In this document: positions 1 to 64,000 of the stretch, in pieces
Layout: each line of letters starts with the position of its first letter
Position numbering within the stretch: the stretch's first letter is position 1
Assembly: GCA_965279525.1 (NCBI GenBank)
Contig: CBDIIB010000005.1
Location: 32,001 to 96,000 of the forward strand
DNA from: Tagaea sp.
GTDB taxonomy: Bacteria > Pseudomonadota > Alphaproteobacteria > CACIAM-22H2
Length of the DNA stretch: 64,000 bases
Direction of reading: 5' to 3'
Program-made: the position numbers and the translations under genes
The notes under the pieces: generated by a model
Told to the model about the DNA's origin: nothing
The model's input: the letters and a program-made list of their open reading frames with translations, nothing else
The model's database searches: none

Positions 1-720
<720 letters not shown>

Positions 721-850
721 GGCGTTTCCTCGGGGATGTCTGCCTGGCGGATAGGTGGCCTGTTCGGGATCGGGTGCACGGGTCGATGCCCCGCACCTCT
801 CTTTTGGATCAGGCCCTTGCCTATCACGTGTTTCAGATTGTTTCCAGCCT

Positions 851-1924
851 TCAGGCGTTGGTGGCGCGCACCGCTTCGACGACCGCGTCGGTGACTTTCC
901 GGGTGTCGGCTCTGCCGCCCAGATCGGCCGTATGCAAGCCGGGATCGGCGGTCACGCGCTCGATCGCCGCCATCAGGCGCGCGGCGGCCGCCGGCTCGCC
1001 CAGATGCTCGAGCATCATCACGGCCGACCAGAACGTGCCGACCGGATTGGCGATGCCCTTGCCCATGATGTCGAAGGCCGAGCCGTGGATCGGCTCGAAC
1101 ATCGAGGGAAATTTCCGCTCGGGATTGAGATTGGCGGTGGGTGCGATGCCGATCGAACCGGCGAGTGCGGCGGCAAGATCGGAAAGGATGTCGGCATGCA
1201 GGTTCGTCGCGACGATCGTGTCGAGCGAGGCGGGCTTGCGCACCATGCGCACCGTCATCGCGTCGACCAGTTCCTTGTCCCACGAAACGTCGGGAAATTC
1301 GCGCGCGGTCTCGGCGGCGATCTCGTCCCACATGACCATGCCGTGGCGCTGCGCGTTGGATTTGGTCACGACCGTGAGCTTGCGCCGCGGACGCGAACGG
1401 GCGAGCGCGAAGGCGAAGCGCATGATGCGCGCGACGCCCGCACGCGTGAAGATCGAGGTCTCGGTCGCCACTTCCTCGGGCAGGCCGCGGTGCGTGCGCC
1501 CGCCCTGCCCGGCATATTCGCCCTCGGAATTCTCGCGCACGATGATCCAGTCGAGATCCTTCGCCGTCACGCCGGCGAGCGGCGAGGCGATGCCCGGAAG
1601 TATGCGCGTCGGGCGCACGTTGGCGTACTGGTCGAAAGGCTGGCAGATCGCGAGGCGAAGGCCCCACAGCGTGACGTGGTCCGGCACGTCGGGCATGCCG
1701 ACGGCGCCGAAATAGATCGCGTCGAACGGCTTGAGCTGCACGAGCCCGTCGTCGGGCATCATCTTGCCGTGGCGCTTGTAATAGTCGCTGCCCCAGTCGA
1801 AGGAAGTCACGTCGAGTGCAAATCCCTCGCGCGCGGCAAGTGCCTCGAGCACGCGCAGGCCCGCCGGCACGACTTCCTTGCCGATTCCGTCGCCGGGAAT
1901 CGCGGCGATGCGATGGCGTTTCAT
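851..1924 (-). CDS. Tartrate dehydrogenase / D-malate dehydrogenase (decarboxylating), IDH/IPMDH family
   Basis: IPGDGIGKEV, DQYANVRP, RENSEGEY, FEPIHGSAFDI motifs. Confidence 0.9.
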   Translation of the reverse strand: MKRHRIAAIPGDGIGKEVVPAGLRVLEALAAREGFALDVTSFDWGSDYYKRHGKMMPDDGLVQLKPFDAIYFGAVGMPDVPDHVTLWGLRLAICQPFDQYANVRPTRILPGIASPLAGVTAKDLDWIIVRENSEGEYAGQGGRTHRGLPEEVATETSIFTRAGVARIMRFAFALARSRPRRKLTVVTKSNAQRHGMVMWDEIAAETAREFPDVSWDKELVDAMTVRMVRKPASLDTIVATNLHADILSDLAAALAGSIGIAPTANLNPERKFPSMFEPIHGSAFDIMGKGIANPVGTFWSAVMMLEHLGEPAAAARLMAAIERVTADPGLHTADLGGRADTRKVTDAVVEAVRATNA

Positions 1925-2017
1925 ATGTGCTTCCTCATCTTCTCATTGCTCCGGCAGGCGCGGACTCTGATATACGAAATCGTCGGTGACCGGTAGGGAT
2001 CGGAGGCGGCTCGCGCA

Positions 2018-2746
2018 ATGTCGGTTTGGGGAAGTCTTCTCGGCGGAACGGCCGGTTACGCGCTTGGCGGCCCGCTCGGCGCCCTGATCGGTGCGGCCGC
2101 CGGCCACGCGATCGCGCGTGCGGCCTTCCGCAGCCCCGAGGACGAGGCGGCCGAGAAGCAGGTCGCCTTCACCATCGCGACGGTCGCCCTCGCGGCAAAG
2201 ATGGCCAAGGCAGACGGCGAGGTCTGCGCGCGCGAGAAAGCCGCATTCGCGCGCCTGTTCCGTTTCGACGAGGCCGAACGGCGCAACGTCGAGCGCGTGT
2301 TCGATCTCGCCACACGCTCGACCGCCGGCTACGAGGCCTATGCCCGCCAGGTCGCGGGCCTGTTCCCCAAAGGAGCACCCGCACTCGAGGAACTGCTCGA
2401 CTGCCTGTTCCACATCGCGGAATCCAACGGCGAGGTGACGGCGTCGGAGACCGAGTATCTTGCCGAGGTCGCGCGCATCTTCGGCATCGACACGCGCGAC
2501 TTCGAAGCCCTGCGCGAAGCCCAGCGCGGCCCGGACGATGCCGATCCCTGGCGGGTCCTCGGCATTCCACGCGATGCCGACGAAGAAACCGCGCGCAAGG
2601 CGTGGCGCGAACTCGTGCGCACGCACCATCCCGACGTGCTCACCGGCCAGGGCATGCCGCCCGAGTTCGTGGCGCTCGCCAACGCGCGTCTTTCGGTCAT
2701 CAACGCGGCCTGGGACAAGGTACGCAAGGGCAAGGGCTGGAAATGA
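2018..2746 (+). CDS. djlA: DjlA-type co-chaperone (TerB-like domain plus C-terminal J domain)
   Basis: Gly-rich N-terminal membrane segment, AKMAKADG, C-terminal HHPD motif. Confidence 0.85.
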   Translation: MSVWGSLLGGTAGYALGGPLGALIGAAAGHAIARAAFRSPEDEAAEKQVAFTIATVALAAKMAKADGEVCAREKAAFARLFRFDEAERRNVERVFDLATRSTAGYEAYARQVAGLFPKGAPALEELLDCLFHIAESNGEVTASETEYLAEVARIFGIDTRDFEALREAQRGPDDADPWRVLGIPRDADEETARKAWRELVRTHHPDVLTGQGMPPEFVALANARLSVINAAWDKVRKGKGWK

Positions 2747-3624
2747 AGCCGATCGACGTCGCCCTCGTGCTCGGCGTGATGGTGTTCTGGGGGCTCAATT
2801 TCGTCTTCGGGAAATGGGCGGTCGTCGAACTGCCGCCGATCTTCGCCATCGCGTGCCGCTTCACGCTCGTGGCCCTCATCCTGCTGCCGTTCGTGCGCGT
2901 GCCGCGCGGCGACCTGCTGCGCATCCTGCTGCTGTCGCTGACGCTGGGCTGCATCCATTTCAGCCTGTTCTTCACCGGCCTGTCCGGGCTCGATCCGGGC
3001 CTCAGCTCGATCGTGGCGCAGAGCCAGGCACCCTTCGCCACGCTGATCGGCGCCTATCTCTACAAGGACTATCCGGGCTGGCGGCGCTGGCTTGGCATGT
3101 CGCTCGCGTTCATCGGGATCTGGGTCGCGGCGGGCGAGCCGCGCATCGGCGGCGGCTATTTCTACATCTCGCTCTGCCTGGCGGGATCGCTCGTCTGGGC
3201 GGTCGCCAATTTCCAGATCAAGGCGCTGGGGCGGGTCGACAATTTCGCGCTCAACGCCTACATGGCGCTGTTCGCGGTCCCCATGCTGCTGGCGGTTTCC
3301 TTCACGCTCGAGTCCGGGCATGTCGAGGCGATCCGCACCGCCAGCGTCTATGCCTGGTTCGGCGTCGTCTACATGGCGGTCGTGATCTCGGTGTGCACGT
3401 ACTGGGTCTGGTACCGCCTGCTGCGCCGCTACGAGGTGAACCTCGTGGTGCCCTATTCGCTGCTGGTCCCGGTGTTCGGCGTGATGTCGGGCGTGCTGCT
3501 GGCCGACGATCCGCTGGGCTGGCGGACCATCGCGGGCTGCCTCGTCACGGTCGCCGGCGTTGGCATCATCACGATGCGCCGGCCCGGCATGTCCGATCCC
3601 GAAGCGCAGTCCAAGTCCACATGA
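2743..3624 (+). CDS. EamA/DMT family transporter
   Basis: About 10 hydrophobic helices, WGLNFV motif; ATGA overlap with djlA. Confidence 0.9.
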   Translation: MKPIDVALVLGVMVFWGLNFVFGKWAVVELPPIFAIACRFTLVALILLPFVRVPRGDLLRILLLSLTLGCIHFSLFFTGLSGLDPGLSSIVAQSQAPFATLIGAYLYKDYPGWRRWLGMSLAFIGIWVAAGEPRIGGGYFYISLCLAGSLVWAVANFQIKALGRVDNFALNAYMALFAVPMLLAVSFTLESGHVEAIRTASVYAWFGVVYMAVVISVCTYWVWYRLLRRYEVNLVVPYSLLVPVFGVMSGVLLADDPLGWRTIAGCLVTVAGVGIITMRRPGMSDPEAQSKST

Positions 3625-4358
3625 AGCGCATCTCCAGCCCGTCGCCGAATTTCGACGCGCGCCCCGAAGGCGTGCGCCCCGAGCTGCTGGTGCTGCACTA
3701 TACCGACACGAACACGCTCGCCGAGACGCTCGGCATCCTCCTCGATCCGGCGCGCAAGGTGAGCGCACACTACGTCCTCGACGAGGACGGCACGGTGCAT
3801 TCGCTCGTCGACGAGAACGCGCGCGCCTGGCACGCCGGTGTCGCGTGCTGGCGCGGGCTTCGCGACGTCAACGCGCGCTCGATCGGCATCGAGATCCAGA
3901 ATCCCGGACACCGCTGCGGCTACCGCGCGTTTCCCGAAGCCCAGATCGAAGCGCTGGCCACGCTGTGCCGGGAAATCGTCGCGCGGCACGCGATCGCGCC
4001 GCGCGACATCGTCGGCCATTCCGACGTGGCACCGGCGCGCAAGCGCGATCCGGGCGAACTGTTCCCGTGGGAACGGCTGGCGCAGGAAGGCGTCGGGCTT
4101 TTCCCGTCCGGCGTGGCACCGCGCCGGCGCGTCGTGCGCGACTTCGGCCCGGGCGAGCACGACGAGGCAATCCTCGCGGCCCAGAACGATCTCGCGCGGT
4201 TCGGCTATGACTGCCCGGCCACCGGCACGCTCGATGAAGCGACCGAGGCCGCGCTCGTCGCCTTCCAGCGCCGCTTCCGGCCCGCGCGTTTCGACGGCCG
4301 GCTCGACGGCGAGACGCAGGCCCGGCTCAGTGCTCTCCTCGCCCAAATTTTCCACTAG
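3621..4358 (+). CDS. N-acetylmuramoyl-L-alanine amidase (Amidase_2 plus PG-binding domain)
   Basis: LVLHYT, VSAHY, AWHAG, SIGIE, GHSDVAPARKRDPG, AFQRRFRP. Confidence 0.92.
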   Translation: MKRISSPSPNFDARPEGVRPELLVLHYTDTNTLAETLGILLDPARKVSAHYVLDEDGTVHSLVDENARAWHAGVACWRGLRDVNARSIGIEIQNPGHRCGYRAFPEAQIEALATLCREIVARHAIAPRDIVGHSDVAPARKRDPGELFPWERLAQEGVGLFPSGVAPRRRVVRDFGPGEHDEAILAAQNDLARFGYDCPATGTLDEATEAALVAFQRRFRPARFDGRLDGETQARLSALLAQIFH

Positions 4359-4425
4359 ACAAATTTCTTGGATAAGTTATAAAAACTCAACGAAACCAAT
4401 TACTTACAATCGTATAGGGGGCACA

Positions 4426-4836
4426 ATGGTAGTCGCACTTTACCCGGCCATCCTCGAGTTCAACGACCCGGAATTCGTGGTCACGTTTCCGGATCTGGCG
4501 GGCTGTCGCGCGGTCGGCAGCACGCAGGACGACGCGGTCTGCAACGGCCTGTCGGCCCTGACCTTGTGGATTGAAAAGAAGGCCGCTTCGGGCGACGAGC
4601 CGCCCGAGCCCACGCCGCTCGACCAGTTGCCGGCAGAGCGCGGCCTGCACGAGGTGGCGCGCCTGCTGCTGAAGGCCGACGTGACGGGCCGCGTGCTGCG
4701 CCTCAACATCAGCCTCGACGAGGGGATTGTATCACTCGCCGATCGCCGCGCCGGCCATCAGGGCATGACGCGATCGGGCTATATCGCCTCGCTGATCCGC
4801 GCCGATCTCGCACGCGTCGGCCGCGCGCGGCGCTAG
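4426..4836 (+). CDS. hicB: HicB-family antitoxin (no adjacent hicA)
   Basis: YPAIL...FVVTFPDLAGC..VGST N-terminal domain and RLNISLDEG...MTRSGYI RHH C-terminus. Confidence 0.8.
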   Translation: MVVALYPAILEFNDPEFVVTFPDLAGCRAVGSTQDDAVCNGLSALTLWIEKKAASGDEPPEPTPLDQLPAERGLHEVARLLLKADVTGRVLRLNISLDEGIVSLADRRAGHQGMTRSGYIASLIRADLARVGRARR

Positions 4837-4877
4837 GCTCCGGTTGACGGGCCCTTCGGTTCGGCGCATCTAGGCGG

Positions 4878-5267
4878 CGCCAGACGGTCGGATGGCCGCG
4901 GGGGCGCAAGCCTTCGAGGAAAGTCCGGGCTCCACGGAAATAAAGGTGCCGGGTAACGCCCGGCGGGGGCGACCCCAGGGACAGTGCAACAGAAAGCATA
5001 CCGCCAACCGGGCTTCGGCCCGCGGCAAGGGTGAAAGGGTGGGGTAAGAGCCCACCGCAGACGCGGCAACGCGGCTGGCACGGCAAACCCCACCTGGAGC
5101 AAGACCAAATAGGGGCGGCACGCGGGACCTTCGGGTCCCGCAATCTGTTTCCGGACAGCCGCCCGGGTCGGTCGCGTGAGGTGCCTGGCGACAGGCATCC
5201 CAGAGGAATGGTCATCGCCGGTTCCGCAAGGAGCCGGAACAGAACCCGGCTTACAGACCGTCTGGCG
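4878..5267 (+). ncRNA. rnpB: RNase P RNA, bacterial type A
   Basis: GAGGAAAGTCCGGGCTCC, AGTGCAACAGAAAG, ACAGAACCCGGCTTA; P1 pairing CGCCAGACGGTC/GACCGTCTGGCG. Confidence 0.97.
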
Positions 5268-5432
5268 TTTTCCTCAATTCGAACGGCTTCGCGCCCTCCC
5301 CGCGCCATCGGCGTGCCGTGCGCGCGCCCTAATTCTTGAGTAAAACAGTCGGATTCACCGTTAAATTTGGTTAATGGATGTATGATCGCGACCAAAAGAA
5401 CGGAACGTGTTCGTGGCGGAACAGGGGCTTAG

Positions 5433-5477
5433 CCCATTGACGCCCATATACTCCCATGCTATCCCATATTGTCCCAC
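5433..5477 (+). promoter_or_regulatory. dcw promoter with MraZ-binding repeats
   Basis: Five CCCA motifs at exact 10-bp period (5433, 5443, 5453, 5463, 5473) overlapping TTGACG-N17-TATCCC. Confidence 0.75.
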
Positions 5478-5591
5478 GACCTCTAACCTTCGCGAAGGTG
5501 AGGCGCGTGGGTCCGCGCGGAAAGACGAATTTCTCCCGTTTTTCAAGGCGTTGCGAGGGTGGAGACGGAACCGGGGATACCGGCGCGGAAG

Positions 5592-6017
5592 ATGGCCAAG
5601 ACCGCGTTCATCGGCACATACCGTTTCAGGATCGACCGGAAGGGGCGCGTCTCCGTTCCGGCCGACTTCCGGGCCGTGCTCGCCGCCAAGGGCGAGGACG
5701 GGCTGAACGTGCTGCCGTGGGCCGGCCCCTCGGTACGCGCGATCGGCAACGACGTGCTCGCGAAGATCGCCGAAACCGCCGACCCGCTTGCCGCGTTCGA
5801 CGCCGCCCCGCTCGGCAATGCCGCGATCCTCGCGGCCGACCTCATTCCGCTGTCGCTCGACGCCGAAGGCCGCGTGCTGCTGCCCGAAGCGCTGGTGGCG
5901 CACTGCAAGCTCGGCGAGATCGCCGCCTTCGCCGGCCGCAACACGTTCTTCGAGATCTGGAACCCCGATGCGCTCGAGGCCTACCAGGCCGCGCGACGCG
6001 CGAGCCCGGGGGCATAA
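5592..6017 (+). CDS. mraZ: Transcriptional repressor MraZ
   Basis: [14 protein letters not shown] and [10 protein letters not shown] repeats; first gene of dcw cluster. Confidence 0.92.
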
Positions 6018-6022
6018 GCCGC

Positions 6023-7012
6023 ATGGACGAGCCGGCCGTGCCCGAAGTTTCACCCCACGATGCGGCGCATGTCCCGGTCCTGCTTGCCGAAACGCTGGCC
6101 GCCCTCGCGGTGCGCGACGGCGGACGATATCTCGACGGCACGTTCGGTGCTGGCGGCTACACGCGCGCGATCCTTGCGGCGGCCGACTGCCGCGTCGTGG
6201 CGATCGACCGCGATCCCGACGCGCTGGCGCGCGGGAATTCCCTGAAAGCGCAGTACGGCGCGCGCCTGACGCTGGTCGAGGGCCGCTTCGGCGCACTCGA
6301 CGAAGTGGCGCATGAAGCCGGCTTCGAAGCACTCGACGGCGTGGCGCTCGACATCGGCGTCTCCTCCTCGCAGATCGACGAACCCGCGCGCGGCTTTTCC
6401 TTCCGCTTCGACGGCCCGCTCGACATGCGTATGGAAAAGAGCGGGACGAGTGCCGCCGACATCGTGAACTCCTGGGGCGAAACGGAACTCGCCGACACGA
6501 TCTTCCAGCTCGGCGAGGAACGCCATTCGCGCCGCGTGGCGCGCGCGATCGTCGCCGCACGCAAGGAAAAGCGCATCGAGCGCACTAGCGAACTCGCGCG
6601 CATCGTGCGTTCGGCCGTTCCCCGCTCGAAGGACGGCATCGATCCGGCCACGCGCACGTTCCAGGCGCTGCGCATCGCGACGAACGACGAGCTTGGCGAA
6701 CTCGCGCGCGGCCTTGCCGCCGCCGAACGCGTGCTCGCCCCCGGCGGGCGGCTTGCCGTCGTGTCGTTCCATTCGCTCGAGGACCGCGCGGTGAAGCGCT
6801 TCCTGAAGGCACGCTCGGGCGAAGCCGATCGCGGCTCGCGCCACTTGCCCGCGCGCGCGACGGGTGCCGCCCCCAGTTTCAAGCTCGTCTCGCGCAAGGG
6901 CATCCGTCCCGGCGCGGCGGAGGCCGACGCCAACCCGCGCGCCCGTTCGGCGACGCTGCGCGTGGCCGAACGCACGGAAGCACCCGCATGGGTCACGGAG
7001 GAAGCGGCATGA
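6023..7012 (+). CDS. rsmH: 16S rRNA m4C1402 methyltransferase
   Basis: [37 protein letters not shown]. Confidence 0.97.
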
Positions 7013-7362
7013 TCCGCATCGCCACGTGGCTGTGGATCGCCATCGCCGGCGCGATGGGCTACGGGCTCTACCAGCTCAAGCACGAGGTGCTGGCGCTGGA
7101 GAACGAGCTGTTCCGTCTCAACCGGCAGATCGTCCAGGAACAGCAGAACATCCACGTGCTGAAGGCGGAGTGGAGCTACATCAACCAGCCCGGCCGCCTG
7201 CAGGCACTCGCCCAGCGCCATCTCGACCTGCAGCCGATGTCGCCCAAACAGTTCGGCCGTCTCGATGCGTTGCCGACATTGCCCGCACAGCTCCAGCCCG
7301 CGGGGCCGGGCGTGCGCGTGACCGCGGTACCGGCACCCGCCCGCCCGACGGAGACGCGCTAG
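7009..7362 (+). CDS. ftsL: Cell division protein FtsL-like
   Basis: TM segment plus coiled coil, LKAEWSY..P.RL; lies between rsmH and ftsI. Confidence 0.8.
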
Positions 7363-9066
7363 ATGGCGACGCGCCTTTCCGACATCGTGCGCGCCATTCC
7401 CGCCCGCCTGCGCCTGCAGGGCACCGCCGCGCGCTCGATGGAAACGGCACGCCACCGCCTCGTCATCGGCGGGCTGCTCTTCGCGGTCGCCTTCGCGGTC
7501 GTCTCGGTGCGCCTCGTCGACGTGACGCTGCTGGCCGAAGTGCGTGAGCCGCGTCCGGCCCGCGTGCCCAATACCGGGCCGCTCGACCTCGCGCGCGCCG
7601 ACATCGTCGACCGCAATGGCGTGCTTCTCGCCACGTCGCTCGTCACGCAGTCGCTCTACGCGAACCCCAAGCTGATCGGCGATGCCGCGACGATCGCACG
7701 GCGCCTCGCCGCCGTGCTGCCGGGTCTCGACGAGAAGGCGGTGCGCGAGCGCCTTGCAGCGGAAACCCGCAGCTTCGTGTGGATCCGGCGCAACCTCACG
7801 CCGCGCCAGCAGTACGAGGTCAACCGGCTCGGCGTGCCGGGCCTGTTCTTCCAGCGCGAGGAGCGGCGCGTCTATCCGCACGGCACGCTCGCCAGCCACG
7901 TCGTGGGCTTCTCCGACGTCGACAACCGCGGCCTTGCGGGCGTCGAACAGGCGTTCGACGAGCGGCTGAAGGCCGATGCCGGCCCGCTGAAGCTTTCGAT
8001 CGACGTGCGCGTCCAGCATGCCGTACGCGAGGAGATCCAGCGCGCGATCGACGATTTCAGCGCCATCGGCGGCATGGGCGTGGTGCTCGACGTCAACACC
8101 GGCGAGACGCTCGCGATGGTGTCGCTGCCCGACTTCGATTCCAATGCCCCCGGCCTTGCCGACGCGGAAAGCCGCTTCAACCGCAACACGCTCGGCACGT
8201 ACGAGATGGGCTCGACGTTCAAGATCTTCACGGCCGCGATGGGTTTCGACGCCGGTGCGGTACGCATGCAGGACAGCTGGGACGCGAGCCGGCCCTACAA
8301 CATCGGCCGCTTCACGATCTCGGATTTCAAGGGGAAGAACCGCTGGCTCTCGACGCCGGAGGTCTTCATCTATTCGTCGAACCTGGGCGCCTTGCGCATG
8401 GCGCTGCAGATCGGCGTTTCCCGCCAGCGCGATTTTCTCGACCGCGTCGGCTTCCTGAAGCCCTCGCCCATCGAGCTGCCGGAAGTCTCCCATCCGCTGG
8501 TCCCCAAGCCGTGGCGCGAGATCAACGCGATGACGATCGCCTTCGGGCACGGCATCACCGTCTCGCCCATGCAGCTCGTCTCGGCCACGGCCGCGTCGGT
8601 CGGCGGCGGCATCATGCGCGCACCGACGATCCTGGCGCGCGAGCCGGGTGCGCGGGTCCCGGGCGAGCGCGTGATGAGTGCGGCGGCATCGACCCAGCTC
8701 AACCAGCTCATGCGCCTCAATGTCGAGAAGGGCTCGGGCAAGACCGCCGAGGTCGCCGGCTATTTCGTCGGCGGCAAGACGGGCACGGCCGAGAAAATCC
8801 AGCGCGGCGGCTACAAGAAGAACGCGCGCATCTCGTCGTTCGTCGCCTCGTTCCCGGCGCACGCCCCCCAGTACGTGCTGCTCGTCATGGTCGACGAGCC
8901 GCAGGGCAAGCGCGAGACCGGCGGCTACGCGACCGGCGGTGTCGTCGCGGCCCCCGCGGCCGGCCGCATCATCGCGCGCGTGGCCCCCATCCTGGGCGTG
9001 ACGCCGATGAACGAAGCGCCCCCCGACATCACCCGGCCGCTCCTTGCGGCCGCGAGCAGCCGGTAG
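7363..9066 (+). CDS. ftsI: Penicillin-binding protein 3
   Basis: RADIVDRNG, GSTFK, SSN, KTGT motifs. Confidence 0.95.
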   Translation: MATRLSDIVRAIPARLRLQGTAARSMETARHRLVIGGLLFAVAFAVVSVRLVDVTLLAEVREPRPARVPNTGPLDLARADIVDRNGVLLATSLVTQSLYANPKLIGDAATIARRLAAVLPGLDEKAVRERLAAETRSFVWIRRNLTPRQQYEVNRLGVPGLFFQREERRVYPHGTLASHVVGFSDVDNRGLAGVEQAFDERLKADAGPLKLSIDVRVQHAVREEIQRAIDDFSAIGGMGVVLDVNTGETLAMVSLPDFDSNAPGLADAESRFNRNTLGTYEMGSTFKIFTAAMGFDAGAVRMQDSWDASRPYNIGRFTISDFKGKNRWLSTPEVFIYSSNLGALRMALQIGVSRQRDFLDRVGFLKPSPIELPEVSHPLVPKPWREINAMTIAFGHGITVSPMQLVSATAASVGGGIMRAPTILAREPGARVPGERVMSAAASTQLNQLMRLNVEKGSGKTAEVAGYFVGGKTGTAEKIQRGGYKKNARISSFVASFPAHAPQYVLLVMVDEPQGKRETGGYATGGVVAAPAAGRIIARVAPILGVTPMNEAPPDITRPLLAAASSR

Positions 9067-9073
9067 GGGGCAG

Positions 9074-10528
9074 ATGAAATTGGGCCTGCTCCTCGACCAC
9101 GAGACCATCCTGCGCAACGCGGCCGGACGCGATCCCGAGATCGCCGGCGTGACGGCAGACTCGCGCGCCGTCGCGCGCGGCTTCCTGTTCGCGGCCTTGC
9201 CCGGCGCAAAGCACGACGGCCGCGCCTATGTCGGCGAAGCGCTGCGCCGGGGTGCGGCCGCGGTGCTCGCGGGCCCCGGTCTCGACCTGCCCGCAGGCGT
9301 GCCCTATGTCGAGGCGGCCAATCCGCGCCGCGCCTTCGCGCGTGCGGCCGCGCGCTTCGCAGGCGCCCAGCCGCGCACGGTCGTCGCCGTCACGGGAACC
9401 AGCGGCAAGACGTCGGTCGCGAGCTTCGCCCGCCAGATCTGGGACCATGCGGGCCGCAAGGCCGCGAGCCTGGGTACGCTGGGTCTCGTCGCCCCGCACA
9501 TGGCGCGCTACGGCGCGCTGACGACCGCCGATCCGGTCAGCCTGCACAAGGATCTCGCCGAGCTTGCCGCCGCCGGCGTCAATCACGTCGCGATCGAGGC
9601 GTCGAGCCACGGGCTCGACCAGTGCCGGCTCGACGGCGTGACGCTGACGGCCGCCGCTTTCACGAATCTCAGCCGCGACCATCTCGACTACCACCCGACG
9701 ATGGAAGCCTATCTCGCCGCCAAGCAGCGGCTGTTCGACACGCTGCTGCCGCAAGGTGCCGTCGCCGTGCTCAATGCCGATGCGCCCGAATACGCGGCCC
9801 TGCGCGACATCTGCCTTGCGCGCCGCCAGCGCGTGATCGGCTATGGCCGGACGGGCGACGACATCCGCCTCGTCTCGGCAACGCCCGTCCCGCAAGGGCA
9901 GGATCTCGAGATCGTCGCCTTCGGGAACGCGCGCCGCATCACGCTGCCGCTCGCCGGTGCCTTCCAGGCGATGAACGTGCTCGCCGCGGTCGGCCTCACG
10001 GTCGGCACCGGGCTTTCGCCGCACGCCGCCCTCGACGCGCTTCCCGCACTCGAAGGCGTGCCCGGCCGCCTGCAGCTTGCCGGCATCAAGGAAAATGGCG
10101 CTTCGGTCTATGTCGACTACGCGCACAAGCCCGACGCGCTGGCGACGATGCTCGACGCGCTGAAGCCGCATGTCGAGGGCCGGCTCGTCGTCGTGTTCGG
10201 CTGCGGCGGCGATCGCGACGCGGGCAAACGCCCGATCATGGGCCGCATCGCGAGCGAGCGCGCCGACCGCGTGATCGTCACGGACGACAATCCGCGCTCG
10301 GAAGATCCCGCGACGGTCCGCGCCGCCATCCTCGCTGCCGCCCCCGGTGCGATCGAGATCGCGTCTCGCGAAGACGCGATCCGCGCGGCGGTCGCCGGGC
10401 TCGGCGCCGGCGACGTGCTCGTGATCGCCGGCAAGGGCCACGAACGCGGCCAGATCGTCGGCGACGTGACGCTGCCCTTCGACGATTTCGAGCAGGCGCG
10501 TCTGGCACTGGCCGGAGGTGATGCATGA
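9074..10528 (+). CDS. murE: UDP-MurNAc-tripeptide ligase
   Basis: VTGTSGKT, DYAHKPD, DDNPR, AGKGHE. Confidence 0.96.
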   Translation: MKLGLLLDHETILRNAAGRDPEIAGVTADSRAVARGFLFAALPGAKHDGRAYVGEALRRGAAAVLAGPGLDLPAGVPYVEAANPRRAFARAAARFAGAQPRTVVAVTGTSGKTSVASFARQIWDHAGRKAASLGTLGLVAPHMARYGALTTADPVSLHKDLAELAAAGVNHVAIEASSHGLDQCRLDGVTLTAAAFTNLSRDHLDYHPTMEAYLAAKQRLFDTLLPQGAVAVLNADAPEYAALRDICLARRQRVIGYGRTGDDIRLVSATPVPQGQDLEIVAFGNARRITLPLAGAFQAMNVLAAVGLTVGTGLSPHAALDALPALEGVPGRLQLAGIKENGASVYVDYAHKPDALATMLDALKPHVEGRLVVVFGCGGDRDAGKRPIMGRIASERADRVIVTDDNPRSEDPATVRAAILAAAPGAIEIASREDAIRAAVAGLGAGDVLVIAGKGHERGQIVGDVTLPFDDFEQARLALAGGDA

Positions 10529-11970
10529 GTGCGGCACTCTGGACCGCCGACGAGGCGATGAAGGCGACGGCCGGCCGTCTCGCCGGTCCGGCCGCGTGGG
10601 CGGCGACGGGCATTTCGATCGACACGCGCACGCTCGAACCTGGCGACCTGTTCGTGGCGCTGAAGGGCGAGGCGAACGACGGCCACGCGCATGTCGCCAC
10701 AGCTTTCTCCAAGGGTGCCGCCGCGGCACTCGTCGACAATGCGGCACCCGGCCCCTGCCTCGTGGTGTCCGACACGCTCAAGGGTGTCGCCGATCTGGGC
10801 CGGGCCGCACGCGCGCGCGCCGACGTGCGCGCCCTCGCCGTCACCGGCTCGATCGGCAAGACGAGCACCAAGGAAGCGCTGGCCCACGCGCTGCAGCGCC
10901 AGGCCCCCACGCACGCCGCGCGCGCCTCGTTCAACAACCATATCGGCGTGCCGGTCACGCTCGCGCGCATGCCGCGCGACACGGTCTATGGCGTCTTCGA
11001 GGTCGGCATGAACCATGCGGGCGAGATCGCGCCCCTCGCCGCCATGATCCGGCCGGAAGTGGCGCTCGTCACGACCGTCGAGGCCGTGCACACCGAAAAC
11101 TTCCCCGACGGGATCGCCGGCGTGGCCGCCGCCAAGGCCGAGATCTTCTCCGCCGGCGGCCCGTTCGCGCACGGCAACCCGGGCACGGCCGTGCTGCCGG
11201 CCGACAGCGAATTCCACGATTTCCTCGCGACACGCGCGAAGGCCGCCGGCTGGGGCCGCACGATGTCCTTCGGCACGAAGGCAGGATCCGACGCGCGCCT
11301 CGTCGACTGGACGGGCGACGCGACGCGCGGCCACGCGCGCGTCGAACTCCTCGGCCGCACGCTGGAATTCGAGATCGGCGCACCGGGCCGCCACTGGGCG
11401 ATGAACCTGGCGGGCGCCCTTCTCGCGATCGCGGCACTGGGTGCCGACACGCAAGCCGCCGCCGACTCGTTCGCGACGGTCGCCGTACCCAAGGGCCGCG
11501 GCCAGCGCCACACGGTCGCGCTGCCCGACGGCGGCACGTTCCTGCTGATCGACGACAGCTACAACGCCTCGCCGCCCGCCATGCGCGCGGCTTTCGCCGT
11601 GCTTGCCGGCGCGGTGCTTCCCGCCGGCGGCCGGCGGATCGCCGTGCTCGGCGACATGCTGGAACTCGGCCCCCAGGCCGTCGCGATGCACGAATCGCTG
11701 GCCGAGCCGCTCGAAGCCAACCGGATCGATCGCGTCCATTGCTGCGGTCCCAACATGCGCCGCCTCCACGAACGCCTGCCCGCAGCGATGCGCGGTGTGT
11801 GGGCGAAGGATTCGGCTGCCCTCGAACCGGCGGTGCTCGCCGACATGCGCGCGGGCGACGCGGTCACGGTCAAGGGATCGCTCGGCAGCAAGATGGGCCG
11901 CATCGTCGAAGCGCTGCGCGCCCTCGGACAATCCCACACGCAAGGCCGCAAGGCCGCGGGCGAGAGGTAA
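10525..11970 (+). CDS. murF: UDP-MurNAc-pentapeptide ligase
   Basis: VTGSIGKT, NNHIGVP, DDSYNASP, GDMLELG. Confidence 0.96.
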   Translation: MSAALWTADEAMKATAGRLAGPAAWAATGISIDTRTLEPGDLFVALKGEANDGHAHVATAFSKGAAAALVDNAAPGPCLVVSDTLKGVADLGRAARARADVRALAVTGSIGKTSTKEALAHALQRQAPTHAARASFNNHIGVPVTLARMPRDTVYGVFEVGMNHAGEIAPLAAMIRPEVALVTTVEAVHTENFPDGIAGVAAAKAEIFSAGGPFAHGNPGTAVLPADSEFHDFLATRAKAAGWGRTMSFGTKAGSDARLVDWTGDATRGHARVELLGRTLEFEIGAPGRHWAMNLAGALLAIAALGADTQAAADSFATVAVPKGRGQRHTVALPDGGTFLLIDDSYNASPPAMRAAFAVLAGAVLPAGGRRIAVLGDMLELGPQAVAMHESLAEPLEANRIDRVHCCGPNMRRLHERLPAAMRGVWAKDSAALEPAVLADMRAGDAVTVKGSLGSKMGRIVEALRALGQSHTQGRKAAGER

Positions 11971-11979
11971 AGGCAAGCG

Positions 11980-13065
11980 ATGTTCTACAACCTCCTCGTC
12001 CCGCTCGCCGACAGCTTCGCGCCGTTCAACGTGTTCCGCTACATCACGTTCCGTTCGGGCGGAGCCGTGATGACGGCGCTGCTGATCGCCTTCCTGTTCG
12101 GCGAGAGCGTCATCGGCTGGCTCAAGTCCAAGCAGCCCGAGCCGCCGATCCGCGCCGACACGCCCGAACGCCACGCGCTGACCAAGAAGGGCACGCCCAC
12201 GATGGGCGGCGTGCTGATCCTGCTGTCGCTGGGCGTCTCGACGCTGCTGTGGGCGGACCTGCGCAACGGCTATGTGTGGGCCGTGCTGACCGTCACGCTC
12301 GGGTTCGGCGCCGTCGGTTTCTACGACGACTACCTGAAGCTGACGAAGAAGAACTCGAAGGGTCTTGCCGGGCGCTGGAAGCTCGTCTTCCAGACGCTGA
12401 TCTCGCTGCTGGCGACCGCGTGGATCGTCTACCTGACGCGCGAGCCCCTTTCCACCCAGGTCGCCGTGCCGTTCTTCAAGGACCTGCTGCTCGATTTCGG
12501 CCTGTTCTTCTTCCCCTTCGCGATCTTCGTCATGGTCGGCTCGTCCAACGCGGTCAACCTCACAGACGGGCTCGACGGGCTCGCGATCGTGCCGGTGATG
12601 ATCGCGGCGGGCTGCTTCGCGGCCTTCGCCTATGTCGCGGGCAACGCGATCTTCGCCAACTACCTGCTGATCCACCACGTGCCCGGTGCGGGCGAGCTTG
12701 CGGTCGTGTGCGCGGCCATCGTCGGCGCCTCGCTCGGGTTCCTGTGGTTCAACGCGCCGCCGGCCATGGTGTTCATGGGCGACACCGGCTCGCTGTCGAT
12801 GGGCGGAGCGCTGGGTGCGGTCGCCGTCGTGACCAAGAACGAGTTCACGCTCGCCATCGTCGGCGGGCTGTTCGTGGTCGAGGCGGTCTCGGTCATCGTG
12901 CAGGTCGCGTCGTTCAAGCTCACCGGCAAGCGCATCTTCCTGATGGCGCCGCTGCACCACCATTTCGAGAAGATGGGCTGGGCCGAACCGACCATCGTGA
13001 TCCGTTTCTGGATCATCGCTTCCATCCTGGCGCTCGCGGGTCTCGCGACGCTGAAGCTGCGGTGA
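11980..13065 (+). CDS. mraY: Phospho-MurNAc-pentapeptide transferase
   Basis: [36 protein letters not shown]. Confidence 0.98.
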
Positions 13066-13069
13066 CGGG

Positions 13070-14449
13070 ATGATCGACGTCTATCCCTTCCACGGATTTC
13101 CGGTCGCGGTGCTCGGCCTCGGCAAGTCGGGTCTGCCGACGGCTTTGGCTCTGGCCGCGTCGGGCGCCGAGGTGTGGGCATGGGACGACAGCGAGGACCG
13201 GCGCGCGGAAGCGCGTGCCGCCGGCGTCAATCTCGTCGACCTGCATGCAGCCGACTTGCGCGAACTCACCACGCTGGTGCTGTCGCCCGGCATCCCGCAC
13301 ACGCATCCGGCACCGCACGCCGTCGTCACACACGCGCGCGCGGCCGGCCTCGAGATCGTCTGCGACGTCGACCTCTTGTTCCGCACGCAGCGCGAGGCGG
13401 CCTATGTCGGCATCACCGGCACCAACGGCAAATCGACGACGACGGCCCTGATCGGCCACGTGCTGAAGCACGCCAAGCGCCGCGTCGAGATCGGCGGCAA
13501 CATCGGCACGGCGGCCCTGTCGCTCGAGCCGCTCGCCGACGGCGGCACCTATGTGGTCGAGATGTCGAGCTACCAGCTCGAGCTTTCGCCCACTTCCGTG
13601 TGGGACGTGGCCGTGCTGCTCAACGTCTCGCCCGACCATCTCGACCGCCACGGCGGCATGGACGGCTATGTCGCGGCCAAGCGCAACATCTTCCAGCGCC
13701 AGACGCGCCCGCGCGCCGCGATCGTCGGCGTGGACGACGCGATCTCGGCCGGCATCCACGCGGATCTCGCGCGCGCCGACGACCAGACGGTGATCGCGAT
13801 CTCCGGTTCCAAGCGCCTGACGCGCGGCGTCTACGTCGCCGAAGGCATCCTGTACGACGCGCGCGACGGCAAGCCGGTCGCGATCCGCGACCTTTCCGAT
13901 TGCCTGACGCTGCCCGGTGCCCACAACCACCAGAACGCGGCGGCCGCCGCCGCCGTGGCGCTGCAGATCGGCATCGCACCAGCCAAGATCAGCGAAGCGC
14001 TGGCGACATATCCGGGCCTTGCCCACCGGCAGGAACGCATCGCCACGCTCGACGGCGTGCTGTTCGTCAACGACAGCAAGGCGACCAACGCCGACGCCGC
14101 TGCCCGGGCCCTTGGCTGCTACGACAAGATCCAGTGGATCGCGGGCGGTCAGGCCAAGGAAGGCGGCATCGAAAGCCTCCGTCCGTATTTCCCGCGCGTG
14201 GCGCACGCCTGGCTGATCGGCGAGGCGGCGAACGAATTCGCGCGCACGCTGGGCGACGTGCCCCACACGCTGGCGGTCGATCTTGCGACCGCCGTGCGCG
14301 GTGCATTCGCCACCGCGAAGCCCGGCTCGGTCGTGCTGCTGTCGCCGGCCTGCGCTTCGTGGGACCAGTTCAAGAGCTTCGAGCATCGCGGCGAGACGTT
14401 CCGCGGCCTCGTGGCCGGGCTCTCGGGCAGCGAGGGGTTGGCGGCATGA
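13070..14449 (+). CDS. murD: UDP-MurNAc-L-Ala:D-Glu ligase
   Basis: ITGTNGKST, DHLDRH, NDSKATN, SPACASWDQF. Confidence 0.97.
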   Translation: MIDVYPFHGFPVAVLGLGKSGLPTALALAASGAEVWAWDDSEDRRAEARAAGVNLVDLHAADLRELTTLVLSPGIPHTHPAPHAVVTHARAAGLEIVCDVDLLFRTQREAAYVGITGTNGKSTTTALIGHVLKHAKRRVEIGGNIGTAALSLEPLADGGTYVVEMSSYQLELSPTSVWDVAVLLNVSPDHLDRHGGMDGYVAAKRNIFQRQTRPRAAIVGVDDAISAGIHADLARADDQTVIAISGSKRLTRGVYVAEGILYDARDGKPVAIRDLSDCLTLPGAHNHQNAAAAAAVALQIGIAPAKISEALATYPGLAHRQERIATLDGVLFVNDSKATNADAAARALGCYDKIQWIAGGQAKEGGIESLRPYFPRVAHAWLIGEAANEFARTLGDVPHTLAVDLATAVRGAFATAKPGSVVLLSPACASWDQFKSFEHRGETFRGLVAGLSGSEGLAA

Positions 14450-15567
14450 GCTTCTCGCGCACCGACAATTCGGTCATGGCCCGCTGGTGGTGGACGGTCG
14501 ACAGGTGGCTGCTCGTGGCGCTTGCCCTGCTCATCGGCCTGGGTGCCGTGATGATCATGGCCGCCTCGCCGGCTGTCGCCTCGCGCGTGGGCCTGAACTC
14601 GTTCCACTTCGTCAGCAAGCAGCTCCAGATCCTTCCCGTCGCGATCCTGATCATGCTCGGCGTGTCGATGCTCGACCCGCGCCAGGTGCGCGGGCTCGCA
14701 CTCGCCGGCTTCATCGGTGCTGCCGTGCTGCTGTGCCTCACCTTCGCGATCGGCATGGAGATCAAGGGTGCCAAGCGCTGGATCAGCCTGCCGGGCATGT
14801 CGCTGCAGCCGTCCGAGTTCGTGAAGCCGACGCTCGCCGTCGTCTCGGCCTGGCTCTTCGCGCTCGCGCGCAAGAAGGAAGGCTTCCCGGGCGACGCGAT
14901 CGCGATCCTCGCCTACGGCGGCACGATGGCGCTCTTGCTGCTGCAGCCGGACATCGGCATGGCGTTCGTGGTGTCGGCGGTGTGGTTCGCGCAGTATTTC
15001 CTGGCCGGCCTTCGCGTGCTGTGGGTCGTGGTCCTGGCGGCCGCGGGCGGCGGGGCGGCGGTGCTGCTCTATCTGACGTTCCCGCATTTCACGAGCCGCG
15101 TGAACCGCTTCCTCGATCCGGCATCGGGCGACACCTACCAGATCAACACGGCGATGGAAGCCTTCGTGAATGGCGGCCTGCTCGGGCGCGGCCCCGGCGA
15201 AGGTACGGTCAAGTCCTCGCTGCCCGACGCGCACTCGGATTTCATCTTCGCGGTCGCGGCCGAGGAATTCGGCCTGATCCTGTGCCTCGTCGTCGTGGCC
15301 CTCTACGCCTTCGTCGTGCTGCGCGGCTTCGCGCGCGCATTGCAGGAGACCGACCTGTTCTCGCTGCTCGCGATCGCGGGCCTGTGCGTCCAGTTCGGCG
15401 TGCAGGCGCTCGTCAACATGGGTTCCACGCTGCACCTGATCCCGACCAAGGGCATGACGCTGCCCTTCGTCAGCTACGGCGGCTCGTCGCTGCTGGCGAT
15501 CGCACTCGGCATGGGTTTCGTGCTCGCACTCAGCCGCAAGCGCTTCGGTGCGGGAGAAACGCTATGA
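14446..15567 (+). CDS. ftsW: SEDS peptidoglycan polymerase FtsW
   Basis: [33 protein letters not shown]. Confidence 0.96.
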
Positions 15568-16645
15568 GCGCCCCGCTCGTGATCCTCGCGGCCGGCGGGA
15601 CCGGCGGCCACGTGTTCCCGGCGGAAGCGCTGGCGGGTTCGCTTGCCGCGCGCGGCTTCCGCCTTGCCCTCGTCACCGACGACCGGGGGACCCGCTATGG
15701 CGGGCGCCTCGGCACGCTCGACACGCACCGCCTGCCGATCCGCAAGATGACCGGCGGCATCGTGCGCCGCTTCATCGGGGCGCTCAGCCTGGTGCCGGGC
15801 TATCTCGCCGCGCGCGCACTTCTCGGGCGCCTGAAGCCTGCCGCCGTCGTCGGCTTCGGCGGCTATCCGAGCCTGCCGACCGTCGCCGCCGCACGCCACC
15901 GTTTCCGTACCGCGATCCACGAGCAGAACGCCGTGCTGGGCCGCGTCAACCGGCTCGTCGCCGGCCACGTCGACGCGATCGCCACGTCGTTCGCCGACAC
16001 CCACGGGGTCGACGCGAAGGCCACGCTCGTCGGCAATCCGGTGCGCGCCAACGTCGCGGCGCTGCGCGACACACCCTTCGTCCTGCCGCAACCCGGCGGC
16101 ACGCTGCGCGTGCTGGTGACCGGCGGCAGCCAGGGGGCCGCTGTCTTCGGGCGCGTGCTGCCCGCGGCGATCGCCCTGCTTTCGCCCGCACAGCGCGCGC
16201 GCGTCGCCATCGTCCAGCAGTCGCGCCAGGAAGACGCCGAGACGGTGCGCACGAGCTACCGCACGCTGGGTTTCGCCGCGGAGGTGGAGCCGTTCTTCGC
16301 CGACCTGCCGCAGCGCATCGCCGCCGCCCATCTCGTGATCGCGCGCGCGGGGGCTTCGACCGTCGCCGAGCTTGCCTGCATCGGCCGGCCCTCGCTGCTG
16401 GTACCCCTGCCGACGGCCACCGACGACCACCAGACCGCCAATGCGCGCGCACTCGCGGCCGCCGGCGGCACTTGGCTCGTCCCCGAGCCGGAATTCACGC
16501 CCGCCGATCTCGCGGCACGCCTGGCCGCACTCATCGACGACCCGGCCCCGCTCGCTTCCCTCGCGGCGGGTGCGCATTCCTTCGGCCGGCCCGACGCTGT
16601 CGACCGGCTCGCGGATCTCGTCCAGCACCTCGCGGAGGGCAAAGC

Positions 16646-16649
<4 letters not shown>
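15564..16649 (+). CDS. murG: Lipid II GlcNAc transferase
   Basis: [27 protein letters not shown]. Confidence 0.97.
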
Positions 16650-18054
<1,405 letters not shown>

Positions 18055-18058
<4 letters not shown>

Positions 18059-18984
18059 TGGTCGAGACCCGTTCCTTGCGTCTTGTCGACCGGCTGCCGA
18101 AGGTCCGCGGGACCTATCGGGCGAACGCCAGCCTTGGCCAGTACACGTGGTTCCGCGTCGGCGGCCCGGCCGAAGTGCTGTTCCGCCCGGCCGACGAGGC
18201 TGATCTTGCCGTCTTCCTCGCCGGCAAGCCCGCCGACGTGCCGGTCACGGTGATGGGCGTGGGCTCCAACCTTCTCGTGCGCGACGGCGGCGTGCCCGGC
18301 GTGACGATCCGGCTCGGCAAGGGCTTCGCCGGAATCACGCATGACGGGCGCATCCTGCGCGCCGGTGCCGCTTGCCTCGATCTCAACGTCGCCCTGCAGG
18401 CGCGCGACTGGGGCCTTGCCGGCCTCGAGTTCCTGTCGGGCATTCCCGGCACGATCGGCGGGGCCTTGCGCATGAATGCCGGCGCCTACGGCAGCGAGAT
18501 GAAGGACGTGACGCTCGCCGCCGAAGCGCTCGACGCCAAGGGCGAGCGCCAGTACGTGACCAACGGCGCCTTGTGCTTCGGCTACCGCCACACCGGCATG
18601 CCCGCCGACTGGATCTTCGTTGCGGCCGAACTCAAGACCGCGACGGGCACGCAAGAAGCGATCGGTGCCCGCATGCTCGACATCCAGTCGAAGCGCGAGA
18701 CGACCCAGCCCGTGCGCGCGCGCACCGGCGGATCGACCTTCGCCAATCCCGACGGGGCGAAAGCCTGGGAGCTGATCGATGCCGCCGGCTGCCGCGGCCT
18801 TACGCGCGGCGGCGCGATTGTTTCGGAAAAGCACTGCAACTTCCTGATCAACACGGGCGAGGCGACCGCCGCCGATCTCGAGGATCTGGGCGAAGACGTG
18901 CGCGCGCGCGTCAACGCGAAATTCGGCGTCGATCTCAAGTGGGAGATCAAGCGCATCGGCATCCGGCTGGAGGCTGGCCAATGA
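18055..18984 (+). CDS. murB: UDP-N-acetylmuramate dehydrogenase
   Basis: [32 protein letters not shown]. Confidence 0.96.
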
Positions 18985-19928
18985 CCCGCGTTCTCGTGCT
19001 GATGGGCGGCCTTTCGAGCGAGCGCGAAGTCAGCCTCGTGTCGGGGCGCGAGTGCGCCGCCGCCCTGCGCGCCAAGGGCTACGACGTTGCCGAGCACGAT
19101 TTCCGTTCGCTCGAAGGGCTGGTCGCCGCGCTGGCCGAAAAGCCCGACGCGGTCTTCAACGCTCTGCACGGCCGCTATGCCGAGGACGGCACGATCCAGG
19201 GCGTGCTCGACCTCGCGCGCGTTCCCTATACGCATTCGGGCCTGCTCGCCTCGGCAATGGCGATGGACAAACCGATCGCGCGCAGGCTTTTCGCCGCGCA
19301 CGGCCTGGCGGTGGCGCAGGGCGGCGTTTTCCACCGCGACGACGTGCTCGCCGGTCGCGCGATGGCCGTTCCGTTCGTGATGAAGCCGACCAACGAAGGC
19401 TCGTCGGTCGGCGTGAAGATCGTGCTGGAGAAATCCGATCTCGAAGCGCTCGCGTCCGAGCCCTGGGAATTTGACGACGAGGTGCTGGTCGAGCGCTACG
19501 TGCCGGGGCGCGAGCTGACGGTCGCCGTCCTCGGCGCCAACGGCTCGGCCAAGGCGCTGGGCGTGCTGGAGATCCGCCCCAACAACGGCTTTTACGACTA
19601 TGCCGCCAAATACACCGACGGCAAGGCGATCCATCTTTGCCCGGCGCCCATCGACGCGCGCGCCTACGCGCAGGCGATGGAGATGGCGCTCGAGGCGCAT
19701 CGTGCGCTCGGCTGCCGCGGCGTGAGCCGCGCCGACATCCGCTACGACGACACGCGCGGCGAACCGGGCGAACTGTGCCTGCTCGAGGTCAACACGCAAC
19801 CCGGCATGACGCCGCTGTCGCTGGTCCCCGAGATCGCCGCCGCCACCGGCATGAACTTCCCCGACCTGTGCGCCTGGCTCGTCGAGCATGCGCGCCACGA
19901 CGGGCCTGCACCCAAGGTGTCCGAATGA
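18981..19928 (+). CDS. ddl: D-alanine--D-alanine ligase
   Basis: GGLSSEREVS, LHGRYAEDG, EVNTQPGMT. Confidence 0.96.
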   Translation: MTRVLVLMGGLSSEREVSLVSGRECAAALRAKGYDVAEHDFRSLEGLVAALAEKPDAVFNALHGRYAEDGTIQGVLDLARVPYTHSGLLASAMAMDKPIARRLFAAHGLAVAQGGVFHRDDVLAGRAMAVPFVMKPTNEGSSVGVKIVLEKSDLEALASEPWEFDDEVLVERYVPGRELTVAVLGANGSAKALGVLEIRPNNGFYDYAAKYTDGKAIHLCPAPIDARAYAQAMEMALEAHRALGCRGVSRADIRYDDTRGEPGELCLLEVNTQPGMTPLSLVPEIAAATGMNFPDLCAWLVEHARHDGPAPKVSE

Positions 19929-20815
19929 TGCTGCGCCGCTCCAAATCGAAGAAGCCCGCGCGCCGGTTCGGCTGGCGACGCATCGCGTCGTTCCGCCCGT
20001 CGGCGCGCGCGATGAAGCTTTCGCTCGCCCTCGTCCTCGCCGCCTCGCTTGGCGGCGGCGGCTGGTGGGCATGGACGCACGGTGCGGCGGACCAGCTCGA
20101 AGACCTGCGCGTGGATGCCGGGCGCGGCGCCCTCGACTTCAGCGCGCGTCTGGGCCTTGTCGTGCGCGACATCCGCATCGAAGGCCGCGTGCAGACCGAT
20201 CCGCGCGACGTGCGCGCGGTGCTGGACGCGCGCCGCGGCTCGCCGATTCTCGCCTTCGATCCCTATGCGGCGAAGGCCGAGCTCGAGAAGCTTCCGTGGG
20301 TCTACAGCGCCACCGTCGAGCGCCGCCTGCCCGACACGATCCTCGTGCAGATCGACGAGCGCGTGCCGCTGGCCTTGTGGCAGCGCCAGGGCCGCTTCTC
20401 GCTGATCGATTCGCAAGGCAAGGAAATCCCCGGCACCGATCCCGCGCGCTTCGCCGACCGCCCCATCGTCGTTGGCGACGATGCACCCGAGCACGCCGGC
20501 GCCTTGATCGCCCTGCTGGAAACCGAGCCCGCGATGATGGCGCGCGTCGCCGCCGCCGTGCGCGTGGGCGGACGGCGCTGGAACCTGCGGCTCGACAACG
20601 GCGTGGACGTCAACCTGCCCGAAGCCAATCCGGGTGCGGCCTACGAACGGCTCGCCCAGCTCGCGCGCGACAACGGCCTCATCGACCGCAATCTCGTCGC
20701 GGTCGACCTTCGCCTGCCCGACCGCCTGATCCTGCGCGTCGGCCGCGAACAGCCCACGGCCATCCCGACACAGACGGCGCCGCTTCCGGCGCGCCGCCCC
20801 AACAAGCCGACCTGA
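19925..20815 (+). CDS. ftsQ: Cell division protein FtsQ
   Basis: TM segment, POTRA-like LPWV..ATVERRLP, VDLRLPDR. Confidence 0.9.
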   Translation: MMLRRSKSKKPARRFGWRRIASFRPSARAMKLSLALVLAASLGGGGWWAWTHGAADQLEDLRVDAGRGALDFSARLGLVVRDIRIEGRVQTDPRDVRAVLDARRGSPILAFDPYAAKAELEKLPWVYSATVERRLPDTILVQIDERVPLALWQRQGRFSLIDSQGKEIPGTDPARFADRPIVVGDDAPEHAGALIALLETEPAMMARVAAAVRVGGRRWNLRLDNGVDVNLPEANPGAAYERLAQLARDNGLIDRNLVAVDLRLPDRLILRVGREQPTAIPTQTAPLPARRPNKPT

Positions 20816-20828
20816 GGAGCGACGCAGA

Positions 20829-22082
20829 GTGCGCAAGAGCAAGCGGAAATCCCGGAACGGCCTGATCGCGGCCCTCGATCTCGGCTCGACCAAGGTTGCC
20901 TGCTTCGTCGCCAAGGCCGAGCCCGACGGCTCGGCGCGCGTCGTGGGCATCGGCCACCAGATCAGCCATGGCGTGAAGGGCGGCGCGATCATCGATCTCG
21001 AGGACGCCGAGAACTCCATCCTGTCGGCCGTCTCGGCGGCCGAGCAGATGGCGGGCGAGACGCTGAAGAGCGTCGTCGTCAACCTGATCGGCGGCCATCC
21101 GCAGTCGCGCACGGTGCCGGTCGAGGTCGCGATTTCCGGCCACGAGATCGCCGAACACGACCTGCGCAAGGTGCTCGACCAGGCGCGCCAGACCCAGGGT
21201 GCCGCCGACCGGCGCCTCATCCATCAGATCCCCGTCGGCTTCACGATCGATGGCAGCCGCGGCATCCGCGATCCGCGCGGCATGTGCGGCGACCGGCTCG
21301 GCGTCAACATGCACATGCTGACGGCAGGCTCGGCGGCCGTGCGCAATCTCGAAAGCGTCGTCGCGCGCTGCCACCTGGAAGTCGAGGACGTCGTCGTGCC
21401 GGCCTATGCCGCCGGGCTCGCCTGTCTCGTCGAGGACGAGATGGACCTGGGCACCTGCGTCATCGACATGGGTGGCGGCACCACGTCCTTCGCCGTGTTC
21501 TTCGACGGGCACTGCGTCTATGCCGACACGATTTCGGTCGGTGGCGCCCACGTGACCAACGACATCGCGCGCGGGCTTTCGACGCCGCTCGCCTATGCCG
21601 AACGGATGAAAACGCTGCACGGCAGCTGCATCCCGTCGGCGGCCGACGAACGCGAGATCATCGACGTGCCGCTGGTCGGCGAGGAAGAGCACGCGCAGGC
21701 CAACCACGTGCCCAAATCGATCCTGACCGGGATCATCGCACCGCGCCTCGAAGAGACGTTCGAGATGGTGCGCCAGCGTCTCGAAGCCTCGGGCTTCGAC
21801 CGCATCGCGGGCCGGCGCGTCGTGCTGACAGGCGGCGCTTCGCAGCTCCAGGGCGTGCGCGAGCTTGCCGCCATGGTCCTCGACAAGCAGGTGCGCATGG
21901 GCAAGCCCATCCGCCTCGCCGGTCTCGCCGACCAGACCGGCGGCCCCGCCTTCGCGGCGTGCGCCGGGCTCGTCGCTTTCGCCCTCGCCAAGGGCACGGA
22001 ATCCATGCGGACCGAGGCCGCACCCGCCCAGGGTGCCGGCATGTTCGGCCGTTTCGGGATGTGGCTGAAGGAGAACCTATGA
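20829..22082 (+). CDS. ftsA: Cell division protein FtsA
   Basis: [25 protein letters not shown]-terminal amphipathic WLKENL. Confidence 0.96.
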
Positions 22083-22194
22083 CGGAAGGACCTTCGCCGC
22101 GCAACGCAAGACCACCACACCGTCTCGGCCCGCGAAAACCGGGCCACCAGATCAACCAGCTTTTCGGAACTCACAGGGATCGGAGGTAACGACC

Positions 22195-23844
22195 ATGGCC
22201 ATCACACTCGGAATCCAGCCCAGCGAACTCAAGCCGCGCATCACCGTCGTCGGTGTGGGCGGTGCCGGCGGCAATGCCGTCAACAACATGATCCGCGCCA
22301 AGCTCGAAGGCGTGGAGTTCGTCGTCGCCAACACCGACGCGCAGGCACTCGGCCAGTCGATCGCGGAACGCAAGCTCCAGCTCGGCGTGGGCGTCACGCA
22401 AGGGCTGGGTGCGGGCTCGCGTCCCGACGTCGGCCGCGTGGCGGCGGAAGAATCGATGGGCGATCTCCTGGAGCACATCCAGGGTTCGCACATGGTGTTC
22501 GTCGCCGCCGGCATGGGCGGGGGCACCGGCACCGGTGCCGCCCCGGTCATCGCGCGGGCGTGCCGCGAGCATGGCATCCTGACGGTCGGCGTGGTGACCA
22601 AGCCCTTCCACTTCGAAGGGCAGAACCGCATGCGCTTGGCCGAAGCGGGCATCGAGGAACTGCAGCAGACGGTCGACACGCTCATCATCATCCCGAACCA
22701 GAACCTGTTCCGGGTGGCCAACGAGCGCACGACCTTCGCCGACGCCTTCAAGATGGCCGACGACGTGCTGTACTCGGGCGTTCGCGGCGTCACCGACCTC
22801 ATGGTGATGCCGGGCCTCATCAATCTCGACTTCGCCGACATCCGCTCGGTGATGGGCGAGATGGGCAAGGCGATGATGGGCACGGGCGAGGCCGAGGGCG
22901 ACAACCGCGCCATCGACGCCGCCCAGAAGGCGATCTCGAACCCGCTGCTCGACGACGTGTCGATGAAGGGCGCCAAGGGCGTGCTCATCAACATCACCGG
23001 CGGCATGGACATGACGCTGTTCGAGGTCGACGAGGCGGCCAACCGCATCCGCGACGAAGTGGATCCGGAAGCCAACATCATCTTCGGTTCGACCTTCGAC
23101 GAGAGCCTCAACGGCCGCATGCGCGTGTCGGTCGTGGCCACCGGCATCGAGGCGGTCGCCGCCGCGATGCCGCTGCCCGACAAGAAGATCGTCAACATCC
23201 GGGCGACCGCGCGCCCGGCGATGCCCACGGCCCCGATGACCACGACGGCACCCGCCGCCGTGGCCGCGGCGACCGCGATCCCGCCGATGCCGGCCTATGT
23301 GCCGGCGACGGTGGCCCAGGCGGCACCCATCCAGCAGGGTGCCACCGCCCTGAAGATGGAACCGGCCCCGATGCCCGAACCCGCACCGGCACCCGCCCCG
23401 GTCGAGACGGTCGCCGAGCCGGCCCCGATCGTCGCGGCACCGGTCGCCGAGGCGTTCATCCCGCCCCGGCCGGTCGAGGTCGCGGCCCCGGCCGCCGCCC
23501 CGGCGCAGCCGGCCAACCCGTTCGCCGAGGCCGAAATGGTCAACGCGGGCAAGACGACCGCCGCCAAGCCCGCCCGTCCGGAATCGCTGTTCAAGCGGAT
23601 GATGCGGACCGGCGCCCAGCGGCCGGAGGCGGGAGCGGTCCCGCAGCCCACGCTGGTGGCACCTGTCGGCGGCATCATGCCGGCGGCGGCCGCTCCGGCA
23701 CCCGCACCGGTGCCGGCACCGGCTCCCCAGCCGGTCGTGACCCAGCCGCGTCTGGGCGGTCTCGACCCGTCGGACCGTCTCCAGACCAAGTCGGAAGACG
23801 ACCTGCTGGAAATCCCGGCGTTCCTGCGCCGCCAGGCGAACTAG
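22195..23844 (+). CDS. ftsZ: Cell division protein FtsZ with long Pro/Ala linker
   Basis: GGGTGTG signature; C-terminal [15 protein letters not shown]. Confidence 0.98.
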
Positions 23845-23872
23845 AGCTGCAACAGTTCGCAACAAAAGGTGA

Positions 23873-23925
23873 CTTGAGGCTCCGGGGGTGGTCCTGTACC
23901 AACCCTCGGAGCCTCAAGGTTTTTT
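23873..23925 (+). terminator. Intrinsic terminator-like hairpin after ftsZ
   Basis: CTTGAGGCTCCG...CGGAGCCTCAAG followed by GTTTTTT. Confidence 0.7.
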
Positions 23926-23991
23926 CAGGGGAAGAAGTCGCCGCGGCCCGGCGTTGTGGTCGCAGAGTGCCTCTCCCACCGGAGTTCTGAT

Positions 23992-24939
23992 TTGCTCGGC
24001 AAGCGTACACAAAAGCCACGTACCGTTGCGCAGCGCACCCTGAAGGGTCCGATCGCCTGCACCGGCACCGGCCTGCATTCCGGCCGGAAGGTCGCGATGC
24101 AGCTCCTGCCGGCACCGCCCAATCACGGCATCGTGTTCCGCCGGCGCGACGTGCCCGGCGACGCCGGCATCCTGAAGGCCGATTTCCGCGCCGTGCGCGA
24201 CACGCGCCTGTGCTCGATGCTGGCCAACGACGCGGGCACGAAGATCGGCACGGTCGAGCATCTGATGGCCGCCCTCTACGGCTCGGAGATCGACAACCTG
24301 ATCGTCGAACTGGACGCCGACGAAGTGCCGGTCATGGACGGCTCGGCCGCCCCGTTCCTGTTCCTTGTCGACTGCGCCGGAACCATCGAGCAGGCGGCGC
24401 CGCGCCGCGCCATCGAGATCCTGGCCCCCGTCGCCTTCGAAGAAGGCGACGCGCACATGGCGCTGACGCCGGGTGCGGGCTTCTCGGCCGAGTTCGAGAT
24501 CGATTTCGCCAACGAGGCGATCGGCCGGCAGGCCATCCACGTGGCACTGGAACCGGCGAGCTTCCGCCAGGAAATCGCGCGCGCCCGCACGTTCGGCTTC
24601 GAGCACGAGGTCGCCTCGCTGCGCGCGATGGGCCTTGCCCGCGGCGGTTCGCTCGACAACGCGGTCGTCGTGTCGGGCGAGCGCATCCTCAACGAGGACG
24701 GCCTGCGCTTCGACGACGAGTTCGTGCGCCACAAGGTGCTCGACCTGGTCGGCGACTTCTACCTCGCCGGCGCCCCGATCCTGGGCCACGTGCAGGCCCG
24801 GCGCAGCGGCCACCGCCACAACAACGCGCTGCTGCATGCCCTGTTCGCCAGCCCCGCCGCCTGGCGCTGGACCGAAGTGGGTGCCGATACCTATTCCCGC
24901 CCGATCGCGGCCCGCGCCAGCGTTCTGGCCTCCGATTGA
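23992..24939 (+). CDS. lpxC: UDP-3-O-acyl-GlcNAc deacetylase (start uncertain; TTG after GGAG chosen)
   Basis: QRTL, GLHSG, TVEHLMAAL, ARTFGF, RHKVLD. Confidence 0.95.
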   Translation: MLGKRTQKPRTVAQRTLKGPIACTGTGLHSGRKVAMQLLPAPPNHGIVFRRRDVPGDAGILKADFRAVRDTRLCSMLANDAGTKIGTVEHLMAALYGSEIDNLIVELDADEVPVMDGSAAPFLFLVDCAGTIEQAAPRRAIEILAPVAFEEGDAHMALTPGAGFSAEFEIDFANEAIGRQAIHVALEPASFRQEIARARTFGFEHEVASLRAMGLARGGSLDNAVVVSGERILNEDGLRFDDEFVRHKVLDLVGDFYLAGAPILGHVQARRSGHRHNNALLHALFASPAAWRWTEVGADTYSRPIAARASVLASD

Positions 24940-25000
24940 CCGGCCCGCCCGGCCTTCGGGCAGGGCTGAAATTCCCTCCGGATTCGCCTATATTGGGACC

Positions 25001-25837
25001 ATGATCGCCAGACGCGCCCCCCGGACGATTCGCCTCGCCGCCGCCCTTGCCCTCGGCGCGCTTGCCGCTGCCTGCAGCGGCACCGAGGAAGAGGCCTATG
25101 TCGAGAAGCCGGTCGAGGAACTCTACAACAACGCCGTGAACGCGATGTCGACCGGCAACAACATCCGGGCGGCCAAGCTGTTCGACGAGGTCGAGCGCCA
25201 GCACCCCTATTCGGTCTGGGCGACCCGGGCGCTGCTGCAGGCCGCCTATGCGCACTACCAGGCCAACAAGTACGACGACGCCATCGTGGCGCTGGACCGT
25301 TTCATCCAGCTCAACCCGTCCAATCGCGACGTCGCCTACGCCTATTATCTGAAGGCGCTGTGCAACTACGAGCAGATCACCGACGTGGCGCGCGACGCGC
25401 GCATGACCGAGCTTTCCCTGCAGGCGCTGCAGGAGGTCGTGCGCCGCTTTCCCGAAACGTCCTTCGCGCGCGACGCGCGCGTGAAGATCGACCTCACCTA
25501 CGACCATCTCGCCGGCAAGGAGATGGAGGTCGGACGCTTCTATCTCAAGCGCGGCCAGTGGCTGGCGGCGATCAACCGCTTCCGCACGGTCGTGGACAAG
25601 TACCAGACCACGGGCCACACGCCCGAAGCGCTCCACCGCCTGGTCGAGGCCTACATGGCGCTTGGCCTCGTCGACGAGGCGCGCCGGTCGGCCGCCGTGC
25701 TCGGCCACAACTATCCCGGCAGCGAGTGGTACCAGGACTCCTACGCGCTGGTCGGCACGGGCCAGCTGCCCAAGGACGAGCGCCCGGGCATCGTCTCGCG
25801 CACGCTCAACGCCCTCAATCCGCTGAACCTGTTCTAG
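25001..25837 (+). CDS. bamD: Outer membrane protein assembly lipoprotein BamD
   Basis: Lipobox LAAAC, TPR-like repeats, EVERQHPYS, AAINRF. Confidence 0.93.
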   Translation: MIARRAPRTIRLAAALALGALAAACSGTEEEAYVEKPVEELYNNAVNAMSTGNNIRAAKLFDEVERQHPYSVWATRALLQAAYAHYQANKYDDAIVALDRFIQLNPSNRDVAYAYYLKALCNYEQITDVARDARMTELSLQALQEVVRRFPETSFARDARVKIDLTYDHLAGKEMEVGRFYLKRGQWLAAINRFRTVVDKYQTTGHTPEALHRLVEAYMALGLVDEARRSAAVLGHNYPGSEWYQDSYALVGTGQLPKDERPGIVSRTLNALNPLNLF

Positions 25838-25871
25838 ATCGCGGGCTCGCCGGTCTAGGAATAAATAACGA

Positions 25872-25908
25872 GAACATATTGACAACATCCGGGCTTCGCC
25901 GCTAGCCT
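25872..25908 (+). promoter_or_regulatory. Putative LexA box overlapping recN promoter
   Basis: GAAC-N7-CAAC (alphaproteobacterial GAAC-N7-GAAC, 1 mismatch) overlapping TTGACA, with TAGCCT 18 bp downstream. Confidence 0.6.
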
Positions 25909-26047
25909 CTGCGTGCGAGTCCCCCTCCCACACCTCGCGAGGCCGCTGCCCGTGACAAACCCTCCCCGCCGGTCCCCGGAACGCCCGCATCTGACGCTCG
26001 TGCCGCCCGCCTTCCCTGTGGCCGATTCTCCCGCTACATCGAAGGCG

Positions 26048-29885
<3,838 letters not shown>

Positions 29886-29886
<1 letters not shown>

Positions 29887-30179
29887 TGGCGTCCGTCACC
29901 GCGACGGCACCCGACGGCCGCGTCGTCGTGGTCCACGAATATGCGGGCGACGAGCTGGGCGAGGATTACGCGCTCGCCGACATCGTCGAAGATCTCGCGA
30001 TCGGCCGGATGGACGGGGACGCGTTCGTGATCGAGCGCCGCCAGCTTCGCGAGCTGGAAACGCTCGCCCACGGCTTCTCGTTCGACTATCCGGAAGGCTT
30101 CGTCGAGATGTGCCTCGACATCGTGCGCGCAGGCGCAAGCCTGCCCGGGGACAGCTTGCGCTTCGAGGCGGATTTCTGA
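29886..30179 (+). CDS. Small acidic hypothetical protein
   Basis: TAATG coupling to ligA; host-like codon usage. Confidence 0.65.
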
Positions 30180-30183
30180 AACG

Positions 30184-30801
30184 TCAGGGCTTGCGCGCGA
30201 AGGCCAGAAGCGCGCCGAGCCCGCAGATCGCGACACCCGATGCCGCGCGCACGCGACGCAGGATGTCGGGCCGGCGGGTCAGGCCGTCGCGCGCCCGCAC
30301 GGCCCCGAACACGACGGCCACGTCGACGCCGGTGTTCAGCAGCACCGAGATGCAGCCCAGAAGCACGAACTGCCCCGCCACGCCGCCGGCCGACGGATCG
30401 ACGAACTGCGGCAGGAAGGCGAGGAAGAAGGCCGCCGTCTTCGGGTTGAGCGCCTCGACGACGATGCCTTCGCGAAACGCGCGGGCAGCGCCCGTCGCGG
30501 CGACGGGCCCCGCGACGGCGATCCCGGCCTCGCGCACGGTCTTGATGCCGAGCCAGACGAGATAGATGGCCCCGGCGAACTTCAGCAGCGCGAAGGCTTC
30601 CGCACTCGCGAGCACGAGCGCCGACACGCCGAGCGCACCGGCCAGCACATGCACGAGTCCGCCAAGGCCGGTGCCGAACGTCGAGGCGAGCCCCTCGGCC
30701 CGGCCGCCGGCCAGCGTGCGCGCGGCGACATAGAAGATGCCGGGACCCGGCGTGAGCGCCACGACAAAGGCGGCGACCAGGAAAAGCGCGAATTCCGTCA
30801 T
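30184..30801 (-). CDS. LysE/RhtB family translocator
   Basis: LTPGPG, GAIYLVWLG, LNPKTAAFFLAFLPQFV. Confidence 0.92.
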   Translation of the reverse strand: MTEFALFLVAAFVVALTPGPGIFYVAARTLAGGRAEGLASTFGTGLGGLVHVLAGALGVSALVLASAEAFALLKFAGAIYLVWLGIKTVREAGIAVAGPVAATGAARAFREGIVVEALNPKTAAFFLAFLPQFVDPSAGGVAGQFVLLGCISVLLNTGVDVAVVFGAVRARDGLTRRPDILRRVRAASGVAICGLGALLAFARKP

Positions 30802-32825
30802 GCGATCTTCGCCGTCGCCGCTTCGAGCCAGCCGCGCGTCTGGGCATCCACCAGCGGGCCGATCTCGGCCGCCACGCGCGCGTGATAGGCGTCGAGCCAT
30901 GCGGTTTCGCCCGCATCCAGCAGCTCGCGCGCGACGAGTGCCCGGTCGATGGGGGCAAGCGTCAGCGTCTCGAAACCCAGCATCGGGCGTTCGGCCCCCG
31001 CCGGCATCGGCAGTTCGGTGACCGCGATCAGGTTCTCGATGCGGATTCCGTAGGCGCCGGTCTTGTAGTAGCCCGGCTCGTTCGAAACGATCATGCCCGG
31101 CTGCAGCGCCACGCTGTTGGGCATCTTTGAAATTCGGTGCGGTCCCTCGTGCACCGACAGGTACGAACCCACGCCGTGGCCCGTGCCGTGGTCGTAGTCG
31201 AGGCCCACTTCCCACAGCGCATGGCGTGCGAGCGCGTCGAGCTGCGAGCCCGACGTGCCCTTGGGGAAGCGGGCGCGGGCAAGCGCGATATGGCCCTTCA
31301 GCACGCGCGTGAAACGGTCCTTCTGCTCGTCGGTCGGCTTGCCGACCGCAAGCGTGCGCGTCACGTCGGTCGTGCCGTCGGGATACTGGCCGCCGGAATC
31401 GACGAGGAACAGCATGTCGGGCTCGAGCCGGCGCGAGGTCGACGGCGTGGCGCGGTAATGCACGATGGCGCCGTTGGGCCCGGCGCCCGAGATCGTGTCG
31501 AAGCTCGTGTCGCGCAGGTCGCCGCCCTGCCGGCGGAACTCCAGCAGCTTGTCGCCGACCGCGATCTCGTCCCACTTGCCCGTCGGTGCCTCGCGGGCAA
31601 GCCACGCGAGGAAGCGCACCAGCGATGCGCCGTCGCGCACGTGTGCCGCACGGCTGCCCGCCAGTTCCTGCGGGTTCTTGCAGGCCTTGGGCAGCGCGCA
31701 CACGCACGCGTCGCGCACCAATACCGCACCCGATGCGGCAAGAAGCTGGTCGATCCATGCCGATGCGGTCAGCCGGTCGGTCAGCACGCGCGCCTTGTCG
31801 GCACCCAGCGCTTCGAGGGCGGGTCCCAGCGCTTCGGGTGCCGCCACGCGCACGCGGTTGCCCAGATGCGCCTTCGTCTCGGGCAGAAGCTTGCGTGCGT
31901 CCATGAACAGGTCGAGCGGGCGGCTCTCGTCGGCATGCAGGATCGCGAAACCCAGGGCCAGCGGCGTGTGCGGCACGTCGGCGCCGCGGATGTTGAGCAG
32001 CCAGGCGAGACTGTCGGGGGCCGTGACGATCGCGGCGGCGATGCCGTCCTTGCGCAGCTTCGCCGCAAGCTCGGCGCGCTTTTCTTCCGACGACTTGCCG
32101 GCGAGTTCGATTGGATGCGGGCGCGCGGGCGAAAGTGCCGGTGCGGGCTGGCCCTTCCACACGGCGTCGATCGGATTGCGCTTTACCGGAACAAGACTTG
32201 CCCCCGCGCGCTCGCACGCCAGGCGCAGCCGGTCGACCGAATCGCTCGAATGGAGCCAAGGGTCGTAGCCGATGCGCCCGCCCTTGGGCGCGTTGGCGGC
32301 CAGCCAGTCGGACGGCGGCTCCTCGACCAGATGGCGATACTCGAAGACCGTCGCGTCGACCTGCGTGCGGACCTGCAGCGTGTAGCGCCCGTCGACGAAC
32401 ATCGCCGCCTTGCCGGCAAGCACGATGCACGCACCGGCCGATCCGGTGAAGCCGGTGAGCCATTCCAGCCGCTCGGCGCGCGGGCTGACATATTCGCCCT
32501 GATGCTCGTCGCCGCGCGGCAGCACGAAGCCGGCGAGATCCTGACGCACGAGTTCGATGCGCAACTCGCCGACGCGGCTGCGCTGCCATCTTCCTTCGCC
32601 AAGCCCGTCGTCGTGGCCGGCGGCGAGTTCGGCGTGGAGGGCATCGAGCTGGGCTTTGAGCGCATCGGACGGCCGCGCGCAGACAAGTGCGTGCCACGCC
32701 CGCACGTCGAGGGCGGGCGGAGTCGAGAGCACGCCCGCGACGATCGCGCGCACGGCGGCGACATCGGCGTTCGCGTCGTTCTTCGCCAGCAGCTTCGCCA
32801 GCGCTTCGTCACCCTGATAGGTCAT
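30798..32825 (-). CDS. Xaa-Pro aminopeptidase (aminopeptidase P) with N-terminal extension; alternative start 32861
   Basis: TGFTGSAG, DGRY, DSGGQYPDGTTDVTRT, HGTGHGVG, NEPGYY. Confidence 0.93.
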   Translation of the reverse strand: MTYQGDEALAKLLAKNDANADVAAVRAIVAGVLSTPPALDVRAWHALVCARPSDALKAQLDALHAELAAGHDDGLGEGRWQRSRVGELRIELVRQDLAGFVLPRGDEHQGEYVSPRAERLEWLTGFTGSAGACIVLAGKAAMFVDGRYTLQVRTQVDATVFEYRHLVEEPPSDWLAANAPKGGRIGYDPWLHSSDSVDRLRLACERAGASLVPVKRNPIDAVWKGQPAPALSPARPHPIELAGKSSEEKRAELAAKLRKDGIAAAIVTAPDSLAWLLNIRGADVPHTPLALGFAILHADESRPLDLFMDARKLLPETKAHLGNRVRVAAPEALGPALEALGADKARVLTDRLTASAWIDQLLAASGAVLVRDACVCALPKACKNPQELAGSRAAHVRDGASLVRFLAWLAREAPTGKWDEIAVGDKLLEFRRQGGDLRDTSFDTISGAGPNGAIVHYRATPSTSRRLEPDMLFLVDSGGQYPDGTTDVTRTLAVGKPTDEQKDRFTRVLKGHIALARARFPKGTSGSQLDALARHALWEVGLDYDHGTGHGVGSYLSVHEGPHRISKMPNSVALQPGMIVSNEPGYYKTGAYGIRIENLIAVTELPMPAGAERPMLGFETLTLAPIDRALVARELLDAGETAWLDAYHARVAAEIGPLVDAQTRGWLEAATAKIA

Positions 32826-33073
32826 TCGGCACACGGACTTGGAGGGGGAGGAATCGGTCATTCGCGCGGCAGGATATCGGCACGCCGGATCGGCCGAGCC
32901 CTGCAAAATTTGGCGAAAATGTGCCGGTAACATGCGTTTTATGCATTGCTGCGGCGCAGTATTAACCCATTTCCTGCGGGGCTGGCGGGCCTAAGTTGAT
33001 CTCGTTCGTTCGTGCACGATCAAACGACCCGATTGGCGGGTCCCCGCGCCGAACGCAGATGGAGAAGTGAATT

Positions 33074-33439
33074 ATGTCCGCCACCCAGCTTTCGCCCACC
33101 CTTTACGGCCGCGTGTCGGCCACTCAGGTGGAGACGGCCCTGGAAGCGCGGCGCGTGCGTACCCAGGCGCTCGCCGCCCTTGCTGCCGACGGTCTCGGCG
33201 CGATCGGGTCCGGCCTCAAGGCGCTGTTCGGTCGCATCAAGACGTGGAGCGAGCGCCGCAGCACCTACGCCGAGCTCGAAGGTCTCGACGACCGCATCCT
33301 GGCCGACATCGGCCTGTCGCGCGGCGAGATCGCCCAGGTCGCCGAAGGCCACTATGTCCGCGACCAGGACGGCTACACGTTCGCCGCCAAGCCGGCCCCG
33401 GCCGCCAACGCGGCAGCGTTCGAAGCAAAGGCCGCCTGA
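33074..33439 (+). CDS. DUF1127-containing small protein
   Basis: RRSTYAELEGLDDRILADIGLSRGEI motif. Confidence 0.85.
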   Translation: MSATQLSPTLYGRVSATQVETALEARRVRTQALAALAADGLGAIGSGLKALFGRIKTWSERRSTYAELEGLDDRILADIGLSRGEIAQVAEGHYVRDQDGYTFAAKPAPAANAAAFEAKAA

Positions 33440-33468
33440 ACAAGGCGTTCCTTCGCAGGACGGAAATG

Positions 33469-33501
33469 ACGGCGGCCTTGCGAAAGCAGGGCCGCCGTTT
33501 T
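33469..33501 (+). terminator. Intrinsic terminator between convergent genes
   Basis: ACGGCGGCCTTGC-GAAA-GCAGGGCCGCCGT-TTT. Confidence 0.75.
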
Positions 33502-33506
33502 CGATT

Positions 33507-34019
33507 CTAGAGCATCTCCCCGGTCCGCAGCCGGTAGACCGCGACGCTGAGCAGCATCGCGACGGGCCGGTCCTCGCCGGCAAGCGGCAGTGTCAGACGT
33601 TCGGCTTCGGCGATGTCGTGGAGCGGCAGCGCGTGGGGCGGAGGCGCCAGGTTCCACGTGGGGATGCCTTGGCGTGCGGTGAGGGCGAGCGAGCGTCCGA
33701 ATGCGGTCTCGTTGAGGCCCGGCACTTCCTCGTCGAGATAGCCGCCGGTCTGGTCGTTGTTGCGCGCGCGCGTCACGGCCGTGCCGACGACGCGATAGCG
33801 GTAGCGCCCGGTGCCCGGCTCGATATCGGCAAGCCAGATGTTGGGAAGCAGCTTGGGGATGTCGATCGGATCGATGTCGGAACGCCGCGGCACGCGCCCG
33901 CTATTGACGCGCACGCCGCACCAGTAATCCCAGAGTGCTGCGATCTTCCAGTGGCGGGTCGGCGGAAACGGGGCGACGGGCTGTGAATTTGCGTCCAAGG
34001 AAATCTCTCGGCATTCCAT
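33507..34019 (-). CDS. Stand-alone PAS-domain protein (PAS_5/DUF1457-like)
   Basis: LWDYW...PRRSDIDPIDIPKLLPNIWL...YRVVGT...ERLTLPL. Confidence 0.75.
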   Translation of the reverse strand: MECREISLDANSQPVAPFPPTRHWKIAALWDYWCGVRVNSGRVPRRSDIDPIDIPKLLPNIWLADIEPGTGRYRYRVVGTAVTRARNNDQTGGYLDEEVPGLNETAFGRSLALTARQGIPTWNLAPPPHALPLHDIAEAERLTLPLAGEDRPVAMLLSVAVYRLRTGEML

Positions 34020-34091
34020 TCAAGGAAGCCGAGTCTGTCATCAGAATAATTAATTTAAGGTTAGACCTATCAAGTTGAATTTTCCGCGCAA

Positions 34092-35006
34092 TCAGGCGGC
34101 AGCGACCGCATTTTTTTCAGCGGCGGCCGCAAGACTTTCGATGCGGTCGAGCAGCGGCACGAAATGGTCGAGCTCGGCCTCCGCCTCGGCATTCGCCGCG
34201 CGAAGTTCCGCCAACGTGACCGTGCTTTCGGCAAGTGCCCGCTCCTTGTCGACGGCGTGCGCCGCGGCCGCCTCGAAGCGCGACTGCGCCTCGGCGATCT
34301 GCGCCTCGGCGGCTTCGGCGCGCGTCTGCACTTCGGCAAGCTTCGCCGCCAGCGATGCCGCCTCGGCCTTCAAGGCCGCGTGCTCGGCCTCGATCTTCGA
34401 AAGGTTGCCTTGCGTCTCGCCGGCGCGCGCCTGCGCGTCGATGGCGCGGCTGTCGGCATCGTCGGCACGGCCCTGCGCGTCCGCCAGTTCCGCTTCGAGT
34501 GCCGACAGGCGTGCCGCCTGCGCGCCGGCCTCGGTCTGCGCACGCGCGAGCTTCGCCTCGTAGTCGCCAAGTCGCTTGCCCATGTCCTCGGCCTTGGCGA
34601 TCCAGCTCTGCGTGGCGGCCTCCGCGCGCGCGCGCGAATCCTCGGCCGCCTTGGTCTCGTGGCGCGCGGTCTCGGCCGCCTCGCGTTCGCGCGCGAGCAG
34701 CGCTTCGGCGGTGGCGAGTGCCGCCTTCGCCGCCTCGTTCGCCTGCACGAGTTCGGGATCGATCACCACGCGCGGCGGCGCGTTGCGCAGTTCCTCGATC
34801 TCGTCGTAGGCACCGGCAAGTTCGTCGCCGAGATTGAGTGCCGCCAGCAGCATCAGGCGCGCGTCGCCCGCCTGGCCCACCTGGCCGGCGATCTCGCGCA
34901 CCTTCTCGTCGACATAGCTGCCGATGCCGCGCACGCGTTCTTCGCGCCCGTCGTCGCACACGATGGGATAGTCGCGGCCGTTCACGCGGATGGAGATCTG
35001 GCTCAT
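34092..35006 (-). CDS. zapA: ZapA with long coiled-coil insertion (304 aa)
   Basis: ISIRVNGRDYPIVCDDGREE...RLMLLAALNLGDE N-terminus. Confidence 0.85.
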   Translation of the reverse strand: MSQISIRVNGRDYPIVCDDGREERVRGIGSYVDEKVREIAGQVGQAGDARLMLLAALNLGDELAGAYDEIEELRNAPPRVVIDPELVQANEAAKAALATAEALLAREREAAETARHETKAAEDSRARAEAATQSWIAKAEDMGKRLGDYEAKLARAQTEAGAQAARLSALEAELADAQGRADDADSRAIDAQARAGETQGNLSKIEAEHAALKAEAASLAAKLAEVQTRAEAAEAQIAEAQSRFEAAAAHAVDKERALAESTVTLAELRAANAEAEAELDHFVPLLDRIESLAAAAEKNAVAAA

Positions 35007-35024
35007 CGGCTTTTGCTCCCGGGG

Positions 35025-35249
35025 CTAGACGCTGCCGGCCTTCAGTTTCTCGATCGCCTTGTCGAGCCGCGATTCGACCTGGTCGGCGAGGCCCGACAGG
35101 GCCGCGTAGTCGGCCTTGAGCTTCGCCAGCTCCGCTTCGGCGGCTTCGGCGCGGCCGCGCAGCCCCGACTCGGATTTGATGCGCGCCTCGAGGGCGGCTT
35201 CGAGACGCTGGACGGCGGCATTCAGGCGATCGAGGGACGGCGACGACAT
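35025..35249 (-). CDS. Small coiled-coil protein upstream of zapA (DUF4164/ZauP-like)
   Basis: 74 aa with heptad pattern; located between tkt and zapA. Confidence 0.7.
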   Translation of the reverse strand: MSSPSLDRLNAAVQRLEAALEARIKSESGLRGRAEAAEAELAKLKADYAALSGLADQVESRLDKAIEKLKAGSV

Positions 35250-35428
35250 GGGCGTTGTGAACTTTCCGAAAAACCAAGTTGCATTGCGATTGCGGCACCT
35301 TAAGGGCGGGATTCGAGTCGCGACAACGTCCTTGTCGTACCCCCGCCCCGAGCGGGGTTGACGGGGCACCCCCCGGGCGGCATGTTCCGCGCGTTTTCGG
35401 GTCTCCAACACCGTTAGAAGTGAGCCGG

Positions 35429-37465
35429 ATGAGCGCCGCACCCCAGACCGTCCCGACGAGTGCCCCCCTTCCCCTGAGCGACAGGCAGACCCCGGCGCAC
35501 ATGCGCCTGGCCAACGCCATCCGCGCGCTGTCGATGGATGCGGTCGAGAAGGCGAAATCGGGCCATCCGGGCATGCCGATGGGCATGGCGGACGTGGCGA
35601 CGGTGCTGTGGGGCAAGCACCTGAAGTTCGATCCCACGGCCCCCGACTGGGCCGACCGCGACCGCTTCGTGCTGTCGGCCGGCCACGGCTCGATGCTGCT
35701 CTATTCGCTGCTGCATCTGACCGGCTATGCCGACATGACGATGGGCGAGATCGAGCGCTTCCGCCAGCTGGGTGCCAAGACCGCCGGCCATCCCGAGTTC
35801 GGCCATGCGTCGGGCATCGAGACGACGACCGGCCCGCTCGGCCAGGGGCTGGGCAATGCCGTGGGCATGGCGCTGGCCGAACGCATGATGGCGGCCCGCT
35901 ACGGCGACGCCGTCGTCGACCATTACACCTATGTAATCGCCGGCGACGGCTGCCTGATGGAAGGCATCAGCCACGAGGCGATCTCGCTGGCGGGCCATCT
36001 GCGCCTCGCGAAGCTGATCGTGCTGTTCGACGACAATTCGATCTCGATCGACGGGCCGACCGACCTTGCCGTCTCCGACGACCAGGTCGCGCGCTTCAAG
36101 GCGTGCGGCTGGAACGCGGTGGCGATCGACGGCCACGACCCGGCCGCGATCGACGCGGCAATCACGGCCGCCAAGACGAGCGACCGGCCCACGATGATCG
36201 CCTGCAAGACGACCATCGGCTACGGCGCACCGACGAAGGCGGGTACGGCCGGCAGCCACGGCGCCCCGCTGGGTGCGGCCGAGATCGAGACCGCGCGCAA
36301 GCGCCTGGGCTGGACGGCCGCCCCCTTCCAGATCCCGGCCGACATCCTGACCGAATGGCGCGGCTTCGGTGCGGCCGGTGCCGCCAAGCGCGCATCGTGG
36401 GAACGGCGCGTGGCCAAGCTCGAACCGGCCCAGCGCGCCGAATTCCGCCGCGTGCTCGACGGCAAGCTGCCCAAGGGCTGGATCGAGGCGTGTGCGGCCT
36501 ACAAGGACAAGCTCGCCGCCGACAAGCCCAACATCGCCACGCGCGTCTCTTCGCAGAACGCGCTCGACGTGCTGACCGCCCTGGTTCCCGAGCTCGCCGG
36601 CGGCTCGGCCGATCTCACGGGCTCGAACAACACCAAGGCGAAGGCGCAGGGCATCGTGAAGCCCGGCAGCTTCGCGGGCAGCTACATCCACTATGGCGTG
36701 CGCGAGCACGGCATGGCCGCCGCGATGAACGGCATGGCGCTGCATGGCGGGCTCATCCCCTATGGCGGCACGTTCTTCGTGTTCACCGACTATTGCCGCC
36801 CGTCGATCCGCCTGTCGGCCCTGATGGGCCAGCGCGTGGTCTACGTGATGACGCACGATTCCATCGGCCTTGGCGAAGACGGCCCGACGCACCAGCCGGT
36901 CGAGCATCTGGCCGCGATGCGTTCGATGCCCAACGTGTGGACGATCCGCCCGGCCGACGCGATCGAAGCGCTCGAAGCCTGGCAGATCGCCATCGCGCGC
37001 GCCGACGGCCCGAGCGTGCTTTGCCTCACGCGCCAGAACCTGCCCACGCTGCGCGGGGCCCCCACCACCGAGAACCTTTCGGCAAAGGGCGGTTACGTGC
37101 TCGCCGAAGCCGATGGCGAACGCCAGGCCACGCTGGTCGCGACCGGGTCGGAAGTGATGCTGGCGATGGAAGCGCGCAAGCTGCTTGCCGCCGAAGGCAT
37201 CAAGGCCGCCGTCGTGTCGATGCCCTGCACGCAGGCGTTCGACCGGCAGACGGCCAAGTACCGCAAGGAAGTGCTGGGCCCGTCGCGCTGCCCGCGCATC
37301 GTGTGCGAGGCCGGCCTCGAATTCGGCTGGGAACGCTACATCGACGGCAAGGGCGCTTTTGTCGGCATGACCGGCTTCGGCGCCTCGGCCCCCGCCCCCG
37401 ATCTCTACAAGCATTTCGGCATCACCGCCGAGGCGATCGCGGCGGCGGCCAAGAAGCTCGTCTGA
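35429..37465 (+). CDS. tkt: Transketolase
   Basis: [33 protein letters not shown]. Confidence 0.98.
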
Positions 37466-37467
37466 CG

Positions 37468-38136
37468 ATGCGCGACACGCTGCTCTTCGATCTCGACGGC
37501 ACGTTGACCGATACCGACGCGCTGCATTTCGAAGCGTATGTGCGCCTGCTCGCCCCCTATGGCAAGGCGGTCACGCACGACACGTACAAGTCGCGCATCA
37601 TGGGGGCGACGAACGACAGCATCATGGGCTGGCTGTTCCCCGATGCCGACGCCGCCGGGCGCAGCGAGCTTGCCGCGCGCAAGGAAGCGCTGTTCCGCAG
37701 CCTTGCCGACAAGATGGAACGCACCGAAGGCCTGACCGCCCTGCTCGACTGGGCCGCCGGACGCGGGCTCAAGACCGCCGTCGTCACCAACGCGCCGCGC
37801 GACAACGCCGAGATGATGCTGTCGCGCCTCGGCCTCGACACGCGCTTCGACACGCTGGTGATCGGCGACGAGCTGGCGCGCGGCAAGCCCGACCCGCTGC
37901 CCTATACGACGGCACTCGAGCGGCTTGGCGCATCCGCCGGTTCGGCGATCGCGTTCGAGGATTCGCGCTCCGGTATCGCCGCCGCCCACGCCGCGGGCAT
38001 CGATACGGTCGGCCTCACGACCGGGCTCGACGCTGCCGCTCTCGAAGCGGCCGGTGCCGTGGGGTCCGTCCCGCATTTCGCGCATCCCTGGCTCATCGCG
38101 CGGCTCGAAGCCGATTTCGGTTCGGCGCCGGGTTAG
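37468..38136 (+). CDS. HAD-family (subfamily IA) phosphatase
   Basis: FDLDGTL, VTN, GKPDP, FEDS motifs. Confidence 0.9.
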   Translation: MRDTLLFDLDGTLTDTDALHFEAYVRLLAPYGKAVTHDTYKSRIMGATNDSIMGWLFPDADAAGRSELAARKEALFRSLADKMERTEGLTALLDWAAGRGLKTAVVTNAPRDNAEMMLSRLGLDTRFDTLVIGDELARGKPDPLPYTTALERLGASAGSAIAFEDSRSGIAAAHAAGIDTVGLTTGLDAAALEAAGAVGSVPHFAHPWLIARLEADFGSAPG

Positions 38137-38166
38137 AATAGAAGTAGCCTTCAAGGAGAGAGCATC

Positions 38167-39174
<1,008 letters not shown>

Positions 39175-39175
39175 C

Positions 39176-39763
39176 ATGCAAGGGCGGCGCGAATTCCTCG
39201 CCGTCGCGGGCACGCTCGGGGCCGGCCTCGTCGCCGGCCCCGGAGCCGCCCAGTCGCGCCTTTCGCCCACGCCCGCCGACGTCGAGGGGCCGTTCTATCC
39301 GACCCGCCTGCCGGCCGATGCCGACGGGGATCTCGTCAGGCTCGCCGGCGCCGCCCGCGAGGCGGAGGGACGCCGCCTGCATATCCGCGGTGTGGTGCGC
39401 GCGACCGACGGCGCGCCGCTTGCCGGCGCCACGGTCGAGATCTGGCAGACCGACGCGCGCGGCAACTACATCCATCCGCAAGGTGCGATCGCCGGCCCGC
39501 GCGACGAGGCGTTCCAGGGCTATGGCCGTGCGGTCGCGGACGCGGCCGGGGCCTATTCGTTCCGCACGATCCTGCCGGTCGCCTATCGCGGCCGCCCGCC
39601 GCACGTGCATTTCCGCGTCACCGCCGCCGGGCGGCGCGTCTTGACGACACAGCTGTATTTCGTGCCGGGCACGGCACGAAGAGAGCTCACGGTGCCGCCG
39701 GTGGCCCTTGCCGGTGCCGAACCCGAAGCGCTGCTGTCGGCCTTCGACATCGTTCTGGCCTAG
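39176..39763 (+). CDS. Intradiol ring-cleavage dioxygenase-like protein with Tat signal
   Basis: GRREFL twin-arginine signal, EGPFYP, VEIWQ, Y.GRPPHVH. Confidence 0.85.
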   Translation: MQGRREFLAVAGTLGAGLVAGPGAAQSRLSPTPADVEGPFYPTRLPADADGDLVRLAGAAREAEGRRLHIRGVVRATDGAPLAGATVEIWQTDARGNYIHPQGAIAGPRDEAFQGYGRAVADAAGAYSFRTILPVAYRGRPPHVHFRVTAAGRRVLTTQLYFVPGTARRELTVPPVALAGAEPEALLSAFDIVLA

Positions 39764-39792
39764 CCGGAGCCGAGCGGCTAGTTTCCCGCCGC

Positions 39793-40116
39793 ATGGACAC
39801 AATGCGCATCCGCGGTCTTGAAGACGGTCGCGCGGCCCTCGCCGCGGCGAAGGTGCTTGGGGCCCGTGTGACGCTTGCCAGCATTCCCGACGGGGCGCTG
39901 TCGGCCGGGCCGCAATGGTTCGCGAGCCTGTCGACCACGCTTTCAGCCGAGTTTCCCGAAACGCTGGCCGAACTCGTCCTCGATTGCGGCGACAGCCCGG
40001 GGGCGGCCCTCGGCGCGTTGCGCAGCGGGATCGGCGCCATTTCCTACGACGGTCCGGACCGGGCGCGCATGGAAGCGCTGGCGGCATCGCTGGGGGCGAG
40101 GCTCGTCGATGTCTGA
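39793..40116 (+). CDS. Small protein resembling the N-terminal part of class II fructose-bisphosphate aldolase
   Basis: AALAAA...VTL...VLDCGD.PG.ALGALRSG pattern; overlaps epmA start. Confidence 0.6.
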   Translation: MDTMRIRGLEDGRAALAAAKVLGARVTLASIPDGALSAGPQWFASLSTTLSAEFPETLAELVLDCGDSPGAALGALRSGIGAISYDGPDRARMEALAASLGARLVDV

Positions 40117-41218
40117 GCCCGTCGCAAAGCTCGGCCCCGCCCCGTGGTGGCGGCCCGACCGCTTCGCCATGCGGCGCGAGAACCTCGCCAAGCGCCAGCT
40201 GGTGCTGCGCGCCACGCGCGCGTTCTTCGAGGGCGAAGGCTTCGACGAGGTCGAGACGCCCGCCCTGCAGGTGTCGCCCGGCCTGGAGCCGCACCTGATG
40301 GCGTTCCAGACCGTGCTGCGCGATCCGGGCGAGCGGCTGACGCGCCGGCTCTATCTGCACACCAGCCCCGAATTCGCGATGAAGAAGCTGCTCGCGGCGG
40401 GCATGACGAAGATCTGGCAGCTCGCGCGCTGCTATCGCAACGCCGAACGCTCGGCCACGCACCATCCCGAATTCGCGATGCTCGAATGGTACCGCGCCGA
40501 CGCGGACTACACGGCGCTGATGGACGATTGCGAAGGCCTGCTGCGCGCGGCAGCCCGCGCCGTCGGCATCGAGCGGTTCGAGCGCGGCACCAACGTGTCG
40601 AATCCGTTCGGGCCGTTCGAGCGGCTGACCGTGGCCGAGGCCTTCGCGCGCTATTGCGGGCTCGACCTGCTGGCGGCCGCACCCGATCCGGCAAAGCCGG
40701 GCGACGACGTGGCCGCCCTCGACCGGCTCGCGGCGGCCGCACGCCCGCTCAACCTGGTCCCGCATGCCGGCGACCGCTGGGACGATTTCTTCTTCCGGCT
40801 GTTCTTCGAGCATGTCGAGCCGCGACTGGGCATGGTGCGCCCGACGATCCTCCACGAATGGCCCATCACGATGGCCGCACTCGCGCGCGCCAAGCCCGGC
40901 GAGCCGCGCGTGGCCGAGCGTTTCGAGCTTTACGTGTGTGGCGTGGAGCTCGCCAACGCGTTCGGCGAGCTGACGGACGCGAGCGAGCAGCGCCGCCGCT
41001 TCGAGGCCGACCAGGCGCTGAAGGCCAAGCTCTATCGCGAGCGCTATCCGATCGACGAGGATTTCCTTGCCGCACTGGCGCACGGCCTGCCGCCATCGGC
41101 GGGCATCGCGTTGGGCTTCGACCGGCTGGTGATGCTGGCGACGGGGGCGAGCCACATCGAGGACACGATCTGGGCGCCGGTGGCGCTTGCCGGCTTCGAC
41201 GATCCGGGGGCGCGCTGA
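40109..41218 (+). CDS. epmA: EF-P lysine aminoacylase
   Basis: LHTSPEFAMKKLL, HHPEFAMLEWY, ERFELY, ELANAF, GFDRL. Confidence 0.95.
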   Translation: MSEPVAKLGPAPWWRPDRFAMRRENLAKRQLVLRATRAFFEGEGFDEVETPALQVSPGLEPHLMAFQTVLRDPGERLTRRLYLHTSPEFAMKKLLAAGMTKIWQLARCYRNAERSATHHPEFAMLEWYRADADYTALMDDCEGLLRAAARAVGIERFERGTNVSNPFGPFERLTVAEAFARYCGLDLLAAAPDPAKPGDDVAALDRLAAAARPLNLVPHAGDRWDDFFFRLFFEHVEPRLGMVRPTILHEWPITMAALARAKPGEPRVAERFELYVCGVELANAFGELTDASEQRRRFEADQALKAKLYRERYPIDEDFLAALAHGLPPSAGIALGFDRLVMLATGASHIEDTIWAPVALAGFDDPGAR

Positions 41219-42249
41219 TGGACGGCAGCCAGCGCCGCACGCTTCGCACGGCCGCCGACCTCGCGCGCGAGGGGCTGGCGGACGCTGCCGCAATCGAGGC
41301 CGTCGCCAAGCGCTACGCGATCGGCATCACGCCGCACGTGCTCGACCTCATTGACCGCGCCGATCCGGCCGATTCGGTGGCCGCCCAATACGTGCCGAGC
41401 GAAGCGGAGCTGGAAACGACGCCGGACGAACGCGCCGACCCCATCGGCGACGACGCGCACAGCCCGGTCAAGGGCATCGTCCACCGCTACAGGGACCGGG
41501 CCCTGCTGAAGCCCACGCATGCCTGTGCCGTCTATTGCCGCTTCTGCTTCCGGCGCGAGATGGTCGGCCCTGGCGGGACGGCGCTCGACGCCGATGAGCT
41601 TGCGCAGGCCGTGGCACACATCCGTGCCACGCCCGCGATCCGCGAAGTGATCCTGACCGGCGGTGATCCGCTGGTGCTGAGCGCGCGCCGCCTCGCAGCC
41701 CTGCTGGCCGAGCTTGCCGCCATCGATCATGTCGACTGGATCCGCATCCACAGCCGCATCCCCGTCGCGGATCCCGCCCGCATCACCGACGAACTTGTCG
41801 CGGCACTCAAGACGACCAAGGCCGTGTGGCTCGCGGTCCATGTCAACCACGCCAACGAGCTTTCGCCCGAAGCGATCGCGGCGTGCGCGAAGCTCGTCGA
41901 TGCCGGCATTCCGCTGATCGGCCAGACCGTGCTGCTGAAGGGTGTCAACGACGACGCCGACACGCTCGACACGCTGTTCCGCGCGCTCGTGAAGAACCGC
42001 ATCAAGCCCTACTACCTGCATCACGGCGATCTCGCCCCCGGCACATCGCATTTCCGCACGACACTCGAGCACGGCCAGGGCCTGATGCGCGAGCTGCGCG
42101 CGCGTCTTTCCGGTCTCGCACAGCCGGTCTACGTGCTCGACATTCCGGGCGGTGCCGGCAAGGTACCGGTCGGGCCGTCCTACATTTCAGATGACGGCAC
42201 GGTCGCGGATCCGAACGGCGGCAGGCATGTTTATCCGCCGTCGCAATAA
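41218..42249 (+). CDS. epmB: Lysine 2,3-aminomutase-like radical SAM enzyme
   Basis: HRY, CAVYCRFC, LTGGDPL; coupled to epmA. Confidence 0.9.
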   Translation: MDGSQRRTLRTAADLAREGLADAAAIEAVAKRYAIGITPHVLDLIDRADPADSVAAQYVPSEAELETTPDERADPIGDDAHSPVKGIVHRYRDRALLKPTHACAVYCRFCFRREMVGPGGTALDADELAQAVAHIRATPAIREVILTGGDPLVLSARRLAALLAELAAIDHVDWIRIHSRIPVADPARITDELVAALKTTKAVWLAVHVNHANELSPEAIAACAKLVDAGIPLIGQTVLLKGVNDDADTLDTLFRALVKNRIKPYYLHHGDLAPGTSHFRTTLEHGQGLMRELRARLSGLAQPVYVLDIPGGAGKVPVGPSYISDDGTVADPNGGRHVYPPSQ

Positions 42250-42334
42250 CATTTACTGAATACAATCATAGGGCGTTGACGAATCGGTAACCAAAAGTGC
42301 ATTCCCCGTTGCGTACCGAACGGGGGAACGTCCG

Positions 42335-43066
42335 ATTCATTTCGCCGGCAAACCGAGGCTCCAGGCACCCGCCGCGGCGACCGCGCGCGGCTGGTTCGAC
42401 TTCGAAGGTGCTGTCGGCAGCGGCCATTCGAATTCGCGCCAGGACGCCATCCGTCTCGAAGGCATCCTTGCCAACAGCGGCGATCTCGACCTCGTCGCGT
42501 CGGACGGGCCGACCGGCCATTGGGGCGCTGCCCTCGACCGGGCGATCCGCCGCTACCAGCACCGCCACCGCCTGCATGTCGACGGCATCCTGCGGCCGGG
42601 CGGTCAGACGCTGGCGCTGATGTACGCGACGATGGCGCGCGCACTCGACGGCCTTTCCGTGCCGACGCCCGAGGAGATCGACCGCCACCACGCGTCGATG
42701 GCGGCGGGAACGGGCCCGCGCATCGCCATCGTGCCGCAGGTCAAGCTGCTGGCGATCCAGGACCTGCCCGACGTGTCCGACGCCGACCGTGCGGCGAACG
42801 CAGCCCAGATCGACTGGATGCTGCACAACTGGACCGGCCTTGGCGGCGTTCCGTCGCATCTGGCGTTCTACGTGGTCAGCCGCGGGCGCGCGGGCGTGGC
42901 GCAGGTGCGCGATTTCATCAAGCAGTACGCCGCCGTCCGCCCGCACGCGACCGACATCCTCGTCTTCGCGATCCTGCGCGCCCTGCCTGACAACGCGGCC
43001 CGCGTGCGCTTCGTCGGCGGCGCCCCCGGCGGCTTCCGCCCGGCGGGCACGCGGCTGGTGCGGTAG
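42335..43066 (+). CDS. Peptidoglycan-binding-domain protein; probable ATT start or damaged start
   Basis: Frame open from 42272; GPTGHWGAALDRAIRRYQHRHRLHVDGILRPGGQT lies upstream of first ATG (42620); GGGGGA 7 nt before ATT. Confidence 0.65.
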   Translation: MHFAGKPRLQAPAAATARGWFDFEGAVGSGHSNSRQDAIRLEGILANSGDLDLVASDGPTGHWGAALDRAIRRYQHRHRLHVDGILRPGGQTLALMYATMARALDGLSVPTPEEIDRHHASMAAGTGPRIAIVPQVKLLAIQDLPDVSDADRAANAAQIDWMLHNWTGLGGVPSHLAFYVVSRGRAGVAQVRDFIKQYAAVRPHATDILVFAILRALPDNAARVRFVGGAPGGFRPAGTRLVR

Positions 43067-43098
43067 GCGTCTGGCGTAAATCTTCTGGGCTAATATTC

Positions 43099-43155
43099 TT
43101 GACAATCTGAAGATGTTCCGACATCGTCAGAGCCAGTCAGGCGTGCTCTTTGACA
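43099..43155 (+). promoter_or_regulatory. Sigma70-like promoter followed by boxA-like antitermination motif
   Basis: TTGACA-N17-CATCGT; TGCTCTTTGACA at 43144-43155 versus boxA TGCTCTTTAACA. Confidence 0.55.
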
Positions 43156-43230
43156 TGGTGAAAAGGCCGCACCATGCCGGGTGATCGAGACCGGATAACC
43201 GGGTGCGGCCGGTTCTGACTACAAAATCCC

Positions 43231-43435
43231 GAAAACGCGCGCGACGTCTCCGTCTCATCGATGAATTCGAGACGGATCAACGGGTTGGCGAGGAGACGGT
43301 AACGTCCCGTCTCCTCCCGTCTCGCAAATCTTGCGTCAACTGAAACGCGAAGACGTAAACGTCAACGCGTTGCGCATCAACGGGTTGGCCAGTTGACGGT
43401 CAACTTGCGTCAACGCCCGTCAACCAAACTTTGCG
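43231..43435. repeat. Two-unit tandem repeat, 100-bp period, with IHF-like core and swapped internal motif
   Basis: ATCAACGGGTTGGC at 43276 and 43376; CGTCTC copies in unit 1 correspond to CGTCAA copies in unit 2. Confidence 0.85.
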
Positions 43436-43442
43436 GAGCCCT

Positions 43443-44126
43443 TCAGCCGATATCGCCCGCCGTGTTGGTGTGCGACAGGTTGTAAATCCCCCGGATCGCA
43501 CCGGCCCTTGCACCCGCCGCGATCAGCGCGCCGTCGCCCAGCTCCACCTGCGCCAGATGTTCGAGCGCGCCCCGGTCGTAGCCGCACGCGACGAAGATCC
43601 AGTCGGCCACCGCATCGGCACCGCCCCGGATCTTCTGCTCGGTCGTGGCGGCGATCTTCGGGGTCTGCGTCTCAAGCAGGTGGCCTGCCGTCGTGCCGGC
43701 GCGCGCGGCGACGAGCTTCGCAAGGCCGCGCAGATGGTCGCGCAGTTTCGGTGCGGCACCCTCGGCGGGCGACAGCCGCACCGTCAGCGCGTGGCGTGCC
43801 AGCGCCCCACCGTGGCTTTCCAGCACGCGGCACTGGCTGCGCACCATGTTGCGGTGGTGCGGCATCATTTTCGTCGACCAGGGCGTGGGCGCGTTGAGGC
43901 GCTTGAGGTACCCGTCCGACACCAGCGTCTCGTAGGCCTCGAGCTCGTACATCACGAAGTAGCCGTCGCCGCCGTCGGCCGCCGCCCAGCGCGCCCCGCG
44001 CAGGAACCCCGGCACCGACATCCGCTCGGGGAAATGCTCGTGGCTGTGCCAGTTCTCGAATTCCGCGCGATGGGCGGGTGCGATGTCCCACCACATCGCG
44101 ACCGCACCCTTGCCGAGCAGCGCCAT
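43443..44126 (-). CDS. Hypothetical protein, EthD/DUF4286-like dimeric alpha-beta barrel
   Basis: EFENWHSHEHFPERMSVPGFLRGARW...YFVMYE. Confidence 0.7.
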   Translation of the reverse strand: MALLGKGAVAMWWDIAPAHRAEFENWHSHEHFPERMSVPGFLRGARWAAADGGDGYFVMYELEAYETLVSDGYLKRLNAPTPWSTKMMPHHRNMVRSQCRVLESHGGALARHALTVRLSPAEGAAPKLRDHLRGLAKLVAARAGTTAGHLLETQTPKIAATTEQKIRGGADAVADWIFVACGYDRGALEHLAQVELGDGALIAAGARAGAIRGIYNLSHTNTAGDIG

Positions 44127-44129
44127 CTT

Positions 44130-44879
44130 CTAGGCGGCCATCTTCACGAACGACGCGAGATCGTCGGCGAGGTCCGCCACGGCCGCGTCCCACAGCCGCT
44201 TGCCCGCCTCGATCGACGACAGGCTCGGGTTCGAGCCGATGCGCCCGTCGGGGAAGTTGCGCCGGTAGTCGTTCGCGTCGGTGAACTCGCCGCGCGGGGC
44301 GACCTCCGGGCTCATCTTCATGTGGCGCACGGCTTCCGGGTAGACCGCCCAGGTGAGCGAGACTTCCGACGGCGTGGCGTGGCTGCCTTCCTGGTCGCCA
44401 TAGAGCTCGCGGCTGATCGCCTTCACCTTCCCGCTGTCGTACCAGTTGCGCAGGCGGCAGCGCACCGCCGGCCGGTTCGACGCGCGCATCAGCGAAGCTT
44501 CCGCGTAGATCTCGGAGAACGCCGAGCTGAACGGCGCCACGTTGCCGCCATGCCCGTTGACGAAATAGAAATGCGTGAAGCCGTGGCGCGCGAGGCTTTC
44601 CACGTTGTCCTTCACGACCGCGATCAGCGTCGAGGGCCGCAGCGTCATCGAGCCCGCGAACGCCAGATGGTGCTGCGCCATGCCGACCGCGATGGTGGGG
44701 GCGACGAGCGTGCCGGTCTTCTCGCCCAGCTTCCGGCCGACCGCCTCGCCGCAGATCGCGTCGGTGCCGATCAGGCCGTTGGGGCCGTGCTGTTCGGTCG
44801 AACCGATCGGGATGATGATCGCGGTCGATTTCTTCAGGTAGGCCTCGACCTCCTGCCAGGTCTGCATGTGGAGCAGCAT
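44130..44879 (-). CDS. Creatininase family protein
   Basis: PIGSTEQHGP, GTD, NGHGGN, HA..SE. Confidence 0.92.
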   Translation of the reverse strand: MLLHMQTWQEVEAYLKKSTAIIIPIGSTEQHGPNGLIGTDAICGEAVGRKLGEKTGTLVAPTIAVGMAQHHLAFAGSMTLRPSTLIAVVKDNVESLARHGFTHFYFVNGHGGNVAPFSSAFSEIYAEASLMRASNRPAVRCRLRNWYDSGKVKAISRELYGDQEGSHATPSEVSLTWAVYPEAVRHMKMSPEVAPRGEFTDANDYRRNFPDGRIGSNPSLSSIEAGKRLWDAAVADLADDLASFVKMAA

Positions 44880-45024
44880 CGCGCGTCAAATCCTTCCGGA
44901 ATCCGAGGAACTTGGGACGCGGATGATCGCGCCGTTCGGTCCTCTCGACAAGGGGAAGCCGACGGGCTAGAAGCCGCACGTATTTCGGCACCCCCAGCGG
45001 TGCGATTCCCGTCAGGAGCGTCCC

Positions 45025-45939
45025 TTGAAAGTCACCCAGAAGGTCAAGAAGATCCTCGCCAACTACGAGAGCGACAATCCGGGCACGAAGACGAACCTTG
45101 CCCGCCTCCTGATGACCGGCAAGCTCGCCGGCACGGGCAAGCTGGTGATCCTGCCCGTCGACCAGGGCTTCGAGCACGGCCCCGCCCGCTCGTTCGCGCC
45201 CAACCCCGACGCCTACGACCCGCACTATCACTACCAGCTCGCGATCGACGCCGGCTGCAACGCCTACGCCGCCCCGCTCGGGCCGCTCGAAGCCGGTGCC
45301 GACACGTTCGCGGGTGCCATCCCGACGATCCTCAAGATGAACTCGTCGAACTCGATCGCGACGATCAAGGACCAGGCCGTCACGGCGTCGATCGGCGATG
45401 CGCTGCGCCTGGGCTGCTCGGCCATCGGCTTCACGATCTATCCGGGTGCCGAAGACCAGTTCGAGATGATGGAAGAGATCCGCGAACTCGCCGAAGAGGC
45501 GAAGTCGGTCGGCCTCGCCGTCGTCATGTGGTCGTATCCGCGCGGCGGCAAGCTCGACAAGGCGGGCGAGACGGCGCTCGACATCACGGCCTATGCCGCC
45601 CATCTCGCGGCATTGCTGGGCGCGCACATCATCAAGGTGAAGCCGCCCACATCCGTGCTGTGGCAGCCCGAGGCGAAGGCCGCCTACGAGAAGGCCGGCG
45701 TGGACATCTCGACCCTCGACAAGCGCATCGCGCACGTCATGCAGTCGTCCTTCGCCGGACGGCGCATCGTCGTGTTCTCGGGCGGGGAAGCGAAGGACGA
45801 GGCAACACTGTTGACCGAGATCAAGGCACTGCGCGACGGCGGGGCCTCGGGCTCGATCGTCGGGCGCAATGCTTTCCAGCGCAAGCGCGAGGACGCGATC
45901 GCGCTGCTCGGCAAGATCATCGACATCTACAAGAGCTGA
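45025..45939 (+). CDS. fbaB: Class I fructose-bisphosphate aldolase (DhnA/FbaB type)
   Basis: ILPVDQGFEHGP, WSYPRG, AHIIKVK, GRNAFQ; TTG start after AGGAG. Confidence 0.92.
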   Translation: MKVTQKVKKILANYESDNPGTKTNLARLLMTGKLAGTGKLVILPVDQGFEHGPARSFAPNPDAYDPHYHYQLAIDAGCNAYAAPLGPLEAGADTFAGAIPTILKMNSSNSIATIKDQAVTASIGDALRLGCSAIGFTIYPGAEDQFEMMEEIRELAEEAKSVGLAVVMWSYPRGGKLDKAGETALDITAYAAHLAALLGAHIIKVKPPTSVLWQPEAKAAYEKAGVDISTLDKRIAHVMQSSFAGRRIVVFSGGEAKDEATLLTEIKALRDGGASGSIVGRNAFQRKREDAIALLGKIIDIYKS

Positions 45940-45944
45940 TCGAC

Positions 45945-46589
45945 GTGGCGCTCCACAAGACGCGCCTCTATCTGATCACGCCGCCGGAACTCGATCCGGC
46001 GGCGTTTTCGCCTCTGCTCGAAGCGGCACTGGATGCTGGCGACGTCGCGTGCCTGCAACTGCGCCTCAAGGGCGCTTCCGACGACGCGATCCGCGCGGCC
46101 GCATCCGTGCTGATGCCGATCGCGCACAAATACAATGTCGCCTTCCTGATGAACGACCGCGCCGATCTGGCCAAAGAACTCGACTGCGACGGCGTGCATA
46201 TCGGGCAAGAGGACGGCAGCCTCGCCGACGCGCGCGCCCTGCTCGGCAAGGAGCGCATCGTCGGCGTGACGTGCCATGCCTCGCGCGATCTCGGGTTCGA
46301 GGCGGCCGAGGGCGGGGCCGATTATGTGGCCTTCGGCGCCTTCTTCCCGTCGGCGACCAAGCCCGACCCGAAGGGCCAGGCGGAGTTCGATCTCGTCGCC
46401 GACTGGACCAGCCACGTGACGGTCCCGTGCGTCGCCATCGGCGGGATCAGCCCTGAAAACTGCGGCCCGCTCGTCGAAGCGGGGGCCGATTTCCTCGCCG
46501 TTTCCGGTGCCATCTGGAATCATGCGCAAGGCCCGGCCGCAGCGGTTAAAGCCTTCCTCGACGCGATTTCCAAGCACAAGCCGCGTTGA
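45945..46589 (+). CDS. thiE: Thiamine-phosphate synthase
   Basis: LYLIT, QLRLK, NDR, DGVHIGQED, VAIGGI. Confidence 0.93.
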   Translation: MALHKTRLYLITPPELDPAAFSPLLEAALDAGDVACLQLRLKGASDDAIRAAASVLMPIAHKYNVAFLMNDRADLAKELDCDGVHIGQEDGSLADARALLGKERIVGVTCHASRDLGFEAAEGGADYVAFGAFFPSATKPDPKGQAEFDLVADWTSHVTVPCVAIGGISPENCGPLVEAGADFLAVSGAIWNHAQGPAAAVKAFLDAISKHKPR

Positions 46590-46675
46590 TTGCCTTTGTG
46601 ACCCCATGCTGCTAGCTTCCCGGCCGCTTTCAGGGGCCGACGGCGGCCGCCTTCCAACGGGATTCGGGATTTAAA

Positions 46676-47242
46676 ATGAAGATCATCGGCAGTGCGATCC
46701 GCCAGGGCAACGTCATCGAAGTCGACGGCAAGATGTGGCGCGTGGTGAAGCACAACATCGTCAGCCCCGGCAAGGGCGGTGCCTTCAACCAGATCGAGAT
46801 CCGCGACGTCAAGACCGGCACCAAGTCGAACATGAAGTTCCGCTCGGACGAGACGTGCGAGCTGCTGCGCGTCGAGGAAAAGGACCTGCAGTTCCTGTTC
46901 AAGGACGGCGAGCAGTACACGTTCATGGACAACCAGTCCTACGAGCAGATCAGCATCTCCGAGGAGATGATCGGCGATCCGGCCGCGTTCCTGACCGACA
47001 ACATGGTCGTCTCGGTGCAGTTCATCGAAGGCACGCCCGTGGGCGTCGAGCTGCCGACCACGACGATCTGCACGATCGTCGAGGCCGACGCGGTCGTGAA
47101 GGGCCAGACGGCGGCTTCGTCCTATAAGCCCGCTTTGCTCGACAACGGCGTCAAGGTCGGCGTGCCGCCCTTCGTGGCCGCCGGCGAGCGAATCGTCGTC
47201 AACATCGCGGAGCGCGCCTACGTCGAACGGGCGAAGGACTGA
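46676..47242 (+). CDS. efp: Elongation factor P
   Basis: PGKGGAF loop (Lys, EpmA type), KGQTAASSYKPA, YVERA. Confidence 0.97.
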   Translation: MKIIGSAIRQGNVIEVDGKMWRVVKHNIVSPGKGGAFNQIEIRDVKTGTKSNMKFRSDETCELLRVEEKDLQFLFKDGEQYTFMDNQSYEQISISEEMIGDPAAFLTDNMVVSVQFIEGTPVGVELPTTTICTIVEADAVVKGQTAASSYKPALLDNGVKVGVPPFVAAGERIVVNIAERAYVERAKD

Positions 47243-47264
47243 GCCGGTCGGCAGGTCCAGCACG

Positions 47265-48077
47265 ATGCGCGCCACCTCGCACTCCGCCCTCTTCACCGTC
47301 ATGGAGCGTGCCGCCCGCAAGGCCGGCCGCCAGCTCGCGCGCGACTTCGGCGAGGTCGAGAACCTCCAGGTCTCGGTCAAGAGCCCCAGCGACTTCGTCT
47401 CGACCGCCGACCTCGCCTCGGAGCGCACGATCCGCGCCGAGCTCGAGCGCGCGCGCCCCGGCTTCTCGTTCCTGATGGAAGAAGGCGGCGTGGTCACCGG
47501 CAAGGATCCCGACCATGTCTGGATCATCGACCCGCTCGACGGCACGACCAACTTCCTGCATTCCGACCCGCACTTCTGCATATCGATGGCGCTCGCGCAC
47601 AAGGGCGAGTTGCTCGCGGGCCTGATCTACAATCCCGTGCTCGACGAGCTCTACTGGGCCGAGAAGGGCAAGGGCGCTTTCCTCAACAGCCGGCGCCTGC
47701 GCGTGTCGGGACGGCGCGACATGGGCGAAGCACTCATCGGCACCGGCATCCCGTTCCGCGGCCGCGGCGACCACGCGCACTACCTGAAGCTCCTCGGCAC
47801 GACGATGGACAAGGTCGCCGGCATCCGCCGGGCCGGTGCCGCCGCCCTCGACCTTGCCTACGTGGCCGCCGGGCGGCTCGACGGCTTCTTCGAGATCGGC
47901 CTCAACAAGTGGGACATCGCGGCCGGAATCCTGCTGATCCGGGAGGCCGGCGGATTCGTCGGCGACCTCGACGGCGGCCCGGACGCGCTGGAAACCGGCA
48001 ACATCGTGGCCGGCAACGCCAAGCTTTTCGAACCGTTGGGTAAAATGCTCGTCGCCGCCGGCGGATCGGGCAAGTAA
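47265..48077 (+). CDS. suhB: Inositol monophosphatase family protein
   Basis: WIIDPLDGTTNF, RRAGAAALDL, WDIAAG. Confidence 0.92.
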   Translation: MRATSHSALFTVMERAARKAGRQLARDFGEVENLQVSVKSPSDFVSTADLASERTIRAELERARPGFSFLMEEGGVVTGKDPDHVWIIDPLDGTTNFLHSDPHFCISMALAHKGELLAGLIYNPVLDELYWAEKGKGAFLNSRRLRVSGRRDMGEALIGTGIPFRGRGDHAHYLKLLGTTMDKVAGIRRAGAAALDLAYVAAGRLDGFFEIGLNKWDIAAGILLIREAGGFVGDLDGGPDALETGNIVAGNAKLFEPLGKMLVAAGGSGK

Positions 48078-48136
48078 ACAGGACGGCGAAAGGCGGTTGT
48101 TCGCCGCCGCCGGCTCGCGCTAATGTCGGAGCCGTC

Positions 48137-49105
48137 ATGAAGAAAACGCTTTTCGCGGCCACCGCCCTTTCCGTCCTCGCCCTCTACACCGGCGACGCCT
48201 CGGCCCAGCAACAGCTGCGCCAGCCGCGCGCCAGCGTCGAGGTCGACTGGTCGGTCCTCGACGAGCTCAACACACCGGCGGCCGGCACGCCCGCCCTGCG
48301 CCCGCCGCGCGGCATGGCCAATGCCGGGCCGCGCACGCCGGCCGCACCGCTCGCGGCCAATTCCTCGCCCGCCATCCAGCGCGCACCGCTGGTCCCGCCG
48401 TCGGCCGCTGCCGGCTTCACGCCGCCGCCGCCGCCGCCGAGTTTCGCGGCGGCACCTGCCCCGGTCGCACCGCCCGCTCCGGCTGCGGCGACCACGCTTC
48501 CGCCGCCCCCGCCGATCGCCGCAGCCGCGCCGCCGCGCGCGGTCACCCCGCCACCGGCACCGCCGCCGGCACCGGCCCAGATGGCCAGCGCGCCGCCGCC
48601 CCCGCCGCCCCCTTCGGTGACGCAGTCGCCGCGTCCGCTGCCGCCGCCGGCCGCCGTTTCGGCACCGCCCCCGCCGCCGCCGGTCGTTGCCGCTCCGGCT
48701 GCACCGCCGCCGGCTCCCGCACCCGTCCAGGCCGCACCCGCCCCCGCTCCGGCCCCGCAGGTCGCCGCAGCGCCGCCCGCCGCGCGCGCCGCCGACGGAC
48801 CGATCGCGCGCCTCGCGTTCAATACCGGCTCGGCTGAGATCAACGAGGCGGGCAAGACCGCACTCGCCCCCGTCATCGCCGAACTGCAGCGCGACGCGAG
48901 TGCGCGCCTGCAGCTCCAGGCCTTTGCCAGCGGCGGCGACGACCAGGGCGGCCAGGCGCGCCGCCTGTCGCTGTCGCGCGCCCTCGCGGTGCGCGGCCAG
49001 CTGATCGAGCAGGGCATCGCCTCGACCCGCATGGACGTGCGTGCCCTTGGCCGCACGACCGACGGCCCGCCGGACCGCGTGGACATCGTCCTCGTACGCC
49101 GCTAG
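48137..49105 (+). CDS. Secreted Pro-rich protein with C-terminal OmpA-like domain
   Basis: Signal peptide, polyproline linker, RRLSLSRALAVR...DRVDI. Confidence 0.85.
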   Translation: MKKTLFAATALSVLALYTGDASAQQQLRQPRASVEVDWSVLDELNTPAAGTPALRPPRGMANAGPRTPAAPLAANSSPAIQRAPLVPPSAAAGFTPPPPPPSFAAAPAPVAPPAPAAATTLPPPPPIAAAAPPRAVTPPPAPPPAPAQMASAPPPPPPPSVTQSPRPLPPPAAVSAPPPPPPVVAAPAAPPPAPAPVQAAPAPAPAPQVAAAPPAARAADGPIARLAFNTGSAEINEAGKTALAPVIAELQRDASARLQLQAFASGGDDQGGQARRLSLSRALAVRGQLIEQGIASTRMDVRALGRTTDGPPDRVDIVLVRR

Positions 49106-49134
49106 CCCCAACTCGGCCGAAAGGACCGGACCGG

Positions 49135-50289
49135 ATGGACGCGATCATCGCACGCCCGACCCGTTTCCTGGTCCGCACGCTCCTGTTCCTCGCGGCGGTC
49201 GGCGGCGTCATCTATTTCCTGTTCGACGGCATCGTCGCGGCGTTCGAGCACCACATGGCGCTCAACGGCCTGATCGTCGGCGTGCTGCTGCTGGGCATCG
49301 CGTTCAATTTCCGCCAGATCCTTTCGCTCAACGCCGAGATCGCGTGGATCGAGAAGTTCCGCGCCAACCGCCCGTCGATCTCGAACGAGCGCGCCCCGCG
49401 CCTTCTCGCCCCGATGGTCAAGATGCTGGGCGAACGCACCGGGCGCTTCAGCCTGTCGCCGGTCTCGATGCGCTCGCTGCTCGACTCGATCGGCAGCCGC
49501 ATGGACGAGAGCCGCGACTTGTCGCGCTATCTCGTGGGGCTGCTCATCTTCCTCGGGCTGCTCGGCACGTTCTGGGGCCTCCTGCAGACGGTCGCCGCCG
49601 TCGGCGGCGTCATCGCAACGCTGTCGGCCTCGACCGACACGGCCTCGCTGTTCGCCGACCTGCAGAACGGCCTCAAGGCGCCGCTCGCCGGCATGGGAAC
49701 GGCCTTCGGCACGTCGCTGTTCGGCCTTGCAAGCTCGATCGTGCTCGGCTTCTGCGACCTGCAGGCGGGCCAGGCGCAGAACCGCTTCTACAACGACCTT
49801 GAAGAGTGGCTGTCGGCGCAGACGCGCCTGTCGTCGGGTTCGATCGGCGGCGGCGAGGGCGGCGACACGGTGCCGGCCTATATCCAGGCGCTGCTCGAGA
49901 CCACGGCCGACAATCTCGAGAACCTGCAGCGCACGATGGCGCGCACCGAGGACGGCCGCTCGGCCGCCAACCAGGCGAACCTGGCGCTCACCGAGAAGCT
50001 GGGCGCGCTCGCCGACCAGATGAAGGCCGAGCAGCAGCTGCTGCTGAAGCTCGCCGAAGGCCAGATGGAACTGCGCAACGTCATCGCCAAGCTCGCCGAC
50101 GCGCCCCGCGGCGGGGCCGGCGGCATGGACGAGGCGACGCGCATGCACATCCGCAACATGGATGCGGCCCTCTCGCGCATGGTCGAGGAATCCGGTTCCG
50201 GCCGCCTCCAGATGACGCAGGACATCCGCAACGAGATCCGGCTGTTGGCGCGCACCATCGCCAACCTCGCCGAAGAACCGCGGAGCTAG
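49135..50289 (+). CDS. MotA/TolQ/ExbB proton-channel family protein with long helical tail
   Basis: LIFLGLLGTFWGL and GMGTAFGTSLFGL transmembrane motifs. Confidence 0.85.
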   Translation: MDAIIARPTRFLVRTLLFLAAVGGVIYFLFDGIVAAFEHHMALNGLIVGVLLLGIAFNFRQILSLNAEIAWIEKFRANRPSISNERAPRLLAPMVKMLGERTGRFSLSPVSMRSLLDSIGSRMDESRDLSRYLVGLLIFLGLLGTFWGLLQTVAAVGGVIATLSASTDTASLFADLQNGLKAPLAGMGTAFGTSLFGLASSIVLGFCDLQAGQAQNRFYNDLEEWLSAQTRLSSGSIGGGEGGDTVPAYIQALLETTADNLENLQRTMARTEDGRSAANQANLALTEKLGALADQMKAEQQLLLKLAEGQMELRNVIAKLADAPRGGAGGMDEATRMHIRNMDAALSRMVEESGSGRLQMTQDIRNEIRLLARTIANLAEEPRS

Positions 50290-50293
50290 CGCC

Positions 50294-51424
50294 TTGCGCG
50301 GCGGCAACCGGCGCCACGTCCGCACGATCGACGTGTGGCCGGGCTTCGTCGACGCGCTGGCGACGCTCGTCATCGCGGTCGTGTTCGTGATGATGGTGTT
50401 CGCGGTCTTCCAGTTCTACCTGAAGGACGTCATCGCCGGGCGCGACGACCAGCTCGCGCGCGCCAGCGCCCAGCTCGCCGAACTTGCCAGCACGCTGGCG
50501 ATGGAGCGGCGCGAGCAGCGCGATCTCAACGAGCGCTTCCAGGCGCTCGTCGCCGAGATGCAGGCGACACTCGCCGAGCGCGAGCGCCTGCGCGGCGAGG
50601 CCGAAGCCGCCACCGCCCTGTCCGCCCAGCGCGCCAAGGAACTGGAAGACGCCAACAAGTCGATCGAGATCGACCGCGCGAAATTCGAGGTCCAGCTGCG
50701 CGAGCTGGAAGCGCTCGCCGCCATGCGTCTCGAGATGGAAAAGCGCCTCGCGGCGGCCGAGGAAACCGCCAGCAGCGAGCGCCAGCTGTCGAGCCAGGCA
50801 CAGGCGCAGGTGGCGCTGCTCAACCGCCAGACGGCCGAGCTGCGCGAGCAGCTGCGCCGGCTCGAAGCGCTGCTTTCGGAGTCCGAGAAGAAGTCGGCCG
50901 AATCCCAGGCGCAGATCGCCGATCTCGGCCGGCGTCTGAACCTGGCGCTGGCCAGCCGTGTCGAGGAGCTGTCGCGGTTCCGCTCCGAGTTTTTCGGCCG
51001 CCTGCGCGCGGCACTGGGCGACCGGGCGGAAGTGCGCATCGTCGGCGACCGGTTCGTGTTCCAGTCGGAAGTCCTGTTCGCGTCGGGTGCCGCGACGATC
51101 GAACTGGATGGCGGCCGCCAGCTCCAGCGGCTGGCCGACGTGCTGCGCGAGGTGACCTCGCGCATCCCCAAGGACGTGGACTGGGTGCTGCAGATCACCG
51201 GCCACACCGACCGCCGGCCCATCGCCACGCGCGAGTTCCCGTCCAACTGGGAGCTCTCGTCGGCGCGCGCCATCTCGGTCGTGCGTTTCCTGATGGCCAA
51301 TGGCCTGCCCGCCGAGCGCCTTCAGGCAGCCGGCATGGCCGAGTTCCAGCCGATCGACGATCGCGACGACGAGGTGGGCTGGCGGCGCAACCGGCGCATC
51401 GAGCTGCGCCTGACCAACCGCTGA
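50294..51424 (+). CDS. MotB/OmpA-family peptidoglycan-binding membrane protein
   Basis: WPGFVD TM aspartate, coiled coil, GHTD, SNWELSSARA, NRRIE. Confidence 0.88.
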   Translation: MRGGNRRHVRTIDVWPGFVDALATLVIAVVFVMMVFAVFQFYLKDVIAGRDDQLARASAQLAELASTLAMERREQRDLNERFQALVAEMQATLAERERLRGEAEAATALSAQRAKELEDANKSIEIDRAKFEVQLRELEALAAMRLEMEKRLAAAEETASSERQLSSQAQAQVALLNRQTAELREQLRRLEALLSESEKKSAESQAQIADLGRRLNLALASRVEELSRFRSEFFGRLRAALGDRAEVRIVGDRFVFQSEVLFASGAATIELDGGRQLQRLADVLREVTSRIPKDVDWVLQITGHTDRRPIATREFPSNWELSSARAISVVRFLMANGLPAERLQAAGMAEFQPIDDRDDEVGWRRNRRIELRLTNR

Positions 51425-51431
51425 GACGAAA

Positions 51432-52483
51432 CTAGCAGTTCCCGCCGGCAAGTGCGGCACGGCCGCACGCACTGCCCAGCAGGTCGCCCAGTGTCGAGCC
51501 ACCGCCGCGCACGACGACGACGCGCTGGGCGGACGCCGGTTCGCCGGCCACCGCCGCCACATGGCGCAGATAGAGCTCGGCACGGTCGAGACGGTTGCGC
51601 CCCTGGGCGCGCGCCTCGCAGCTGCGGTCGGACGATTCGGCATCCTTGTCGCCGATCAGGTAGACGACCTCGCGCGGCGCGTAGGATTTGGCGAGCTGGG
51701 CGCCGCTGCGACCGAACGCATAGACGGCCGGCAGTGCCGAGCCGAAGGGCCACTGGTTGAAGCCGACGCACTTCTCGCGCTCGAAGGGCGCGAACCCGTC
51801 CTCGCCGCGCCCCGGGCGCTTCTCGTCGAAATAGAGGAACGTGTCGGCCGCCGCGACGACGAAGCGCAGCTTGATGCCAGCCCCGTCGGGGGCGGCGAAC
51901 CCCTTGCCGCTCGCGGCATAGAGCTGGGCCGTGCGCGCGCTCTGCCCGTGGCCGACCAGCACGATCTCGCCGAGGTCGGGGAAAATCGCGCGATCGGACA
52001 GATAGAGAAGCAGCGCATCGAGCACGGCGAAGCTCGACACGAGCGCACCGGAGTCGCGCGGGCTCGACGGGCGCGAATTGCCGCCGTCGCGCCAGCCTTC
52101 CAGCGTCCAGCGCGCGAAGTCGGGGCCGAGCCCGTGCTTCTCGGCATCCTGTGCGGCAAGGAACTGGGGCACGAGGATGATCGACTCCCCGCCGCCACCC
52201 GTGACCTGGCGGAGCGCGTCGAACACGGCACCGGCGTTGCGCGCGACATCCTGGATGCCGATCACCGCGCGCTTCACGCCGGCATGCGGGTCGACGAGCT
52301 TCCGGTCGGCGAAGACCGGCAGCAGGGCGGAAGCCCCGCCGTCGACCGGGACCGCGAAATCCTGGTCGGAAATGCGGTCGATGGCACGCAGCAGCAGCGG
52401 ATTGGTGCCGCGCAGCGGCTGGTCGGAGCCGCACGCCGACAAGGCGAGGCCAAGGGAGACCAGCACGGCCGCAAACGTCGCTT

Positions 52484-52487
<4 letters not shown>
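51432..52487 (-). CDS. Alpha/beta-hydrolase-fold lipoprotein, catalytic residues apparently degenerate
   Basis: Lipobox LSAC; PQFL, SSFAVLD, VGHGQS, CEARAQG.NRLDR. Confidence 0.75.
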
Positions 52488-54325
<1,838 letters not shown>

Positions 54326-54345
54326 CGTGGCTGCGGTCCGTTCCT

Positions 54346-54675
54346 TCAGGCGATCGAGACCGGCCGGCCGGTCGCCTGGGCGAGATCGGCGGCAAGTCTG
54401 GTTTCGAGAATGTCGGGGCTGCGCGTCGAACGCCAGCAGCCGGCGTCCTTGTCCCATGCGTAGTGTGCCGCTCCCGACACCGGCGAGGATACCCAGATCT
54501 GCCGGGTCGGCGCGTGCCTGTTGATGACGAACTGCCCGCCGGCGGCCAGCCCGATCGTCAGGATGCCGCCGCGGAGTTCGATCTCGGGGTCGTCGTCCGC
54601 CAGCGCGCGCTCGACCGCGTCCTGCAGCCGCTGCAGCGTGCGCTCGGCCTCGGCGGCGAATTCGCGATCGTCCAT
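54346..54675 (-). CDS. cyaY: Iron donor protein CyaY (frataxin)
   Basis: GILTI...[24 protein letters not shown]. Confidence 0.9.
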
Positions 54676-54855
54676 CGGCAGCAAAACTCCGGGAAAAATC
54701 AATGCGTTCTGCGCTTTAGCACGGGCAGCCGCAAAGGTCGAGAGGCTGGGTCGGGTCGGCTTGCACGCGCGCCCGCAAGCCTGTATAAGCCCCGCTCTTG
54801 CCAAGGCGCCGCATGTGGCCGCCTGGCGACCGATTGGGAAATCCCGGAGCGCGCG

Positions 54856-55179
54856 ATGAAGGCCCAGATCCACCCCGCCTACCACGAAATCAACGTCGTG
54901 ATGACCGACGGCACCCAGTTCAAGACCCGTTCGACGATGGGCAAGCCGGGCGACACGCTGCGCCTCGACATCGACCCGAAGACGCACCCGGCCTGGACCG
55001 GCCAGCAGCGCATGATGGACACCGGCGGCCAGGTCGCCAAGTTCAACAAGCGCTTCGCGGGTCTCGGCATCAAGGCCGCGCCGACCGGCGAAGGCACGGC
55101 TGCCGCAGCGTCGGGCGCTCCCGCGACCGCAGCACCGGCGAAGGCTGCTGCTCCGGCAAAGGCCGCCGCGAAGAAGTAA
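54856..55179 (+). CDS. rpmE: 50S ribosomal protein L31 (Cys-less) with Ala/Lys tail
   Basis: [10 protein letters not shown]...[13 protein letters not shown]...KFNKRF. Confidence 0.95.
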
Positions 55180-55211
55180 TCCCGCTTTCCGCCTCCGGGC
55201 GGTCGGCAGAA

Positions 55212-55249
55212 GACGGGCGCTCCGGAAACGGGGCGCCCGTTTTGCTTTT
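55212..55249 (+). terminator. Intrinsic terminator after rpmE
   Basis: GACGGGCGCTCCG-GAAA-CGGGGCGCCCGTT then TTGCTTTT. Confidence 0.7.
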
Positions 55250-55671
55250 CAGGTGCCGAGCTGGCTGTCGAGGCGTGCCACGCGCTCGAACAGCCGGCGG
55301 CTCTGGCCCATCAGGTCGCCGAGCTTCTGGCTCGTGCGCGCGACCCGCGCGTCGGTGTCGGCAAGGCAAAGATCGTGCGCACCCAGACGGAAGCGCTCGT
55401 CGCGCACCTCGTCGCGCGACAGTTCGCCCGCCGCCACCGCCTTCTGGGCCAGCAGCCAGGCCATGATCTGGGCCAGGCGCGTCGTCAGGCGCATCGCCTC
55501 GCAGTTCATGTGCAGCCGTTCGTCGGGGTCGGTCTGGAAGGGCTCGCCCGGCTGGACATTGGCCACGTAATGGCGCGCCGACAGCAGCAGGCTCATCGTC
55601 TCGTCGTATGTCCGTCCGAAGAACGGGGCGATCCGCTCGAGCGGACCGCCGCCTGTGTCGGTCAGGGTCAC
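55249..55671 (-). CDS. rcdA: RcdA/DUF1465 ClpXP adaptor family protein
   Basis: FFGRTYDETMSLL...EAMRLTTRLAQIMAWLL.QKAV..GE...LFERVARLD; GTG start after GAAGGAG. Confidence 0.85.
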   Translation of the reverse strand: MTLTDTGGGPLERIAPFFGRTYDETMSLLLSARHYVANVQPGEPFQTDPDERLHMNCEAMRLTTRLAQIMAWLLAQKAVAAGELSRDEVRDERFRLGAHDLCLADTDARVARTSQKLGDLMGQSRRLFERVARLDSQLGT

Positions 55672-55747
55672 TTGCGAAACTCCTTCGAGCCCAAGTTTCG
55701 GGGCGGACTCGGGAAAACGCAAATGCGTTTTTTACGCATGTGGGGGA

Positions 55748-55775
55748 CTTGAACCGGCCGGCAGGACGCCTAAAT
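55748..55775 (+). promoter_or_regulatory. RpoH (sigma32)-type promoter
   Basis: CTTGAA-N15-CCTAAAT upstream of Hsp20 gene. Confidence 0.7.
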
Positions 55776-55822
55776 CGGGGTGGTCCGACGGTGCCCATCC
55801 GGGGCCGGCGGCATCAACCACA

Positions 55823-55853
55823 GTCCCATCGCTCAAAGGAGGATAGGATCATG
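55823..55853 (+). promoter_or_regulatory. Putative ROSE-like RNA thermometer hairpin
   Basis: TCGCT motif just 5' of AGGAGGA Shine-Dalgarno of a small heat-shock gene. Confidence 0.5.
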
Positions 55854-56309
55854 AACCACTTCGATTTTTCGCCGCTTTTCCGCTCCAGCATCGGCTTCGA
55901 CCGCCTTTCGCGCCTGATCGACGAATCGATGCGCGGCGCCGAGCAGGTCGGCTATCCGCCGTACAACATCGAGAAGACCGGCGAGAACGACTATCGCATC
56001 GCGATGGCCGTGGCCGGTTTCGGCGCCGACGAGATCACGCTCGTCCAGCAGGAGAACACGCTCGTGATCGCCGGCCAGAAGAAGGACGGCGATGCCGCCG
56101 GCAGTGCCTTCCTCCATCGCGGCATCGCGCAGCGCAGCTTCGAGCGCCGCTTCCAGCTCGCGGATTTCATCCGCGTGTCGGCGGCACGCCTCGAGAACGG
56201 CCTGCTCTTCGTCGAACTCGTCCGCGAGGTGCCCGAAGCGATGAAGCCGCGGCGCATCACGATCGAGACCGGCACGCGCCCGCACGTGCTCGAGGCGAAG
56301 GCCGCCTGA
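55851..56309 (+). CDS. ibpA: Small heat shock protein (Hsp20/IbpA family)
   Basis: DFSPLFRSSIGFDR, YPPYNIE, AVAGF, HRGIA.R.F, NGLL, KPRRI.I. Confidence 0.95.
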   Translation: MNHFDFSPLFRSSIGFDRLSRLIDESMRGAEQVGYPPYNIEKTGENDYRIAMAVAGFGADEITLVQQENTLVIAGQKKDGDAAGSAFLHRGIAQRSFERRFQLADFIRVSAARLENGLLFVELVREVPEAMKPRRITIETGTRPHVLEAKAA

Positions 56310-56390
56310 CGGAAAGCAACTGACGAAGCTCCGCCCGCCCCGGCGACCGCCGGCGGCGGGCGGACGCGCTTGCGCGCCAAGAGGGCGCGT

Positions 56391-57860
56391 TTATGCCCGG
56401 AAATGCGCCTTGATGCGCTGGCGCACGTGCGGATCGGCGCAGGTATAGCGGGCACCGACAAGACCGTCGGCGAAGCGCACGATCTCGAGGTCGGCCTCGA
56501 AACCCATCGAGATATAGCCGTTGCGCAGCATCACGGTCGCCTTCATGTGCTGGCCGGGCTGGGCCAGGCCGGCGAAGGGGCCGAACATGACGCCGGTCTC
56601 GCTCCAGTTGCGCAGCGGCACGCGCTGGCCGCTGATGAGCACGCGGTCTTCGGGCCCGGCGATGCTGCGTGGCGCGATCCGCCGCTCGCCCGCCGATGAC
56701 AGGTCCGCGAAGGCCGTCGCCGCGATCTCGCGGAAGCGCTGGCGCTTGGCATCGGAAAGCTGCGAGGTCGCCATGGCCTGCGAGACCTGTGCGGCGAGGC
56801 CGCGCTTCTCGTCGTGCGCCATGCCGGGGACGTAGAAGTCGCTCTTGAACTCCTGGTTCTCGACCAGACCGTCGATCGTCGCGGCGATATACTTGCGCGC
56901 GTTCGGGTCCTCGATGTCGGCATGCAGGCCGAGCAGGACCAGCAGCTTGCGCCCGATGCCGATCTCGCGCGCGATCAGCGGATTGAGGCTCTCAGGCGCC
57001 GTCAGACGGGTCAGCCGGCGCGACAGGTTGTCGGCGAGATCCTTGTCGGCATCCAGCAACGGCAGCGACGAGACCTTGCGGCGCAGGTCGCGCGTCGAGT
57101 TGAGCTCGAGCGTCGGATCGCGCTTGGCAAGCGAGGCCGGCCCCGTGATCGCGCCGTTCAGGATCTCGACGGTCGCCCGGTCGACGAAGGGCATGTCGCG
57201 CCCGGCCTTGCGCGCCACCAGCCCCGATACGAAAGCGGAATTGCCGCTCGCGGCAGACGCCGCATCCCCGGCAAGCGCCAGGCACGCGCGCACCATCACC
57301 GCCAGATTGTCCGCCGGCCCGACAAGTGCGGTGCAGGACGGCTTCATGCGCAGCAGCTCGGCAAGCGTCTGGTCGATCAACGCGATGCAGGCCGGATTGT
57401 GCACGCCGTCGAGCAGTTCGAGACACTTGTTGGCGCGCAGCAGCCAATTGCCGCCGCCGAGGGCAGAAAAAATTGCGGCCAAGGCGATTCCGGCGCGAAC
57501 CGGGCCAAGGCCGGGATCGGAGGCCGCCAGCCGGTCCAGGGCAACCGCATCGGCGGCGTGCGCGTCCGGCAGGCCTTTGGCCTCGGCCTCGACCAGACGC
57601 ATCGCGCCATCGACAAGCTCGAGGGTCTGGCGCATGCGTTCGGCGACGGGGTTCTTGAGCTGCTGGCCCTGCAGGATGGCCACCCGCTGGACGTATTCTT
57701 GGAATTTTGTCCCTGAATTCAGGATCTTGCGATGCTCGCGCGGGTCGAAGGCAAGCTCGGTCGCGGTGATCCGGACCTGATCCAGATAGGGCAGCGCCAC
57801 GCGGAACAGGGTTTCGCGCGCGGCGGGCTCGAGAGCTTCAACAGGTTTCGTGCAGAACAT
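56391..57860 (-). CDS. Helical protein with C-terminal PilZ domain (paralog 2)
   Basis: RRIAPR and NWSETG (RxxxR, NxSxxG) motifs. Confidence 0.8.
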   Translation of the reverse strand: MFCTKPVEALEPAARETLFRVALPYLDQVRITATELAFDPREHRKILNSGTKFQEYVQRVAILQGQQLKNPVAERMRQTLELVDGAMRLVEAEAKGLPDAHAADAVALDRLAASDPGLGPVRAGIALAAIFSALGGGNWLLRANKCLELLDGVHNPACIALIDQTLAELLRMKPSCTALVGPADNLAVMVRACLALAGDAASAASGNSAFVSGLVARKAGRDMPFVDRATVEILNGAITGPASLAKRDPTLELNSTRDLRRKVSSLPLLDADKDLADNLSRRLTRLTAPESLNPLIAREIGIGRKLLVLLGLHADIEDPNARKYIAATIDGLVENQEFKSDFYVPGMAHDEKRGLAAQVSQAMATSQLSDAKRQRFREIAATAFADLSSAGERRIAPRSIAGPEDRVLISGQRVPLRNWSETGVMFGPFAGLAQPGQHMKATVMLRNGYISMGFEADLEIVRFADGLVGARYTCADPHVRQRIKAHFRA

Positions 57861-57949
57861 GATCCGTCCCGGTCATACAACCAAGACGGCAAAATAGCCT
57901 CCCTTCGTAAATAAATTGTATGCAATTCGGAAGTTTGACCGGAGACCGG

Positions 57950-59428
57950 TCAGGCGCGGAAATGCGCCTTGATGCGCTGGCGGGTCTGCGGATCCTGACA
58001 GTTGTAGCGCGCCCCGACGAGCCCGTCGGTCTGGCGGACGATCTCGATCTCGGCCTCGAAGCCCATCGAGATATAGGCGTTGCGCAGCATGATCGTCGCG
58101 CGCATGCGCTGTCCCGGTGCGATGAGGCCGTTATAGGGACCGAACATCAGCCCGGTCTCGCTCCAGTTGCGCAACGGCACACGCACGCCGCCGAGCTGCA
58201 CGCGGTCTTCCGGCCCCGCGATCGACCGCGGCGAAATGCGCCGGTCGCCGGTTTCGCCCAGCGAGGCGAACGTCGTCGTCACCACCGCCAGGTAGCGCTG
58301 GCGCTTGATGTCGATGAGATCGGCATTGTTGATCGACTGGCTGACCTGGGCGACCAGCGCGCGCTTCTCGTCGTGGCTCATGCCGGGGACGAAGAACTCG
58401 TCCTTGAACTCGCGCGAGTCGACGAGTTGGTCGAGATGGGTGACGAGATGCTTGCGCGCACCCTCGTCGCCGATCTCGCAGTGCAGGCCGAGGAGGAGGA
58501 TCGCCTTGCGGCCCGCCCCGATCTCGCGCGCCACCAGCGGCTCGAGCAGTTCGGGCGCCACGAGCCGCGACATGCGCCGCGCAAGGATCTCCTGCAGCTC
58601 GCGGTCGGCGACGAGCCGGGGGAGCTTGGTGATGCGGTCGCGATAGCCGCGCGTCGTCTTGATCTCCTGCGTGGGATCGCGCTTGGCGATCGCCGTCGGG
58701 CTCGCGAGCACGCCCTTGAGGACCTCGATGGCCGCCGCGACGGTCAGCGGCGTCGCGTTGCCCTTCTGGCGTGCGACGAGCGCCTGGATGAAGGGCGGAT
58801 TGTTCATGGCATTGGTCGCCTCGGGATCGCCGGCGATGGCAAGGCACGCCCGGATGATCAGCGTGAGATTCTCGGCCGGGCCGATCAGGATCGCGGACGC
58901 CGGCTTGAGGCGCACGAGTTCGGCCAGCGTCTGGTCGATGAGTTCGAGTGCCGCGGGATGCGTCGCCTTGTCGAGGAACGCGATGCACCGGTTTGCCTTG
59001 CCGATCCAGTCGCCCGGACCCGAGCCGGACGTGGCGAGCGTCAGGGCAAGCGCGGTGCCGGCCCGGATGGGTCCGCGCACCGGATCGCTGCCCGCCAGCC
59101 TGTCGAGGGCCGCCGCGTCGATCTCCGCCAGCGGCGGAAGCTCGCGCGTCGCCTGTTCGACCTCGCGCATCGCCTCGTCGACGATGTCGATGATCTGGCG
59201 CACGCGGTCGGTCACCGACTTCTTCAGCGCCTGGCCCTGCAGGATCGCCACGCGCTGGACGAACTCCTGGAAGCGCATGCCGGCGTTCAGCAGCTTTCGT
59301 TGTTCGCGCGGGTCGAAGGCAAGCTCGGTCGCCGTGATGCGCGCATGCTCGAGATGCGGCTGTGCGACGCGAAAGAGCGTCTCGCGCGCCGCCAGCTCCA
59401 GGGATTCAAATGCATTGAGACAGAACAT
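57950..59428 (-). CDS. Helical protein with C-terminal PilZ domain (paralog 1)
   Basis: RRISPR and NWSETG motifs; colinear with neighbouring paralog. Confidence 0.8.
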   Translation of the reverse strand: MFCLNAFESLELAARETLFRVAQPHLEHARITATELAFDPREQRKLLNAGMRFQEFVQRVAILQGQALKKSVTDRVRQIIDIVDEAMREVEQATRELPPLAEIDAAALDRLAGSDPVRGPIRAGTALALTLATSGSGPGDWIGKANRCIAFLDKATHPAALELIDQTLAELVRLKPASAILIGPAENLTLIIRACLAIAGDPEATNAMNNPPFIQALVARQKGNATPLTVAAAIEVLKGVLASPTAIAKRDPTQEIKTTRGYRDRITKLPRLVADRELQEILARRMSRLVAPELLEPLVAREIGAGRKAILLLGLHCEIGDEGARKHLVTHLDQLVDSREFKDEFFVPGMSHDEKRALVAQVSQSINNADLIDIKRQRYLAVVTTTFASLGETGDRRISPRSIAGPEDRVQLGGVRVPLRNWSETGLMFGPYNGLIAPGQRMRATIMLRNAYISMGFEAEIEIVRQTDGLVGARYNCQDPQTRQRIKAHFRA

Positions 59429-59508
59429 TCCGGTTCTCCGCAGAAATTTTCGGAGGAGAACTTACCGGTTGCTTCGTAAAAAAATAGACAATTCTGTACA
59501 GCAAAATT

Positions 59509-59949
59509 TCAAGTAGAAATTTTGTGTAATGCATCTTTCAACTGCATAGGTATGACAACCGGCTTCTGGTCGTCACGCCGGACGAATACATGCACGAAAT
59601 GTCCCTCGGCGGCCGCCACGTCGCTGCCCTGCCGGAAGAGACCGATCTCGTAGCGCACCGAACTGTTGCCCAGATGCCCGACGCGCAGGCCTGCATCGAT
59701 CGTCTCCGGAAAGGCAAGCGACGTGCGGAAGCGGCACATCGTCTCGACCGCGATGCCGACGACCTCCGCGCGATGTATGTCAAGACCGCCCGCTTCGATC
59801 AGGTACGCGTTAATGACCGTGTCGAAGTAGCTGTAGTACACGACATTGTTCACGTGACCGTAGAGGTCGTTGTCCATCCAGCGCGTCGGGATGGCGCGGA
59901 AGTGGCGATAGGCAGCGCGCGTCTCGGGCGGCGTCTTCGCGTGCGACAT
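59509..59949 (-). CDS. 4HBT/YbgC-like acyl-CoA thioesterase
   Basis: TRWMDNDLYGHVNNVVYYSYFD, LGNSSVRY. Confidence 0.92.
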   Translation of the reverse strand: MSHAKTPPETRAAYRHFRAIPTRWMDNDLYGHVNNVVYYSYFDTVINAYLIEAGGLDIHRAEVVGIAVETMCRFRTSLAFPETIDAGLRVGHLGNSSVRYEIGLFRQGSDVAAAEGHFVHVFVRRDDQKPVVIPMQLKDALHKIST

Positions 59950-59952
59950 CGT

Positions 59953-60741
59953 TCAGCAGATCCCGGCCAGGGCGTCGAGCGTGGCGTCGGGCGCTTCGAC
60001 CATCGCCATGTGGCCGGCACCGGCGAGCACGCGCTCCTGCGCCCCTTGCGTCGCCGCGATCAGGGCCCGGGCCCCTGCCGCCGGCGTCATCCGGTCGGCG
60101 GCACCCAGCAGATAGAGCGTCGGGCAGCGCGCCGCCGCGGCGGCGACCAGCGCATCCTTATACGAGTCGCAGGCCGAAAGGTCGCTTGCCAGCACGCCGT
60201 CGGCGACCCGCTCCAGCAGTCGCACGCCGCCACCCACCATCCAGGTGCCCGGTGCACGCGCCCCGCCAATCTGCGCGCGTCGCCCGAACGCCCAGTCCGC
60301 GATCATCTCGACGGCCGCATGCTCGCCGTTGGCTGCCGCCGCCAGCAGCTTGGGATGGACCGGCATCAGGGCAGCTGCACCCAGGAGCGCAAGTGCGCGC
60401 ACGCGCCGGCCATGGCGGGCGGCAGCGGCAAGCGACACGAGAGCCCCCATCGAATGGCCGACAAGGGCGGCCTCGCTTGCACCCGCCGCATCGAGCAGCC
60501 GCGGCATGAAATCGGCCATGGCTTCGATCGTGGAAAGTGCGGGACCTTCCGAGCGGCCATGGCCCGGCAGGTCGATCGCCAGCGCGTTGCGCCCGTGATG
60601 CGCGAACCAGCGCGTCTGCAGGTTCCACACCGTATGGTCCATGCCCGCGCCGTGCACGAAAACGACGGTCGGCCGGGCGGGATCGAACTTCCTTCCGCCC
60701 GTGGCGGCGAACACACGACGTCCGTCGACGACGAGTTCCAT
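59953..60741 (-). CDS. Alpha/beta hydrolase
   Basis: HGAG, DLPGHG, GHSMG, AGH. Confidence 0.92.
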   Translation of the reverse strand: MELVVDGRRVFAATGGRKFDPARPTVVFVHGAGMDHTVWNLQTRWFAHHGRNALAIDLPGHGRSEGPALSTIEAMADFMPRLLDAAGASEAALVGHSMGALVSLAAAARHGRRVRALALLGAAALMPVHPKLLAAAANGEHAAVEMIADWAFGRRAQIGGARAPGTWMVGGGVRLLERVADGVLASDLSACDSYKDALVAAAAARCPTLYLLGAADRMTPAAGARALIAATQGAQERVLAGAGHMAMVEAPDATLDALAGIC

Positions 60742-60745
60742 GGCG

Positions 60746-62038
60746 CTAGCCCTTCGCCGATGCGCGCAAGGCGGCCGTCAGGTCGTCGATCAGGTCGGCG
60801 CAGTCTTCCAGACCGATCGACAGGCGCACCATCTCCTCGCCGATGCCGGCCGCCTTCAGCGCCGCCGCGTCCATCTGCTGGTGCGTGGTCGATGCCGGAT
60901 GGATGACCAGCGACTTGGCGTCGCCGACATTCGCGAGGTGGCTGAACAGCTTCAGCGCCTCGATGAAGCGCCGGCCCGCGGCCCGTCCGCCCTTGATGCC
61001 GAAGCTGATCATCGAGCCCGCACCCTTGGGCAGCAGGCGGCCGGCAAGCGCATGGTCGGGATGGGACGCCAGGTCGGGATGGTTGACCCACGCGACCTCG
61101 GCCGCACCTTCGAGGAACGCCGCGACCTTGCGCGCGTTCTCGACATGGCGGGCCATGCGCAGCGGCAGCGTTTCCAGCCCCTGCAACAGGTAGAAGGCGT
61201 TGGTCGGCGACAGGCACGCGCCGAAATCGCGCAGGCCCTCGGCGCGCGCGCGCATGATGAACGCGGCCGGGCCGAACTCCTCGGCGAAATCGAGCCCGTG
61301 ATAGCCGGCATAGGGCTCGGTGATCGTGGGGAACTTTCCCGACTTCTCCCAGTCGAACGTGCCGGCGTCGACCAGCACGCCGCCGATGGCGATGCCGTGG
61401 CCGCCGATCCACTTGGTCGTCGAGTGCATGACGAGATCGGCGCCGTGGTCGAACGAGCGGAACAGGTACGGCGTGCAGAACGTGCAGTCGAGCATCAGCG
61501 GCAGGCCGGCGGCGTGCGCCACTTTCGCCACCGCCGGCACGTCCAGGACTTCGAGGCCCGGATTGCCGAGCACCTCGCCGAACACCAGGCGCGTCTCGGG
61601 GCGGATCGCGGCGGCGAACGCGGCGGGGTCGCGCGCATCGACGAAGCTGGTCGTGATCCCGAAGCGCGGCAGCGTGTGGGTGAACATGTTGTGCGAGCCG
61701 CCATAGATCGAGCCCGAGCTGACGATGTGCCCGCCCGTCCCCATCAGCGTGACGATCGCAAGGTGGAGTGCCGCCTGCCCCGAGGCGGTCGCGATGGCGC
61801 CGACTCCGCCTTCGAGGGCGGCGATCCGCTCCTCGAGCACCGCCACCGTCGGGTTGGATATACGGCTGTAGATGTGCCCCGCGCGCTCGAGATTGAACAG
61901 CGACGCGGCCGCATCGACGTCGGGAAACACATAGGACGTGGTCTGGTAGATCGGGACCGCGCGCGCACCCGTCGTCGGATCGGGTTGTTGGCCGGCATGG
62001 AGAGAAAGTGTGTCGAAACGGGGAAATCGACCGGTCAT
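60746..62038 (-). CDS. metY: O-acetylhomoserine aminocarboxypropyltransferase
   Basis: PIYQTTSY, YSRISNPT, HSTTKWIGGHG, LANVGDAKSL, RLSIGLE. Confidence 0.93.
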   Translation of the reverse strand: MTGRFPRFDTLSLHAGQQPDPTTGARAVPIYQTTSYVFPDVDAAASLFNLERAGHIYSRISNPTVAVLEERIAALEGGVGAIATASGQAALHLAIVTLMGTGGHIVSSGSIYGGSHNMFTHTLPRFGITTSFVDARDPAAFAAAIRPETRLVFGEVLGNPGLEVLDVPAVAKVAHAAGLPLMLDCTFCTPYLFRSFDHGADLVMHSTTKWIGGHGIAIGGVLVDAGTFDWEKSGKFPTITEPYAGYHGLDFAEEFGPAAFIMRARAEGLRDFGACLSPTNAFYLLQGLETLPLRMARHVENARKVAAFLEGAAEVAWVNHPDLASHPDHALAGRLLPKGAGSMISFGIKGGRAAGRRFIEALKLFSHLANVGDAKSLVIHPASTTHQQMDAAALKAAGIGEEMVRLSIGLEDCADLIDDLTAALRASAKG

Positions 62039-62064
62039 GCGACCTCCAAAAAACGGCCTCCCGG

Positions 62065-62184
62065 AAAAACAGAACCGCCCGAGCGCGCCTTGGGCGTCTT
62101 TCGGGCGGTTCCTTATTCAAGCGGCGCGTCCCTGTTCAACCCGCAGCTTGGCGCGAAGCTAACCAGCCCAAGCGGCCGCGTCAA
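62065..62184 (-). promoter_or_regulatory. metY promoter and structured leader with terminator-like hairpin
   Basis: TTGACG-N17-TAGCTT; 5' hairpin; GAACCGCCCGA...TCGGGCGGTTC-TGTTTTT. Confidence 0.6.
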
Positions 62185-62320
62185 TTGCCCCGTCGCCGGG
62201 ACGGGCCGGGACGGGCGTGTCGAATTCATACTACTGTAGAGTACTACATCATATTGAATTGCATCTTTAATTTCGCTCTGGCATGAGTGTTGACGACTTT
62301 GACTGGCCGGAGCGACCGCG

Positions 62321-64000
62321 GTGGCATTCGATTCTCCCTCCACCAAACTCACCTGCCCGGCCACCGCGGAGATCGTCACGACGATCGATTCCGTTCGTCG
62401 CCACAATACCGGTGCTGCAATCCTGTGCATCGTCATCGTGATCGGGATCGCCATCACCGCCCGATGGATCCAGGAACGCGAGGCGGTCTTCCACGAAGGT
62501 TTCGCCGCATCGCGCACGGCGTCGATCGAGCGCAACCTGCTGGCCGCAGACCTCCAGCTCATGCAGCTCGTCGCCAACGCGGACGGCGCCATGCTGCCGG
62601 CCCTGGCCGAACTCGACGGGCGCGATCCCTGCGCGGTCCCCCCCGAAGCCACGGCGGCGTTCCGGCATTTCGCGGCGGGCGCCGCGGCCGGCCAGATGGC
62701 GCTCGACGTCTGGTGCCGCGACGGCACGAACATGCTCCATCCGGAACGGCCCGGCGCCGCGCAGGAGCGATATTTCGCCATCCATGCCGATGCCGACATC
62801 GGCACCCGGGCCCGGGTGGTCGACTCGTTCCGCGGCATGTACGTCTCGACACCGGCACTCGACCGATCGACGCTCGAAACCCGCATCCGCCTCACGCGCC
62901 CCGTGCTGGGGCCGGACGGCACCTTTCAAGGCGTGGTCGGCGTCGGCATCCGCCTTTCGGCGCTGACCGACCTCCTGATGTCGCTGCGCGAGCGGGCCAG
63001 CGAACGGATCGCCCTCTACCGCAACGACCGCATGCTGGTCGCCCAGTATCCGGCCGAGTCGGCCGTCGGCATCGCCGACACGCCGCACGAAGCGCTCTGG
63101 CGGCACTATCCGTCCGCCGCGTTCGGGCATTTCGAAACGCCGGGACGGGCGGGCGGTGCGGACTCCCTGTCGGTCTTCTTCGGCTTGCGGCCGATGCCGC
63201 TCGTCGTCGTCTACACGACGGAGTGGCGGCCGATCTCGCGCGAGGCGCTGCGCATCTACTGGCCCGTGCTGGTGATCGCCGCCGCGGCCCTGATCGCGGC
63301 GTTCGTCTACGCCTGGATCTCGATCCGCTATGCCAACGCGCTGTCGCGCGCCAATGCCGAGCTTGCGCAAGCCAAGGAGAATCTGCAGTTCGAGGCCGAC
63401 GAGCGGGGGATATTCATCGCCAACATGAATCACGAGCTGCGCACGCCGCTCAACGCCATCGTCGGCTTCGCGCAGATCCTGGCCGACGCGACATTCGGTC
63501 CGTCGCATCCCAAATACCGCGAGTACGCGCGCGACATCGCCAGCAGCGGCCAGCATCTGCAGACGCTCATCGGCGAGATCATCGACTTCGCGGCGATCGA
63601 CCGGGGCCGCCGGAACATCGCCATCACGCGTCTCGACGCGGCCGAGGCGGTCGCCGAGACAGTCCGCCTGCTGCGGCCGATCGCAGGCGCTCGCGGCATC
63701 TCGATCGACACCGCGGGCGAGGACATCTGGGCGCTTGGCGACCTTGCCGCTGTCCGGCAGATCGTGATCAACCTCGTGACGAACGCGATCAAGTTTTCCG
63801 CACCGGGCGGCACCGTCACGATCGAGAGCCGGGCGGAAGCCGGGACGGGACTTGTCTCGATCTGCGTCGCCGATCGCGGCATGGGCATCGCACCGGCGGA
63901 GTTGCCCTCAATCGGCCGCCCCTTCTTCCGCACGCGGGCCGCACGGCTCGGCGCCGTCTCCGGCGCCGGACTTGGCCTTTCCATCTCCGTGGCCCTTGCC
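62321..64000 (+). CDS. Membrane sensor histidine kinase (partial, runs off window end)
   Basis: Manual translation: two TM segments, NMNHELRTPLNAI H-box, NLVTNAIKF, DRGMGI, GAGLGL; GTG start after GGAG. Confidence 0.92.
   Translation, partial: MAFDSPSTKLTCPATAEIVTTIDSVRRHNTGAAILCIVIVIGIAITARWIQEREAVFHEGFAASRTASIERNLLAADLQLMQLVANADGAMLPALAELDGRDPCAVPPEATAAFRHFAAGAAAGQMALDVWCRDGTNMLHPERPGAAQERYFAIHADADIGTRARVVDSFRGMYVSTPALDRSTLETRIRLTRPVLGPDGTFQGVVGVGIRLSALTDLLMSLRERASERIALYRNDRMLVAQYPAESAVGIADTPHEALWRHYPSAAFGHFETPGRAGGADSLSVFFGLRPMPLVVVYTTEWRPISREALRIYWPVLVIAAAALIAAFVYAWISIRYANALSRANAELAQAKENLQFEADERGIFIANMNHELRTPLNAIVGFAQILADATFGPSHPKYREYARDIASSGQHLQTLIGEIIDFAAIDRGRRNIAITRLDAAEAVAETVRLLRPIAGARGISIDTAGEDIWALGDLAAVRQIVINLVTNAIKFSAPGGTVTIESRAEAGTGLVSICVADRGMGIAPAELPSIGRPFFRTRAARLGAVSGAGLGLSISVALA

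Follow-up and report, generated by a model that had tools for sequence, protein, structure and literature searches.

An intergenic region at 43067–43442 of the window (the whole stretch of DNA that was analysed, 64 kb) is flanked by a plus-strand ORF that ends at 43066 and by a minus-strand ORF that ends at 43443. The sequence-only reading of this locus had described the next gene as convergent, and this ORF (43443–44126 on the minus strand) indeed is. The promoter and the boxA-like motif of that reading can also be read directly from the DNA, with TTGACA at 43099–43104, a 17-nt spacer and CATCGT at 43122–43127, followed by TGCTCTTTGACA at 43144–43155. Further downstream are two cassettes of about 100 nt on the plus strand, the first (43240–43335) with the word CGTCTC/GAGACG and the core ATCAACGGGTTGGC at 43276–43289, and the second (43323–43435) with the word GTCAAC/GTTGAC and the same core at 43376–43389. 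These two units are made of internal words and are 73% alike over 63 nt, and the second ends 8 nt short of the stop codon of the convergent ORF. No intrinsic terminator was found after cassette 2, and transcription may therefore simply continue into the convergent gene.

The claim that only ORFs of fewer than 15 codons start in the leader is incorrect, as a 46-codon ORF with a GTG start lies at 43203–43343 on the plus strand; it is unlikely to be a gene, because it crosses cassette 1, which is of a different class in two of the three orthologous loci. The reported absence of rRNA and CRISPR elements stands, in that no rRNA, tRNA, repeat-spacer layout or Rfam family is present. A search for tRNA and tmRNA genes found none, and CRISPR-type identical repeats alternating with unique spacers are absent from the window array. 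When the covariance models of Rfam 15 were run over the intergenic region at E values up to 10, the only match was to FsrA, on the other strand and at chance level (17.1 bits; gathering score 80), and an Rfam search of 12 related loci at E values up to 0.1 gave no match. Elsewhere in the window, at 42273–42408 on the plus strand, there is a weak full-length match to the model of the Caulobacter sRNA CrfA (24.7 bits, gathering score 38, E 0.14), which is probably due to chance.

The candidate promoter belongs to a class that we refer to as type-1, in which TTGACA (with at most one mismatch) is positioned 43–49 nt ahead of boxA; 11 of the 26 loci described below, including that in the window, are of this type. 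An A/T-rich block upstream of the -35 hexamer, containing TGGGCTAATATTC (43078–43098, plus strand), is common to type-1 promoters, as seen by ungapped comparison of the paralogues and in three orthologous loci, and the -35 hexamer at 43099–43104 is invariant in four orthologues. The candidate -10 hexamer at 43122–43127 matches TATAAT at three of six positions, with A2 and T6 present. Hexamers with A2 and T6 and at least three of six matches, at a distance of 16–18 nt, are found at nine of the 11 type-1 loci versus 4.8% of random genome sequence. A consensus promoter scan of 42800–43700 returned no sites, because CATCGT fits TATAAT at just three positions. We infer an RNA start near 43134, such that boxA would lie about 10 nt into the RNA. 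One RNA-library contig covers 42963–43302 at about 90% identity, although this includes the promoter and the end of the upstream gene so that DNA carry-over is possible; among the RNA-library contigs, which are from relatives and of low depth, 43303–43418 is nearly uncovered. Two further promoter types are present at other loci, with a short GC hairpin directly before boxA.

Two palindromes were noted in these promoters. The spacer between the -35 and -10 hexamers of type-1 promoters contains a 10 bp palindrome, GAAC-N2-GTTC (for example GGAACGGGTTCC and TGAACGCGTTCC at other loci of the genome), that is imperfect in the window (GAAGATGTTC, 43109–43120) and looks like an operator within the promoter. 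A second palindrome, CCTAT-N-ATAGG, surrounds the -10 region in AT-rich promoters of solo cassettes that lack boxA (C4:1347055, C5:483838, C5:1711059, C4:1187630 and C2:327209), and is also present in the third type of boxA leader (C4:24998 and C4:174776).

Two long stems had been proposed for the leader, and both pairings are there, although neither is kept across orthologues. The outer stem A (plus strand) is formed by GGCCGCACC (43165–43173) and GGTGCGGCC (43202–43210), and stem B by AGTCAG (43135–43140) and CTGACT (43215–43220). The 93-nt leader is predicted to fold into both stems at -35.1 kcal/mol (z -1.81), with 10 of 200 shuffled sequences folding as well. In the orthologues, eight of nine (in the nearest), four of nine and three of nine pairs of stem A are kept, and for stem B four, one and two of six pairs. 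Stem A is outside the family consensus fold, and CTGACT, the 3' half of stem B, overlaps the conserved single-stranded motif GACTACAAA; as judged from these alignments, both stems are specific to the window locus.

What is conserved is a small hairpin of 4–5 bp, CCATGCCGG-N10-CCGG (43172–43194, plus strand), which is found behind boxA in 20 loci of six genomes. The consensus fold of 21 leaders recovered this invariant 5 bp CCGG hairpin alone. No covariation was detected in the helices of these 21 leaders, because the pairs of the inner hairpin are invariant apart from one G-U variant. In each of three other species, the orthologous locus retains the inner CCGG hairpin together with the core of boxA, the -35 hexamer and the A/T-rich block ahead of it. 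An A-rich motif, GACTACAAAA, between the leader and cassette 1 (43217–43226, plus strand) recurs in both paralogues and orthologues.

The boxA motif and its family in the genome and genus

The extended boxA of the window is CGTGCTCTTTGACATGGTGAAAAGG (43142–43166, plus strand), with the core GCTCTTTGACA at 43145–43155. We compared it with the copies in the ribosomal operon of this genome, where the 16S gene is at C5:1864411–1865901, the leader boxA (GCGCTCTTTGAAAAGTGAATAC) is at C5:1864185, 226 nt upstream of the 16S start, and the 16S-23S spacer boxA (GTGCTGTTTGACATGGTGAAGAGG) is at C5:1866420, with a second spacer copy at a contig end. The window boxA reads GTGCTCTTTGACATGGTGAAAAGG; over 24 nt its extended form shares about 92% identity with the spacer copy, its core is common to the window and the rrn leader copy, and the 11-nt core is invariant in orthologues. 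The gamma-proteobacterial boxA consensus, as given in passages of PMC5725501, is GYTCTTTAANA. The window boxA agrees with it at 10 of 11 positions, and the sole deviation from that published form, a G for A at position 8, is also found in the genome's own rrn copies. Allowing one mismatch, the 64-kb window has a single copy of the 12-mer TGCTCTTTGACA (0.05 expected), and five of 100 shuffled sequences gave at least one match. Judged by its sequence, TGCTCTTTGACA is more than a chance look-alike and is the same motif as the rrn boxA of this organism. A NusB-domain gene is located at C4:693853–694257 and the Rho gene at C5:1233896–1234117.

The sequence-only reading had suggested comparing the motif with the rrn leaders, following it to homologous loci, and looking elsewhere for the leader together with units of about 100 nt. 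The outcomes agree with its proposal, in that the window motif equals the organism's own rrn boxA, it is kept in three other species, and the leader and the units are seen together at 26 of 26 non-rrn loci.

BoxA and its Nus complex are known mainly from rRNA operons, lambdoid phages, suhB and some CRISPR arrays, and in the leaders of those arrays boxA is taken to block Rho. A close relation is to the rrn antiterminator (boxB-boxA-boxC, with NusB, S10, NusA, NusG and SuhB), which has the same extended boxA and, as predicted for the window locus, places it close to a promoter and ahead of an untranslated RNA; the two other leader types moreover share a GC hairpin right before boxA in a boxB-like placing. 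The window locus differs in that no rRNA or tRNA follows and the predicted RNA is just 0.2–0.4 kb long, its type-1 leader is without a boxB-like hairpin, and there are 26 copies of the leader in contrast to one assembled rrn operon. In the suhB 5' UTR, a boxA outside of rrn is likewise taken to block Rho, according to passages of PMC5725501, in which the boxA survey is described as leaving non-coding RNAs out. As in the suhB and CRISPR leaders, boxA is here ahead of a predicted transcript that is not rRNA, but it belongs to a multi-copy family confined to one genus, and no repeat-spacer array is present. In sequence comparisons the leader behaves as an rrn leader and is neither a CRISPR leader nor a member of an Rfam family.

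There are 58 copies of the core GCTCTTTGACA in the genome if one mismatch is allowed. In its extended form we picked 29 sites, of which three are rrn copies (one leader and two spacer) and 26 are other loci. A profile of the extended motif recovers exactly these 29 sites at 15.4 bits or more, with the next match at 9.1 bits; because the profile was built from the same 29 sites its members match by construction, and the gap in score below them is the only informative part. One more, diverged boxA was recognised by eye ahead of cassettes near C4:1061233. Of the 21 genomes of the genus, 15 have six to 25 copies of a 17-nt pattern of the motif and six have none; 29 genomes from 14 further genera in the family have no more than one copy each, and the reversed pattern, used as a control, gave no match in any genome. 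Related genomes are not independent, so the division into 15 and six genomes may merely reflect two clades of the genus. With some 26 additional loci in a genome, this genus has the rrn boxA at far more places than it has rrn operons, and all of these loci head cassettes free of genes; if this is correct it would be the largest cellular boxA regulon outside of rRNA, and a natural test of what a Nus-modified polymerase does when no ribosome is made.

The leaders point into convergent genes at 20 of the 26 loci, often within 50 nt of the stop codon, and six are not convergent; these orientations come from a crude GC3-based gene caller whose calls span only about 60% of the genome. Ten of the convergent neighbours were scanned and nine have a Pfam match, with unrelated functions (FliG, SoxZ, TctA, ALAD, RF-2 and others). 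No orientation bias relative to replication was seen, with 10 of the 18 loci with usable GC skew being co-directional. A search of the literature, covering articles without their supplementary files, found nothing on these boxA-cassette loci. A REP-like palindrome family (GTCGTGGATGCCCGG..CCGGGCATGACGG) often adjoins the leader loci (C2 near 39,700, C2 near 327,000, C4 near 1,347,300, L023:1660–1760, L036, L039 and L052); it is not found in the window, but two relatives have it in the intergenic region orthologous to that of the window locus.

Cassettes and the HTH genes that end in them

Each of the 26 leaders is followed by one to three cassettes that are about 100 nt long; these were recognised by pattern at 23 loci and, being degenerate, by eye at the other three. 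The order within a cassette is a word, its reverse complement, a core that begins (A/T)TCAA-N-GG, the reverse-complement word again, and the repeated word. The words are GTAAC(C), GTCAAC or CGTCTC, with direct repeats 10–11 nt apart, and the core has the form ATCAA-N4-TTR. Among 38 oriented cassettes, [AT]TCAA is at the fixed position in 30 (2% by chance) and the IHF-type core ATCAANNNNTTR is present in 10 (5e-5 by chance). The core is on the promoter side in all 26 cassette rows that have an upstream boxA. Leader types and cassette classes occur in free, mixed combinations, and at the locus of the window, where a CGTCTC cassette is followed by a GTCAAC cassette, two relatives have the GTCAAC cassette first. 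At nine further solo cassette loci the cassettes are preceded by AT-rich promoter-like sequence and no recognisable boxA, such that boxA is not obligatory.

Two other signals were considered and rejected. Avoidance of the cassette words, which would have hinted at restriction sites, is not seen, with observed/expected ratios of 0.97–1.14 in the genome. The excess of G-U pairs in sense folds (258 of 2003, versus 152 of 1843 in antisense folds) carries no information about RNA structure, because shuffled sequences reproduce it from base composition (about 280 versus 210).

A cassette of the GTAAC class without a promoter forms the 3' end of a 209-codon ORF (C5:193038–193664) whose product has an N-terminal HTH (Pfam HTH_23 and HTH_7) and no catalytic domain. 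Of the 21 genomes of the genus, 15 encode this HTH family, and they are the same 15 in which boxA is expanded. We examined 18 of 26 HTH gene matches and all 18 end in a cassette, a link between gene and cassette that is directly visible in the sequences. Moreover, in these 18 genes the class of the cassette word follows the HTH paralogue. The six A-type genes end in a GTAAC cassette, three distant A-type genes in a mixed GTAAC/GTCGC cassette, six B-type genes in a GTCAAC cassette, a single variant gene with a changed recognition helix in a GTCAC cassette, and the two D-type genes in seven or eight GTCGCG words with 11-nt spacing. Four GTCGC words at 11-nt spacing are found only in the four genomes with a D-type gene and in none of the 17 others. 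At least five GTCAAC cassettes are present in seven genomes, of which six have a B-type gene. The exception is the genome studied here, which has at least nine GTCAAC and five CGTCTC cassettes and yet the A-type gene alone; the B-type gene of the six relatives was not detected in its assembly, which is about 97% complete.

In nine metagenome relatives of the HTH protein, periodic word arrays lie just behind the gene in four (two of these being 36–41% identical to the query), a cassette is inside the ORF end in three, and two are without an array, compared with arrays in none of the nine upstream control windows. The family comprises 165 representatives at E values of 1e-10 or below, and ten clusters that were looked up carry no informative name, being labelled hypothetical or generically; longer relatives contain no extra Pfam domain. 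Because cassettes are located at the 3' ends of all 18 genes, with a word class set by the paralogue, the arrays are probably protein-binding sites. In a structure-database comparison the HTH resembles serine recombinases in their DNA-binding domains (match to 2r0q, E about 1e-5), and we suggest from these sequence associations that the cassette arrays are probably the binding sites of an HTH family with a resolvase-type DNA-binding domain. This association of paralogues with their own word arrays turns an anonymous repeat into a protein-site system that can be tested. Given that the array is tied to a family of DNA-binding proteins, an RNA product may not be the point of the locus.

The A-type ORF (C5:193038–193664, and its orthologues L116–L121, L129, L131 and L133–L136) runs through its own cassette, which would thus be translated as ..DKQVTVTCRNAL.. 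or similar, and the true stop codon of the A-type protein is uncertain. The gene that follows this ORF is always a PNP_UDP_1 phosphorylase.

In a predicted model of the HTH protein (mean pLDDT 74), a helix of 38 residues comes after the HTH. The top fold matches of this model are weak, and are to the phage protein 2ao9 (Z 6.3) and to phage small terminases (7uxe, Z 5.2), with both scores below the caution line; Foldseek gave an E value of 0.15 against the PDB, and values from 6e-4 against BFVD. Phage pac and cos sites and the small terminase (lambda cosB, P1 pac) are familiar cases of recognition sites that lie within or beside the gene for the protein that binds them, and the lambda origin is inside gene O and requires transcription. 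The likeness to the loci described here is in the location of the putative site at the end of the gene for its presumed binding protein, in the short repeats around an IHF-like core, and in a protein with an N-terminal HTH and a long helix, albeit with weak terminase fold matches. The difference is in the genomic context: no large terminase, replication gene or transposase is among the neighbours of the HTH gene, which are metabolic (PNP_UDP_1 and an aldolase-SDR fusion), and no relatives of the HTH protein were found in viral contigs.

Proposed role of the leader and alternative explanations

The interpretation that we favour, with a probability of roughly 0.6, is that the Nus/boxA leader carries RNA polymerase across an untranslated and probably protein-bound array without termination by Rho. 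An independent untranslated transcription unit, one of 26 paralogues, would then have its promoter and 5' leader at 43099–43226. A sigma-70-type promoter (TTGACA, 17 nt, CATCGT) would start the RNA near 43134, and boxA, about 10 nt into it, would load NusB-S10, together with NusA, NusG and SuhB, onto the polymerase, by analogy with rrn. The Nus-modified polymerase is predicted to resist Rho as it crosses about 300 nt that are unprotected by ribosomes, passing first the CGTCTC and then the GTCAAC cassette, the putative binding arrays for small HTH proteins. Behind the HTH genes, translation would shield the transcript until just before the cassette, and at the solo loci boxA would take over. 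Because there is no translation at the solo loci and boxA is found there, we read the leader as a Rho-proofing device for the array. This model predicts that the unit is transcribed, that Nus factors are loaded, that the polymerase resists Rho and that the cassettes bind protein, and the purpose would be either a cassette RNA or transcription through a protein-DNA complex. Taken together, the leader, the word array and the cognate protein family may amount to more than a variant of the known boxA leaders.

A more specific version of this interpretation, which we regard as doubtful, is that dozens of boxA-led, Rho-proof units fire into the cognate word arrays of HTH paralogues that resemble terminase small subunits, and that transcription is itself the function. 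In that case the dispersed arrays could serve as points of entry for DNA packaging or gene transfer, in the manner of pac sites or origins, or act as transcription-driven barriers where convergent genes end, with the RNA being a by-product.

If the RNA were instead the product, the locus would be an sRNA gene, in which a set of hairpins (formed by word and reverse-complement word) with alternative registers and a terminator-like last hairpin is protected or chaperoned by boxA, and is shared by the HTH genes as a 3' module. The fixed orientation of the cassettes is consistent with this, both relative to the promoter (26 of 26 rows) and behind the HTH genes (18 of 18 examined), as is the way in which GTAAC-class cassettes finish in a T-rich tail after a possible hairpin of 8–11 bp. 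The whole region also folds with a z of about -4, though equally on both strands, and the G-U variant in the inner hairpin would suit a structured RNA. We nonetheless consider an sRNA gene unlikely, in view of the DNA-binding fold of the associated protein and the helical 10–11 nt spacing of the words, which are often pure direct repeats without a complementary arm (seven GTCGCG, for example) and of which the repeated word is oppositely oriented in the relative L139. The lack of an Rfam match, and a G-U asymmetry that is accounted for by base composition, argue in the same direction.

The cassettes also resemble dispersed repeats. In E. coli, BIME-1/RIP elements consist of two REP palindromes around an IHF site, and the loci described here are similarly extragenic, mostly between convergent genes, and have palindromic words flanking the ATCAA-N4-TTR core. 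The differences are that they have a putative promoter and a boxA of their own, that their word classes track the HTH paralogues, and that direct repeats recur at the helical period. A DNA-only mosaic repeat of the BIME or MITE kind, with the promoter and boxA pieces hitchhiking between convergent genes and having no role in antitermination, would account for copies that are dispersed and intergenic, with 20 of 26 at convergent gene ends, for modules that are shuffled between loci, and for a cassette class that changes between species at the orthologous locus. The ends of some GTCAAC cassettes are inverted (CCGCAAAGTTTGGTTGAC), and the frequency of the IHF-like core ATCAANNNNTTR (10 of 38 cassettes, 5e-5 by chance) is likewise as expected of such an element. 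However, identity to the rrn boxA that extends beyond 20 nt, in as many as 26 copies and between species, would not survive drift, nor does drift fit with a fixed spacing from the -35 hexamer to boxA; there is no linked transposase, and the HTH protein is without a catalytic domain. A mosaic repeat is on these grounds decidedly unlikely.

The position of the loci suggests a further possibility, in which Rho-resistant antisense transcription into the convergent gene is a form of regulatory interference and the cassettes are incidental. This would explain why a convergent gene lies opposite 20 of the 26 loci, often with its stop codon no more than 50 nt away, and why no terminator follows cassette 2. 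It is very improbable all the same, as the convergent genes are unrelated in function, from FliG and SoxZ to TctA, ALAD, RF-2 and others, six loci are not convergent, and the same cassettes are found behind co-directional HTH genes. The proposition that boxA is merely the -35 box of a second promoter, prompted by the TTGACA contained in its core, is hardly tenable, since none of the 26 loci has a -10-like hexamer 16–18 nt behind boxA and the identical motif is also part of the rrn operon, in the 16S-23S spacer.

The gene arrangement on the convergent side of the window locus was also noted. A complete creatininase ORF (Pfam PF02633) at 44133–44879 on the minus strand ends in a TAG stop codon, and an ORF of 227 codons with no Pfam match (43446–44126, minus strand) begins one codon past that stop in the same frame. 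The two may be coupled genes, or represent read-through or a split gene.

What the first reader, a model, noticed from the sequence alone, without database searches (positions are those of the whole stretch)
43231..43435. Tandem 100-bp units with a shared scaffold but a concertedly swapped internal motif (CGTCTC vs CGTCAA)
Seen: both units read AAACGCG..GACGT..[X]..ATCAACGGGTTGGC.AG[revcomp X]GT-N7-[X]C.CC[X].CAAA..TTGCG. From the core onward the offset is exactly 100 bp (43276/43376, 43293/43393, 43308/43408, 43318/43418, 43325/43425). In unit 1 X is CGTCTC (43245, 43251, 43308, 43318; inverted at 43269, 43293). In unit 2 X is CGTCAA(C) (43360, 43408, 43418; inverted at 43392; one more at the junction, 43334). 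The revcomp-X/X hairpin is kept by compensatory change. Known: ATCAA-N4-TTG matches the IHF consensus WATCAANNNNTTR except at the W position. Inference: independent point mutation after duplication would not swap all dispersed copies in both orientations, so each unit looks like a cassette with its own specificity. Short direct and inverted iterons around an IHF site recall phage/satellite replication origins or packaging sites. This could be an array of captured or decoy protein-binding sites, or a modular RNA with a variable recognition motif. No cognate protein is identifiable in the window.
Basis: partly seen in the sequence, partly recalled or inferred. Interest (0 to 1): 0.9.

Follow-up and report, generated by a model that had tools for sequence, protein, structure and literature searches.

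The report
Repeat units behind boxA promoter cassettes
The two 100-base repeats are real and belong to about forty conserved non-coding modules that, in one group of related bacteria, mostly sit behind ribosomal-RNA-style promoters pointing at the ends of ordinary genes; their job is still unknown.

Summary
In detail: every coordinate fits. The pair is not unique. This genome holds 43 such units at 38 intergenic loci. Each unit has upstream half-sites, an IHF-like core, an inverted pair, and 1-5 direct half-sites 10-11 bp apart. Classes differ in the half-site: GTAAC (22 units), GTCAAC (13, window unit 2), GTCTC (6, window unit 1). At 25 of the 38 loci the unit follows a sigma-70-like promoter and a boxA matching this genome's own rRNA boxA. 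At 23 of those 25 loci the cassette points at the stop codon of an unrelated convergent housekeeping gene. Units and multi-copy boxA occur in the same 14 of 20 congeners and in no other genus searched. Of 18 units in relatives, 14 sit at positions orthologous to a unit in this genome. No RNA family, consensus RNA fold, phage or plasmid match, RAYT or extra ParB was found. My best reading, largely inferred, is a conserved non-coding transcription unit protected by Nus factors. Its 3' module would be a DNA-level protein-binding gate. It most resembles BIME-1/RIB elements, and the boxA association appears undescribed.

The parts
43099..43127 (+). Sigma-70-like promoter: -35 TTGACA (43099-43104), 17-nt spacer, weak -10-like hexamer (43122-43127)
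   Evidence: scores it 9 of 12. The position matches that in at least 9 paralogous cassettes and in the orthologues of G017, G019, G013 and G011, which have better -10 hexamers. The stricter scanner did not call it.
43145..43162 (+). boxA-like element (11-mer) followed by a GTGAA motif
   Evidence: It matches this genome's own rRNA leader and 16S-23S spacer boxA. It differs at one position from the gammaproteobacterial consensus GYTCTTTAANA (PMC5725501, passage read). NusB/E binding was not tested.
43154..43215 (+). Leader hairpins after boxA (7-bp stem 43154-43160 with 43170-43176; longer stem 43160-43173 with 43202-43215)
   Evidence: (I3). The sequence is conserved in the orthologues of G017, G019 and G013.
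43217..43226 (+). Conserved GACTACAAAA motif between the leader and the unit
   Evidence: It recurs in several paralogous cassettes and in G017. Its function is unknown.
43231..43335 (+). Unit 1, GTCTC class: two direct half-sites (43245-43256), one inverted (43269-43274), core 43276-43288, inverted half-site plus loop plus direct half-site forming a 10-bp hairpin (43290-43316), further direct half-site (43318-43323)
   Evidence: It is absent at the orthologous locus of G019, G013 and G011.
43323..43436 (+). Unit 2, GTCAAC class: left end 43323-43340, upstream half-sites (43334, 43360), core 43376-43388, palindrome 43392-43404, direct half-sites 43408-43414 and 43418-43424, right end 43425-43436
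   Evidence: Its left and right ends match the single unit of G019, G013 and G011.
43443..44126 (-). Convergent gene (227 aa, no family hit). Its stop codon (43443-43445) lies 7 nt from the end of unit 2
   Evidence: It is conserved in all 20 congeners.

Best explanation
The two units are members of two subfamilies (GTCTC class and GTCAAC class) of one modular non-coding element. The element is specific to one clade of an alphaproteobacterial genus. Shown: each unit is built from 5-8-bp half-sites of one predominant type. The layout is two or three upstream half-sites, an IHF-like core at a fixed distance, an inverted pair, and 1-5 direct copies one helical turn apart. At most loci the unit ends a cassette that runs from a promoter through an rRNA-type boxA and leader hairpins to the unit. 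That cassette is aimed head-on at the stop codon of an unrelated gene. Inferred: the cassette is transcribed. boxA recruits NusB/NusE and the other Nus factors, so the untranslated transcript resists Rho and can run antisense into the neighbouring gene. The unit is a DNA-level nucleoprotein site. IHF would bend it and an unidentified half-site-binding protein (one per class) would occupy both arms. It would act as a gate or roadblock for RNA polymerase coming from the cassette promoter, or for polymerase arriving from the gene. Where the unit lies upstream of a co-directional, translated gene, boxA is mostly missing, as this logic predicts. The concerted X difference reflects subfamily identity, not local mutation after a duplication.
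For: Family and grammar: nhmmer found 22 hits at E<0.01. The census gave 43 units: 42 of 53 regex rows kept, plus 1 added. Within-unit half-site purity is 0.67 against 0.45 in permutations (0 of 2000 reach it). Spacing between direct half-sites is 10 bp in 51 and 11 bp in 12 of 68 cases. The core lies 2-5 bp from the inverted half-site in 43 of 43 units.

boxA: 26 non-rRNA boxA+GTGAA sites, of which 25 are followed by clear units and 1 is atypical. 29 of 43 units have boxA within 420 nt upstream.

Promoters: 12 of 27 non-rRNA boxA sites score at least 9 of 12 against the sigma-70 hexamers, versus 8 of 3000 random genome windows.

Convergent genes: 17 of 20 tested ORFs have Pfam families on the opposite strand, all unrelated housekeeping functions.

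Context: boxA loci are 23 convergent, 1 co-directional and 1 ambiguous. Loci without boxA are 7 convergent and 6 co-directional. Fisher p is 0.004, or 0.011 if the ambiguous locus counts against.

Conservation: units occur in 14 of 20 congeners, with 10-30 matches each, and in 0 of 40 genomes of other genera. Multi-copy boxA occurs in the same 14. 14 of 18 relatives' units are orthologous in position to a unit in this genome.

DNA rather than RNA: palindromes have a single central base. RNAalifold predicts 0 pairs. Covariation is not above shuffles. Folding shows no strand preference (16 forward versus 25 reverse more stable). Four HU/IHF-family genes are present.
Against: There is no expression data. 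The only runs holding this DNA are low-depth DNA-like metagenome contigs, so transcription, Nus loading and antisense read-through are all inferred. No half-site-binding protein was identified. The window's own -10 hexamer is poor, and the stricter scanner found no promoter. The IHF-like core is more conserved in its 'N4' than a plain IHF site needs (G in 36 and 33 of 43 units at two of the four positions), and my census regex fixed part of the core. In the GTCTC class of this genome the inverted half-site and the third half-site changed together while the middle one kept GTAAC. That pattern suits base pairing better than one protein per class. One copy (C5:1142k) ends in a canonical hairpin plus T-run, and another (C5:528k) is followed by one, so some cassette RNAs may simply terminate there. 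The forward strand of the direct repeats is C-rich and periodic, like a Rho loading site. That sits oddly with an antiterminated transcript. The loci are paralogues, so the Fisher test overstates independence.
Confidence: 0.45

Rival explanations
1. The units are structural intergenic repeats of the BIME/REP kind, like E. coli BIME-1/RIB. Hairpin-forming modules flank an IHF site at the 3' ends of transcription units. They would act as mRNA 3'-end stabilisers, terminators, or topological insulators for supercoils between convergent transcription units. The promoter and boxA would be a secondary association.
For: The units lie at gene 3' ends, often with the stop codon inside the unit's last motif. 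They have an IHF-like core between inverted-repeat modules. Their half-sites begin with CGTC, the tag of alphaproteobacterial REPs (PMC3733652, abstract and sections 6 and 14 read). The genome also holds classic CGTC REPs beside the cassettes. BIME-1 linkers carry IHF sites, and REPs act as terminators, stabilisers and supercoil insulators (PMC3333891, passages read).
Against: There are only about 43 copies, with stable numbers across species and orthologous positions. There is no RAYT gene. The half-sites are 5-8 bp and their palindromes have a 1-base centre, unlike 20-40-nt REP hairpins. The strict orientation and the coupling to boxA (25 of 26 non-rRNA boxA sites) are not explained. Seven loci lie upstream of co-directional genes.
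Confidence: 0.25
2. The cassettes are genes for a family of small or structured RNAs. X and its reverse complement would pair within the RNA (alternative hairpins, a terminator), or the repeated X motifs would bind an RNA-binding protein. On this reading the concerted X change is compensatory covariation.
For: Each cassette has its own promoter and an RNA-level signal (boxA). The unit 1 hairpin has 10 bp. In the GTCTC class of this genome the inverted and third half-sites co-vary while the loop half-site does not. One copy ends in a canonical terminator. Leader hairpins with an A-rich loop show stems of different sequence (alignment).
Against: There is no Rfam hit at E up to 10 or 1. RNAalifold predicts 0 pairs for 20 GTAAC-class units. 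The named helices show no covariation beyond shuffles (226 of 500 and 62-129 of 500 shuffles reach the observed values), and changes of the third half-site are uncompensated in 5 of 20. MFE folds of paralogues differ. Folding shows no strand asymmetry. A 10-11-nt phasing and palindromes with one central base have no obvious RNA meaning. The region between boxA and the unit is not conserved between orthologues even where the flanking gene is 90-94% identical.
Confidence: 0.15
3. The units are relics of a mobile element: a MITE with terminal inverted repeats and subterminal transposase sites, or miniature att-like sites left by integrating elements that target gene 3' ends.
For: Some GTCAAC-class units carry inverted 20-bp ends. 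Tandem insertions of one class next to another occur in both orders at 5 loci. Unit 1 is present here but absent in G019, G013 and G011. The class at one gene end differs between species (GTAAC class in G014 and G016). The gene order around the cassette differs in G007 and G011. The layout of an IHF site plus tandem direct sites recalls the P' arm of lambda attP (recalled, not tested).
Against: 14 of 18 relatives' units are at orthologous positions, even where the flanking genes are only about 75% identical. Copy number is stable at 19-30 matches in 13 of the 14 positive congeners. No target-site duplication could be defined. Both inverted ends rarely occur in one unit. There is no associated transposase. 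Only 2 of 10 tyrosine-recombinase genes lie within 4 kb of a cassette.
Confidence: 0.1
4. One reading: an array of captured or decoy binding sites derived from a phage, satellite or plasmid replication origin or packaging site.
For: Only the general look: short direct and inverted repeats around an IHF-like site, as in P1 parS (A- and B-boxes around a central IHF site; PMC2910045, passage read).
Against: There is no similarity to phage or plasmid records. The units sit at 38 chromosomal loci among housekeeping genes. There is one ParB_N gene in the genome, and its count does not follow the units across the genus. Positions are conserved between species.
Confidence: 0.03

Closest known systems
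E. coli BIME-1 / RIB (RIP) elements
   Same: They are about 100-bp intergenic mosaic elements at the 3' ends of transcription units. Two inverted-repeat modules flank a conserved linker with an IHF site. They are dispersed and chromosomal (PMC3333891 passages; Boccard and Prentki 1993 seen only as a reference).
   Different: Here the arms are arrays of 5-8-bp half-sites with 10-11-bp phasing, not 20-40-nt REP hairpins. There are about 40 copies rather than hundreds. No RAYT gene is present. There are several half-site classes. The units are coupled to a promoter and boxA in a fixed orientation.
CGTC-tagged REPs of Alphaproteobacteria (Di Nocera et al. 2013, PMC3733652)
   Same: The half-sites start with CGTC (also TGTC). 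They occur in an alphaproteobacterial host, lie downstream of genes and between convergent genes, and have no dedicated transposase known.
   Different: The defining 8-9-bp stem starting with AT, the 4-5-nt loop and the CCA tail are absent from the units. A different repeat family in this same genome does have them.
rRNA-operon leader and other boxA sites (suhB leader; CRISPR arrays, recalled)
   Same: The boxA is near-identical to this genome's rRNA boxA, lies shortly downstream of a promoter, and is accompanied by hairpins. It stands upstream of RNA that would not be translated (PMC5725501 passages).
   Different: There is no rRNA, CRISPR array or gene downstream, only a 100-200-bp repeat module and then the antisense strand of a neighbouring gene. 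About 25 copies per genome is far more than any reported non-rRNA use that I found.
P1 plasmid centromere parS
   Same: Two kinds of short motifs in direct and inverted orientation lie on both sides of a central IHF site within about 90 bp (PMC2910045 passage). That specificity is changed by changing the hexamers together is recalled, not read.
   Different: There are 38 loci rather than one. There is no cognate extra ParB. The sites are not on a plasmid, and they are associated with a promoter and boxA.

Membership tests
BIME-1 / RIB | Two REP palindromes (20-40 nt, tagged) in inverted orientation | tested here: not met
   The arms are arrays of 5-8-bp half-sites. The central palindromes are 13-17 bp with a one-base centre.
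BIME-1 / RIB | Conserved linker with an IHF site between the arms | tested here: inconclusive
   The core W-TCAA-N4-(T/A)T-R-R is present in 43 of 43 units, but my regex partly imposed it, and two of the N4 positions are mostly G. Binding is not testable here.
BIME-1 / RIB | [quoted passage not shown] | tested here: met
   Composition called 26 of 38 loci convergent. After reading sequences and Pfam results I count 30 convergent, 7 co-directional and 1 ambiguous.
REP/RAYT system | A RAYT (Y1 transposase) gene in the genome | tested here: not met
   PF01797 gave 0 matches in this 97%-complete genome, while the control genomes gave hits.
CGTC-tagged REP | CGTC tag, 8-9-bp stem beginning AT, 4-5-nt loop, CCA tail | tested here: not met
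   Only the CGTC start is shared. The features were read in PMC3733652 section 6.
boxA antitermination site | Sequence match to boxA of the organism's own rRNA operon | tested here: met
   The window 11-mer at 43145 differs by one base from the rRNA leader boxA and by one base from the spacer boxA of this genome.
boxA antitermination site | Transcribed, downstream of a promoter | tested here: inconclusive
   Promoter-like hexamers occur at a fixed distance in 12 of 27 sites (score at least 9 of 12), versus 0.27% of controls. There is no RNA data.
boxA antitermination site | Binds NusB/NusE and confers Rho resistance | not testable with these tools
   This needs ChIP and reporter assays.
MITE | Terminal inverted repeats, target-site duplication, presence/absence at orthologous sites | tested here: not met
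   Inverted ends occur in only some units. No duplication could be defined. 14 of 18 positions are conserved between species. One local gain was seen (unit 1).
Rfam RNA families | Covariance-model match | tested here: not met
   No match near any gathering score in the window region (best 17.5 bits against 95). There were 0 matches in 20 other units.
P1-type parS centromere | Cognate ParB and a plasmid or secondary-replicon context | tested here: not met
   There is one ParB_N gene in the genome, and the count is unrelated to unit presence across 21 genomes.

The most novel reading that the evidence does not exclude
A clade-wide regulatory layer. About 25 promoters per genome would be armoured with the rRNA antitermination signal boxA and placed head-on at the 3' ends of housekeeping genes. 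Each would be gated by a programmable IHF-plus-half-site module that exists in at least three specificity classes. Antisense transcription into these genes would then be Rho-proof and switchable. Because the promoters resemble rRNA promoters, it might also be tied to growth rate.
Probability: 0.25. Interest if true: 0.85.

Novelty: new variant of a known kind. Interest (0 to 1): 0.6.

Why it matters
boxA and the Nus factors were long seen as dedicated to rRNA. Only a few other targets are known, such as suhB and CRISPR arrays. A genome with about 25 further boxA sites would widen what processive antitermination is used for. All of them sit behind promoters, in front of one family of repeat modules, and nearly all face the end of a gene. 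It would also give a natural system for studying antisense transcription that is protected from Rho. The modules themselves are of interest. The same scaffold carries at least three sets of half-sites, which makes them a compact case of how binding-site arrays change specificity in concert. If the modules turn out to be only structural repeats, the finding is still a well-defined new repeat family for annotating these genomes.

Tried and rejected
RNA evidence: the look-up of sequencing runs listed four RNA runs and one run guessed to be RNA, each holding only 5-6% of the sampled words. It also listed four runs of unknown kind. I laid the latter. They are low-depth contigs of long records (up to 225 kb), so DNA-like, and say nothing about expression.

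Rfam: nothing. Phage and plasmid collections: no match.

Small ORF reading: a possible short ORF through the unit seemed to share a frame in two or three copies. The frame differs in the G019 orthologue and stops occur in others, so I rejected it.

RNA folds: the first script timed out and a smaller one ran. Predicted structures of paralogues do not agree. RNAalifold and the pair counts gave no support.

Other tests: REP/RAYT, no Y1 transposase. ParB paralogues, none that follow the units. Tyrosine recombinases, no association. Replication-related orientation switch, none seen by eye in the contig coordinates (one search list).

Literature: searching by sequence strings returned only unrelated papers. 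Searches on boxA, noncoding, antisense and alphaproteobacteria and on REP, BIME and IHF found no description of boxA-linked repeat cassettes. Supplements are closed and were not seen. Boccard and Prentki 1993 is not held. Naming the genus was not pursued beyond Alphaproteobacteria (best GAPDH relative 78%).

Full report
**1. The observation.** The region lies in the 376-bp intergenic stretch 43067-43442. On the left is a + strand ORF ending at 43066. On the right is a - strand gene of 227 aa whose stop codon is at 43443-43445. The 14-base core occurs exactly twice in the window, 100 bp apart. From the core onward the two copies align without gaps, with 46 of 63 positions identical. In the whole genome only one 100-bp stretch holds six copies of CGTCTC or its complement, and it is this one. 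The motifs share CGTC and differ in the next 2-3 bases.

**2. It is a family, not a singular array.** The core pattern with up to two mismatches gave 53 genome hits against 5 for the reversed control. Several hits have the same surroundings. An nhmmer model built from five copies found 22 hits at E<0.01. BLAST of four loci showed many partial copies.

A core-anchored regular expression returned 53 rows. I dropped 9 rows that lie in coding sequence with no further half-sites and 2 that were one-base-shifted duplicates. I added one copy known. That leaves 43 units at 38 loci.

The grammar is constant. Two or three half-sites lie upstream. Then comes a core, W-TCAA-N4-(T/A)T-R-R. An inverted half-site follows 2-5 bp later, then a direct half-site that forms a palindrome with a single central base, then 1-5 further direct copies. 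Successive direct copies start 10 bp apart (51 cases) or 11 bp apart (12 cases) out of 68.

By the inverted half-site the units fall into classes:
- GTAAC: 22 units
- GTCAAC: 13 units, including window unit 2
- GTCTC: 6 units, including window unit 1
- GTCGC: 1 unit
- GTCAC: 1 unit

Mixed units exist. Within-unit purity is 0.67 against 0.45 when labels are permuted (0 of 2000 permutations reach it). Because the units are related, that figure is descriptive only. In relative G007 the GTCTC class is 'pure', with a full palindrome plus 2-4 direct 10-bp repeats. In this genome and in G012 the middle half-site is GTAAC.

**3. The units are the distal part of a cassette.** Upstream of the window units lie TTGACA (43099), a weak -10-like hexamer 17 nt later, and at 43145 an 11-mer followed by GTGAA. 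That 11-mer is one base away from both the leader boxA and the spacer boxA of this genome's own rRNA operon. It is also one base away from the gammaproteobacterial boxA consensus (PMC5725501, passages).

The genome holds 26 such sites outside rRNA. Of these, 25 are followed within about 60-260 nt by clear units and one by an atypical unit. A 27th site, at C5:373431, fell outside the GTGAA filter, but one search shows a unit downstream of it. Conversely, 29 of 43 units (25 of 38 loci) have boxA within 420 nt upstream.

Sigma-70-like hexamers scoring at least 9 of 12 precede 12 of the 27 sites, mostly at one fixed distance. Only 8 of 3000 random genome windows score that high. The stricter scanner did not call the window's own promoter. 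The orthologous promoters in four relatives are better. Several promoter classes exist, and one has a palindrome over the -10 region.

**4. Where the cassettes point.** The unit end abuts a gene end. Of 20 ORFs on the opposite strand, 17 have Pfam families: FliG, RF-2-like, DHDPS, MiaB-like, ALAD, TctA, SoxZ, GGT, EAL, SDR, HemN-like, a CHASE2 cyclase, dCTP deaminase, GGDEF-EAL, RNase J, DUF934 and Sel1. In several cases the stop codon lies inside the unit's last motif.

A composition-based call gave 26 convergent and 11 co-directional out of 38 loci. After reading the sequences and checking by Pfam, seven loci are truly co-directional. Their downstream genes are MreB, an alpha/beta hydrolase, TetR, a GT4 glycosyltransferase, a class I aminoacyl-tRNA synthetase, a PNP/UDP phosphorylase and an FAD-binding oxidase.

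Among boxA loci, 23 are convergent, 1 is co-directional and 1 is ambiguous. Among loci without boxA, 7 are convergent and 6 co-directional. Fisher p is 0.004, or 0.011 with the ambiguous locus counted against. The loci are paralogues, so this is suggestive only. It fits the idea that boxA is kept where the downstream RNA would be untranslated.

**5. Distribution and age.**
- BLAST with the window units found matches in 8 of 20 congeners and in none of 20 genomes of other genera.
- A sequence-only model of the GTAAC class found 10-30 matches in each of 14 of 20 congeners. It found none in 40 genomes of 38 other genera.
- The boxA+GTGAA pattern occurs 6-26 times in the same 14 congeners, 0 times in the other 6, and 0-1 times elsewhere.
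- I examined 22 units of relatives. One had too short a flank, and 18 of the remaining 21 had a downstream gene found in this genome. Of those 18, 14 lie within 124 bp of a unit here, with flanking-gene identity of 75-94%.

The family is therefore old and positionally stable, but the modules turn over. At the window locus, G019, G013 and G011 have only the GTCAAC-class unit. G017 has a decayed unit. G014 and G016 have a GTAAC-class cassette with another promoter class at the same gene end. G009, G002 and G018 have none. Unit 1 is thus a gain in this lineage, or a loss in the others. No target duplication could be defined.

**6. DNA or RNA?** Several results favour a DNA-level site:
- the helical phasing of the direct repeats;
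- palindromes with a one-base centre;
- a core at a fixed distance from the inverted half-site;
- no Rfam hit;
- no consensus fold for 20 GTAAC-class units;
- no covariation beyond shuffles for the two candidate helices, with uncompensated changes of the third half-site in 5 of 20;
- disagreeing MFE folds;
- no strand preference in folding energy.

Other results favour base pairing. Unit 1 has a 10-bp hairpin. In the GTCTC class here, the inverted and third half-sites changed together while the middle one did not. One copy ends in a canonical terminator. I therefore keep an RNA or hairpin reading as a rival. Four HU/IHF-family genes are present, but IHF binding is untested. Two of the core's 'N4' positions are mostly G, so the core may be more than an IHF site.

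**7. What it is not.** There is no match to phage or plasmid records. There is no RAYT, no extra ParB and no link to integrases. The classic CGTC-tagged REPs described for Alphaproteobacteria (PMC3733652) are present in this genome, but as a different repeat family. The units share only the CGTC start with them.

**8. Comparison and verdict.** In architecture the unit is closest to E. coli BIME-1/RIB: inverted modules around an IHF linker at 3' ends. It also resembles P1 parS, with two motif kinds around an IHF site. It fails defining features of both (see the membership rows). The coupling to a promoter and an rRNA-type boxA, the fixed head-on orientation and the several half-site classes were not found described in my searches. 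Supplements were not visible.

I rate it a new variant of a known kind, with real potential to be more. The mechanism I favour is a Nus-protected non-coding or antisense transcription unit with a protein-binding gate. It is inferred from sequence logic alone, and I give it 0.45.

Noticed in passing
L133 (G019) about 1280-1370; L132 (G017) same position; G000 C5:622.3k between unit and gene; G000 C2:39.5-39.6k: Classic CGTC-tagged REP pairs lie beside many cassettes. They have the CGTC tag, an 8-9-bp stem starting AT, a short loop and a CCA tail. In one case a pair is inserted between a unit and the gene end that the unit abuts in relatives.
   Followed up: partly
G000 C4:1061431-1061506 and at least 12 other places, e.g. 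C4:24.85k, C5:168.5k, C3:86.2k: A second palindromic repeat family of about 80 bp, rich in CCCTC/GAGGG runs, often sits directly next to cassettes. It matches in both orientations.
   Followed up: no
window 42272-43066 (+): This frame is open for 265 codons. It shows 42% identity over 221 aa, from 42392 on, to the N-terminal half of an M23-peptidase-like protein at G000 C5:770372-771802. It has no ATG, GTG or TTG before 42620. The start may be unusual or the gene truncated. The paralogue also neighbours a unit locus (C5:770k).
   Followed up: partly
window 40144-42249 (+): The 701-codon ORF matches the lysine-2,3-aminomutase-like family only from about residue 367 (TIGR03822, 491 bits). The real start is probably far downstream of the first start codon.
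   Followed up: no
L135 (G007), L136 (G011) versus window 42300-44300: In G007 and G011 the block 'left gene + cassette' lies between the 227-aa gene and the creatininase-family gene, not upstream of the 227-aa gene. The cassette there abuts the creatininase gene's stop codon.
   Followed up: partly
G000 C4:24.95k, C4:174.73k, C3:321.25k, C5:483.95k, C5:770.36k; relatives L185, L188, L199, L201: One promoter class of the cassettes carries an 11-13-bp palindrome (CCTAT, 1-3 bases, ATAGG) over the -10 region. It looks like an operator for an unknown regulator.
   Followed up: no
window 43217-43226; G000 C4:422.15k, C5:146.3k, C5:1053.58k, C3:425.5k: Between boxA and the unit, many cassettes share CTACAAA(A) followed by a short hairpin with an A-rich loop. 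The stem sequence differs between copies. On the opposite strand this would read as a hairpin plus a U-rich tail for the convergent gene.
   Followed up: no
window 43252-43230 (-): The only terminator-like site called in the region is on the minus strand (9-pair stem, T-rich tail). It overlaps the left edge of unit 1, so the convergent gene's transcript might run through both units before ending.
   Followed up: no
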